A stretch of 64,000 nt of DNA. Origin: Eledone cirrhosa (taxonomy: Eukaryota). A program made the translations under genes and the position numbers. A model generated the notes under the pieces. That model was given only the letters and a program-made list of their open reading frames with translations. It ran no database searches and had not been told where the DNA came from. The stretch is from positions 216,690,001 to 216,754,000 of the forward strand of contig OZ024743.1 in the NCBI GenBank assembly GCA_964016885.1, written 5' to 3'. Numbering within the stretch: the stretch's first letter is position 1; every line of letters begins with the position of its first letter. Positions 1 to 64,000 of the stretch are shown piece by piece.

Positions 1-231
1 GAAAGTTTCAATGCTTCAATCAATGAAACATGAATTGATGAAATTGAAGTGAAGATGGGGAAGGTGAGAAATAATAAGTTGGAAGTTGGCTGAAATTCAA
101 CGACGAAAAATAAAAAAAATAATAAAAAGATTAATTAAGGTTGACAGATCAGCGGAAAGTGTTGCCATGTGGGAATAAATTTGTGCTGCAATAGAACAGT
201 TCATATAGACTATATTATATTGAGTTTGAAT

Positions 232-513
232 AAATCGATCATATTCTTCGTCAAAATAAGGCTTGACATTTTAGGAAAAACAATAACTAATTACTGGAAA
301 AACAACTATAACAACGATTCTTGTTATTACTAAATAATGATTTCAACAATAATGAAAATAAAACCGATATATATATATATAAGGTATCTATTTTTGAAGA
401 TCTAGTTAACTTTATTTAGTTACCTACCTATCTATGTGTGCTTACACGCTTGTAAAAATTATCCCCTGTGATTGTTTCATATGTTTATTTATATGTAAAT
501 CAATTTCTAGTTG

Positions 514-561
<48 letters not shown>

Positions 562-694
562 GGTATATTGTTATTATTGTTGAAATCGTTATTTAGTAAT
601 AACAAGAATCGTTGTTATAGTTGTTTTTCCAGTAATTATTTAATGTTTTCCCTAAAATGTCAAGCCTTATTTTGATGAAGAATATGATCGATTT
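232..694. repeat. Head-to-head inverted repeat pair (arms ~232-370 and ~556-694) around (TA)n and a family E fragment
   Basis: AAATCGATCATATTCTTCGTCAAAATAAGGCTTGACATTTTAGG... is the reverse complement of ...CCTAAAATGTCAAGCCTTATTTTGATGAAGAATATGATCGATTT. Confidence 0.85.
379..518 (+). mobile_element. 3' fragment of HHR-bearing family E, between (TA)n runs
   Basis: Close match to ~40062-40198 (AAGGTATCTATTTTTGAAG...CAATTTCTAGTT). Confidence 0.85.
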
Positions 695-1012
695 CGGGCG
701 CACCGAAAACGATAAATGGAAAAAATGAAACGAAATTTCATTTCTCACTCTTAGTACGGCTGTTACTTAAATATAAGTATGTATACGTACATACATATAT
801 GTATACAGACGTACAGTAGTATGTATACATGCACACATATATATATGTACGTATGGATTTACCGAACATTTATTATAATGTTCGGTTTGTTTGTAAACAA
901 ACATCCCGAATTAAGTCGTACAGTGTTTAGCAACCATCGTTGCCCTTTTGTTCAGCACTGACAAAGGAACGATGCACTAGTTTCAAGCTTATTAGCTATG
1001 GTCAGCACCGTT
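695..1012 (-). mobile_element. Retrozyme-like family F partial copy with mutated HHR (969-1011)
   Basis: Homologous to 1427-1833 and 4521-5445; HHR core reads CTGACCA and the cleavage triplet reads GTG. Confidence 0.8.
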
Positions 1013-1076
1013 TGTATATATATGATGTATGTAGATACATACTACTATACGTCTGTATACATATATATATATATGT

Positions 1077-1305
1077 GAAAGGTAAACAGAAATAACAACA
1101 CAATCGGTACAGTATATGGAAGGTATATATTAGGTTAATGCTTGATATAGCAGGTAGAGGGTCTTAACGTTTTGGACGCTAGTCCTCCATTAGAAGAAAG
1201 AATGAGAAATAAAATAGATTCAGGCGACGGGCGGATTGGAATTGGAAAAAATTTGAAAAAAGTTTTTAGATGAACATAACAGGTCCATTCATGTTGACTT
1301 CTCTT

Positions 1306-1379
<74 letters not shown>

Positions 1380-1425
1380 TACATAAAGAGAAGTCAACAT
1401 GAATGGACCTGTTATTTTTATCTAA
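1077..1425 (-). mobile_element. pLTR-like element with decayed minimal HHR (1162-1197) and a short inverted copy (1381-1425) across a (TA)n run
   Basis: Minus strand TCTT-CTAATGG-A-GGAC tagc GTCC-AAAA-CGTT-AAGA; 1281-1310 is inverted at 1381-1410. Confidence 0.6.
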
Positions 1426-1426
1426 A

Positions 1427-1831
1427 AGCTCACTGGATATGCAAATTAGACTGCTCAGCCGTTAATAAGCATAAGGAAAGTATATACTTTCAGACGTTCA
1501 ACCATCTGGCAGGAAGGTATACGATGCTGACGATAGTTAATAAGCTTGAAACTAGTACATCGTTCCTCTGTCAGTGTTGTACAAAAAGGTGACGTGGTTG
1601 CCTAAACACTGTACGGCGTAATTCGGGCTCTTTGTTTGTTTACAAACATACCAAGCACTATAATGAATGTTCGGTAAACCGATACGTGCATATGTATATG
1701 TGTGCATGTATGTATATATATACATACTACTGCACGTCTGTATACATATATGTATGTACGTATACATACATACTTACATTTAAGTAACTGCCTCACTAAG
1801 AGTGAGAAATGAAATTTCGTTTCATTCTCTT

Positions 1832-1833
<2 letters not shown>
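1427..1833 (+). mobile_element. Retrozyme-like family F near-monomer
   Basis: Reverse complement of the 425-bp unit at 4521-4945; contains ATGCAAAT at 1439-1446 and an intact HHR. Confidence 0.85.
1521..1563 (+). ncRNA. Minimal type I hammerhead ribozyme, family F (intact)
   Basis: ACGATG-CTGACGA-T-AGTT aata AGCT-T-GAA-ACTAGT-A-CATCGT: 6-bp stem I, palindromic stem III, GUA site. Confidence 0.85.
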
Positions 1834-1904
<71 letters not shown>

Positions 1905-1911
<7 letters not shown>

Positions 1912-3445
1912 ATACTTGGGGAGGGTCATATTTGTGTAATATTGCCAGAATTAATAACAGAACACACTCATTGTTTGGCTGGTTTTCGCTTCTCGCTGTC
2001 TTTTATATCGGTAATATAACTTACTCGGTCCTCAATGTTGCCATTGACTGACCGACGGTCAAAAATAGTACAGATACAATATAGACACAGACACATATAT
2101 ATAGTTTATCATAAATCTTTCGTTGCACATATGCAACATCGTCAGTGGTGTTATATTTTCCTCCTGTTGTGTTGTATGTCTACGCCATTTTTATTCAGTC
2201 TGTCTATATATTTATTTATTTATTTGCTTGTTTGTTTATTTTATTTCGTCTTCTTTGCGCATGCGTTTGCGTGTGTGTATAGTGTTATGTTTGCTGTGTG
2301 ATGGGTGACTAGTGTGTGTTTATGTGCTTGTTCTTATTGTGCTTGTGTATGTATGTATTTCTTTATTTATCTTATTTGATTTACTTATTTATACTTCTCT
2401 TAGGTCAGTGTTGTTTGTTTGGGTGTTGTTGTTATTCCATTCATTCTTTCTGTTTAGCTTTGGTCTTCTAATTTCTATTTCACTGGCCTCTCTGATTTGC
2501 CTATCTGCTGGGTCATTTCTATGTTTAGATATTATTCTAATTTCTATGTTGTCTATGTTACCGTCATGTTGTTGTCTAGCATGTTCGTATAGTACTGACC
2601 CGTTTTTTCCTCCTTTTAGTTCCCCCCCAGTGTTGGTCTATCCTTTCACCTATGCTACGAGCTGTCTCACCTATGTATGTTGTTGTCATGTTTCTGCAAG
2701 TATCCTCTGTACATCTTATGCTATAGACTACGTTTCTAGTTTTACAGTTTATCCGGGGGTTCACCTTACATATGATACATTTCCTATTGGTACAGTGGGT
2801 TTTCTTAAAAGAGTAGGTTTTGCAGATCAGGGATTTTATGGTGGTTCCTGGCTTTTCTACCACCTTTATTTTTAAGTGGGTCTTTCTAAGGGCCTTTCTA
2901 CACTGGTTAGCTAATTTCCCTCCAGGGGTGGCGTCCACAAACATGACACTCTGGTATCTCTGGTTGTCGTACCATGAGGTGGCTTTCCCTATCTTATGTC
3001 TAGCCCTATCTAAGCTATTCCATGATTTGCTCCTGTATAATGGGCAAATTCCTTTCCTGTCCAGTTCTATGAGGGTCTTATACTTTTCCATGGCTCCTTC
3101 GTATACTCTGACTCTGTCTCTTTGGTTGTAGCCAGAGAACATCATGCGGTTGATGAAGTGTTGGATGTGTCTTTCCATTTCTGTTGGGTCGCACATGCGG
3201 GACACATTCTTCATCACTCGTACCAAATCTGCGATCAGAATATTAAACTTAGCACAACATTGAGGACCGAGTAAGTTAGATTACCGATATAAAAGACAGC
3301 GAGAAGCGAAAACCAACCAAACAGTGAGTGTGTTCTGTTATTAATTCTGGCAATATTACACAAATATGACGCTCCCTAAGTATAACAATATTTGTTTCGA
3401 CACACGATTTCATATAAAAAACCTCGCAAAACTAATTCATCGCCG

Positions 3446-3447
<2 letters not shown>
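1905..3447 (-). mobile_element. 5'-truncated Penelope-like retroelement (family C) with inverted pLTR at its 5' end, inserted in (TA)n
   Basis: GIY-YIG ORF on minus strand; ~1906-2040 is inverted at ~3255-3390; both ends abut (TA)n. Confidence 0.9.
2389..3245 (-). pseudogene. PLE RT thumb, Cys linker and GIY-YIG endonuclease with one +1 frameshift in a G run (~2622-2628)
   Basis: NVVYSIRC...YIGETARSIGERIDQH; after the shift it continues SVLYEHARQQH...RQIREASEI...LNRKNEW. Confidence 0.9.
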
Positions 3448-3497
<50 letters not shown>

Positions 3498-3500
<3 letters not shown>

Positions 3501-4012
3501 AGAAAACACAGTTAAAGATTAAGAGAAGGATTTTATCCAGTTATTTAAGACCGTTTCATTGGTAAGTGCAAACTTATATTACTATACTGCAAATAGCAGC
3601 CACTCAAATATAATTGTTGTTCACAGTCCAAATTTTCAGAATAGTAAGTAAGTTACTCTTGAAATAATTCTTAATATATATTAAGAATTATAAATATATT
3701 AAGAATTATTTCAAGAGTAACTTACTCTCTATTTTGAAAATTTGGACTGTGACAACAATTATATTTGAGGGGCTGCTATTTGCAGTATAGCAATATAAGG
3801 TTGTACTTACCAATGAAACGGTCGAAAATATCTGGATAAAATCCTTCTCTTAATGCTTACCGGTGTTTTCTCTTTTATACTTTATACTCCAAGATTGAAC
3901 TGAATTCTTACAAACTTGTGGAGTTACCCCTAACCGTACGCTGAAACCATCCATGAAACTGACTTTCTAACCAAGAACTGGATCACAATAAGCAATTTTT
4001 TGCTTCTCTAAC
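3498..4012. mobile_element. ORF-less foldback of two head-to-head pLTRs of PLE family B, each with an HHR motif (3542-3643 minus, 3730-3830 plus)
   Basis: Arms match 58955-59273 and 60962-61094; flanked by (TA)n. Confidence 0.9.
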
Positions 4013-4034
4013 TATATATATATTTTAATAATAT

Positions 4035-4180
<146 letters not shown>

Positions 4181-4520
4181 CTAATAACTGTGTATTTATA
4201 AGTGGTTATTTCAATCAATAACTAGATTATGGTTGTTATGGATGACGCTGAAATCTTAACATTTACATTTGCTTGTAACTCCTTTCTTATACGTCAGATA
4301 CCTCAATATCATGCTCTCAGACACGAGAAGATTGTTTGATTTCCTAGGAGCGGCAGTTATGGTGACAATACTAAGATTCCACTTCAAATATAGCATTCGA
4401 TGATATTTAATGTCGGTAGTGAAATTAGACCATTGTAGCAGAGCGCATGAATAATATGATGTTGAACCTAAATATATTTACAAGAAATAAGAACAAATAG
4501 AGTTATAACAACCTCTTATT

Positions 4521-5445
4521 ATATAAGTATGTATACGTACATACATATATGTATAAAGACGTACAGTACTATGTATATACATACATACATGCACACATAT
4601 ATATGTATGTACCTATGGGTTTACCGAACATTTATTATAATGTTCGGTTTGTTTGTAAACGAACAGCCCGAATTAAGCCGTACAGTGTTCGGCAACCATC
4701 GTTGCCCTTTTGTTCAACACTGACAAAGGAACCATGAACTAGTTTCTAGCTTATTAGCTGTCATCAGCACCGTATACCTTCCTGTCAGTCCATTGAATGT
4801 TTGAAAGTATATACTTTCCTTATGCATATTAACGGCTGAGCAGCCTAATTTGCATATCAAGTGAGTTAGTCGGACGGGCGTACCGAAAAGGATAAATGGA
4901 AAAAATGAAATTTCATTTCTCACTCTTATTACGGCTGATACTTAAATATAAGTATGTATACGTACATACATGTATGTATACAGGCGTACAGTAGTATGTA
5001 TATACATACATACATGCATAAATATATATATATATATGTACGTATGGGTTTACCGAACATTTATTATAATGTTCGGTTTGTTTGTAAACAAATAACCCGA
5101 ATTAAGCCGTACAGTGTTCGGCAACCATCGTTGCCCTTTTGTTCAACAATGACCGCTAATAAGCTAGAAACTAGTTCATCGTTACTTTGTCAGTGTTGAA
5201 CAAAAGAGCAACGATGGTTGCCGAACACTGTACGGCCTAATTCGGGCTGTTTGTTTCCAAACAAACCGAACATTATAATAAATGTTCTGTAAACCTATAC
5301 GTACATATATATATGTGTGTATGTATGTATGTATATACATACTAATGTACGTCTGTATACATATATGTATGTACGTATGCATACTTATATTTAAGTTCAG
5401 GCGTACTAAGTGTGAGAAATGAAATTTCATTTTTTCCATTTATTC
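4521..5445. mobile_element. Family F: ~1.5 tandem 425-bp units plus an inverted partial copy (5149-5445)
   Basis: ATATAAGTATGTATACG at 4521 and 4946; the inversion junction at ~5149 falls inside the HHR. Confidence 0.9.
4731..4773 (-). ncRNA. Minimal type I hammerhead ribozyme, family F
   Basis: ACGGTG-CTGATGA-C-AGCT aata AGCT-A-GAA-ACTAGT-T-CATGGT. Confidence 0.8.
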
Positions 5446-5675
5446 TCATATTACTTTGACCTAAAACCATAATAGCGCTTTTATCTTGTCTATAAGCAAC
5501 TTATGTGTCAGTAGCTAAGGAATTCGTTTCTTGGAGGTTTATTTAATAGTAATGAGAAGTTTTAAAAACTATACTGTAGAAGAGAACGTATTATTGCTCA
5601 TGTCATGTTAACTAAACAAGAAATCTGAATAAACTGTTCAATAAATGTAAACAAAATATCAGTTATAAATTTAAA

Positions 5676-5858
5676 TGGATTGGCAGTATCGGTAGAGAGT
5701 CGGACGCCATGCGTTCCAGCATAGTTACGTCCCTTTACGATCTGAGTTCAAATCCCGCCGAGGTTGACTTTGCCTTTCATCCTTACGGGGTCGATAAAAT
5801 AAAGTACCAGTAATGCACTGGGTAATTGCTGGCCTTGTGCCTAAAGTAGAAACAATTA
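5676..5858 (+). mobile_element. tRNA-derived SINE with a MetaSINE-like central domain
   Basis: A-box TGGCAGTATCGG, B-box GAGTTCAAATCC, core GAGGTTGACTTTGCCTTTCATCCTTACGGGGTCGATAAAATAAAGTACCAG. Confidence 0.85.
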
Positions 5859-7259
5859 ATTTAAATTACACAGACATTATCCAGTTGATATATGTATGAT
5901 GATATCTATGCATTAATTATTATTTCAGGTAAATTTTTGTTGTTGTTTTTTTACCTACGATCAAAAAAAGCATCAAATAACCACCAACAATTTTATTTAA
6001 ACATTATATTATTTAAGGTGTCCATTAGTTAAAACGGTTGGTTACTATTTGTGTTGAATATGGCTGTCATTTTTAGTAGTTCAAATAACCGTGTAGATGT
6101 TATCTCAATCTTTAGTTTGCAAGAAATTTGATACTTTTCTTGTTATATGACATCAGCTCAATGGAAGGTGGTGTTTTATTTGCTAGAAATAGCAGCTTGA
6201 GCAGCTTGGATTATATATCCAGGAGAGTCTTTTACGTGGAAATAGACGTGATGCTCAATGTTGAAATGTCATATGTTCATGGATCTGTTCAATCAGCGTG
6301 GACGTGTGGTTAAACAACAATATCATAAATAATTCATGCACTCGAGTAAGAATCTTTCGTTCGATGCCGATGAAGAGAAAACGCAGTGTTACAATACTAT
6401 TGCCCCTTGAAGACACCTTTTGCTTAATATTCTACATTTGGGATTTAGAAATATAATGATGGCAATTGTTATTGAGATTTGTATAAGCACCAGCTGATTA
6501 CAGTATCCCATTTCTAACATTTTCTGTAGATTATCAGCGTACACCAGCTTCTAAACAGTATTTAATACATGAAAGTGCTGTTGTGTAACAGAAGTTATTC
6601 ACAAACAAGCACAAAAGCACTACCCGGCTCAGGAGTACGTTTTGACAATACTGTTACAAACATTCGAACGAGGTATTACCCGGAATATTCTAAGGTGTAC
6701 ATATTCATACTACAGCAAGCTATTATCATTTGATCTTCACTTCCCCCAAATGTCCTTGAATATTGGTCTAAGATTTCTTCCATAAAATAACCATTACGAA
6801 AATACTAACAACAAATATGGACACATTTATTTGAAAAAGCAAATGTAATGTAAGCAAAAACCCCCCAAAATATATATCACACCAGTATGGCATCATTTTG
6901 AACAGCACAAAACGAGAACAAGGTAACTGAAGATTCTTTATCACTGAAGATCACACCAAATGAATATGCATTTTCTGAATAATCAAGACAAATGATTGAA
7001 TCACTGTTGCCAGCTGTTGAGATAGATGAAATATATAACAGCAGCATTCACAATTTCCCCACTTACAACAATGTGAGCAAATAAAGGACACATTCCTAAC
7101 AATTGCATGGTTAAACGATACAAATGATTAAATTCAAATCTGTTGCATGCTTACACAAGATCTCAGAGGCCAGTAAAAGTGTTCTAAGATGTAATACATA
7201 TATATGTATGATGAGATACAGACACTCACACACACACACACACATATATACATATAATA

Positions 7260-7438
7260 TAATTGTTTCTACTTTTGGCACAAGGCCAGCAATTAACCAG
7301 TGCACTACTGGTACATTATTTTATCGACGCCGTAAGAATGAAAGGCAAAGTTAAGCTCGACGGGATTTGAACTCAAACCGTAAAGGGACGTAACTATGCT
7401 GGAAAGCATGGCGTCCGACCCTCTACCGATACTGCCAA
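7260..7438 (-). mobile_element. SINE, same family as 5676-5858
   Basis: Reverse-complement match over the full length. Confidence 0.85.
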
Positions 7439-7947
7439 TATATATATATACATATAATATAATGTAATATAACATAATATAATATATATAATATGATATA
7501 ATTTAATATAATATATTAATATATATAATATATAATATCGTTGTGTGCATGAAGTAAGATTATTCATTTTGTGATATATTGCAAATCGTAATCAATAGTT
7601 GGTATTTTTTCTAAGCAGTGAATATAAACGTAAACTGCATATACAGTATTTCCATTTTCAGACTAGATATATATCATCAAATTTTATTAGCTCTCCGTTT
7701 TAATCACATGATGTTAAATGTATGATAGCACACTTTGATGCCTTCAATATTTTGTTTTCATTTACTTTATTTCTGTTAGATAAGGAAGAAATACATAAAT
7801 ACATGTCTAAATTCCTAAAATAATGTTTAAACACATAAATTGATAAAACTTCAGTTATACTTCTTCTTTATCTCTTGACGTAAACCGAATACATGTATGT
7901 ATATACACATGTGTGTATGTGTATGTATGTGATTTTATATATATAAT

Positions 7948-8017
<70 letters not shown>

Positions 8018-8152
8018 TATGTATGTACACACACACACAAATATATATATATATATACATGTGTATGTATGAATGTCTGCACTTCTATAGGTATAATTAT
8101 ACATATATTGTATGTATCTATACGCATATGTATATGTGTATATATAAGTAGT

Positions 8153-8256
<104 letters not shown>

Positions 8257-8699
8257 TGTGGCGTGTGTGTGCGTTGATGCCTGTGTGTGTTTGTGAGTGT
8301 GTATGTGCGTAGATGAATATGTCTGCGCTTTTCTCTTTGCGGTTTCTTTATTTTTTAGCGGGAGGGGGGACTGTTTTTTTTTTTTTGAAGATTTATGAAA
8401 ATGCTTACGCACGTAAATTGATAAAAGCTTAATAATGAATTCTCGTTATCTCTTCGCAGTATATGTACACGTATATAGATGTGGTTGTGTGCCTCTGTGT
8501 TTATGTGTTAAAACCATTTTCTGTGCTGCCATTTATTTTGTTTTAATCGAAGTCTGTCGATGATTTATTTTTAATGAGTTCTTTTCTTTTTAAATACCCC
8601 CATAATGTGTGTTTTCTATCAAAAGTTAAATATTTAACGAAATGAATGCTAATGACATATATAAGAAGAAACACATACAAACACACACAAACCCCCCTT

Positions 8700-8753
<54 letters not shown>

Positions 8754-9179
8754 CACACAAATATGAAATAAAATGATACATAGAGACTATGTTGTATATG
8801 TGTGAATTATGATATCCATGCAAATATTAATTGCTGTATAGATTAACACTCTTGTTTCGTCAACCCAAAGCGAAAAAGGTTTAAGGTAAAATATTATGGA
8901 GATTAAAATAGTGAAATGGAGAAAATTAGGTAAAAGGTTCCATAACGCTAGCTTTCAATATAGCTCGAACATATATATGATTTAATTTATAGAAAATATT
9001 TCTAGAAAAGCATCATCATGTTCATTACATTTGGCGTATAATTCTAAGCATATAGAGAAAAAATATATACATATACATACACACACATACACACATATAT
9101 GTATAAATATACATTAAATTTGAAAGCTACTGTTGAAAATATGTTTTTAACGCTCCTAGATACACACTTCTCCTTAAAA

Positions 9180-10010
9180 CCCAATTACAACCAGATCTGT
9201 AACTGTCTAAATTGGATACTCCTTTGCCAGGATCATGAAGCCAAGCTTCCTGCATAGTCAACAGAACCAGCCCCAAAATACATGGATGTTCTTGGGTCAT
9301 GCCAGCTGGATCAACAATACAACACCCCAGTCATAATAGACAAAGCTGAAGTCTGCCAATTGAGTCAGAGTACCAAGAGTTATCCTGAAAATACGACGGT
9401 ATGTCAGAAAGTATGTTTAAAAAGCACTTCCTTACTGACAAAATGACATTCAGATACCCAATAAGAAGAAACACCACAAATTTGGCGAATAAAGTATGTC
9501 AACTCAAAAACAAGAACATGGACTTCTCCCAAAAATGCAAGATACTGTAAAAATCTGGTCAACATATTCATGGACTCAAATCCTGCGATTATTCAATGTT
9601 GAGCAATGGAAGGTATTGCATAAATTCACAATAACATGAGACCGCTTAACACACGGACACAATTCTGCTCATGGTATTGTAAAGTTTTAAAGAACTGGGC
9701 GCCTTAGTATTTATTTATGTGTTTCCCAGAAAAAATGTACTCATTCTATTGACTATTGTCTAGCCGCCTCGTCTCTATTAGTTATTTAGCATTTGTTCAC
9801 TTTCTTTCGGTCCAATTGTCTCCCCTGTATCATTTAGATAATCATCTCTCCTTGTTTAACCTATTTTTCTTTATTTTCTTTCTGTGTAAAACATTTTCCG
9901 GTTCATTTTCATCGACAAATTTTGAAAAAGTTGATCCTCAAGGGTCATCCTCGAGGATCATACGAGGTACGAATGCTTCTTCGGGAAGCGTTCGTACATC
10001 GTATGATGCC
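9180..10010 (+). mobile_element. Highly decayed PLE 3' region with 3' UTR hairpins
   Basis: Remnant CNC motif (TGTAACTGT ~9198) and LN.R-like tail (~9645), pyrimidine-rich UTR, strong hairpins at 9932-10007. Confidence 0.4.
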
Positions 10011-10028
10011 ATTAGGTTAATTTGCCTT

Positions 10029-10220
10029 GGTGGATTAGCGGTATCGGTAGAGGGTCGGACTCTTTGCTTTGACGCATAGAGTTACGGCCCTTGCCATTCA
10101 GAGTTCAAATCCCGCCGAGATTAACTTTGCCTTTCATCCTTACGCAGTCATGCACTGGGGTAGATTTTAATCGACTTCCCCTCCCCCAAATTGTTGGCAT
10201 TGTGTCTATATAAGAAACCA
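10029..10220 (+). mobile_element. SINE, same family
   Basis: GGTGGATTAGCGGTATCGGTAGAGGGTCGG...GAGTTCAAATCCCGCCGAG. Confidence 0.8.
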
Positions 10221-10449
10221 ATATATTAACTGGCCTTAACAATCATATTTGGTATCTTTACCAACCTATAACTAAAAATATATATAAAGAGAGAAAATAG
10301 ATAGGTTGGGCGATATAAATAGGTAATTAGGTGCATATATATGTGTGAGTGTGTGTTTGTATACACACACACATATATGAACATAAGTGTGTGTGTGTAA
10401 GTTTAGAACCTCTTTTATATTTTCCTATCTGTGTCTGTGTATGTATGCA

Positions 10450-10645
10450 TTGTTTCTGATTAATGCACAAGGCCAGCAATTTGAAAAGAAGGGAAAAATC
10501 GCGATCCATGTTTGTTTCTGATAATTTAGTTTTTCGATCCCTTAAGTATGACAGGGAAAGCTAACCTCGGTGGGATTTGAACTTAAAGGGCCGTAACTAT
10601 ATGCCTCAAATTATGCTGTTCGACGACTTACCGGTACTGCAAAGC
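10450..10645 (-). mobile_element. SINE, same family, diverged
   Basis: CACAAGGCCAGCAATT...AACCTCGGTGGGATTTGAACT. Confidence 0.75.
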
Positions 10646-10653
10646 CACAAATC

Positions 10654-10712
<59 letters not shown>

Positions 10713-10724
10713 TGTGTGTGTGCC

Positions 10725-10757
<33 letters not shown>

Positions 10758-11632
10758 ATGCCTGTGTGTGTGTGTGTGTGTGTTTATGAATATATTGCTT
10801 CATGCTACATTAATCTTTTCCCTGAGTAGCAGAGTAGAATATTATTCAAATAAAAAAAAGAAGGAAAGTAAAATGTCATACCAGATAGTCAGTGTACTAA
10901 TGCCACTGAATGGTTTCAGATGTAGAATCGACTGTTTCTTTACTTCATATTTCCGCTCAGCAACTAAGCAATGACTGCATATAACAGAATCGCTTTCTTT
11001 TCTTTCTCACTATATATTACCTTGTCTTCCCTTTTACCTCAATGCTTTTCTGCGTGTTCTTTGGTTTCTTTCATAATATTTTATGTGTCCATATTGTGGA
11101 ACCTCATTGACAAAAGCAGCAGGTTCAATTTCTTAATGTTGATGATTCAGAAAAGTTATTTGTCATGGTATTTCACTGTAAATTTATATATTTCTACATG
11201 TATACGTGTGTGATGTGTGCGTTCGTGTATAAACATATATATCTCTATATGTCTGCATTCGTCCATGTGTGATTATGTGTGTATTTTTAACAGATGTGTA
11301 ACTATTGAATAAAGAATGATTTATCACCCTTTCGTCTTATATTTCTTTACAATTCTGCTTTGCATCTTTCTCTATTATTTTGTTTTTTGTTTTCGTTTCT
11401 TTTGTTCGTACAGTCAAACGGCTATTGGCGGAAGTACAGAAGACCGAGTTGTTGTTAAAGTTTAAAGAATACTAGTCTGCATCTCTTTAAAACGTTCTGC
11501 CACAAGCATGCCTATATACAAATTTCCGATCTCAGGCATGTTACTACAATAAGTTCTCTTTCCAATCTCACAGCCTTAGGTTCTAACCCGACATTTAGAG
11601 AGCATACATACGTTAATCTGGTAATTGAGATA

Positions 11633-11762
11633 CCCGTGCCGATGCATCAGTTTCTACGGTTCCAATCTGCTGGCAGTGTTCCAAGTCGAACAACCAGGAG
11701 CAGAACAATAGGTAATGTTAGTATACACTAGTAGTTTGGAGGTGAACCGTGTCATCAGCGGG
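11633..11762 (-). ncRNA. Type I HHR with ~97-nt stem II; U16.1 changed to C
   Basis: CCCG-CTGATGA-C-ACGGTTC...GAACCGT-A-GAA-ACTGATGCATCGGC-A-CGGG. Confidence 0.7.
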
Positions 11763-11849
11763 AGTTCACCTGGCATGCTAATCCCTCCTGTTGCTGGTTG
11801 CAAGTGAATGTAGTTGTTTTCAATATATATATATATATATATATATATA

Positions 11850-11945
11850 CAGGTTGTCCCGAAAAATTTGACATCATTTTAAAAGCTAATATCTCGAAAA
11901 CTACTAAGTCTAGCTCAATGATGTCAAATTTTTTGGGACACCCTG
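11850..11945. mobile_element. Tc1/mariner-type MITE in (TA)n
   Basis: TIRs CAGGTTGTCCCGAAAAATTTGACATCA / TGATGTCAAATTTTTTGGGACACCCTG with TA flanks. Confidence 0.85.
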
Positions 11946-12252
11946 TATAAATATATATATATATATATATATATAATACACACCCTCACATCAACATACT
12001 AACATATATGTCTGAATGCGTATACAATGGAAATAATGTATACATACATCCTTTCAATCCTTTTAATGCTGCTTTCGAACAATGTTAACATTTTATTGGC
12101 TGATTTAGACTATATTTTATATATCTATGTAAATTACCTCTCCAATATTTAATAACTGCTAAAGCTGGGCATTTTAATAAAACAATGTATTGTTTCTGAT
12201 AATATAATAAATATATAGCGAACAATTGTCAACACTAATTTATAAATTATTA

Positions 12253-12620
12253 CCGTATTTTCCGGTCTATAGGATTCTTTTTACCTAAAACATTGATGCC
12301 ACAATCTGACTGCATCGTATATGATATATCTTCTACTCGGACTTTCTATTTCAAAATAAAGTTATATGAATTATATTCTAAATTGGAGTGCCCTGTTCCT
12401 TGTGCCTTGAAGCGAAATAAATTTTCCGGATACATTTATGCAGGGCTGTATTTTTTATCCATATCTCTTTTAGTTAATTATATGAGACCAACATTTTTCT
12501 CATCCTTATTACGTTCTGTATGTACATAGTTTTGTGGTTTATCACCGTAAGCTGTACCGTTTCTATGTCTTCTTATGCTGCTCTAAATTTAATCCAATTT
12601 TTCTTGTTATAAATCTAATC
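12253..12620. mobile_element. Possible pogo/Tigger-like DNA transposon remnant
   Basis: TA-CCGTATTTTCCGGTCTATA resembles a pogo-type TIR; no intact ORF. Confidence 0.3.
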
Positions 12621-13205
12621 CATTTTTATTTTCTATTCTGCATTTAATCCAATTTCTTGGGAAGACATCATTGCTGATCTACCTACTTCCTTTCTTTATA
12701 TCATAATTAACAATGATACGCACGAAGATTCCGTGTTAATGTTGTTGTTGTTGTTTAGCCCCATGTCAGTCCTAATTAACCAGACCTGTGATGAAAGTTG
12801 TTCTCTTGTCTTGATATGTTTTTGCTTGAGGTATAATGTAAAAATGTTTCGATATTTACAAACACATCAACATTTAATTATATACATTTTAGCATCTATC
12901 TATTTGAATTTGTTAAATACTTAAATATGTTAAATTCTCTAAATATTAGGATTAGGTTTATTAAATAAGGTTATAGTGATTAAAAAAATATATTAACCAC
13001 TATAATGGTAATGAATACAGAAATCATTATTAGATTTGACACACATTTTATGAGATTGTACAACAAGACGAATATAATGGCTCGCGAAGACAAAAAAACA
13101 TTTTCGGCCGTGGTTGGTAAATTACGCTTACGAAATCGGAGGGAAAAGCGACATTAATAAATATTGCAAGTTTTTGTAAATGAATAAAAATAAACAATAA
13201 AATCC

Positions 13206-13269
13206 AAGGGCAGTGCCCCAGCATGCCCTCAGCCGGATGGCTGGAACATGTAAAAGAGTAAAAGAGTAA
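13206..13269 (+). mobile_element. 3' terminus of the LINE family at 30955-31960 (or a SINE sharing it)
   Basis: GCCCCAGCATGCCCTCAGCCGGATGGCTGGAACATG(TAAAAGAG)n matches 30955-31022 in reverse complement. Confidence 0.8.
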
Positions 13270-13399
13270 TACTATTACTCAATAAAAGGGAGAATCACCC
13301 TGGTGTGACTCAGGTACCCCACCAACTCTGAAGCAACAGACAATCCAAGAGAAACCGACGAGGGCACCCCTCATCTCTCCAATCCAGCCAGCCCACAAC

Positions 13400-14120
13400 G
13401 CATGATTGGATTCGACCCATCCTCGCAAACTTCACCATCCTTTTAGCAGAGGAACTGGGGAGGGTGGGGGTGGATCCCATCCCTCTCCAAATGAAACTTG
13501 AAAAATTTAATGAGAGATTGACCAAAGAATAAAGTGACTTCTACAGTCTTTTCAGTTTCGTCCACCACACGATGTCTTTCGCTACAGCCACCAGAGAAAG
13601 GTAAACTGCAGGCCCTTCCCGGTCAAAAGAAGGCGGGATCTTCACGATATACTGGGCCGATAGCCGTATCCTGCCCACACGAGAGGACATCTGTTCAACA
13701 TAATTCAACAAGTCAGCAATGCGCAGGGACTGGACGAGTACGTGCAGAAAGATTTAGTTACTCAACGTGCTTCTTGGACAGGACCGCCTCACTGCACTTC
13801 CATGCCAGTAGAATTTATCTCGAACCGGTTGTATCCACCTTCACACAGAGGGACAGCCACAGCCGGAACAAATGCAAGGGCGAGGGATTTCAGTATGTTA
13901 ACCATAGTCCTCAGCTCAAACGTCCTTAGGAATTGTCTGGTCAGTTCGATTTCTTCGACGTCCAGATCCTCCTCGAGAGAATATTCGCACTTGCTCACAA
14001 TTAACCCAGTAGAGTTTTCTAGGGTGGGATTTCCACTGACCGCATTTCCCACCTGGTATTGGGCAGAGAATACCAGACAAATTCCATTTTCTAGGCGCAC
14101 AGTCTCTATCTATTCTTGAC
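13400..14120 (-). pseudogene. Decayed Tx1/L1-clade LINE ORF2 3' part (zf-RVT region)
   Basis: Broken frames give PVRDKFYWHG, CPRS...LHVLVQ...LLNYVEQ and VAKDIVWWTKLK. Confidence 0.6.
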
Positions 14121-14876
14121 CCAGGACTGTAACTTAGTCAAAGAGATGAGTTGAGAAAAGAACTGTCTTTCGTTTTGCAATGGGGATATTTACAAGTCGG
14201 CATTAAACTCACAAAGCTCGTCGGGCAAATAATCCAAGCTAAGCTATTTCTCCTTTGCACAACCTCTTATCATCACCAGTATCTCAGCTGCCGTTGCTGG
14301 TTTTCCATAACAATCTGGTTTATGTTGATTCAATAGCTGCTTTGGGTAGTTGAGATGAACATTAATTTCCTCCGTATCCACTCGCCGCTATAGACATCCG
14401 GACACATTTCTGGATAAATGCACTTATTTGTCTAGTGTCAAATACCAGACATCCATTGCAATATATAATTATATATTTGTTAAATATATAATTATCATTT
14501 ACTTGCCGTGTCACACCGCTTTCACTAGAGGACCATAAATGGACTTTATTGTCAAGTGTCTAAGAGACGGCGATGAGCTCTTACAAAACGACCTTCGTGC
14601 GAAAAAGTGTTCGTAAAATGTTTGTCATGCTTTTCTATATCGATATTTACTGACAAATTTCCTCCTAATCTATTCATTCTATCACTATTTCTCTGCGATA
14701 CACCATCGATTCTAGTCAAATACCTCTTTTCGTAATGATGCACCAATAGTTGTCTGGGATCGACCCTTTCTAATCCAATGTAAATATTTCACAAATCTGG
14801 TCACTAAAAACATTCAGCTTCGGTAACGTGGTATCAAGTTTTCCATCCTTTGTTGACTGTGCAACCAACAAATATG

Positions 14877-15610
14877 ATCCTTGTGATGTTATTATTAACG
14901 TTTGTTCAGGTCACTGCCTAGAATTGTCCTCGGAATCTTGAGGTTAGTAGTCCCCTTTTTAACGCCCTTTTTTTTTTCTCTTGATTTTTTTATTTTAGGG
15001 CTTATAAACTGATAATTTTCTATCCTTCCTCAATACCGGTTACCATATACTACTCATATCTTCAATAGGTCTGCTTAGGAGGGTATTGTGTCCTAGCATA
15101 TGTGCTGCCTCTTTCAGTTTTCGTGTTTTCCAGTGGTGTCCTCCGTCTATTATTTTAAGTTCATCCCACAGGGGAAGGTGGTTTCCGTTTTTCCATACAT
15201 GATCAGCTATACCCGATTTATCGATCTCTCCTCGTGTCACAGCTTTACGATGTTCTTCTACCCTTATTTTGAGGAGGCGACCTGTTTCGCCTTCATATAA
15301 CCTACCACAACTGCATGGGATGAGTACACGCAGTCTTTGGTCATATTCTCTTCTATTGTCATTCTACTCCAAGGAGATATTTGCGAAGTGTTGTATTACT
15401 CTTGTATATTGTCCGAGTACTAACGCCAAGCTTCCGACTACAATTCTAGGCAATGACCTGAACAAACGTTAATAATAACATCACTAGGACACCTGATGAA
15501 GGCTGGAGAGTACATCAGCCGAAACTGCGTGTTAACAACAAAACAAGATGAGGACACCTATCCGTCCAATATATATGATGTAAATAATTCCTCGTCTCAA
15601 AAATATAGAA
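14877..15610 (-). mobile_element. Truncated Penelope/Poseidon-type PLE: GIY-YIG fragment (~15010-15430) and inverted pLTR with HHR (15488-15533, plus)
   Basis: IPCSCGRLYEGETGR..KIRVEEHRK..KSGIADHVW..KLKEA; 14877-14927 inverted at 15440-15490; GACAC-CTGATGA-A-GGCTG..CAGCC-GAAA-CTGC-GTGTT (UH lost). Confidence 0.85.
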
Positions 15611-15989
15611 CAGTATTAAAACTCTATAAGCAGGTTTTATGGTTTTGCATAACCTTTTTTATCGGGTTCTCCTAAGGTTCATCGATGATATTCTACCAGT
15701 CACTCAGTAGTACTAACACGTGTGACAGCTCCAAATATATTTCAAGACACTTGAAGAGGTTTGTCTGGTTATTCTTGCTCAGTCGAAGCATATATATATG
15801 TCTCACACATTCTATCAACTCTTCTTTCTTTTTTCGGAGAGCGGCAAAATTAAAGACTGGTTATGTATATGCTTCTTGCCTCTACGTTTCTTTTTTATTG
15901 GCGTTACTCTTTATGTTATTATAATGGTTTTATATGTTTATTTGCTGATTATACTAATTTAATTTCTGATGCTGTCGTGGCGATTGTAC

Positions 15990-16330
15990 TGATAGGTGGA
16001 TACTTTACAGGCTTCTTCGCGTCTTGTCTACCTTCCTAAATATTTTTTTTTATGTATGATATGTTGATGTCTATGTGTTTACTTCCTTTTTCATTCCAGG
16101 GCTGGTGCTATGCTCAAGTTTGCTACTCTTTCTCTGTTTGACAAAGGTTGGAGAAGGGTGATACAGATTGAGGCATGTGGGCATTTGCGTTTTATATTCC
16201 CTTTTTTTTTTTAGCAAGAGATTATTTGTGAGGTTTCATTTTCCGAATATGGTGGTAATCCATTTGTAAGTTGTTTGCAATCCCGTTTTCGTACATGGTG
16301 TCAGTCCCTTTGTATTGATTTTAGGCAATT
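15990..16330 (-). pseudogene. Possible very decayed PLE endonuclease tail
   Basis: NLCQTEK resembles the C.LC..EK motif of PLE families A and B; many stops. Confidence 0.3.
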
Positions 16331-17592
16331 TTTTTCTGTTGCTGTTTGTATGACTGCTGATAATGATAGTGATGATGGTATTGTTGTTGTTTCAGCTGCT
16401 GTTGGTGTTATTGTAGTGGTTGTGTATTTATAGCAGTAATCTATTTACACACCTTTCCCCATTTCAGCATGAAGATGACAATGCAAAATTTTTAGAATAG
16501 TTAAATACGCGGGTAATGGGATAGTCGGGAGTAGGGGTGAAACTGAACAGAGGTAGTCATGAATATGTATCAATTATGTGGTGGTAGGGGTAGAATATTT
16601 CCTGAAGCATATGAGATGCCGCAGATAATGGTGTGGAACCCGATCTCATCGCAACCCACATCAATTATATTTTGTTATTTTCACTTCTAATTGAATTTTA
16701 CTGAAACTTTTACACCAGAGTCAGGATGACAGCCAGGGTGAAAGGTTTCAGTTGAGTTTCTGCTAGAAATCTCCTTAAGGAGGATACCTAAATAGCATAT
16801 ATTAAATACACATGTGCATCTAAACACATATGTTCTAATCTATTAAAAATGTTCATTTATTTTTCGTGAGTTGTCCAGAATAATTAAATAATCTTATATA
16901 CAGGATCGCTACTTTCACATAGCATTCCTTCTTCTAGTTTACATTATCACTACCTCATCCTCTCGTCCACTATCTCTCTTCATGCCTCTATCACTCTCAT
17001 CCAGTCTCTTTCATTTGTTCTCTCCCTCCCTTTGTATTGTCAATTACACTTAAGATATATACATAAAGACTCGCATACATGTGCATATTCATAAACCGCA
17101 CTAATATACCTGCAAATATAAATGGATGCAAAGAAACTTCACTGTTTACATATTTCTTTTACACTCTATCTCTTTTTAACAATCTGCTATATGTATCAAC
17201 AACGCAATAATCGATTTAATTCAACACAGTTTATTACTAGTTCTTAATTCTGAACGGAAAAATGTATGCATCAGAATATTACTTTGTGATATAGATATTG
17301 TGTTATAGAATATGTATATAGTCTTAATTAAAATATAAGGCATGAGCCACAATATGATTGCTCAACCTTATGAACCGGTGAAAAGCAGTAACAGAACGCA
17401 TTATTTGGCCGTAATAAAATGGATATTTAAACTCTACATCGACATTGAGTACTCTTTTCTCTCAGCCGTCAACTACGCACTCACACACATACGCGCGCGC
17501 GCGCACTCGCACACATATATATATTTATATATATATATAAATATATATATATAAATATACGTATGTGTGTGAGTGTGTGTTGTGTATGTATA

Positions 17593-17624
<32 letters not shown>

Positions 17625-17650
17625 AATGTGTGTATTTGTGTGTGTGTATT

Positions 17651-17693
<43 letters not shown>

Positions 17694-18148
17694 TGTGGTG
17701 CTTTTTGTTTTTTAACTGGCTTAGATCTATACCGGCTATAAATTCAAGATATATTTCATTTTGAATTTGCCGCGAGACTGACGAGTCGTTCTTCAACGCG
17801 TGACGTTATTATTTGCTGGTGAATACCTTACCCTTTATAGCAGTAATTTCTTGTTACACAGACTGGATAGACCACATCGCACTCTCTCGCTATAATAATT
17901 ATATCTAATGGCGCTTTGCAGAAGCGTTGTGCATATGTGAACATGTTGCCACTGTGATTGGCGAATTGAAAATTGCACTTATCGATGCAGTTTGCACTTG
18001 CAGAAACAGGTCCTGGAAAACCAAATGCGACAGTCCCATTACAAATATGCGAGATTCGTTCGCTTACATATTCAAACGCTATTTCATTCATTGAGTAAGT
18101 GAGCAATCGAGATATTATAGTGAATATTTCCAATAACCTCGCTGCAAT

Positions 18149-18191
<43 letters not shown>

Positions 18192-18195
<4 letters not shown>

Positions 18196-18600
18196 ATTAG
18201 AGTTAAAACTCAATTGGAACCCTGTAACTATTAAGCTCAAAGTATAAATACTGAGCCGATTAATAATATATAGTAAGAAACACAGTAAACCGTGTGTCTA
18301 AAATTACAAGGGTTGAAAAACCACATTTGTTTGAAATATTTAACCAAGAAGCAGACAGAATGATAAATTATACAAACCGCCTCAATAACCATTATATCTC
18401 TCGGACAGATTATCCCTAATCTGTTTCGCCCTGAGTGTGTTTGTAACAGATAATCCTGGGCTTCATCAGCGAGAGAATCTGATTAAATGCCACAAACACT
18501 ATTTGTCAACGTTCACACAGAAAGATGAATTTGTCACCTCGTGCGCCGCTACTCAAACGTGGTATGCGTGTATTGAATAGAAATAACAATCCAACACACA
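18192..18600 (-). mobile_element. ORF-less pLTR/retrozyme-like insert between (TA)n runs
   Basis: Unique ~410 bp bounded by TA repeats, carrying a complete HHR. Confidence 0.65.
18397..18476 (-). ncRNA. Complete type I hammerhead ribozyme
   Basis: TCTCTCG-CTGATGA-A-GCCC...GGGC-GAA-ACAGATTA ggga TAATCTGT-C-CGAGAGA: 7-bp stem I, 8-bp stem III, GUC site. Confidence 0.9.
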
Positions 18601-18874
18601 CATATATATATATACTAAGTGTTTATATATATGTATGTGGCCGGTGTTCGGTTTTATGTACAGAGGAATATTGATAAGAGTTTATTCTTTATTTTTCACG
18701 CAGCGAAATGTTATTCATCATCTTATCCATTACCATTTAAATGCGACGAAAAAGTTTATATTTAGTGACTTCCACATTCGTAATCCTTCTTTTTTATTGT
18801 CATACACAGCATTACCCACAGAATTATCAATATAACTATGAGTGTAGTATGCCACACAACTGCCAAACACTATA

Positions 18875-19372
18875 AATAATTGTTTCTACTTTTGGCACAA
18901 GGCCAGCAATTATCTAGTGCATTACTGGTACTTTATTTTATCGACCCCGTAAGGATGAAAGGCAAAGTTAACCTCGGTGGGATTTGAACTCATAATAGCA
19001 GGGCCGTAACTCTTTGCTGCAAAGCATGGGGTCCGACCCTCTACCGATACTGCCAATCACCACCACTACAGATAATTGTTTCTACGTTTGGCACAAGGCC
19101 AGCAATCAATCAGTGCATTACTGGTACTTTATTTTATTGACCTCGTAAGGATGAAAGGCAAAGTTAACCTCCGCGGGATTTGAACTCAAGGGCCATAACT
19201 ATATACGTCAAAGCATGGCGTCCGACCCTCTACCGAAACTGCCAATCCACCAATACAAATAATTGTTTCTACTTTTGACACAAGACAAGCAATTAACCAG
19301 TAAATTACTGGTACTTTATTTTATCGATCCCGTAAGGATGAAAGGTAAAGTTGACCTCGGCGGGATTTGAAC
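18875..19372 (-). mobile_element. Three tandem SINE copies (~18875-19064, 19072-19250, 19258-19372)
   Basis: ATAATTGTTTCTAC...GGATTTGAACT repeated three times. Confidence 0.9.
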
Positions 19373-19994
19373 TGTCGTTATGTTGATATGTTTAACGCAA
19401 AGTCTTCGTTATATAAAATACAGATCATAGCTAAAATTCCTATGGGATATTATTGTTGGAACATAAATCTTAATTTAATGAATGCTATAACGGGTCTTGA
19501 ATTACATTTAACATTAAAATGCTTTAATCAAAAGATAGTGTTTCTTATTCTGCCAGAATTGGTTTGATATTTGTCACATTTTCATATATTTTTCTTACTT
19601 GTTTATCAAATATTTGTTAGGCATTTTCTTTCTTTCTCTTGCAAATCAAGTGTCATTTTTGACATTTCAGATGTGGTGTATGAGAGAGATGTGGTGTATG
19701 AGATGTGGTGTATGAGAGAATGAGAGAGAAAGAGATAGAGGGGTGCATTTACACAAATATCTCTATATGTGAGACTGATGCATAGATATCCTTTTGTATA
19801 TGAGTGGGGTATGGGGTGTGTGATGTTTGTATTTGTTTTTGCTAGGTTTTGTTAATATATTCTCTTCTTTCAATGATATATTCCATTTTCAAGTGTTCTT
19901 TTCCATTCCAGTGATACAGTTACTGTTGCGGCTAATGTTGACGTCATACTCTTTGTCATTTTAATCCTAATCAGCAGCAGGAAATGTAACAGTA

Positions 19995-20335
19995 TCGTCG
20001 TTGTTGTTGTCAGAGTCATCATCAGTAACACTACCTTAAACTTTATCATCTGTATCATCACCAGCATCTCCAGCGCAACCACCATCACCAACACCACCTC
20101 CATCATCATCATATTCAACATCATCACCATATTCACCCTCATCACTAACCTTAATATCATCACCATCGTTATCATCGTAATCATCCTTATCATCACTACC
20201 GCTATCGCCACAACCACTACCACCACCACCATCATCTTCCCTATCATCACCAGCATTAATACCACCACCATGATCATCACCATAGTTGTCATCGCAATCG
20301 TCACTATTATCTCCACAATCACCACAAACATCATA
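19995..20335. repeat. Degenerate (CAT/CAC)n low-complexity tract
   Basis: Trinucleotide periodicity; source of the D/G-rich and M/V-rich spurious ORFs. Confidence 0.85.
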
Positions 20336-20616
20336 TTTCTCAAAAACCCCATCGGTTAGATTAGTGTGAATATATTTTAATGGAAGAAGCTTTAAAATTC
20401 TAACTGAGGAAAATAAACAAAATTGCTCATTACCTGAATATTCTGTCTCGTTTTTTCTCATTGTATATATATTTCTGGTTAACTCGTTGCATTAAAATAT
20501 ATTAACTAAGTAGTTATTGCAAGAGCATTTATTTCGTGTTCTTAAATTAAATGCCATCGCATTAAGATATTCTATCACTAAAGTTACCTATTAGTTCTGA
20601 TGTAGATAGTGTCAAT

Positions 20617-20811
20617 TACGAGATTTCTGAAAAGTTCATAGGCTGACTATGAAGCAATTATGGTAGCGCTGTGAAATCTTGCATGCATTACTCTCAAATT
20701 TCAACTTTTCTTGTTAATAAATTCATTATTCTCTTCCAGGGACTATGCTGAAATATAAACCTCATTTGTTGATTCTTGGTCAGCCTATTATCTTTTAAGC
20801 CGATTCTCGTA
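20617..20811. mobile_element. Mariner-derived MITE
   Basis: TACGAG..CTGAAAAGTTCATAGGCTGAC / GTCAGCCTAT..CTCGTA; related to 26665, 51813 and ~57595. Confidence 0.7.
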
Positions 20812-21142
20812 CTTCTTGAAACAGCTATGATGATATATCATGCTGTGGTTTCGATGATGAACATGTATTTCATCGTCAAATAAATACCCTGCCCGGTGTT
20901 TCATTGTAACTTCATGTCCTTTGTTTCTTTGACGTACTGCCAGTTCTTAATGAGTACTAAAATTACTGTGTGCCAACTGCCAACTCAATATTTTCTCGAA
21001 AATATCTACTCCTAAGAATGCCAATTCAAGTTTAGTCTCTTTTATTTGACAGTATGATTTCTCTTTTTTCTGTATTTGACACTCTGTTTCTATTTGCCTT
21101 CCCTCCACCTTCTTATAAGCTTTCTCTATATGTATGCATATG

Positions 21143-21295
21143 ACGGCGAATTGACGGAGTAATTAGAACGTCGGATAGAATGCTCTATGTTATTCGTTCC
21201 AGCTACCTGATCCATCCGTTCAAATCCCGCGGAGGTCTAATTTGCCTTTCATCATTTCGATATCGATAACAAGTACCAGTCTAGTACTAATCGAT
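21143..21295 (+). mobile_element. Old SINE copy
   Basis: GTTCAAATCCCGCGGAGGTCTAATTTGCCTTTCATC...AAGTACCAG. Confidence 0.65.
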
Positions 21296-23527
21296 TCTTC
21301 CTCTATATGCCGTTGTCAATTACTTTCTTTCAATCTCTCTATCCTTCTCTGGAAATAATCTGCTTTACTTAGGCCTTGTTAGGCTTTAAAAGGTGCCCAA
21401 TCCCAATACAACGCCCCTACCTCTCCATCAGGAGCAGCGCGACCATACCATGCTATATATGTATGTAATATGAGCCGGTCGTCTAAAACTATAATGAGGT
21501 GACTATAATGAGCATGCACCTTCTGCCCTCTACAGATATTTGTAGTGCTTTAATTGGACGCTTGAAAGCAACATTAAAATCTAACGAAACAATCATACAT
21601 CTGCTCTGTCATTTCTGTATATACTCAAATATCTCTATCAATATACAAATAATAAATTTATATGAATTAGTTATTTACTCTTAGTACGGCTATATGATAT
21701 ATGTGAAGCATACAGCCACATTTCCTTAAAAGTATCATTAATGATTAACACTTATACGTATTTCCTGTACAAATTAACTACGATAAAGTTTAAGAATAAC
21801 GGATCTATTAATTTGGTACTAAGAAATAAATTTCCTTGTACTTAGCTGGTACTTATTCTATAGAAAGCACGTATGATAATATTTTCAAACAATAATCTAC
21901 AGCAACGATGCCATGCCTTATGGGAATGGAGTAATTTTGCGAACAATTTGGGGGCAGCTGTTGTTGCTATGTGTCATATTACCCACATTGCTATGGCTCA
22001 CAAGACATGTGCTATTATAACGACCATATATTTATCTCCTGTTTCTGAATAGCTTAGGATTCAATGTATGTCATATGTCGAGATGAGGCTACTCTTCCTG
22101 TCAATAATCTTATATTTTCGCTTATGTGATGAATGCTTCTTCTCGTTATTTCTGTTCAAGTAGGTCAGGCCAGTTACCTCGGGTCGCTGCATGTTTTATT
22201 TGAGTTCATGCGTCTCAGGCTTTAGGCGTATGTGTGTAAATATGCGTGTTTCTGTACGTATATGTCCATATAGTGAACAATGATTTCAGTTGTTCGAACA
22301 AGTAAATAGCCATCGTCAAATCGACGGAGGACCATTGATTTACTAATGTGTGTTGGGAGGAGGTTTAATTATGAAATTGATAGTCCTGGTTATCAGATTA
22401 ATGTACTTTCCTGTTCAAGAATATTTAAGCAGCAACATTTTCTGCTACTCGTGTTTTCTTTTCATTTTATATTTCTGTTTTGTTTTAAAGAGTGGGAGAG
22501 AATTTATATTATGATTAAGTGTTAATATTTAAATAGGAAAACACATAACATAACTGCAAACCTCTTTTATTCCGAGATCGAATCCATTTTTTTCTTTACT
22601 GTTTGTCTTAAAGAGTGAAGCGTATATAATAAATAATGAGCGATTATTGGTGGACAAGTCAACGTTTGTTTTTGTCTAGACAGTTCTTTATCAAATAAAC
22701 AGGATTATCACTTAAAAAATTAAGTAAATAATCTTCTTAGCTTTGCTGGTTTTGATTATTTATCTTATAATTTTGTTGAAGATGGACGTCTTGTGACACG
22801 AGTTGTGTTTAAGTTATGGCAATAAACCAGTGACTTTGACATAAAATTGTTTTGGCAGTTATTTTTAATTTGGCTTTTCATAATAATCGTATTTTATTAT
22901 TCATGATACTTTTATTGAATCTGCAAAATTCACAGACACGCCCATTATACCAAAACATGGAATTAAACGTATTATATACTGAATAGTTTGATGCCTGTCT
23001 GAAAAATATATTCGATCTAATGGCATCAGCAGAAAAATATCCCTCAAATAACATCTTACTGTCTTAAATACGGAAAATAAACGATAAAATATTAATTGAC
23101 ACATGTTCCTTAAAATAATGGAAACAAGTGGAAATAAAATAGTATTTACAGCTCATACGTATGAATGTTTAACTGGACTCGTACAAGGTTGTATCTCACG
23201 GTTTATATGTTTTAATGATAGTGGTCCAAATCCTATAATGAAAAGCAAAATGAAATGAAGCAACAAAAGTTGATTTGAAGCTAAGCAATAAAAACCACAA
23301 TAAATTCTAAATTAAAAAATAAAATAGAACAGGAGATCTTATGCCCTTTTACTGATACTTCAATGTGAAAATATTTTTTTTTTTATATTTCATAAATTTT
23401 GTTTACCAGAATCATTATAGATACCCCTTTCAATAACCAGCTACAACAAATTTAGGGATGACTCTGTGATGCCTTTTTTGTAGAAGTTTTGTCTCTAGTA
23501 TCTAAGAAACTAGATAATGATATTATT

Positions 23528-23680
23528 GGCGGTGAATTGGCAAGTTACGGCCCTTGCCATTCTGAGTTCAAATTCCGCCGAGGTTAACTTTGCCTTTCAT
23601 CCTTACGGGGTCGATAAAATAAAGTACCAGTAATGTGCTGGGTATTTGCTGGCCTTGTGCCGATAGTAGAAACAATTATT
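23528..23680 (+). mobile_element. SINE, internally deleted
   Basis: GAGTTCAAATTCCGCCGAGGTTAACTTTGCC...GTAGAAACAATTATT. Confidence 0.85.
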
Positions 23681-26664
23681 ATTACTTTTAATAATGTCGA
23701 CCAGGAGAAAAGATAAAGCCTTTTGAATTTAATACTTTAATGGATTGGGTCATTCATGGATTGTCGAGATAAATTTGCATATTTACAACTCATTTAGTTG
23801 TTGAACAACCCAACCTTCCACTATCCAGTGTGGCATATAGCGGACATACAACATATATATTATAGAAAATGTAGTATATATGAATTAAAGCTGGTGAAAA
23901 GTCTCAGTGTCAGTTATTCAAGGTTGTAATTAATTACAGTGACAACATCCCCAACTTATCTTTGAGTACGCTGTCATGTATCTGGTCTATTGGCAACAAC
24001 TTGAAAAGCTATACTCACTATGTGCTGCGTCTATCTGCCGATTTTAAGAGAAAAGTCGTTCGGAGCACGATTAGTTACAATAAACATCGAGTATTGCCCC
24101 GTTCGATCTGCTCAGATTTTGCCTAGTGGGCTTTCCTTGTCCAATGTTTTTTCTTTGACTACGTCATGACATTTCCTTGACATTGGGGAATCTGTGGAGA
24201 GAGAACACGAAATATATCTCGCACCACCGGCTAAAATTCATATAAGTTTCTGGACCGTACAGGTCTATAACAATAAAAATATTTTCAAATATTTTTCGAC
24301 AAATATAGTTTTGTTGCACGAAATATATATAAATATTATCTAGGTAACTATATAGCAGCTAAAAGATTCCAAACAATAACCCTAATGTTGGTAGTCTCTA
24401 GGCTAGTTTTTATTTGGATCGCCTCAGATTACGAATCTCTCCTTTGTTTTACAAAAGGACTGAATGTCATGTACTCTCATTATGATACTCTAAATGAGTG
24501 CACTTCTCCTTAAATCTGTTAGATCCAATTTGGTTTCTCATACTTATAATTTCCCCAAACCAGATCACATTGATAGATACTGGCAGCTATAATGTGTATT
24601 TCTTAATATGCTTTAGAAATAATACTTTTCACAGTTGTTGAATCCATGAGTTCATAAAAAATTTGTGCTAATACAAATATGATACCATTGAACGCTCTAA
24701 CAGTTACTTAATGATTCAGTTAGGAAAAATCTTACTTCAGAGAATAACCCACTGTGAATTTTTAATGCATATGCGTCTGCTTCTCTTCGAATGTTTCTGA
24801 TTCTTTAGATTTAATGTGAATTTTCCACTATTTCGCTTTCCATTTTGTTTTTCTAATACGATCCTGAGGAAGTTATAAAGACATTTTAAATAAAATAATA
24901 ATGGATTCTTTATTTAAATAAAATCATGAAAAATGGAGACAGTTGATGTTTTTATTCTACTTATTTTATCAATACTAACATAGCATATCATTTATTTTCA
25001 TAATCCTCTTACTTTGATAGCTTTAATAGCTTTTAATAAGAAGAACGAAATTGTCAGTTCATATGAAAATGTTAGTCTCTGGGGGTCGATATCGAACATA
25101 TGTGTGTGTCTGTGCGTCTGTGCTTTAAGTTCCTTTTTCGGCCAGGACAGTAAATGTCCATTGTCGGAGCATATATACTTGCCTTATACCACCTGAATCA
25201 ACAGATATGAATGTGTATACTTCAGGAATAATGGATGCTTCCGGCTTTTATACGATCAAAAACAATATATATTTTTTAATTTATCAATCTGATCTAGATG
25301 AGGTCTCTCGGTGCTGGTATAAAGGGAAGTAATTTCCAGAAACAAACAAGGTTATCAAGTATAATATATTATACAGAACTCTTTGTATATCCTTCACTGT
25401 GATATATATATATTTATATATATATATATATATATATATAGTCACGCCAGTTATTTTCATTTTGGGGTTAGGTTTTCTTTCTTTTATAACTTTATGTAAT
25501 ACACACAATGAGTAACCCTGCCCATATACGATGCTAATAGACTCAGAAATATTTATACATCATCACCAATATGTATGCAACACTCCAAAAACACACGTAA
25601 ATGTATTTAAATTAGAAAGAAATCACACACTCATATGTCCTTCTTTTTCATCTTCTTTCATCTATGAACCACATGTTTTTTGTCAACTTCTACTCATTGA
25701 ACCTTATTTTTGTCGGAGCATATATATGTGACTTATACCAGTTATTTTTGTATTCTACTACTCATAATAAAGGACTAACGTCCGATATATTGAACTTACA
25801 TTTATGCCGATGATGTTGAAGATTATGATGAGGGTTCATATCTGGAAGGTTAATGATTTTTCTTTTTATTAAACTGATGAGTCTGACATTTTATACTTGT
25901 TTACATTTTAACTTATTCAGAATGTCTAACGAAATGTTTTGACAGCCATCATATTATTAGATATTTAAAGAGTAAATATAATTACCTTTCTCAATAACAC
26001 GGAGCAAATCTGTCTCAAACCCTGATCTACCGATCTATGAGATGAAAGGTTACTATCGTTTGCACTCCTGTATCTTATCACTGTACGTCTCAATTATAGT
26101 GCATTCATTTGTATAATCATCTGTTATAGCTCTAGTGACAACCATCGATCGATTCCCTTGAAACATTATCCAGAACATCTAAAGCTTTATCGAGAAATTC
26201 AGATTATCAGTTTTCTGAATTAAATTGAATAATATAATGTTTGTCGTGTATTTAATTTCTCTTTCTTAATGATAAGAAGCTTCGTTTTTAATCAATAATT
26301 TTTCCTTTTTTTTCCAAAAATAACGAGGGAAAGTAAACATTAATCATTTGGGTTTCCCCTTACTATTATATTACATACAATGTAATAGCTTGCTAGTCTT
26401 GTTAGATTACCAGATTGAATATGGATTAAATTACAGAAGTTTCGTTATTTTACTTTACGGCTTTTAGAAACGGTTGTATCAGATATTAGTCTACTCTTCT
26501 CCTATGTGTGGTTCTTGGAAAATGATCATGTTATTTTTATAGTTTTATTTTTTATTCATATATCATCAGGTATGACAAAATATGACGACAAAAATAATCT
26601 GTTGTGTTAAACTTTCTCTGTGATTCTGAAGTGTTGTATCCAATAATTAATTGGGTTGTATATC

Positions 26665-26830
26665 TACGAGAGTTAACTGAAAGTTTCTTAGGCTGACCAA
26701 GGTAGTCTCGTAGAATGTGACAAAATGAGATTTATTTTCAGCATAGTCATTCTTGTAGTACACACACTTGTTCCGTCAGTGTTGCAGCGGTTGGATCCCA
26801 GTGGTGAAGAAGCTTCCATCGTGTTGGTAA
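26665..26830 (-). mobile_element. Mariner transposon 3' end remnant
   Basis: TIR TACGAG.. plus minus-strand FFTTGIQPLQH*RNKCVYYKNDYAEN, matching the mariner C-terminal GI..L..RW.KC...GDYVE motif. Confidence 0.7.
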
Positions 26831-28005
26831 AAAATCATGTGTATACGAGACAAATCAGTTCGATGAAGATAATTCAATTTAGATAACATTTTCTCAGTTA
26901 TTTCAACATTCAATATTTTTATTTGTTTAATATGTTATACAATATTCCTTTTTTAATCATCGGTAACCTACATTTAACCATCTTGTGTAATAAGGCTTAG
27001 TCGATATTGTACATTTGTTAATCTTGGTTGGTTCTTACCCCCACACCCATTTAATTGCTTTGTCGTAATGTGAACATTCTACGAAGTTTATAGTTCTTTT
27101 GAAGAGAACTATCTTTCAAAGCAAAAATGTGTTGTATTTCACAACATGGTTGAGCTGACATTCATCTTAACCTTAATTTTTTAATGTATAATTTCAGAGA
27201 CTTGTGGAGGAAATAAGTGAAGAAACAACAACTAATTTATTGCTGCAGTACAGGTCAGTAGTTCAATATTCAGAGGTATATCCTTAGACATGTCACGTGG
27301 ACCGAATGTTTGCAACGAAAAAAGTTTTTCTTAATGCACCCAATCAACATAAACAAACCAAGATATTCAATCAATTGTACCATTCCTGTGTACGAGTGAA
27401 ATGCTTTTTTTTAGGGAAATGCAATGTTATATAAAGCATAAAAGTATCAAAATATATCAAAAATAGTCTGACAATTGAATGATTACACGAAAAGTAGCTC
27501 CAAGTAACATATTTTATACGACGACAAAAATTGCAAGTTAGGATATATATAAACGCTGGATGGTGATCATGTTTGGGATTCCATTTTTCTACCGGTAAAA
27601 TACATCTAATAATCTTAAGGTTAGCAAAATGTATTTCAGAAACGTGTCCTCAAGATCAATTTCTAAGATCATATTATAATGTATGAGAGAGAGGGAAAAT
27701 TAAAGAATGTTTGTGATTTCGATAGATATGAATAACTGAACGAAATGGAATATATGGAAATGAACAAGTAGATAAAAACAAAACAATCAGCTGATTATTC
27801 CGTAAACAGCGATAAGAAGAGAATAATAAATATCACGTTAATTAAAAACACTAACAACCCATCGACACTGAAGAAGAAAGAGAGAAATACCAAATTATAT
27901 ATTTATATATATATATGTGTGTGTGTGTGAATGTAGAGAGATGGATAAATATATATATTGCTACAATAATTTCTATACTTTTCATTTATATATATATATA
28001 TACAT

Positions 28006-28037
<32 letters not shown>

Positions 28038-28506
28038 GGGAGTTGAATCGTTATTCTATATATGGATTTCTACAGTTATTCGTACGAAATCATCATTTCT
28101 GTTGATTTCATATGAATGAAACTGTTCTAGTTTTGTAGAGGTTTTTTTTCGCTATATATATATAATAAAAATGCATATAAGAACATTTTACTGGGTATGT
28201 TTTTGTAACCGTGGTACACTGTAATCTTTAACTTAAAGGCAGAGCATAATGATTTAGAGATGGGTTGTTTCCTGAAAGTTTCACGATCGTTTATTAATAA
28301 AGGTTGCCAAGAACTGAAAGACGTTGATGGAGATTCAAGAGCATGGCTAGACGTAAAATGCCTGATAAAGCTCCAAATAAGATGAGGACACCAAACGTTT
28401 GTAAATAAGGAGCAGAAAATAATTGGTGAGAACACCAGAAACTATTTAGCGCTATTTCTATGGCGCTCAATGTTCAAGGGACATTATTGGAATAATTTAT
28501 ATATGT

Positions 28507-28547
<41 letters not shown>

Positions 28548-28549
<2 letters not shown>

Positions 28550-28693
28550 CAAAGAGGGTGTATTATGAAACCAGGTGAACCATAACACACCAGAGTACTC
28601 AATCGTTAGCGTAGTAGAGTGGGTAATAGAAAATGTGTCATGTCCCCGACGGCTGAGCTCAGGCCGTTTCGACGCCGTTGGGGTCCTGACTTT

Positions 28694-28697
<4 letters not shown>
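28548..28697 (-). mobile_element. pLTR-like fragment in (TA)n with the 3' half of an HHR and a ~25-bp 5' inversion; related to 50420-50465
   Basis: GTC-GAA-ACGGC ctgagctca GCCGT-C; GCCGTTGGGGTCCTGAC is its inverted duplicate. Confidence 0.55.
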
Positions 28698-28733
<36 letters not shown>

Positions 28734-28749
28734 CTATATATATATATAT

Positions 28750-29600
28750 CTTTAAGTCGTTTGGAAGCCGACAAGGCAGATGGGTAAATCTCCGGGTAAC
28801 AAGATCCGGTGGTGGAGAGAGAGATGTAAGTGAGTGTACGTTGAGATGTGTGGCGTGTAAAAGACTGTAGCGTGTAGAAGAATGTAGGAAAGGGCGTAAA
28901 GGATAAAATTAAAAATAATAACACGAGATAGAGTTACCTTGGGAGAGATTTAATTGTCCCTATATATTTCGGATTCACATCCATCAAATGGAGAGTTTTT
29001 TTTTCGGGGGGAAGGAGATTGTCTGTCGGAAAGGTGCGAAACGTGTCCTCCGCTGTTCGTTGTTTTGAATATCTGAGGTATTCAGCAGAGCGCGCGTGCG
29101 CGTGAAATGGGGCGGTCAAGCAGAGGTCGGCGGCCGAAATAATTCTTTCAATTGTGGGAACTATTTCGGCTGCCGACCTCTGCTTGACCGACCCCATTTC
29201 ACGCGCACGCGCGCTCTGCTGAATACCTCAGATATTCAAAACAACAAACAGCGGAGGACACGTTTCGCACCTTTCCGACAGACAAACTTCCCGCCCACCC
29301 CCACGGAAAAAAACCCATTTGATGTATGTGAATCCGAAATATATAGGGACAATTAAATCTCTCCCAAGGTAACTCTATCTCGTGTTATTATTTTTATCCT
29401 TTTCGCTCTTTCCTACATTATTCTACATGCTACAGTCTTCTTCACGCCACACACACATCTCAACGTACGCTCACTTACATCTCTCTCTCCATCACCGGAT
29501 CTTGTTACCCGGAGATTTACCCATCTGCATTGTCGAGGCTTCCAAACGACTTAAAGAAATATACCTTATTATTCCACAATGCTTCAAGCAAACTTCAATA

Positions 29601-29606
<6 letters not shown>
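28750..29606. repeat. ~810-bp near-perfect palindrome (centre ~29151) with a ~50-bp one-sided extension, in (TA)n
   Basis: 28750-29150 is the reverse complement of 29152-29557; GC-rich centre. Confidence 0.95.
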
Positions 29607-29672
<66 letters not shown>

Positions 29673-29839
29673 TGTGTGTCTGTGTATGTATGTATGTATG
29701 TATTGTTGTTCCTATGTTCAAAATATTTACAATATTTGTTGGATATCTTTCGTCTGGACATTTTGATGAATGGTTAAGACCAAAATTACATTACGTCTAT
29801 TGCAGTCAAAAGAGATATTTACTTAAAACATACTCTTTC

Positions 29840-29925
<86 letters not shown>

Positions 29926-30471
29926 GCAATATATATTTACACACACGTATGTATATTCACATCGGTGTGTATGTAAATAGGGGTATACATCTAAACACGC
30001 ACGCCTTTTCACAAACATTCATATATCCTTTATTTTCCATTGTTGTTAATATTGTGGCCAGTGTTATTATTTTTGTCTACTATTTTCTCCCATTTCAATT
30101 GCATTTGTTTTTCTTTTATTTTGCTGTAATTGTGGGTAGCGGGGTTTGTATGCTAGGGTAAGTTCTACTGTCGCTATAGTTTTCTTATTTTAGATTGTAT
30201 TTTCCTACATAGCCGTCGCACTCATCGTCATAATAGTTGTTCTTGTTATTGTTAATGCTTGTCAATTTCCATTACACGTATATTTGAAAGGAAACCAATG
30301 AACTAATGTTTATATGATAACGTGTGTGTGTGCGTGTGCGTATACATATGAGGTTGTGAATGTATGTATATGTGTACATATACATGTATGCATAGGCGTA
30401 TATACATATATAAATTTATACAAATATATGCATATGATTTGGGTGTATGTGTATCGATATGGGGTAGTGCG

Positions 30472-30504
<33 letters not shown>

Positions 30505-30672
30505 CTGTGTGTGTGTTTTTATGTGTATATATATATATATACATATATATGTACCTCTGTCTGTATATATACACACACATATATATATACCATTATATTT
30601 ATATACAATTATATACATATATATATATAACATTATATGTATATACAATTATATGCATGTATATATATATAT

Positions 30673-30709
<37 letters not shown>

Positions 30710-30723
30710 AATATATATATATT

Positions 30724-30765
<42 letters not shown>

Positions 30766-30830
30766 TATATATATTTATATATAAATATATATATATTTAT
30801 ATATAAATATATATATATATATATATAAAT

Positions 30831-30951
<121 letters not shown>

Positions 30952-30954
30952 TAC

Positions 30955-31960
30955 ACTCTTTTACTCTTTTACTCTTTTACCTGTTTCAGCCATCCGGCTG
31001 AGGCCATGCTGGGGCACCGCCCTTGTTGCTACACATTTTATCTCCAGCCTGTATAGGTTGGCCACTGGTGTAAGAGGGAGTTTGTTGCTGCTGCCCTTAG
31101 GTTTCCCTCGTGTCTTGCTGTGGGCTCATCCGGGATTCTGGATAACAAGGTGTCGAGATGTTTCTTAAAGACATCCACCTCCACGTCATGCAAGTCTCTC
31201 AGATCCCTCGGCAGCCTGTTGAAGAGTTGAGGGCCCTTGAATCCCAGGTTATTGCAATACCTGCTCCTTATTCTAGATCTGGAAGAGGGGACCTTTGGCA
31301 CCACACAGTGACATCCTGTTCGACTGTTGGTCCAGCTCCCAATGCCAAAGTTTGGTGCTAGTCCCTCCAGGATTTTCTACATGTAGATCACGGCGTATCT
31401 CTCCCGTCTTCGCTCCAAGGAGTAGAGGTTCAGTTCCTTTAGCCTCTCCCACTAGCTTGTCTCCCTCATCTTGGCAATCCTCTTGGTGTAGCTTCGCTGG
31501 ATTGCCTCAAGCTCCGTGGTTAGTTTGGCACTATGGGGTGACCACAACCGGGAGCAGTAGTCCAGGCGGCTTAGGACAAAAGTACTCCATAGTGTCAATA
31601 TGGTGTCTCGATCGCTTGTCCGGAAAGTCCTCAAGATCCAGCCGGCGAGTTGTCTGCACATTGTCGCCACTTTCATGATGTGTGAAGAAAAAGATGCATC
31701 ATCGGTCATGTCTATGCCCAGGTCTCGTATCGATTTTGACACGGGGATATCGGTCCCTCCTGGTCCTGTGTAGCTGTGTTGCTCTATATTTGTGTTTGCA
31801 GGTTTGTATTGTAGGGCTTGGAATTTGCCAGCATTAAATTGCATGTTGTTTTCTTCCGCCCATTTGTATATGGCATCCAGATCCTGCTGAAAAAGGGCAG
31901 CGTCAGCCGGGTTTTTGAATGCCTGTGCTACCTAAGTGTCATCAGCATAGCTATTGACGG
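30955..31960 (-). mobile_element. 5'-truncated APE-type LINE (CR1/L2/Jockey group): RT C-terminus and (TAAAAGAG)n tail, between long (TA)n arrays
   Basis: YADDT at ~31936-31950; MQFNAGKF..RDLGI..SRLDYCSRLWSP..LEAIQR; GPQLFNRLP. Confidence 0.9.
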
Positions 31961-31966
31961 ATATAT

Positions 31967-32003
<37 letters not shown>

Positions 32004-32019
32004 AATATATATATATATA

Positions 32020-32135
<116 letters not shown>

Positions 32136-32136
32136 A

Positions 32137-33046
<910 letters not shown>

Positions 33047-33796
33047 TATATATATATATTTATATATATAAATATATAGATATATTTGAATGGATACAGT
33101 TTAGTTGAAAGGAATTTATTGACACGTGTTTCTATAACATTTACATAACCTGAAAACAGCTGCTATCTACAAAGTATTAGTTATGCAGACAATCAATATT
33201 TCAATGTTATTATTTACTGTCATTTCATCAGAATAATATTACTGAGGACCTGATTGGTTTTTATAGAGAATATTAGGAGAGAGGGGTGAAGTTGTTAGAA
33301 GAATAGTTGAGGGAGTGGTTTTTTGATAGCAGTGAGAATTTTTGGTGGCAGTGAGTAATTAGATTCCTATCTGTTGTTTTGGCATTTTTATAGAATATAT
33401 TATTGGTTATTTTTCTAAATCTATAGAGGGATTAGAGATAGTAAAGATATGCGTGGTTGGTTTTGTGTTTGCACTTAATTAACATTCAGACTTAAATTTT
33501 TTCTTTCCAGTGTACGTATCCATTCACCCACACATTCTCACACAAACATATTTGCACCCCTCTACAAAATACATATACTCACATTCACATAGTAACATGT
33601 CCATACTTACATACATATACACATGCATACATATATATATACACACATGTACATACATACGCGTTCATGTGTGTACATTTTCATACTCAACTTATCTTTA
33701 TATACACACGTATAGACACACACATATATACATACATAGTCTAGTCTATGTGTATATATATACATATACATATATATCTATCTATCTATCTATCTA

Positions 33797-33842
<46 letters not shown>

Positions 33843-34118
33843 CATTTTAATACATGAATACACTTACATCTAACTATACACATCAAACATATATATATAT
33901 CTACTTATTTATATACATGTTCACATATATATACATACTTATGGTCGCTTTTAGACACATTCATTATCGCATTTTTGCACATATTCTCATCAGCATATCT
34001 TTCCATTATTAGTGTGGTAATTTGAGGTTATTAATATACATATATATGTTGAGAAGAAATTGTTTTTATATTTTTCTAACTAGATTGAGGTTTATATAGT
34101 TGGGGGGATGTCCCTCTT

Positions 34119-35124
34119 TTATGTAATATTCGGCTTGTAGTGGGAAAAAAGGGTTTTAGTTCGGTGACGGCAGAATAATGTTCATTCAATTCTGTTATTC
34201 AGCAATTTCTTCTTGTGTGTGATTATGTAATACATCTCAAGATTACACAATTTGCAGAAATTTTGGCTCCTGGAAAAGCTTTGGGTTTTAGCTAATTTCA
34301 CCCATTTTAGGGTAAACTTTTGATCGCTATCCCTGAGCGTCCAAGTTTTTCTGCTAAAGTTGTTACATTTCTGGTGTTTTATTGAGTAAGAATGCTTATA
34401 TAATCGAGATTTAAACGATGTTGCCGTTGATCCCACGTAATACCACTCGTTTCCTCCGGATTTAATGGTACATTTATAAATAATATTTTTTTCCAGGCAG
34501 TTATTGCCGAGGGGGCAGTTGTCAGGATAGGTGCAGTTACAGTTGTGTACGTTGGGTTTTCTCTGGAGTAGTATTGCGGACGAACTTAGGTGTGGTTTAT
34601 TTATGTTCTGTAGTGTATTGTCTACTGTTTTTTTTTGTGTTCTTTGTACTTAAGTTTTTAGTGTTTTCGTTTAACCTTCTAGTATTGATCTTTTTTATGT
34701 GTTGTTCAAGGTTTAACGCTGTAGAGTATGACAGTCTTATAGTGGTAGGGTTTAGGATTTTGTGGTATTTGTGTGATGTAGGAAAATGTCTCTTAATTAT
34801 TTTAAAGAAGAGTACTGGTAAATTTGTACTAATGGAACTATTGTATTCGGGGTTATACCATAAGTACTCTTTGCATCGCTTTCTATTAGTTTTGTTTGTT
34901 GGTTTACTGGTGAGCATACTATGGTAGTAAGTGTGATTTATTTTGGGTGTTTTGATTGTTCCCATCTATATACTCTATTTTGTTGAGGTGGCCTGCTTTA
35001 CTAAGGGAGTTATCGTAGTATTCGGCGTGTTCCTTAAATACTTGTATGTTAGAAGATAGACCCGAGATTCTAAGGGAAATATTTTTAGGGATAGATTTAA
35101 TTATAGAGATGGGGTGGTTAGATC
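34119..35124 (-). pseudogene. PLE RT thumb, CNC..CPL..C linker and GIY-YIG endonuclease, disrupted
   Basis: SNHPISIIKSIP..RISGLSSN; LWYNPEY..HFP..IRLSYS; CNCTYPDNCPLGNNCLEKNIIY..YYVGST..FKSR..CKLCNLE..CRHR. Confidence 0.9.
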
Positions 35125-35292
35125 CAACAGATGGGAATCTAATTACTCACTGCCACCAAAACAACAGATGGGAATCTAATTACTCACTGCCACCAAAGAT
35201 TCTCACCGCTATCAAAAAACCACTATTCTTCTAACAACTTCACCCCTCTCTCCTAATATTCTCTATAAAAACCAAACAGGTCCTCAGTAATA

Positions 35293-35413
35293 TTATTCTG
35301 ATGAAATGACAGTAAATAATAACATTGAAATATTGATTGTCTGCATAATTAATACTTTGTAGATAGCAGTTGTTTTCAGGATATGTAACTGTTATAGAAA
35401 CACGTGTCAATAA
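35293..35413 (+). ncRNA. Type I HHR with ~92-nt stem II (family A pLTR)
   Basis: TTATT-CTGATGA-A-ATGACAGT...ACTGTTAT-A-GAA-ACACGTGT-C-AATAA. Confidence 0.75.
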
Positions 35414-35588
35414 ATTCCTTTCAACTAAACTGTATCCATTCAAATCTTTCTATTTTTCTCCGGATTACTTTTGGAATTTCAACTGGAACCGTCGAGCAAA
35501 CTCTACGTGAGCTGTCAATCTACTGTGTGTAATATTTATATTACAACACAACGGAAAATACTGTATATAAATATATATATATATATAA

Positions 35589-35629
<41 letters not shown>

Positions 35630-35692
35630 TATATATATATAAATATATATATATATAAATATATATATATATAAATATATATATATATAAAT

Positions 35693-35931
<239 letters not shown>

Positions 35932-35937
<6 letters not shown>

Positions 35938-37258
35938 ATTAGTATATCTACCAACATATGTATACAGATGTATACCCATGCTACCAAATATATATGTTAT
36001 GTCTTAGTACCTTTGTGGTTCTATTCAGGGGGATGCAGAACAATAATATGAAAGAATTAAAATAAGAAAATTTTAAAAATTAAAAATTAACTTACTTACT
36101 AAAATTTTCACTCCAACCAATGAGTTTCAGTAAGGTAGTAAATATAGTTACGCAACGCAACTATAGAGAAGTCCTTACGTTATCAGGGAGTCTATTCTCA
36201 GCTAAGTTCCCAGGCAATACGCGGACACTAGGAACCCATATAAAAATAATAATTCAGTAGATGGAATAAAGCTAGCGGGGACTAAATTCCAGGGCACTGA
36301 AAAAATTCACTGCCTACTTGGATAGTGGCAAATTATAAAGAATCAATCACGTGACACTGAGGTTAATCAGTGAGGAGTGGTGTGGTATTATGACAAGAGC
36401 CTAACTACTACCATGAACCATAGCAGTAAATTTTGGCAAGTTTTGCTCAACAAATAATTTGGAGATAAATATAGAGAATTAGTATATCTACCAACATATG
36501 TATACAGATGTATACCCATGCTAGCAAATATATATGTTATGCCTTAGTACCTTTGCGATTCTATGCAGGAGGATGCAGTACAATAATATGAAAGAAGTAA
36601 AATGAGAAAATTTTAAAAATTAAAAATTAACTTACTTTTAACTTTTAATGTTTAATTTATAATTTATAATTTATAATTTTTAATTTTTAATTTTTAATTT
36701 TTAAAATTTTCTTATTTTACTTCTTTCATATTATTGGTCTGCAACCCCCTGCATAAAACCACAAATGTACTAATACATAACATATATATTTGCTAGCATG
36801 GGTATACATCTGTATACATATGTTGATAGATATACTAATTCTCTATATTAACTCCAAATTATTTGTTGAGCAAAACTTGCCAAAATTTACTGCTATGGTT
36901 CATGGTAGTAGTTAGGCTCTTGTCATAATACCACTCCACTCCTCACTGATTAACCTCAGTGTCACGTGATTGATTCTTTAGAATTTGCCACTGACCAAGT
37001 AGGCATTGAATTTTTTCAGTGCCCTGGAATTTAGTCCCTGCTAGCTTTATTCCATCCACTGAATTATTATTTTTATATGGGTTCCTAGTGTCTGCGCATT
37101 GCCTGGGAACTTAGCTGAGAATAGAATCCCTGATGACGTAAGGACTTCTTTATAGTTGCTTTGCGTAACTATATTTACTCCCTTACAGAAACTAATTAGT
37201 TGGAGTGAAAACTTTAGTAAGTTAATTTTTAATTTTTAAAATTTTCTTATTTTACTTC

Positions 37259-37264
<6 letters not shown>
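35932..37264. mobile_element. Retrozyme-like family D: 540-bp unit in head-to-head arms, each longer than one monomer
   Basis: AGAATTAGTATATCTACC at 35935 and 36475; 36690-37264 is the reverse complement; HHRs at 36110-36191 (minus) and 37125-37206 (plus). Confidence 0.9.
37125..37206 (+). ncRNA. Type I HHR with ~51-nt stem II (family D)
   Basis: TCC-CTGATGA-C-GTAAGG...CCTTAC-A-GAA-ACTAATTAGT-T-GGA; the other arm has stem I ACTCC/GGAGT but core CTGATAA. Confidence 0.8.
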
Positions 37265-37289
<25 letters not shown>

Positions 37290-38159
37290 CACCCCACTCT
37301 CAAGCGTGAACCTAATACCAAACACGTTTCGTATCTGTACTCCTTCTTGTCGTTGTTGTTAATGTTTTTTACTTTTTCAATATATATATATTTGCTCACA
37401 CCCCACTCGCGTCGGACGGTCTGCTGTCTCTCTCGCCCATGACATCAACACAGTTTAAGCTGATCGCACTCCCATGTGCTTGTTTTTTCCTATCTTTGCG
37501 TTGCTATCCTTCTATGTTTGTTTACTTGTCTCGCTCGCTTTACGCGATTTACTTGTCCCAATAGCTTTATTTAGCTATTGCTCGCACCAGCTGGAGGTAT
37601 TATCATATGTAACCCATGTGCAACCACGCAGTATTAATTCTTCTCGTGTTTTTATATATATATATATATATATTCAATTCTATACGTTGGTAAAACAACG
37701 ATAAGGCGCTCAGATATCAATTTAAAGCTCAAATGTGGTTTACTGTAGGTACAGAATAGCGAGAGGTATTTCAGGGGTAAATCCATTTGGTATTCTTCCG
37801 GTCATCTTAGATTTATAATCACAGAACATATATTAACAAAGAAAACAGGACACCAATTCAACAGATCATATTTTATTTATTTGAACAAATAAATAATGTA
37901 TTAACTGTTGAACTAGCTGACCTATTTCTTTTGTTAATATATATGTATATATTTGTGTGTGTGTGTGTGTGTGTGTATGTGTGTGTGTGTGTGTGTGTGT
38001 TTGTGTGTGTGTGTAGATGTGGTGTTGAATGACACGAGCATGAGTTCTAAACAGTGACGTAGAGTTGAAATATTTATTACTAATAAGTGGTGAAACTCCT
38101 GATTTATAAAACTTACCACTTAGCCTTAATAAAAATGCACACACACACAAAAATACACC

Positions 38160-38191
<32 letters not shown>

Positions 38192-38196
38192 TACAT

Positions 38197-38640
38197 TAAT
38201 TCGAAATATTAACAACATAGATATTCTTGTGATAAAATAAATGATGCATGACAAACCCTGATATAGTAGATGGTTAAGATTCAGTTATGGTAGTGAGTAA
38301 TATATGACAAAACTCAATATTTATATACCTTAATATTGAAACATGAAAAATACCTACATATAATACATATAATAGAGAGGGTGCGTGTGAGAAAGCTTAA
38401 AAAATATATAGCAGCAATATAATTGTAAAATATTATTTTATCTGATGAGGACGTACTGTTGAAGTTAACTCAGTACCTCTGAAATATGTATAATAACATA
38501 TACTTGATCACAAGAATATCTATTTTGTTAATATTTTGATTTAATATTAATAACTCCGGAAAACCTTTTGCTGTTGAGTGCTTCCAATCTATTGTAAAAC
38601 TCATTCTTTGATTTATTCATTGAACCTTTTTTAACCTTTA
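38197..38640 (+). mobile_element. pLTR-like insert in (TA)n with HHR-like motif (38438-38494) and a 36-bp inverted 5' segment
   Basis: CTGATGA-GGACGTACTG..CAGTACCTCT-GAAA-TATGTA; 38198-38233 inverted at 38507-38543. Confidence 0.65.
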
Positions 38641-38825
38641 AATATATATATATATATATATGTGTGTGTCTGTGTGTGTGTGTATGCCTAATAGGGATGA
38701 ATATGTTTAATACCTATATATATTTATAAGTGTGTGTTATATATATATATGTATATGTGTATGTGTGTATGTTATATGTATGTATCTGTGTGTGTGAGTG
38801 AGAATGTATCAGTGCGTGTGTATGC

Positions 38826-38885
<60 letters not shown>

Positions 38886-39259
38886 TTATTCATTTCTCAT
38901 ACTGGTTGTTGTTATTTTGTTACATTCTGATATTTTTTTCTCAAATTATTTTTGAAAACGTGTGAAATTTTCCTATTTTTCATGCATTCATGTTTGTGAT
39001 ACGATTCTATAAAAAAATCATTCTGTTTGCTCATTTCAGTTTGTGTTTACTTATCTACATACGTGCCTATGTGTAGTTGTGCGTCTAAGTACATGATTTC
39101 TGTTTGTATATATTGTTCCGTTTTTAATTCAGTTACTTTTTTAACCAATGTCTTTTCTATCCTCTCTCGTCAACGAGATATTGCTACATTATATTTTTCA
39201 TGTATCATCCCTCAATATCGTAGTTAAACACAAACGTGTGCGTGCACTCACACACATGA

Positions 39260-39301
<42 letters not shown>

Positions 39302-39347
39302 TTCTTTGTGTGTCTGTATGTTTGTGCGTGCGTGTGTGCATATGTGC

Positions 39348-39425
<78 letters not shown>

Positions 39426-39563
39426 ATAATAAATGTGAAGAAGATTAAAATCCGAAGAAGGCTCGATAAGGATTATATATATATATATAAAATAAGGGAG
39501 ACGATCTTGTTAAGGGTCAAAGCAGTGATTCTTTGCTTAATCATATATATATATATATTTATA

Positions 39564-40198
39564 TATAATAACTAGAAATTGATTAACATATAAATATACA
39601 TGGATAATCACAGGAGATAATTTTTACAAGTGTGTAAGTAAACATAGCTAGGAAGGTAACTAAATAAAGTTAACCAGAACTTCAAAAATAGATACCTTAT
39701 AATATGAATAATCTTCCCTGTATATATTCCATTAAAGAAATATATTTCACCAATTAATCGAATGGTAAACCATGGAGGCCGGTACTTGGATTTTCAACAA
39801 GGAAAAAGTCCAGCGATCTATGTTTACACTTCAAATTCAAATCAGCGACTGGCCAGCAACACGTGCTGCTTCTACTAGAAATACACACATCATACCAGCT
39901 TCGTCACAGTGGCGTGAATAGGGTTATCGACAACTAGAAACAGCAATCAAATCCTTTCAACTTGTTGAAAATCCAAGTACCGGCCTTCATGTTTTACCAT
40001 TCGATTAATTGGTGAAATATATTTCTTTAATGGAATATATACAGGGAAGATTAATCATATTATAAGGTATCTATTTTTGAAGTTCTGGTTAACTTTATTT
40101 AGTTACCTCCCTAGCTATGTGTGCTTACACACTTGTAAAAATTATCTCCTGTGATTACTCATGTTTATTTATATGTTGATCAATTTCTAGTTATTATA
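39564..40198. mobile_element. Foldback family E: ~238-bp inverted arms, 158-bp spacer, variant HHR in each arm
   Basis: 39564-39801 is the reverse complement of 39961-40198. Confidence 0.9.
39961..40045 (+). ncRNA. Variant type I HHR with U3-A8 core and AUA site (mirror copy at 39716-39802, minus)
   Basis: CTTG-TTGAAAA-T-CCAA...TTGG-T-GAA-ATATATTTC tttaat GGAATATAT-A-CAGG. Confidence 0.7.
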
Positions 40199-40299
40199 AA
40201 ATGCTCGGAGCTATTCGTTAGAATCTTAGAGCTTATTTTGCGGGTGATATGGCGCATGTCTTTCTGGCATGACACCCATAATTTTGATTATCTTAATTT

Positions 40300-40340
<41 letters not shown>

Positions 40341-41599
40341 CATATAGCAGTTTCAAGAATTTCAATGAACGGAATATTTTAAGTCATCGTGTTTGTTCTA
40401 AAATCGAGGATTAATTGTCTATATGAATGTATTATTCCATTGCAGATGACGTTCAGTTTAAATATTTTTCACAATTCCAAGCCTTCCTTAAATACCTTTT
40501 TCCACAAAATGACTTTGGAGGAGTGTGTTTGCTACTGAGGAAGAGTAATCTATAAAGGACCATAATGGTTTCTGTTATTAGCAAAAGGCCAACAATTTTA
40601 AGAAAGATAAAAGCCAATTTAATAGACTCTGGTGCGTTACTGGTACTTTATTTTAACGACCATGTTATGATTTCTAAAGGACTAAAACTTCCAGCATTTT
40701 CTGGCACTGAAATGTTGGAGATTGCCAGATTGGTGCCGTCAATTCGAACATATGAAGCATTTGATTATTGCCCGTTCGTGTCTTTAAATATTGACGCCAT
40801 ATCCCGTGCCGATGATTCTAAAATAATATAAAGATAAGACAAAATATAAACATGTTTGCTATGGTATGATATTTGTACGTGATACAACTTTATTTACACA
40901 AGTATAACGGTAGCCTTAAAAATAACAATACCACCACTAACACCATCTCAAATAGCAACGATAATAATAACATAATCGACAATGTTGACAACACAGACAG
41001 CAGAAACAATAGCGAGAACAATAATAACAGCAGTATTAGCGATTACCGATAACATGAACAAGACATTCAACCCGGAGGGTAAATAAATTGTTCACTTAAT
41101 TCCTCCCTTCGATATTATGATCAGAAAGATGGAATAATTAAAATGGTTGGTTTAGCACTGCAAGCTGTAGGCTATCTAAAAAGGTTTTGGTGGAAATGAG
41201 GAATAGATTTTGAAAAGCATGACAATCTTAAAACCTTGGCTGTCCCACCCATAACATGGCTGCAAATAATTCATGCGACTTGTAAAAAAATGTCCAAGTT
41301 ATTAAGAATACCACAACGCATGCTTTTATAATGCAACAAAAGAAACCAATTCTGATATTTACGCATTCATTTTCCAATAAATTTTCATATAACATTGCAT
41401 TCTTTGTAGGGTTTTCGTAATGTTTCATTATTCTTTGTTCAGCTTTGGAATTTTTGGCAAATAATTAAATAAACATTTTTCTCACCATTATTATTATAAC
41501 CATTTATTATTGTATCACTCTAGCAATAACAACGCCTTCGATAAATCTAATTGGATAAGGTGAATGTACTATAATTATATTTCTTCTTATCGTATTCCT

Positions 41600-41650
41600 G
41601 TCGTCGTCGTCGTTGTAGTAGTAGTAGTAGTAGTAGTGGTAGTGGTAGTG

Positions 41651-41684
<34 letters not shown>

Positions 41685-41800
41685 TAGTAGTAGTAGTAGT
41701 AGTAGTAGCAGCTGCAGCAGCATCAGCAGCAGCAGTAATAGTAGTAGTAGTAGTGGTAGTAGTAGTAGTAGTAGTAGTAGTAGCAGGAGCAGCAGCTGTA
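41600..41800. repeat. (GTA)n/(GCA)n microsatellite
   Basis: Direct trinucleotide repeats. Confidence 0.95.
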
Positions 41801-42851
41801 CCAGTAACTGTGCAGCATCATCAGAAATATGAAATAGCTAGTTACATGCCTTTTCCTATAACATTTGTGGCTAAGAATGGAGGAATATTGGTATCATATC
41901 CCAAACTTTTGCTAATGGTTTTTCGTATCTACGTTGTCAGGAGCAGCATGGACAGCATATAGAAAACTTTCCCTTTTCACCTAAAGGGATATTTAGGATG
42001 CAACTGAAAGGTTTCATCAGGACTGTTTTGCTACTTTATTTAACCGGAGATGAGTACTTAAATTTGCAAAAAATATAACAATCCATTCTATCAATTTCTG
42101 ACATATAACAGGAACTTAGTAATTGAACTAACATAACATTCCACTTAGAGGCTACCACGAGGAAATGTTACCTTATAAAACGGCGATTATAAACATTTTC
42201 CCAAAGATATACATTTGGGTACATCTTTATTTGGGCATAAGGCCACAAACTTTCTCTATATCTTCTATTTTCTGGCTAAATAGAACTTCACATCTTCATA
42301 TACATTTCAGCTTGTGCTCATTTGTTTGCCAACATCCCTGTTTTTTTTTCTTCATCTTCGCTTCAGACATCTGAATTGAACAGCTCATTTCTTTTTCGTT
42401 CTCTATTTCACTCTGGTAAAGTGTGAGTTAGGTCCTAAAATGAAGTCCTCGTAATTTTTCTTGAAGGCCACTTTATTTACACGCGAGTACACTTCGTAAG
42501 ACTATGGCGAGAACAGCATTACATTGCTTATAGTAATGACACTTTATAAATTATTGTTTTTGGTGTAGTTGAAATAGTTGAATCGCTGTTTAGCCGCTAT
42601 CTCTTTTTTTTTATTTGCTTGAACGTATTTCAGTGTTATTATTGGCGACAATGCAGACAGGTTTATTGTTCTCGTTGATAAAGTCTGTGTGTGTGTGTGT
42701 GTTGGGGGGCATTGTGATTTTTAAAAATATTATATCAATCTTTGAAATAAAGTAGAAAAGCCCCCATTTATATAACATAGGGGTGTCTTTCCAACTTTTC
42801 CCATTGTCCTTTTTTCTTCCCTACACGATGCTATTTACAAATATTTCAGAC

Positions 42852-43250
42852 ATGCTTTCCAGCGTAGTTACGTTCCTTTACGATCTGAGTTCAAATCCCG
42901 CTGAGGTTAACTTTGCCTTTCATCCTTACGGGGTCGATAAAATAAAGTACCAGTAATACACTTGGGTAATTGCTGGCCTTGTGCCAAAAGTGGAAACAAT
43001 TATTCTTAGTTATTTGCACGCAGCGTCTTTTTTCTCTATCGATTTTCCATTTAGGCACACGGCCAACAACTTTTTAGGGAAGGGAAAATTCCGTTAAATC
43101 GACCCCAGTGCGTAACTGGTGCTTTATTTTATCAACTCCGTAAGGATGAAAACTAACTTCGTCAGGATTTTAACTCAGAACGTAAATCCCCATAACCCTA
43201 TGCCACAAAGCTTGCTGTTAGCCGCTCTATCTATCCTGCGAATCCGCTAA
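42852..43250. mobile_element. Two SINE copies tail to tail (~42852-43003 plus, ~43025-43250 minus)
   Basis: B-box and central domain seen in both orientations. Confidence 0.8.
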
Positions 43251-43479
43251 GTGAAGGAAAGGACAGAACCTTGGAAGAAGAATCGGGTGAATGGAAAAAT
43301 CAAGTAAATTAGAAAGGAAATCAGGAAACTCGAGTCTTTATTAAACGGGACATTATAAAACGTAGTTACTAATGATAGATCACAAGGAAAAATAACATCA
43401 AGAGAGAAGGGATAAATGTTGTCATAGTGGAACTAAAACAACATGATATAGACAAAGGTGCAAAAATCAAAATACATGA

Positions 43480-44580
43480 GTGCAGAGTTAACCAGTATAT
43501 ACAAAACCGCATGTTTGACAGCAACTAGTCTTCGCTTTTCAAATTCCCATCTAAATCCTCAATTGTGAATTTCTTCCGCTTCCACCCTATACAAGTTTTC
43601 AGGTATTAGACATGTCGCAGCGTTTCTTGCCAGCATTTTAGCATCTATTTTCAATTTAGTTAATATCTTTGTCACAATTTCTGTTGTTTCTTCTTTGTTT
43701 TCATTTTCATCATATATATATATATATATCAACCGATTACGTTTCTCTTCTGAATTTATTCGCTTCCTTGAAAACGAATAACTTTTTTTTTTCTTTTGAT
43801 CATCTGCTGTGGATTTTGTATTTACTTTCCATTATACATTAGATATTTTTGTAGTACTATTCAGATTATCATAATGGCTTCCTAGTTGCAAAAGGCGCCT
43901 TCATCCTTGTGTTTGTGGTAGATATAATCATCATTGCGTTCTTAGTAGATATAATCATTCTACATCTGATTTTGGCGAAATGCAGTAATTATTTTTCTTG
44001 TTTTTCTGTCTATTTCTGCAAGTAATTTTAGTGTCCAGTTCAGAATCTTAAAACTGTAGCTTATTACTGAGAAGCCTAAGTTATTGATGCCTGTTATCTT
44101 ATTGTTTTCATTTAGTTCTGTCTCAATTAGTAAACTTTTCCGTCTATAGTAGCCCTTTTTAATCTAGTTTTCATCTTTGCTTAAGCTTGTCTGGTTCATT
44201 AATTCCCGGGGAATTTGTATGTCTATGTCTGATCCAATTCTTTTATCTCATTTTCTTTTTATCTAACGTAGTATTGGTGTTTTCTGCTCGTTTTTATCTC
44301 TTCAGAGTTGCCTTGGCATATTTCTCGAGTTCAAATGTTTGTGAATTAATATACTATTTGCAGCAGTGTTTCAAGTTGTCTATCGTCTGCAACGTACAAC
44401 TTCAGGTCGTTCATATGCAGGAGATGGTTATTTTTCTTGCCGTAGTATTAATATCCAAGATCAGTCGCATTTAGTATCTAACATAATGGTGTAAGTTCGA
44501 AACAAAGGAAAAGTTTTGATAGGGAACCGTTTGAAATATTCTGTTAATTAGGATGCGCTCAGCTTTTATAAATCCATCTC
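43480..44580 (-). pseudogene. Decayed R4/Dong-like non-LTR retrotransposon RT region
   Basis: NHLLHMNDLKLY (HLLYMDDLKLY type); NKITGINNL..VISYSF.ILNWT...IDRKTRKI..PKSDVE*LYL. Confidence 0.75.
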
Positions 44581-45481
44581 TCGAGTGTATGTTCAGAACA
44601 GTTTGCCGCTTAATTAGTGTGTTTCGTATTTACGAATAGAGGACGCTTTCAAAAGCCTTCTAGTTGGCAATATATACCATGCTATAAACTGCAGTAACAC
44701 TACATTTACGCGTTGGATACGATAGCTTTCGATTGACCACTTTGTAGCTTAAATGACAATAATATTGCTAACGGGAACATTTTAAAACGCCACACGCAAC
44801 AAGTCAGGATGAACTAAAAGAATATATAGCATTATCAATTAAAAAAAAGAAAGATATGAAAGTAAAACTAAAACAAACTAACAAACTACTGCAATATTTT
44901 ACAGATTTGTTAGTTCTCACTGATAGACATTTAATTCATTCTAGTTTATTTGTCGATGGCTTAAGCGGCTTATCGGACTTGCACAGAGGCAGAAATCATA
45001 AATAATTAAAACAGATACTGAATGTGAGTGAAGTGATGGCGAAGAGAATAAACAATTGATTGATTGACCTGAATGAGGCTTTATGTGGTTTTGTGTAGAA
45101 TGGGGAAAAGAAAGAATGAGAGAAAGAGAACTGCGTGTGGTTGAAGGAGGGATGAAAATTGGAAAGAAAACAGAGGACGTTGTATAAGCAGGTTGAAGAG
45201 TGGAAATGTAAAGATGAAATGATAACGATGGTGAAACGAGGACAGAGAAAAATGGCCTAAATCAAATAGAAAAGAATAATAGGATTATATGTGTATATAC
45301 GTGTGTGTCATATATGTAAATGTATCTGTGTGCTTAGGTGTATACATGTGTCTCAATATGTCTATCATTTTTGTATGTCTTTGCGTATATATCTGCGTGA
45401 TGTCTATAGCTGTATGTATGTATCTGCAGACTATTATTGTGTGTGAAAGAGAGAGGGTGGTCAGAAAGAAGGTGCAGTAAA

Positions 45482-45512
<31 letters not shown>

Positions 45513-45561
45513 AAGAGACAAGCAATGATAAAGGAGTCTTGGAAAGATATTAGATGGAAAA

Positions 45562-45657
45562 ATAATTGTTTCTACTTTTGGCACAAGGCCAGTAATTACC
45601 CAGTGTATTACTGGTACTTTATTTTATCGACCCAGTAAGGATGAAAGGCAAAGTTAT
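45562..45657 (-). mobile_element. 5'-truncated SINE
   Basis: 3' half of the family; flanked by the direct repeat ATGGAAAAATAAT (probable TSD). Confidence 0.8.
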
Positions 45658-46149
45658 GGAAAAATAATGCGCACAAAATTATAGCGAGATAGTACAGAGA
45701 AATTGTGACGTTGAAGTTCACGAAAAATAAATACAGATTTCGGAGAGTAAACGGGGAACGTGTTAAACGTGATGCTCTCTCTCTCTCTCACTCTGTCTCT
45801 CTATCTTCTCTCTCTCTCTGTGTCACTCTCTCTTCTCTCTCTCTCTATATATATATATATATAAATGTTTATGTGTGTGTATGATTGTATATACATGTAC
45901 ATATATATATATACATACATATATATATATCACATACATGTTTGGGTGCATAAATGTATAGAGGAATAAGAGATTTCTGAGAAACCTTTCTTCTCTAGCT
46001 AGACTAAGGTTGCGGTCATCTTGAATTAAAATGAAATATATTACGCTTGTCCAGTATTGATTCCCGTGATATTTAATTCTCTCTTCAATATTTGCATTAT
46101 TCTTTTTTATTTAATATTTTCATTTAGCTTTATTTTAGTTGTTTATTTG

Positions 46150-46220
<71 letters not shown>

Positions 46221-49200
46221 GTTTATATATATATATATTTATTTATTTATATATATGTGCATTGAGTTTGTGAGTGGTGTGTTTGGTGTTTGTGTGTGTG
46301 TAAATGTGTAGGTGTGCAAGTGTGTGTTTGATTTTTAATTTCACAACCACACATGACGACATTGAGGAAATACGAATCAATATGGAACTTCGGCATATTG
46401 GCAATAATTGAAATAAAAATCTCGGTAATTGAGAAAAAATAAAAGGAAAGGGAGGGGGAAAGCGGTAAACAGAAAAGTGTGATAGAATAAATAAAACAAC
46501 ACAATTATAGAAATAATACAATAATAAAAATACAATTAAATTATTAAAAAAGAGTTTTATAGCGTTGATAGTTTATGAGTGTCTTCTGAAGTGACCAAAA
46601 ATATATTTGCTGTTTTGATTGAATTATTTCTGGGTTCAACCTGAGCTTATAGATATATGATTATGTTCGAATAAAATACCATTGAACAATTCATCTATGG
46701 ATTATATCATTATGAGCGTGATTAGCCACGTAGGCGGAGTATAGGTGAACCAGACGAGAGGCTTTGTTCGTATCCTACCACTCGCTTTACAAAGTGTCAG
46801 TATCGAAGTCCCTTCTCAGCCCTAACAAAGCAGAGTGCATTTAGTTGTAAATTAGTTACCATATTTTATAAACAACTCACAGTTAATGATTATCGTTAAA
46901 ATCAGCTTTGGTTGATCTTACATAATCTCAAAATCGTTTCAGTCTTGAACATTACTTTATAGATTTGCCGGTCTAGGAAGACTTGCTATAGTCGTGGGCA
47001 TTCTCCCTTTCCTCCAAATGAAAGAAATGTATGAAAGATTAATTTACAATCTGTATTTCCACTTTTAAACTGGCATCATGTGTGTTTGGTTGTTGTTTTT
47101 AGATTTGGCAGTTATTACTAATATATCGAAATACCATGTAGAGACTGTGTGTTGTAGTACTGATTAATTGACAAATGGTTAATTATATTGCCTACCAGAG
47201 TTCAACAACTTCTGCGGGTATATTTTAGAGATACCGTTTCCCAAAATAATGTGCCCAATGTATATTACAATCGAAATTATTTTCAATGTGTTCCTCTATC
47301 CAAATGAGAATTTATGAGACTGCATTAATAAGTCTATGACGATATGAATATTATGTAGACCATTTTAACACCACTCTTACCGCGTCTGAGAACATTTCAC
47401 TATAGAGAAATTGTGATATTCTTTCTTTTTGAGTGAAAAAACCTCACTTATGGAAGTTATAATGTTTGCAATATCTGGTATATGGATAATACAAAGCATT
47501 GGACTGATTCAAAATAGAATCATATATTTTACACAGAAATACAATTAAATGAATGACGATATGACCGCGAGTATGTTAACATACGTTTCAGGAGACCATG
47601 TTACTTCTTAATGATGAAATATACATACAATTTACTTGTATTTTATCGTTCTACCAACACTAGGAATTGAGAAATTACTCCTCACTTCCCTACATTGTCT
47701 CTCTTAGTTCGCCATCCATTTCACACCATACTAAATGCGTCTTACTGTGACACTAACGCGTATATGCTACCGTGTGGTCTGTGGGACTGGAGAAATTGCT
47801 CTGTTTTACATTGTCTCCGAATGTGTTCGAAAGGGATAATCTAACAGAAAGTGATGCGAAAAAACCAGGGTGAGAGGTGGGGCAATGAGAGAAATGTTGA
47901 GTACGATGGGAAAAATAATGTTTGGATCGTAAACCTTCAACATTCTTTTGATAGGATTGTACTTCTTAACCTGCTACCAGCTTTGGTTTGTCCTAAGTAT
48001 CAGGAGTTAGTTATTATATATTGATGTTATTGCTACTTATCCACCTTGAGAATCCTATTGGAATGTACATATGCTGAGTAACACTCCTTTCATAAGGATG
48101 ATGAGAAAGACGATATTGAATATATTCTTGGTCATAATGATATTAAGTTATGCTATTCGTTAACATATGTAAAGATTCTCACTAACTAGATATGTAAGAT
48201 ACCCCATAGTACTTACATTTCAATGTAGACACTTGAATTGGTGCATAGTTAGCATAGCTACACAAAGACAACGATTCGACGGTAATTATGAAACAGTAAT
48301 TCAAAGAAGTAAAATAATTTAAATACAAATTAGTGTTTATTTATTGATTTATTTTGATGTGTGGTTCAAAATCGAAATTTGCTTTAATCGACGACAGATG
48401 AAAGAAATGTAATTAAAAGGAATTCGAATTCGAACACGCCTGTTTACAAAATGTTAGTCTGCTCTGTTTTCATATTTCATTTCAAACTGAATATTTTAAT
48501 TCAATTACAAAATATAGAGCCAATTCCACGCGTCTCTATCGGATATGTCAATTTATCGAGTAAAGTTGTGTGTATATTTTACACGGTATAAATAACCAAA
48601 TCCATATAACTAGATCACTGGGGACTTCTTCCTACATTATGACATGAGTCACTATGTAGTCGCCCGGCCTCTTATAAATAACAGTCTAATCATCGCAATT
48701 CACAGCCTAATCATTCGCAATTCACAGCCAGTTCTCATTTTATGTCTCCCTCTCTTAAGGTGACTAATATGATTTTACTTTTAAAATCTGTGCATAAATT
48801 CTTGCCTTTAAATCTTAGATAATCTTTCTGAAATCACACTGTGCTATCTTTTAAGAAATGAATAGGATATTGGATAATGAAGGGTAAGAATATGCTTCCT
48901 ATGATGATGAGGTTAGGGGTAGAACATAATTTTGTTCGATAAGTTATGCGCTCGTGCAAAACTACATGTACAATAACTTTTGAGCATATACATTAATTAA
49001 CCTTCTAAATAAATATTTCTGACCTGTCTATGAAATAATTTTCGAATTATAATCCCATACAGAAATACATATATGCCGTGGGGCATTCGTATAACAGTAA
49101 TTAATATATCGTATAACACTGATTAATATATCTATACACCAGGGTTGATATATTCTCGTTAATTAATGGCGTGAAATCTCTTAGACTGGGGAAGCATATG

Positions 49201-49559
49201 GTGGTTTGAATCATCCTGAATCTTATGGGATCGAAATACCTCAGAATTTTGACGTTTTACGCGTCGTAATTTGCGATGAGATACTTAAAGCATCAAGGTG
49301 GGTGAAAATAAAAGAGCGGGTTGTGAGAGGAGTGAAGATCTATATACATATATACGGAAACTGTTATGAAAGTAGGTGCACTTACCTCATTTAAGTTGAT
49401 AAGGAAATTTAAGACACAGGTACATATGCAACTGTTCATTATAGAAGTTTTCTTGAAATTAACTTCGTTTAATTCCTCATCCAAAATGTTTTGAAGGTGA
49501 CTTGCACATTATAGGTTTGATGCCTGGAACGAAAATCAGTGCTGCGAACGCTGAGACAC

Positions 49560-50150
49560 TTGTTCTCACAAGGAAGACGTGTGGAGCTCGATTTATATGT
49601 AAATGGATTTAACTGAGGAAGGTAGAGGAGTTCAAGTATTTCGGGAAGGCTGAATGTGCACGAATTGCAGGAGCTAGTGCAGTAATACGCCAGCTTCAGC
49701 ATTCAGTAATCAGAAGAATTGGGGTAGGTGTAGACATCAAAATTGTTACCTTCAATACGGTATTCGTGCCGACCCTTACATATCATCATGAATCTTGGAT
49801 AATGACCGAAAGAGTACGATCGCAAATATAAGCGGCTGAAATGGGGTTCGTCCGAAGGCTCTTTGGAATAAGGTTATTTGATAGAGTGCGTAGCTCGGAG
49901 ATCAGAGTGTCACTCTAGGCAGAGCCACTTCTCCGAATTGAGAGATTGCATCTCAGATACTATGAGCATGTAGTTAGAATGTCTCAGGAAAAATCGCTCG
50001 ACACATTTTACAAGACCCTGAGCAAGATGGTTGGTTTTGCTTGGGGATCCAGCCGGATCAGTTGGAGACTGGAGGTAGTGTTTGAGGATTCTTCCCCCAC
50101 GACTCACCCGAAACGAAGAAGAAGAAGAAGAAGAAGAAGAAGAAGAAGAT
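49560..50150 (+). pseudogene. RTE-clade LINE 3' fragment followed by (AAG)n
   Basis: FVPTLTYHHESWIMTERVRSQI*AAEMGFVRRL..DRVRSSEIR..IERLHLRYYEHVVRM. Confidence 0.85.
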
Positions 50151-50639
50151 ATACCGGTAATGATCATCCCGTCTATATGTATAACAATATCAAGATTGTT
50201 TAATCTATCTTTTCTTTGAGACGGTGGAGTGTAAATTGAGGAAGGTTTGGTCGTTTGAGCGACTATATCAATCCGAGAACCAATATATACTGATAGCTTT
50301 TTACCTGAGGCAGAAATAAAGTCTGTACCCTTTCTCTCTCCCTTTCTACCTCTCACTCTCTTAATATTCGTATTTCTCGTTTTCTATTCCCCACTTTCTC
50401 TTTTTCTCAGTTCGGATCTAGCTGTCGAAACGGCCGGAGCCAGCCGTCAGCGTCCTGACTCTTTCCCTATTTATCATGTTATGTATATATATACCATTTT
50501 CCATTTCATTCTTTCAAAGAGACACTTGGTGTAAGCGTTGCCGCGCGATATGCGTTTCTGGGAGAGAGTATGATAAGTTGTGAGGGGAAGGTCTTCAGTT
50601 ACTTCACTTATATAAAAATGCACACATTAACTTTAATCA

Positions 50640-50952
50640 CGCCGAGGTTAAATTTGCTTTTCCTCCTTATAGGGTCTATGAAATAAAATACCAGTTACGC
50701 ACTGGGATCAATTCATTAGTGTTCCCCTTCCCCAAAATTGTTGGCCGTGTGCCTAGAGCAGAATCAAGTGCGATGGATTGGCAGTATCGGTAGATGATCG
50801 GATGCCATGCTTTGCAGCATAGAGATACGCCCCTTTATGATCTGAGATCAAATCCCACCGAGGTTAACTTTGCATTTCATCCTTACGGGGTCGATAAAAT
50901 AAAGCACTAGTAATGCACTGGATAATTGCTGGCCTTGTGCCAAAAGTAGAAA
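50640..50952 (+). mobile_element. Two tandem SINE copies
   Basis: Central domain at ~50640 and ~50855. Confidence 0.8.
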
Positions 50953-51168
50953 TATTTTTTGTTAATATTCACACACACACACAGGTACGTGTGTAGACAT
51001 ATAATAGAAATGCTTTTAAACGTGCGTAGCGCAAGTATAAACGAATATATGAATGCTAGCTACGTTCAATAATTAGAAAATGTAGATAGTGATAGATAGA
51101 AAAAAGCATATATGCAGCACAAATTGATCCGTTTCAAACGTACATGCGCACTCGAACTCACTTCATGA

Positions 51169-51202
<34 letters not shown>

Positions 51203-51812
51203 ATGTGTGTGCGTATTACATACAAATATATATATATATATATTACATATATATATATTTACGTATGTGTGTGTGTGTGTGTGTATCTATGCATGCATGT
51301 ATGTATGTACGTATGTATGTATGTATAGTCCATTTCTGACACTCAATAGCTCTATTATTCATCGAAATCTCTCTATTACTTATGCATACAATCGCAATTA
51401 CCAACGTTGGCAAGTGTGAAATGAAATTCAGATTACAGGCCTCCGTCCCCAACTTGGTAATCAATGTAGATCGATCCGCTGAATAGCCGCTTAATTCCAT
51501 GGCAATGTCAGCTTAAGTTTTAATAATAATTACGCAATAATAGTGTTTAATCGATAAGCCTAAAACCAGGTTTCTTGTCTCTGAACCAAGTAATAATCTA
51601 CTCGCTACTTGATTATATATTGTGAAGGAGTTAATTTATTTTTTCTTTTCATTAATATTTTCATTAATTTTTCTTTAAAGTAACTTTGAAACCTTCTGCA
51701 GGAAGGTGTGTACAATCATATATATTTGTTCATGTTCCTATGAAAGATATTGCGTGTGCACACCTCTGTGTGTGTGTGTGTGTGTGTGTGTACGAATACA
51801 AGAAGCTTTATG

Positions 51813-52150
51813 TACGAGGGTCGGCTGCAAACTTCCATAGGCTGTCTATAAATGAGTGATGCGAGTGCAGTGAATTATTTCATGCATTAATTTCAAATCT
51901 CATTATTATTATTAACTGCAGTGGATTGGCAGTATCGGTAGAGTTCAAATCCCGGAGAGGTTAACTTTGCCTTTCATCTTACGGGGTCGATAAAATAAAG
52001 TACCAGTAATACACTGGCCTTGTGCCAAAAGTAGAAACAATTATTATTATTAACTGCATTGTTTCCTTCCAGCGACTATGATGAAAAATATACCTTATGT
52101 GGTCAAAACATGGGAGTATCCTGGTCAGCCTATGAACTTTTCAGCTGATC
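51813..52150. mobile_element. Mariner MITE interrupted by a SINE (51921-52039) with a 19-bp TSD
   Basis: TACGAGGG..ATAGGCTG / GGTCAGCCTATGAACTTT; ATTATTATTATTAACTGCA at 51902-51920 and 52040-52058. Confidence 0.8.
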
Positions 52151-52451
52151 AAGAATTGTTATTTTTATGTGTACCTTTGTCAACAACCTTCCATCAACAA
52201 GTATATCCATTCAGCATGTATGTTTGGACTAATTCTTTGACTAATTCTTTCTGTCACTGTCTGTTTCTCTCAACTTATCTCTCTCTCTGTCTCCCTCTAT
52301 CACTCTCTCATATATATATAGAGAGAGAGATCATGTGTGTGAGAGAGAAAGAGATGGGGACAGAGAGAAACAAGAGAAGGAGAGACGTATATACTTTATA
52401 AAGGCGAAGTCTGAGTTTTATTACTCTAAAATCTCTCCTTTTTACCCACGC

Positions 52452-53012
52452 GGTCTGGTGAGTAAACAAGGGGCGCTCCTATGTAATACGGTTAAAACTT
52501 TGCAATATATTTTTGGTAGGTATATTTAGAAGTTGTTGTTGTTGTTACGAGGAACCAGGTTTGGTAGAAAGATATGATAGGAATATCGACAACGACTTTA
52601 GCTCGTTTTTACATTCTTTATTAACCAAGGTTAAGAAGTGAATTAGGCTGGCATGCCAAGAGAAATGAAACAAATCAATTAAGATTACAAGAGAAAATAC
52701 GGTCGACTGGCTGAGGCGTTCAGCCAATTCCGTAATAAAATTGTTGTGTCGTTACATATTGTTTGTGCTGGCGGAGCAAAAGAACAAGTGTGTTTACCTT
52801 AGCACGGTCTAGCTCGAAGTGATAGCGTCCTCAAATCTTTGCGGGCTATTTCTCCCTCAGAACGCGTAGGGATACATCCTCTTCTACTGGCGCTGATTGG
52901 CTGAGCTGTGCCAAATCACGCACAGAGAATGTATGTGAGCCCGCAGAATGTAGGTCTGGTGAGTAAACAAGAGGCGCTCCTATGTAATAAGGTTAACACT
53001 TTGCAATATATT
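52452..53012. repeat. ~60-bp direct repeat, period ~501 bp
   Basis: GGTCTGGTGAGTAAACAAG.GGCGCTCCTATGTAATA.GGTTAA.ACTTTGCAATATATT occurs twice. Confidence 0.85.
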
Positions 53013-53149
53013 AATGTACGACTCTCATTATTACGCACACATACATGTATATAGATCAACCAATCAATAGGTTTCATTGTTTGCCTGGAGTCCCTTTACT
53101 TCCTATTGCCATCCACTTTTATCTTTAATCATATTCTGCATTTCAAGAG

Positions 53150-53760
53150 GATTGTAGTTTATGTCATCACAAGTCTCTTTGATATACCTCTTGGCTTATT
53201 GTGCTCTGTTAGCTCTTCCTTGTTTTGGATCCTACAAACATTTTCACAGAAAATATCATCTTTAGGTCTCCAACAATACCTTGTGAATCTGACACTACTC
53301 TCCTCGATGATGTCTGATACTGGATGAATGTTCCCATACAGTCGCTCATTAGTCTCTAAGTGATAGCCGAAGCCACTTTAACATGTGAGTGTAGCTTCCC
53401 TTTAACCTGCTTTCCAGTTTTTGAGGATTGAGTCCATGCTGCGCAGCCATACAATAGAGTAGAGATAAGAGTTGTACGAAAATGGTCCCTTTTAGGGTGG
53501 TATGGAAGTCTAGATTTCTACACTAGTGATAATTTGTCAATGGCACTCAAAAATTATCAATATGCTTTCGCAGCTAGAAATTTTACTACCCAGATAAATA
53601 CTTCTACTCACTTGAGAGGTATTCCAAATAATGTTTTGATAGTTCCATTTTGATTTAAGCTTTTGCATTCCGTTTTGTCTGAGTTAACATTTAGACCGAT
53701 ACCTTTGGCTGAAAGTTCAAGACGATGGAATCGGAAGCCTATGCTAAATCATCAGCGTGA
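53150..53760 (-). pseudogene. Decayed RTE-like LINE RT fragment
   Basis: HADDLA, IGLNVNSDKTE, LISTLLYGCAAWT. Confidence 0.7.
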
Positions 53761-54005
53761 TTTTGAGAAGATATATATTACTCCATCATGGATGTAGTAT
53801 GATTCAATTGGCTTTAATTATATTGACAGATATTCTGAGAACGTATCCATGTCAATGATGAATTACCACTTGGGGTATGGAAAACTAAAAAATTTAATTA
53901 TATATTCTTGAAGTTATGCAATGATGTATATAATCAAAACAATATAGGGACACGAACTAGGGGCTGTATCTTCCCTTCCTAGGTATGGCAAAAAAAAAGC
54001 CCAGA

Positions 54006-54035
<30 letters not shown>

Positions 54036-54044
<9 letters not shown>

Positions 54045-54222
54045 TTGTGTCTATATTGTATCTGTATTATTTTTGACCGCCGATCAGTCAATGGCAACAT
54101 TGAGGACCGAGTAAGTTAGATCGCAGATATAATAAAGGACAGCGAGAAGCGAAAACCAACCAAACAGTGAGTGTGTTCTGTTATTAATTCTGGCAATATT
54201 ACGCAAATATGACCCTCCCCAA

Positions 54223-54225
<3 letters not shown>
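54036..54225 (+). mobile_element. Solo pLTR of PLE family C in (TA)n
   Basis: Reverse complement of ~1912-2097. Confidence 0.9.
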
Positions 54226-54308
<83 letters not shown>

Positions 54309-57300
54309 TTACATAGAGTGATAGGGAAAATCCACATATCTTTGCAAGTATACACGCTACTTATATACAATTAATCACATCTCCAAATATGTACAACATT
54401 CACAATGACAGTAAATGAACGCTCGTTTACCAAATATTTTGGCCTCATGGAAGAACTATAGGTAAGACTCATGAAGAAATTGTAGCAAATATTGTGTCAC
54501 ACTATCCCAGGATGATACTTCATAATCAAATTGTATTTGCCGATGGGTACACAAAGAGATGTGCTTTGACATTTTATATAACAGCTCGTAGATCCGAAGA
54601 GAAATAACTTATCCATGCTGCTATACGTATAAATTTCATTTTATTCACTATAACATATATGTTGATACTATAAATAGATTGCTGCTTAGAATCGATTTAT
54701 TCCAATAAAGAACGTAGTTCATATTGCCATATACAAATTAGATTAACAATTTTTTTTCAATTATACCGAAGTTCGATTATCTTATCAGTGTTTCATTATT
54801 GGCTTGTTTCATTTAACCGATTACCTTCAGGGTCCACAAGAGAGCCGTTGTAAAATACATGATAAAAAAAAGCATAGATCTATTGTTAGATATCACCTTT
54901 ATATGCATTCACAAAACTTTAATTCTGTTTCTTTTGGAAGTTGTCCCAATTTTTCGAAAAATAGGTGATAATTGGTGAAAAAAAAAATAAGCCTCGCGAC
55001 AATTATTAACTACTTTCACAGATAAGGGGAGATAATTTCAAAGTTAATGTTCAAGCTTAGAGGATGAATGTTTGCTTGCTGTCGAAAGACAGACATGTAT
55101 GTATAACTATCTAGTTGTCCTTATCAGCATGGCATATAACCTAACTCAAGCTGCTGATAATAGACTTGTATATATAGATAAATATATTTGAATTATGTTT
55201 GGCTAGACATTACAGGATTTTATGGCAATAACAAAAATTAAATATATTTAAAAATGAAATTTACTTTCTTTAATTAGTTTTTTTTATGTAAGATAATTGT
55301 TTCATGAAAAGAAAAATCATTTGAAGCTTTCTATTCTATTATACTGAAGGCAAACCAAATGTCATATTGTTTACTCACACGTATGTTCATAAATTATCAT
55401 TGCTTTCTCAACCTTTAGAAAATTTAATTTGAGTAATATCATGAAATTGTGTTGGTATACATTTAAAAAAAAAAAAAGAAATGAATGCCTAATGAAATTG
55501 CTTAGCCCCATATTTTATCCTTTGCTTACAGAAATTTAAATCTATTTCTATATTATCCAATATATCCTTCTCTTTTTAAGATGATATAATTAGATCAGAA
55601 GAAATTTAGTTGCTATTTCTAGCAGTTCGAGTTACTACGTGAAGCCTCAGTCGTATGCCAATCGAGCTTTTAATTTTCAATCAATGGGATTCTTTGGGAT
55701 ACGTGCATAGGCATCGGATCTGCTTTCAACCTTGCTCAAGGCGGATATCTTTGACTGTTCTTCACTACGATGCTTTTGCCATTTCATCTGTGAGTTGTAG
55801 CTGAGGTATGCTGTACAACTTCGTGTGTAGAGTCACCCTATCTTTATTATCATCTTCGTTTTAACTGTTTTATGTATTTTAAATGAATGTTTTATAATAT
55901 ATATGAAATTTGGAATTTAGCAATATGATAAAATCCAAGAATCTCCTTATCATAAATTTAATACGAAATAATAAGACGACGCTAAAACTTATTTTACCTA
56001 TCCAACATCCACTTGGCCAGCGTGAACAGATCAACCATTAGTGCAGATAAGTCATCAACTTCGTGCGTTGGCTTCATCGAGAAACGCGTCAAAAATAGCT
56101 CAATGAAATAAAAACAGATATCCAAGAGCTGCGTATGTATGGTAATAAAAAGCAATTATCTGGTTAAATTTAGCTTTAAAAATCAATAATACTTATACTA
56201 ATATATTTATAAATTAAATATTTTAGAAATAAATATGTTCATGCTTTCTTTTACTCTTTTAATGGTTTCCTATATTGAAATGTAGTCATGTTTATTTATC
56301 GACTCCAAAGATATTTTTCGTCGACTGCATCATCTGAGTACTTTTTTCTAGTAGGTATAAAAACACACGATTGAAGATATAGAGGCAAACTCGAATGTAG
56401 AGTTCCATAACTGCGACGAAACCAAATATCACAATTCTTTTTTTCTTCTTTGTTGCCACACTGAATAAAGTACTTCCTGTGCAGGCCCACACCCATAAGT
56501 GGTACAGGTTTCTGGATCAAACTGTATCGCAAAATGGGCTGACTCCAAGCATAGCCTCACTTTCACCAAATCTTTCTACGTGAAATCTGGTAGGAGGAAA
56601 CTACATACACATATGAAGAAGATTATGCTCGACGCATGTCAGTGCTAGAAGTCGCTTGCTCATGACGACAGAATTTTAGTTCGCGGCATTAACTTCCTCC
56701 ACAATTCGCCCTGCCAGCACCCATTATTTACATTATTAAATTTACAGGTGACTGTATATTTATGCAGAGATAATTACGTATGAGGTGCTTCAGAAATCAC
56801 TGTTAATCTCTATGTTTCTGCCTGTAGGTATCCCAAAAGCACCCCTTGGTTTAACATTTAAAAATGTAATATACTTTTTCGCTATCATTAATCATTGGTA
56901 AACATTGCTTTTTTATGCAATAGTATTCGTGTCGTGATGGCGTCGGTTATATTTACAGTGATGTTTGCGTGACACCTTTATTTACATACACTTCCCAGCC
57001 AAAATTATCGAAAAATATATTTAATTGTATATGTACAAAAAAATTCTGTATGTGAATGTTTGCTGAAATACGCTGTCATGAAATCACATGGTTTACAACC
57101 TGGTTATCGATATAGGAGAATACAGAATAATGTCGTGACTTCAATGGAAAATTGGCAAAGAAAAAATAATGTTGTATATTTTTATGAATGTTATTCTAAT
57201 ACGTCATATTCGTCTTATATAACAATATTCTTCACCTTTCAATTTCACTCCTTTCTTCTCGTTTATCATACTTGATTCTATTGAATCGAAAAAATGATTT

Positions 57301-57431
57301 ACTTCATTGCTCACACACACATACATATGTGCGTGTGTATTAAACGAAATATTACATATACGCACAAACATAAATACATACGCATAAACACATATTATAT
57401 ATATATATATATTCACACACACACATATATA

Positions 57432-57467
<36 letters not shown>

Positions 57468-58805
57468 AGGGGGAGAAGAGAAAAGAAAATTAGATTGCTG
57501 AACAAGAATACCTAACAATATTTACGTGTCCTCAACAGTAGAGTTCAATTCCTAATTGTTGAATATATCTTCCAGTAGATAAAAATACCAGTGTCGACTG
57601 AATAGTTCGTAGGCTGACTATAAACTAATGAACTCTAATGCATTAATTACAACTTATTTTATCAATAGCTGTATTGTTGCTTTCCATGGACTGTATCGAA
57701 AAATATTTGGTTACACATGAGAATATCTCTATCAACCTATAAACGTTTCACCCTATTAACATTTCACCTTTTATGTACCTGTTAAATTTTGGCGATTAAT
57801 TGACTCAATATTAAACATAAGTGGGGATGTGTAACGTAGATTGCACCAATGTAAAGAAAATATGTAGCTTTCCTTTTATTAGTGTTATAAATATTAGTAT
57901 TTGGAAAATCGGTGTCAAAATCACTCGGAAATCAGTATATTGGTTCAAGCTCCAAGATAATTTCTCACCACAATAGAATATGTTATTGAAACCTCCATGA
58001 TTAATAAACCAATTTATACTCCAGTCATATAAACTTTCATTTGTCTGCTACAATCCTCCAAAAATATACTAAGCAATACCGCATTCCACGGCTCCACAAA
58101 TAATTGATATCCTCATCTATCTATAGATCGAACTACCCTAAGGACAATTCAACTATTGGTCCAAAACGTGACTTTTGTTTTCATAATAAATGAAAATACA
58201 TCAAATCATAAAAGAAAAAACAATTTAGTTATAATGGTTTTTTGATTGTATATAACTAGATATTATAGTCATTTTATTTCCCCTTTATTGAAATATGTAT
58301 TTACTTAGCCTAAAATGTTCAGTTTATACCAAACCTAGAAAACCCTTTACTTTTTAATGAAATAGTTTTATTCAGCATCTTTGTGTCCATTTATTTGACA
58401 CGCTACAGTAAATTTCAGTTGTTATAGTGGCGAGAAGGAAATCAGTGGTATGTGTTCCTTCCGGCCAATATTTCTTTCCCATGTTGAATAAAGACTTATT
58501 GTATATTTCTGCATGTAAGCGTTCAGTTTTTTGTGAATATTTGTGAATGTTTGTGAATGCAGGTAAATATTGCAAGATATTCCACAGAGTATGACTTTAA
58601 TGCAGCCAATGTGCATTGATTACACTTCTACATGCAACATAGATAAGTAGATAAAAGCTATAGAGATAGACAAAGGAAAATAAGGTAATACGAGGGAAAG
58701 AAAATATGTTCAAATAAAGGCCGCAATGCGAGTGAAAAAGACGAATATAAATATGATTTGTTGCCTGCCTTCACATATCTAAGCTGATGATTCTGAATGT
58801 CTGTC

Positions 58806-58876
<71 letters not shown>

Positions 58877-58954
58877 ATATATCTGTGTATATATATATAT
58901 GTGTGTGTATATATATATATATGTATATATATGTATATATATATATATAAATAT

Positions 58955-59555
58955 AGTTAGAGAAGCAAAAAATTGCTTATTGTGATCCAGTTTTTGGTTA
59001 AGAAAGCCAGTTTCATGGATGGTTTCAACGTACGGTTAGGGGTAATTCCACAAGTTTGTAAGAATTCCGTTCAATCTTCGAGTATAAAGTATAAAAGAGA
59101 AAACACAGGTAAGCATTAAGAGAAGGATTTTATCCAGGTATTTACGACCGTTTCATTGCTAAGGGCAACCTTATATTGCTATACTGCAAATAGCAGCCAC
59201 TCAAATATAATTGTTGTTCACAGTCCAAATTTTCAAAATAGTAAGTTACTCTTGAAATAATTCTTAATATATAGAGAAAAACATTTATTTGGAATTGTAT
59301 TTACTAGTATATAGAGAGAGGAATCAGGAGGTGAGGGGACAGACGGCATAGTATAGAGAGAGAGGAAGGGGGAAGAGGTAGGAAGTAGAATGACAAACTG
59401 AGATGGGGGGAGGGGTAGAGGTGGAAGGATTCCTTGGTCAGTTTTGATAGCAGACATCATGTCGTGGAGTGTAGTGAGTTAAAGAGAATTAAATAGATAA
59501 TAGTGGGAGGGGTGGATAGAGAGGGAGAGAGAGAGGGGGAGATATAAAGAGATAA

Positions 59556-59646
<91 letters not shown>

Positions 59647-61094
59647 TACATACACACATACACATACATACACATACACATATATATATAAAAAATAAAA
59701 ATAAAGATAATAATGACAAAATTAAAAGCAAAGAAGGGGGTGAGAAAGAAGAAAAGAAAATATAGCCAAGAAGGGGGAAGGAAGGAAGAAAACGAAGAAA
59801 TAGAAGAGGAATGAGGGAGAAGAGGGGGATATATGTATATGTTTTGTGGGAAATTTAAAGGGTTTAGATATAAGAGGGTATAAAGTCTAAGTATATGCAG
59901 TTTGTCAGTTGGTAGTAAGAGGTTAAGGGTTCGATTTGTAGTGCGAAAACTTCTCTTTGTGTCTATGGTTACAATAAATTGATCTCTCAATTTTATTGTT
60001 GAGTAACCTATTCTTCGAACTTAAGATGTGGAACAGCTCAAGGTCGCATAATCGACAGCTTCTCATACCACTCCGATATGGGGGCGCGTTCGATAATTGT
60101 TTCCACTTCAGGGTGTATTGATGGTTACTTTCCCTCAGTTGCCAGGTCTTGTTTGCAAGGGTAGTTACATAGCGGTGCTGGGAATGTTTCATTGCGTAAC
60201 GGTGTGTATAACAACGAGCTTTAAATGTATTCCCAGTCGCTCCGATGTAATACCATTTCTGGTTGTCTGATTCCACTGTACATTGGTAAACCAGGTTAGA
60301 CTGCATACATTCATTTTGTAATGGACAGGTTTCAGGTAGGTGGCTGTTACATTTCTTGTTATGGGCAACTTTGGCATTATTTGTGGGCTGCGATGCCTGA
60401 ACAAGTGTGTTACGTTTTGTTTGCCTGTTAGCGGGTGGTTGTGTATTAGATATTCTGTTGTGTTCGGTGGTAATTGTATTGTTATTGTTGTAAATTTGTG
60501 TTTTTGGTGTTGGTATGTATCTTTTTAGCGTTAAGCATCTTAATGTGTGCCTCTATGTTTGGTGCCGTGGAGTAGGATAGTCTAATAGATTTAGTGTTAA
60601 GGATTTTGCTGTATCTATGTGAATGTGGAAAGTGCCTATTTATTATTCTAAAGAACGTAGAGGGTAGGTTAGTACTAATAGAGGTGTTAAATATGGGATT
60701 ACACCAAAAATATTTTCTACTACGTGACTTGTTTGATTTCGATGTTGTATTTCTATTTGCCGTATAATTTGTAGTTCTATGCGTAAATGTGTGTATGCGT
60801 GTGTTTCTGGAGTTTGTGTTATGCGTGTTCGTGTGCGCTTTACAGAGGCTTTAATCTATATATTCTACTCTATCTAAGTGGCCTGCCTTGTCTAATGCGG
60901 TATTGTAGTATTCCGCATGTTCTTCGAAGATTTGCCGGTTAGATGAGAGGCGGGAGATCCTGTGAACAACAATTATATTTGAGTGGCTGCTATTTGCAGT
61001 ATAGCAATATAAGGTTGTACTTACCAATGAAACGGTCGTAAATACCTGGATAAATTGCTTCTCTTAATGCTTACCTGTGTTTTCTCTTTTATAC
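58955..61094 (-). mobile_element. 5'-truncated PLE (family B) with 3' pLTR (58955-59273) and inverted 5' pLTR part (60962-61094), in TA-rich microsatellite
   Basis: GIY-YIG ORF, inverted terminal segments, U3-A8 HHR at 59139-59240 (minus). Confidence 0.9.
59923..60961 (-). pseudogene. PLE RT thumb, linker and GIY-YIG endonuclease, disrupted; paralog of family A
   Basis: RISRLSSNRQIFEEHAEYY; NLVYQC..WYYIGATGNTFKAR..H..CRLCDLE..LLNNKIE..CNHRHK. Confidence 0.9.
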
Positions 61095-62161
<1,067 letters not shown>

Positions 62162-64000
62162 CACTCGAGAGCACCACAATTAAGGGACCCAGAGGGGCCG
62201 CCGCTGACACCATGCCAGGTGTCATACCGACAGCCATTTCTAGCGCCCCAAAAGTCACACCAGTGCTGCTGCTGAATGTCAGAGTTCTGGTGAAACTCAC
62301 TAACATGAGTAAAATTTCCTAGCTGGGAGACTTAGCCATAAGCGATGAAGGGTTATACATGGCACTTACCGAAACGCGCCTGACAAGCAGTATAGCAGAT
62401 GCAGATATACATATACCGAAATATTCTGTATTTCGTTCGGACAGGAAGGAGAGAACTCATGGCGGGGTTGCTCTGTATATCCCTGAAGATATCACACCAA
62501 TTGTACTGTTGACATATTCAAACCCAGTCTGTGACACACTGATAATACATATGAAGCAACTAAAGACAGTAATATGTGTCACTTATTGCCCTCAGGGTAA
62601 ATTTGAGGATAGCCTCAGTAGGATAGAAGAGGTCCTTGACAAACTGGACCAGGGTCTCAACATTCTACTACAGGGAGACTTCCACCTGCCAAATGTCAAA
62701 TGGCCTGAGGGTCACCTACTCCCTGGAATGACGTCAATAGAACAGAGAGAGACGGAATCCCTGCTGGCCCTCACACACAGGCTGTTCATGGAACAACCAG
62801 TACTCCTCCCAACAAGAGGCGAAAATGTCCTGGACCTCTGTTTTACAAACAAGGAAGTGCTCATCCACAATGTAAAGGTGACACCAACAATTTTATCGGA
62901 TCATAACTTAGTAGAACTAATGGTATGTGGTCCTAGAGAACCAACAGAGACACAACCATCAAGAAGCACCGTGACGTTATCCAGACTTAACTTCTACAAG
63001 GCTAATTCGAAAAATATCAGGAGAGAAATCCGGAAGCGAATATGGAGCGAAAACACCACCACACAAGACACCAACACACAATTTCAATACTTCATGACAA
63101 CGATACACACTATATGCAAGAAGTTTGTCCCGGAGAAAAAGGCAAACAGACACAACAATCTTATTCCCAGATTTAGGAAAATCCTCATGAGAAGTAGAAC
63201 CAAGCTCTCAAACCAGTTGAATGCACAACAAGAAAACAAAAACAAGAAGGAACCCTATTTGAAACGGGCACTACTTGACACCGAGATTGCACTCAAACAT
63301 CCCTATGAAAATGAGAGGGCAAAGAAAGAAAGCAGGGCCATAGAAAATATTAAAACAAACCCTAAGGCTTTCTTTAAATTTGCAAATGAAACTGCCTCGG
63401 TACACTACAACATTGGGCCACTCTTCCATACAGACGGTTCATTAACCGAGAATCACCAAACGATATGTGAAATACTAAACGAACAGTACAAACATGTGTT
63501 CACATGTCCACTGAGGCACATGCAAATAACAAAGCCAGAGGAGTTCTTTGATGCCACAACACTACATGAAGAAATGGCGACGATCAACCACATAGACATA
63601 ACGGGGGAGGATGTGGTATACGCCATAGATGAAATTAGAACAGACTCAGCTGTTGGACCTGATGGATTCCCAGCAGTCCTCTTAAAAACATGTAAGTGGG
63701 CCTCCACAGTTCAGAAGCTCCTTGGCTAGTGGTATACTACCCAGGGAGTTGAAAGGAGGCACAATATTCCCTATCCATAAAGGAGGTAGCAGAGCGGAGG
63801 CCAAAAATTATAAGCCAGTCTCCCTGACTTCGCATATCAGTAAGGTCATGGAGCGAGTCGTCAGAAAGAAGCTGATCACTTTCCTCAAGGAAAATGACCG
63901 CCTGACTAGCACGCAGCATGGCTTCCGCCCTGGAAGAAGCTGCGCTGCACAGCTGCTACATCACTACGACTGCGTACTGAAACAACTGCTAGACAGCTCA
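62162..64000 (+). mobile_element. APE-type LINE (CR1/L2/Jockey group), running off the window end
   Basis: Starts at the edge of the microsatellite; endonuclease and RT motifs. Confidence 0.9.
62359..64000 (+). pseudogene. LINE ORF2: AP endonuclease and RT N-terminus, frame disrupted near 63700-63770
   Basis: LTETRL, RSDR..GGVALY, GDFHLP, PTRG.NVLDL, SDH, GPDG; then PIHKGG..NYKPVSLTS..KVMERVV..QHGFRPGRSC. Confidence 0.92.

Follow-up and report, generated by a model that had tools for sequence, protein, structure and literature searches.

The DNA analysed here, referred to as the window, is a stretch of 64,000 nucleotides of the Eledone cirrhosa contig OZ024743.1, from a 3.0-Gb genome rich in (TA)n. 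Between two (TA)n tracts lies a short insertion composed of two inverted arms of one repeat, and in each arm a type I hammerhead can form that has a U3-A8 core and a predicted AUA cleavage site (Table 1). The arms are 95.8% identical to each other over 238 nt.

A DNA search of the genome returned 1,719 first-look candidates, of which 40 were scored, and 60 loci were mapped onto a natural unit of the repeat. This unit is non-coding and comprises 546 nt (534-571 nt in other subfamilies); its longest stop-free frame, seen in the L004 unit, reaches about 70 codons. Insertions are partial tandems with an internal inversion, and loci L004, L009, L030 and L037 contain two or more non-coding units in a row, every one of them bearing a type I hammerhead. 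The outer ends of the insertions are 3′ ends, which correspond either to the unit end or to the end of a further tail of ~110-140 nt, and both enter (TA)n. The window copy is inverted, not tandem: a stretch of the unit on the minus strand is followed by another, with the tail, on the plus strand. The repeat is also present in contigs of runs X1 and X4, whose kind is not on record.

Table 1. Features of the insertion, its two hammerhead motifs and its surroundings (window coordinates)
Feature	Position	Strand	Remarks
(TA)n target sequence, left	39543..39563
Left arm of insertion, 5′-truncated	39564..39961	-	unit 149-546; 3′ end into (TA)n; 96.5% to natural unit L010
Left-arm hammerhead fold	39712..39806	-	9-bp stem I complete
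Left-arm stem I	39806-39798 with 39720-39712	-
Left-arm core with U3-A8	39797-39791	-	U3 at 39797
Left-arm H17	39721	-	predicted cut after A39721
Inversion junction with short palindrome	39955..39971		junction at 39961; 7-nt word common to both arm starts; costs right arm 5 of 9 stem I pairs
Right arm of insertion, 5′-truncated	39961..40198	+	unit 309-546; 97.9%
Right-arm hammerhead fold	39961..40045	+	4-bp stem I
Right-arm core	39965-39971	+
Right-arm U·U mismatch (10.1·11.1)	39972/40013	+
Right-arm stem II	39973-39976 with 40009-40012	+	4 bp
Competing hairpin	39993..40016	+	loop II with stem II 3′ strand and G12-A14; in MFE fold
Right-arm G12-A15.1	40014-40017	+
Right-arm stem III	40017-40025 with 40032-40040	+	9 pairs, one U-G
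Right-arm end of AUA triplet	A40041	+	predicted cut after A40041
Segment between right arm and right (TA)n	40199..40301	+
(TA)n target sequence, right	40302..40338

The 7-nt word at the inversion junction occurs at unit position ~150 and in the core, and we infer that the junction arose by template switch. According to the first-pass annotation, the homology between the arms starts exactly at stem I. This is accurate for the window copy, because its inversion junction sits at 39961; it does not extend to the family, in which most of the best copies continue upstream. An element that starts at stem I was also discarded as a candidate, since most copies reach further upstream and the bin holding the stem I 5′ strand showed no excess of junctions in a sample picked without the core.

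A second 5′-truncated copy of the unit, without hammerhead, lies at window positions 373-518 (+) and starts ~15-17 nt after the predicted cut. Other short inverted-arm insertions stand among (TA)n (e.g. 3499-3879, 28743-29563, 33086-35443 and 36109-37207); the presence of many such insertions in the window suggests many Penelope-type families.

The hammerhead fold

The window motif contains U4, G5, A6, N7 and A9, G12, A13 and A14, the A15.1-U16.1 pair and H17. The usual G10.1-C11.1 pair is absent, and U·U takes its place in all 49 copies of a sample drawn by a 3′ anchor. Helix I is open-ended and comprises nine uninterrupted pairs, without an internal loop for the usual contact between loops 1 and 2, and loop II, 32 nt long here, varies in length and sequence across copies. 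With helix I uninterrupted and loop II variable, no loop 1-loop 2 tertiary contact was identified. Rfam hammerhead families gave no match to these motifs at gathering score or at E ≤ 10; a generic hammerhead scan of the window recovered both motifs among eight distinct places.

The coordinates confirm, in both arms, the combination of U3-A8 core, U·U mismatch and AUA site that the first-pass annotation had described. Its statement that the motif is intact in both arms applies to the left arm; in the right arm the inversion junction runs through stem I and leaves 4 of its 9 pairs. The span that it suggested for experiments, 39950-40060, is the damaged arm, and the minus-strand arm is the better material.

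With energies from Vienna, which cannot score the hammerhead core, the constrained hammerhead fold is less stable than the MFE structure by 5.8 kcal/mol in the left arm and in a family copy, by 11 kcal/mol in the right arm and by 2.6 kcal/mol in a natural short-loop copy. This gap arises because loop II pairs with G12-A14, as in the competing hairpin of Table 1. As a conserved switch this hairpin is a weak candidate: in 12 of 14 copies, 0.12-0.29 of shuffled loops are equally good (0.23 in the window subfamily), and it stands out from shuffled loops in two far-clade copies only (0.01 and 0.03).

The 3-8 pair and sequence conservation

The genome was screened with a pattern in which the core and stem II are fixed and positions 3, 7 and 8 are free. 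It gave 1,433 matches, compared with 0 in the reversed control, and a chance origin of the motif is thereby ruled out. At the 3-8 pair, 1,348 matches carry U-A (by subtraction), 51 C-G, 22 C·A and 12 U·G. The 73 matches with C3 were split into C-G and C·A by hand count, and the 22 C·A include L073, which lacks stems I and III, matched by chance and was left out of the alignment and the tree; L056 failed the pattern and was excluded. A Watson-Crick pair, either U-A or C-G, is thus found in 1,399 of the 1,433 matches. Independent variation of positions 3 and 8, which had been named beforehand as evidence against the proposed ribozyme, occurs at the margin only: C·A or U·G in 34 of 1,433, about 20 of which fall in two small amplified clades.

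In a tree of 55 selected copies, for which positions 3 and 8 were masked, the U-A copies form a clade (100/100) and the C-G copies fill two outer groups (midpoint root). Nested in the U-A branch are a U·G clade (six rows, 99/98) and a C·A clade (five rows, 90/88). Both have been amplified, with 13 matches at 8 loci for C·A and 7 loci for U·G. From this topology, the compensatory change from C-G to U-A probably took place once, and lineages with a mismatch were still able to amplify to a small extent. The C3-G8 sister subfamilies carry the same scaffold.

An alignment of 57 copies (55 distinct) has 96.4% of its cells paired, above all slid controls (37-62%). Nine of the 18 stem pairs have changed on both sides, and 62 double-change cells were counted against 15.8 after shuffling, a covariation that is inflated by relatedness and stems mostly from one far clade. 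Pairing exceeds all shuffles on three of five measures. These comparisons bear on helices I and III, helix II being fixed by the search pattern.

Conservation was measured in 49 copies picked by the 3′-end anchor alone. Here, the variable fraction amounts to 0.013 for the core, 0.020-0.035 for the stems (0.020 for helix II), 0.089 for the flanks, 0.179 for loop II and 0.204 for N7, which makes the flanks about 7 times as variable as the core. The 3-8 pair is U-A in 45 of these 49 copies. Across subfamilies, the unpaired catalytic positions are almost invariant while N7 takes all four bases. The check on core conservation that the first-pass annotation had called for thus gave a near-invariant core in copies chosen without it. 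Together with the covariation and the C3-G8 sister subfamilies, this backs its proposal of a natural hammerhead with a compensatory U3-A8 pair.

Insertion junctions near the predicted cut

A copy was counted as a junction when its similarity to the family is lost immediately 5′ of a given base; classes were assigned by hand and counts were not normalised to copy totals. By this measure, 21 of 40 matches at the first base after the cut are junctions (17 after merging likely duplicates), with 16/19 at +12 and 2/9 at -10. Counts are high at the innermost stem I pair and fall to 2 within stem III. The drop persists without local fold-backs (about 8 vs 2, hand count).

The core-independent sample consisted of the first 100 listed of 1,829 3′-anchor matches, in 79 loci. 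Of its 126 arm ends, 3 were duplicate or split hits and were dropped, and 18 more lacked unit-end anchoring, leaving 105 anchored arms. Among these, 28 ends lie at -2..+40 and 5 at -45..-3; three of the latter are TA-ambiguous or fold-back ends near 0. The per-base end rate at -2..+40 is about 2-4 times that of other interior bins, if 20-25 full units are assumed. The binomial test gave p=0.0014 per arm, the bins having been fixed after the data were viewed and fold-backs giving two ends per event; by locus the counts are 23 vs 5, and 21/26 gave 0.017. The excess is spread as a plateau over positions 0 to about +40 instead of forming a spike, and the 8-nt palindrome present at +7..+14 may by itself favor fold-back.

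Two copies follow the predicted cut closely: L034 runs from cut site to cut site and spans two units, and L015 folds back exactly at the cut. At L034 (691-2126), an AC-rich non-family sequence is duplicated, inverted, at both outer ends. Few 3′ ends coincide with the cut, with about 5 events among 57 hits. The excess of 5′ ends just 3′ of the predicted cut fits cleavage in vivo and suggests it; stalling of the reverse transcriptase (RT) could also produce such ends.

Relation to Penelope-like elements and retrozymes

We consider it likely that the motif is a type I U3-A8 hammerhead in a ~550-nt non-coding repeat, self-cleaving in part of its transcripts and copied in trans into (TA)n by a Penelope-type machinery. 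The repeat has the anatomy of a non-autonomous Penelope-like element, namely a partial tandem, an inverted truncated copy, a one-sided tail and a microsatellite target; partial tandems, inverted arms and tails have been described for such elements (PMC8557442). In the loci examined, no ORF with RT and GIY-YIG was found in the repeat.

In the mechanism that we favor, tandem copies would be transcribed and part of the transcripts would self-cleave after AUA. A Penelope-type RT/endonuclease supplied in trans would copy the repeat into (TA)n, and reverse transcription would start at either of two internal TA-rich points, the unit end or the tail end. On cut RNA, synthesis would run out at the cut and then fold back or switch template, which would create the inverted arm. 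Where the RNA is uncut, or re-ligated into a circle, synthesis would read through the hammerhead and give longer tandem copies. As cut and uncut RNA would both be templates, cleavage is probably partial and favored by selection, and dispensable for some copying rounds. Self-cleavage in the cell itself is likely, judging from the sequence record.

Several observations stand against this explanation: the gap of 5.8 kcal/mol in the main subfamily, a stem I without internal loop for the loop contact, the amplified C·A and U·G clades, the rarity of 3′ ends at the cut and the lack of homology between the unit and the one autonomous family tested. In addition, the junction excess is a plateau with double-counted fold-backs, a local palindrome and post hoc bins. 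Furthermore, hammerhead mutants of the Anolis element had no effect on insertion in vitro, and no RNA-seq reads were found to end at the site (PMC11167929).

A classical non-LTR retrozyme overlaps with this explanation and differs only in the template. Here, efficient cleavage would yield unit-length RNA circles as the main template, and read-through copies would derive from circles; we give it a fair hearing, at somewhat less than an even chance. Metazoan non-LTR retrozymes likewise are non-coding tandems in which every unit bears a type I hammerhead, and have been proposed to be non-autonomous Penelope derivatives (PMC7229834; bioRxiv 10.64898/2026.07.22.740005). The consecutive hammerhead-bearing units at four loci agree with such a cycle, as do the two units between cut sites in L034 and the stable stem III, which suits monomer cleavage. 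Precedents come from the mussel, whose motifs are without the usual loop contacts (PMC7229834; bioRxiv 10.64898/2026.07.22.740005), and from the axolotl, whose HHR_Amex2 is a cleaving ribozyme with U·U at the helix II base (PMC7229834). However, retrozyme units are typically ~300 nt long, well below the 534-571 nt found here, and the repeat is found as short, dispersed insertions that carry inversions and a tail instead of in long arrays. It further differs in its non-canonical 3-8 pair and in its Penelope-type inverted arm and tail. In genomic DNA, circles and uncut tandem transcripts are indistinguishable.

We hold it unlikely that the hammerhead of the U3-A8 lineage has little or no cleavage activity and is retained for its fold, which might serve, for instance, as a handle for a partner protein. 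The junction excess would then come from RT stalling at the stacked stems I and III together with the local palindrome. Two weakening features, U3-A8 and U·U, do coincide, the MFE structure blocks G12-A14 and mismatch clades have been amplified; many copies read through the site, and position +12 yields almost as many junctions as position 0. Against an inactive fold speak the near-invariance of the unpaired catalytic positions next to a freely varying N7, and the step in junctions from the innermost stem I pair to stem III, also without local fold-backs. That the unit is the terminal repeat of an autonomous Penelope-like element, with ORF-bearing copies outside the sample, is very improbable: Penelope copies are mostly 5′-truncated (PMC8557442) and the genome matches are the best or first of those listed, but full units extended upstream meet the 3′ end of another unit, not an ORF, and the RT/endonuclease fragments at the fetched loci belong to neighboring elements, bar one sense-strand fusion.

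An endonuclease beside the L038 copy led to a young autonomous Penelope-like family with 20,858 candidates (e.g. L263-L269 in G000). Its 775-aa ORF matches RVT_1 just under the cut-off and GIY-YIG above it, and the overlapping upstream frame of 409 aa has no Pfam match; in L267 the ORFs lie at 100-1326 and 1239-3563 and the hammerhead motif near 4629. We call the family Neptune-like on account of a C-x4-C-x2-C linker in its predicted protein, after PMC8557442. It also has two 3′ ends into (TA)n, and its repeat holds a minimal hammerhead fold with a 4-bp helix II and a palindromic helix III (12,657 matches; U3-A8 in 100 of 100 among the matches listed). In 30 loci of this family, no homology to the unit was found. 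At one locus (L270 / L037 / L233, G000:C1 near 67.169 Mb), the 3′ region of the autonomous element runs in the sense orientation, with no (TA)n between, into the 5′ end of a copy of 1.5 units, possibly by template switch between the two RNAs.

Further elements are present at loci L002, L012, L204 and L222. The window contains a broken fragment of a GIY-YIG Penelope-type endonuclease (2449-3052, minus strand), 53-62% identical to that of L002. At L002:2370-2405 (-), a canonical minimal hammerhead was recognized by eye; the GIY-YIG ORF upstream of it belongs to another Penelope-like family.

The U3-A8 core itself is already known, including in Penelope elements. Natural U3-A8 pairs and a natural U10.1-U11.1 mismatch have both been published; U3-A8 is reported to be active in vitro, and among mismatches U·U is tolerated best (PMC3088659). 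Both features in one ribozyme, or an evolutionary series with intermediates, are absent from the accessible text of that study. About 1,300 U3-A8 motifs have been tied to Penelope-like elements of Schistosoma (PMC4209133). Cercyon of Schistosoma mansoni resembles the present case in its core covariation, its about 1,300 copies in one animal genome and its location in Penelope terminal repeats, and its hammerheads are often paired on opposite strands, 100-700 bp apart (PMC4209133). However, the minimal hammerheads of Cercyon are without helix III, need dimers and keep G10.1-C11.1 (PMC4209133), whereas the studied motif has 9-bp helices III and I, U·U and a 32-nt loop II.

Poseidon of Anolis shares two alternative 3′ ends, partial tandems and an inverted 5′-truncated copy (PMC11167929), and, with Penelope-like elements in general, AT-rich or microsatellite targets and a hammerhead in the repeat (PMC11167929, PMC8557442). 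The two 3′ ends of the studied repeat have their counterpart in two internal sites of the Anolis element at which RT starts (PMC11167929). In contrast to Poseidon, the repeat has no ORF, its tail is about 110-140 nt long compared with 30-40, and its junctions step at the predicted cut, whereas no RNA ends were found at the Anolis site (PMC11167929). A name for this repeat family was not found in the main texts searched, mostly open access; the main text of PMC13282606 does not mention 'ribozyme', and the accessible part of PMC7151607 adds nothing on U3-A8. In the same main-text literature, as far as accessible, we did not meet U3-A8 and U·U combined with a long helix III, nor the junction footprint.

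In the one reconstituted Penelope system, hammerheads were dispensable in vitro. Since 5′ junctions step at the predicted cut, over a thousand insertions offer a readout of the role of hammerheads in the Penelope life cycle. Moreover, C-G, U-A and the amplified C·A and U·G lineages form a natural 3-8 series on one scaffold, in which cleavage rate and copy success can be compared. The value of the case thus lies in a testable cleavage footprint and a natural allele series.

A wider reading is put forward tentatively, as we hold it to be rather doubtful. The genome would record cleavage during Penelope-type retrotransposition, the cut setting part of the 5′ ends and driving fold-back; the loop II hairpin would keep most transcripts uncut and so allow multi-unit copies; and U3-A8 would have arisen separately in this repeat and in the unrelated autonomous element. 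If true, about 14,000 ribozymes would be hidden from CUGANGA searches.

The window also holds other hammerhead folds. Matches at 33231 and 35298 look weak. Minimal C3-G8 folds whose helix III is palindromic, as is typical of Penelope repeats, occur at 1527 (+), 4767 (-) and 32587 (-). Lastly, another repeat carries a canonical C3-G8 fold at ~18400-18480 (-), with C3 at 18469, a long loop II, an 8-pair stem III and a 7-pair stem I, a build similar to that of the studied motif.

Follow-up and report, generated by a model that had tools for sequence, protein, structure and literature searches.

A compensated U3-A8 hammerhead motif in the 3′ repeat of a Hydra-type Penelope-like retrotransposon

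The 64-kb window, that is, the whole stretch of DNA that was analysed, carries a type I hammerhead motif at 59139..59240 on the minus strand, recognised from its sequence and with a descriptor. Its 3-8 pair is the compensated U3-A8 combination, and the element that carries it, within its 3′ repeat, is a Hydra-type Penelope-like retrotransposon (PLE). Based on folding models and on comparison with related families, we consider it likely that this motif, referred to as family B, would cleave weakly as a dimer after GUA, probably with help from a protein.

In the standard hammerhead numbering, as used in the papers cited here, the minus strand reads as follows. The 5′ strand of helix I, UAUU, occupies 59240-59237 and its 3′ strand, AAUA, 59142-59139. 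The first core box, U3-U4-G5-A6-A7-A8-A9 (UUGAAAA, with the U3-A8 pair), spans 59230..59236, placing U3 at 59236, A8 at 59231 and A9 at 59230. The helix II region (59155..59229) begins with a U·U mismatch between U10.1 (59229) and U11.1 (59155), continues with a base formed by UUGG (59228-59225) and a (C/G)CAA partner strand (59159-59156, reading GCAA in this copy), and encloses a 65-nt insert (59160-59224). The second core box, GAA, lies at 59154-59152 and A17 at 59143. Helix III (59144..59151), ACGGUCGU, is self-complementary, giving 2 bp in a monomer and 8 bp between two copies, and the cleavage site predicted from the hammerhead consensus falls 3′ of A17 (GUA), at 59142..59143. A descriptor that accepted either C3-G8 or U3-A8 returned seven matches in the window, including the one at 59236, versus one in 20 shuffled windows (0.05 per window), whereas an Rfam search at the site returned no hammerhead family, even at an E value of 10.

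The motif has the type I core N3-U4-G5-A6-N7-N8-A9 / G12-A13-A14 with a Watson-Crick 3-8 pair, the A15.1-U16.1 pair and H17 (A-U and A17 in the copies at 59139 and 61030 and in the X1 contigs described below), and three helices with an open helix I, namely a weak helix I of 4 bp, a helix II base of 4 bp and the 2/8-bp helix III. It also has the palindromic 15.2-16.2/loop 3 and short helix I of the minimal PLE consensus (Cervera 2014). The canonical C3-G8 core (CUGANGA) is replaced by UUGAAAA, and we do not class family B as canonical; the G10.1-C11.1 pair and the unpaired base after A9 of the strict Cervera 2014 consensus are likewise absent, with U·U in their place. The family B hammerhead would work like the minimal PLE type, but lies outside that strict consensus.

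The motif sits in the 3′ terminal repeat of its host element, about 680 nt behind an endonuclease ORF on the same strand, which upholds the proposal of the first-pass annotation that a U3-A8 hammerhead is tied to a GIY-YIG-coding PLE. This ORF fragment (59923..60552, minus strand), assigned from motifs and relatives, encodes a linker and a Hydra-type GIY-YIG endonuclease with the motifs VY..YIG, CRLC (CxxC), E, N and CNH (CxH). Its linker reads CxSx5C, one base from Cys, and that of the sister family C reads CxCx5C; as judged by eye, CCHH is absent both from the ORF and from the consensus of the alignment of relatives (A2). No Pfam match was obtained for the ORF, and 3373 relatives were retrieved at E ≤ 0.001; among the best 150 of the 3373, CxxC..E..N..CxH is present in 113 and CxCx5CP in 79. 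The full-length relatives P0082 and P0128 contain RW(Q/R), DKT and YRDD. The frameshifted C-terminal RT/thumb part lies at 60485..60959 (minus strand), and since homology to the full-length relatives begins only near 60959, which marks the 5′ truncation point, the copy linked to the 59139 motif lacks the RT core. The published marks of the Hydra clade, as far as the available part of the source goes, are a C-terminal GIY-YIG domain with CxxC and CxH around E/N, a CxCX5C linker, RWK and DKT, and no CCHH (PMC8557442). Judged by its sequence, the element is a Hydra-clade PLE. At its 3′ end, a tail of ~140 nt followed by (TA)n occupies 58945..59082 (minus strand), and each of the two family B insertions in the window is bordered by (TA)n at either side, includes an inverted truncated copy of the repeat and has the ~140-nt tail at one end only; one-sided tails and inverted copies have been described for Penelope-like elements. 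A search for homologous proteins gave five candidates, none significant, and nine pattern matches in viral contigs included no relatives.

Three further family B copies are present in the window, at 3493-3680 (minus), 3694-4023 (plus) and 60960-61100 (plus), with 92-96% identity over the shared parts. The motif at 3542..3643 (minus) has C3, which leaves a C·A mismatch, and its 15.2-16.2 pair is broken; the C3 is best read as decay. Head-to-head with it, the motif at 3730..3830 (plus) has U16.1 changed to A. The copy at 60960..61100 (plus; "61030") is an inverted, 5′-truncated terminal-repeat copy with (TA)n at its end, which starts at the equivalent of 59223 and contains neither the first core box nor UUGG. 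The 59139 copy is the sole one of the four with every core nucleotide, and its lesion is G for C at 59159, in the outer helix II pair. Position 3 is U in two of the three window copies that retain it and C in the third. Copy-by-copy comparison confirmed the first-pass annotation in that every full-length copy has a lesion or more and that the 3542 copy has C3. The four-copy consensus proposed there stands as to motif, core and mismatch, but its first-core-box half rests on three copies, because the 61030 copy lacks that box.

The family state was read from public contigs, aligned to 58950-59300 at 80% likeness, with variants listed at a share of at least 3%. One run, X1, contributed 650 contigs, in which no variant of at least 3% was listed at U3, A8, U10.1, U11.1, GAA, helix III or A17, nor in helix I beyond a 4-nt insertion behind 59239 (2,075/25,475); as contigs lose rare variants and changes close to contig ends are unlisted, X1 gives the dominant state only. 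At 59159 the pairing base is restored (CCAA) in 90,651 of 91,096 depth units. Further differences were found at 59164 (84,517/85,356) and 59205 (56,132/56,132, 100% of depth), together with a 3.6% variant at 59206 and a 1-nt deletion at 59222 (4,046/54,057). Since X1 departs from every one of the four window copies at 59205, it represents a relative and not the same genome; the change itself is uncompensated in the distal helix II hairpin. Four contigs came from run X8, one of which covers 59114-59240 and has three differences identical to those of X1, and runs X7 and X11 gave one contig each, neither covering the first core box. Given that no variant of at least 3% affects U3, A8 or helix III in X1, U3-A8 is, at the level of sequence, the family B state, and the X1 contigs bear out UUGAAAA and CCAA as the consensus. 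Family B, as seen in these contigs, is too young for within-family covariation. Insertion ends in X1 lie at 59081-83 and 58951, and none of the nine loose ends listed, out of 49, falls at the cleavage site.

Compensation can instead be read between families, and the better covariation control is the sister family C rather than family E, which is discussed below. Family C occupies 33086-35443, a truncated Hydra-type element with two C3-G8 hammerheads, one at 33117..33236 (minus) with A·A at 10.1/11.1, a long helix II, helix III ACACGUGU and C17, and a second in an inverted repeat copy at 35293..35412 (plus). Its endonuclease (34128..34541, minus) is 43% identical to that of family B, and the thumb region 60% identical. 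The first-pass annotation had passed over this C3-G8 sister family, as well as the self-complementary helix III and the insert hairpin of family B. In a tree of 31 rows the B and C endonucleases group at 100/99, a grouping that may be inflated, both being long branches. Their hammerheads are alike in the helix I strands UAUU/AAUA and in the long helix II (A9-G12 span of 75 nt in B and 92 nt in C, versus 42 nt in E). Between B and C, two-sided changes occur at 3-8 (U-A/C-G), 10.2 (U-A/A-U), 10.5 (G-C/A-U) and 15.3 (G-C/A-U), as read by eye in the core register from two families, which is not a statistical test.

Beyond these two families, we surveyed 80 metagenome loci with a Hydra-type endonuclease. 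They were retrieved with a tighter alignment of 16 proteins that excluded family B and so sample the Hydra clade, not the nearest kin of B. A hammerhead lies downstream of the endonuclease in 46 of the 80, and positions 3 and 8 pair in 46/46 (45 C-G, one U-A), in a scan that required helix pairing and gave paired 3/8 a score bonus, the letters at 3/8 and 10.1/11.1 being the free observations. No match was found in the remaining 34 loci, many of which are cut near the endonuclease (at least 250 nt downstream are available in 58/80); a C3-G8 match in L062 from one scan is absent from the 46-locus scan. Positions 10.1/11.1 are G-C in 22 of the 46 loci, U·U in 21 and A-U in three, and the A9-G12 span is 11-25 nt. 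After collapsing, 29 distinct motifs remain, 28 with C-G and one with U-A, and U·U is present in 19. U3-A8 and U·U occur together in a single locus (1/46), L043, whose hammerhead (L043:868-945; core UUGAUAA, U·U, a 3-bp helix I and a short helix II region) lies 71 nt behind a Hydra-type endonuclease that falls outside the B+C group in the endonuclease tree. To judge from these letters, the U3-A8 and U·U combination recurs outside family B, and U3-A8 seems to have arisen repeatedly. U·U is independent of U3-A8, because the window site at 1527 combines U·U with C3-G8.

Neither core feature is new, contrary to the novelty implied by the first-pass annotation: U3-A8, UUGAAAA and U·U have each been published. 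In the available part of Cervera & De la Pena 2014 (PMC4209133), U3-A8 is reported in the Cercyon Penelope repeats of S. mansoni, with ~1,300 hits. Rows 3 and 4 of its Fig. S3 place U3-A8 in a Penelope terminal repeat, as in family B, and row 4 has the identical heptamer UUGAAAA. Cercyon hammerheads further share with family B the short helix I, the palindromic helix III and a dimer model, and a closely similar S. japonicum row with C3-G8 (CUGAAGA) parallels the B/C pair. In contrast to family B, with its U·U and 65-nt insert, row 4 combines a short loop 2 with a G10.1-C11.1 pair and one unpaired base, and Cercyon is a different Penelope clade. Among natural hammerheads, Perreault 2011 (PMC3088659) described a covariation that turns C3-G8 into U3-A8 and a stem II opening with U10.1-U11.1, with U3-A8 ribozymes reported active in vitro and U·U the best tolerated 10.1/11.1 mispair; the available part of that paper does not describe these core variants as belonging to a Hydra-clade Penelope repeat. 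Closer in context are the Hydra-clade PLE hammerheads in File S2 of Craig 2021 (PMC8557442, available in part), which, like family B, lie 3′ of a Hydra-type endonuclease and have (TA)n targets, a palindromic helix III and a short helix I. By our own count, 14 of the 26 Hydra rows there have U·U at 10.1/11.1, as does family B, but all 26 are C3-G8 with loops 2 of 3-10 nt, whereas family B has U3-A8 and a span of 75 nt. The PAc Poseidon element of Anolis (PMC11167929, likewise available in part) resembles family B in its terminal-repeat hammerhead, a tail at a fraction of ends and AT-rich targets, and differs in C3-G8, in clade and in a tail of 30-40 bp versus ~140 nt. A literature search with partial coverage found no report of a U3-A8 Hydra-clade hammerhead or of a long helix II insert. 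Both odd core features (U3-A8 and U·U) are already known, and what is fresh is the length of helix II and a decoy fold that is predicted for the monomer.

This decoy emerged from predicted folding. For the majority sequence of the window copies, the minimum free energy (MFE) monomer structure (-20.5 kcal/mol) is a decoy held by pairing of GACUGU to ACGGUC (pair probability ~0.6); the active monomer reaches -15.0 kcal/mol. The majority homodimer has an MFE of -47.8 kcal/mol, in which the two helices II and the shared 8-bp helix III form but helix I does not, and the fully active dimer, at -40.6, lies 7 kcal/mol above it. The ACGGUCGU self-duplex accounts for 8 bp and -5.8 kcal/mol, and a self-complementary helix III is described, in the available parts of PMC4209133 and PMC6765202, as a mark of dimer-type hammerheads. 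Family C dimers fold into the same scaffold as the majority family B dimer. By contrast, each of the three natural full-length B copies is predicted to dimerise, at the MFE, as a decoy instead of the active scaffold. The 65-nt insert is predicted to form an imperfect hairpin of modest stability and significance (z -2.1, with 16/500 shuffles as good; z -0.4 to -2.6 for the natural copies). In a wider fold, an upstream UUUCAA at 59251-59257 (minus) is predicted to pair with the first core box. As a general feature such an upstream "anti-core" was rejected (35 motifs; mean 3.8 nt, against 3.4 nt after shuffling): the 6-nt match of B is not significant alone (p ~0.07-0.11), and that of E (p 0.012) was discounted because it is located at an inversion junction.

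We therefore picture a single copy, on these models, as a decoy, its helix III palindrome taken up in pairing with the 5′ strand of helix II, and two copies as a double-hammerhead scaffold built from both helices II and the shared 8-bp helix III. Cleavage after GUA would be weak, dimer-dependent and probably protein-assisted; in the anole, the PAc hammerhead requires protein to cleave, and insertion in vitro can proceed without cleavage, according to the available part of PMC11167929. By analogy, cleavage in family B would serve to process transcripts that are tandem or read-through, and insertion may not depend on it: cleavage is perhaps not strictly needed, given that no listed insertion end falls at the site and that anole cleavage is dispensable in vitro.

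The same observations could be taken further, to a hammerhead that descends from the Hydra clade and no longer cuts, its U3-A8, U·U, all-AU helix I and decoy being tolerated decay, or one whose fold serves only protein binding or the start of reverse transcription. We regard these two versions, taken jointly, as possible though unlikely. Several weakening features are indeed stacked in the family B motif, the active fold lies 5-7 kcal/mol above the MFE, the listed insertion ends (9 of 49) avoid the cleavage site, another Penelope element dispenses with cleavage in vitro, and conservation inside a young family is little proof. Against loss of function, the two-sided changes relative to family C keep the pairs at 3-8 and 15.3, the remaining core positions are all intact, and U3-A8 is found also in family E, L043 and Schistosoma, with a 3-8 mismatch in 0/46 loci. 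Weak, dimer-dependent cleavage remains our preferred reading. A more elaborate version of it, which we find quite doubtful, is that the B+C sublineage evolved long-helix-II hammerheads and that the weak core and decoy of B act as a switch, which would be off in a single copy and turn on only where one repeat encounters another, within a tandem transcript or a dimeric RT-endonuclease particle.

Family E offers a further comparison. It is represented by a U3-A8 hammerhead with U·U, CCAA/UUGG and a long helix III at 39961..40047 (plus; 39965) and by a second at 39715..39803 (minus; 39797), an inverted pair within 39570-40192, with tail pieces at 382-512. Its helix III of 8-9 bp and helix I of at most 6 bp suggest that it might work as a monomer. 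The exchange of UUGG/CCAA in B for CCAA/UUGG in E, put forward in the first-pass annotation as cross-family covariation, is real as text but fails as covariation evidence: B and E are unalignable, and the window offers no protein by which E could be placed. B and E gave no significant local alignment (best 11 nt, E 0.095), and their 3′ flanks share one 27-nt match (78%, E 0.023); no Penelope protein match lies near family E in the window. As B and E cannot be aligned, their helices III differ and E has no protein, the swap shows merely one 4-bp stem per family. Descent of both from one U3-A8 ancestor, with the stems related by four compensated double transitions, is thus quite unlikely. It would fit the UUGAAAAU, UGAAA and A17 common to both families, the stem differences, all of which (8/8) are transitions, and the weak flank match. 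It sits poorly with the lack of alignable sequence, the helices III unlike in kind (a short palindrome in B, an 8-9 bp stem in E), the different A9-G12 spans, the missing protein in E, the C3-G8 pair of family C, which is B's closest endonuclease relative, and the variable helix II bases across Hydra hammerheads. Nor could DNA inversion yield the swap, since UUGG..CCAA reads the same on the opposite strand.

The idea that AT-rich DNA produced this order of short words by accident, although compatible with the lack of an Rfam match at the site and with natural copies whose MFE is not a hammerhead, is hardly credible when 0.05 descriptor matches are expected per window and seven were found, and when position and register agree with family C and with 46/80 related loci.

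Five hammerhead families are present in the 64-kb window. Besides those above, a hammerhead at 32543-32594 (minus) has CUGAUGA and G10.1-C11.1 and matches Rfam HH9 at 37.7 bits, below the cut-off of 52, and another at 1523-1562 (plus) has CUGACGA and U·U; the two share the helix III palindrome ACUAGU. A decayed Hydra-type endonuclease remnant at 9359-9592 (plus; profile E 1e-9) and a weaker match at 2591-2815 (minus; E 2e-4) have no hammerhead match behind them. Adjoining family C is a large inverted repeat (36089-37227; arms of 380-490 nt, 94%). A 468-codon open frame at 62323-63729 (plus) matches Exo_endo_phos_2 (E 2.5e-10) and is likely a LINE-type endonuclease. A dispersed repeat family of 150-200 nt has more than 10 copies, three of them in tandem at ~190-nt spacing, with copies at 5675-5876, 7252-7439, 18858-19373, 23543-23693, 42851-43245, 45548-45656, 50635-50979 and 51941-52058.

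Family B leaves hammerhead chemistry unchanged and defines no new class; it contributes a Hydra-clade example to the set of U3-A8 Penelope hammerheads already known. Together with L043 it forms a small exception to the view that canonical hammerheads occur throughout the Hydra clade, and families of its kind are missed by CUGANGA descriptors with a short loop 2. Families B (U3-A8) and C (C3-G8) lend themselves to a natural comparison of what such hammerheads do; under the switch reading they would form a matched pair bearing on whether Penelope elements require self-cleavage at all and, if so, whether fast or slow.
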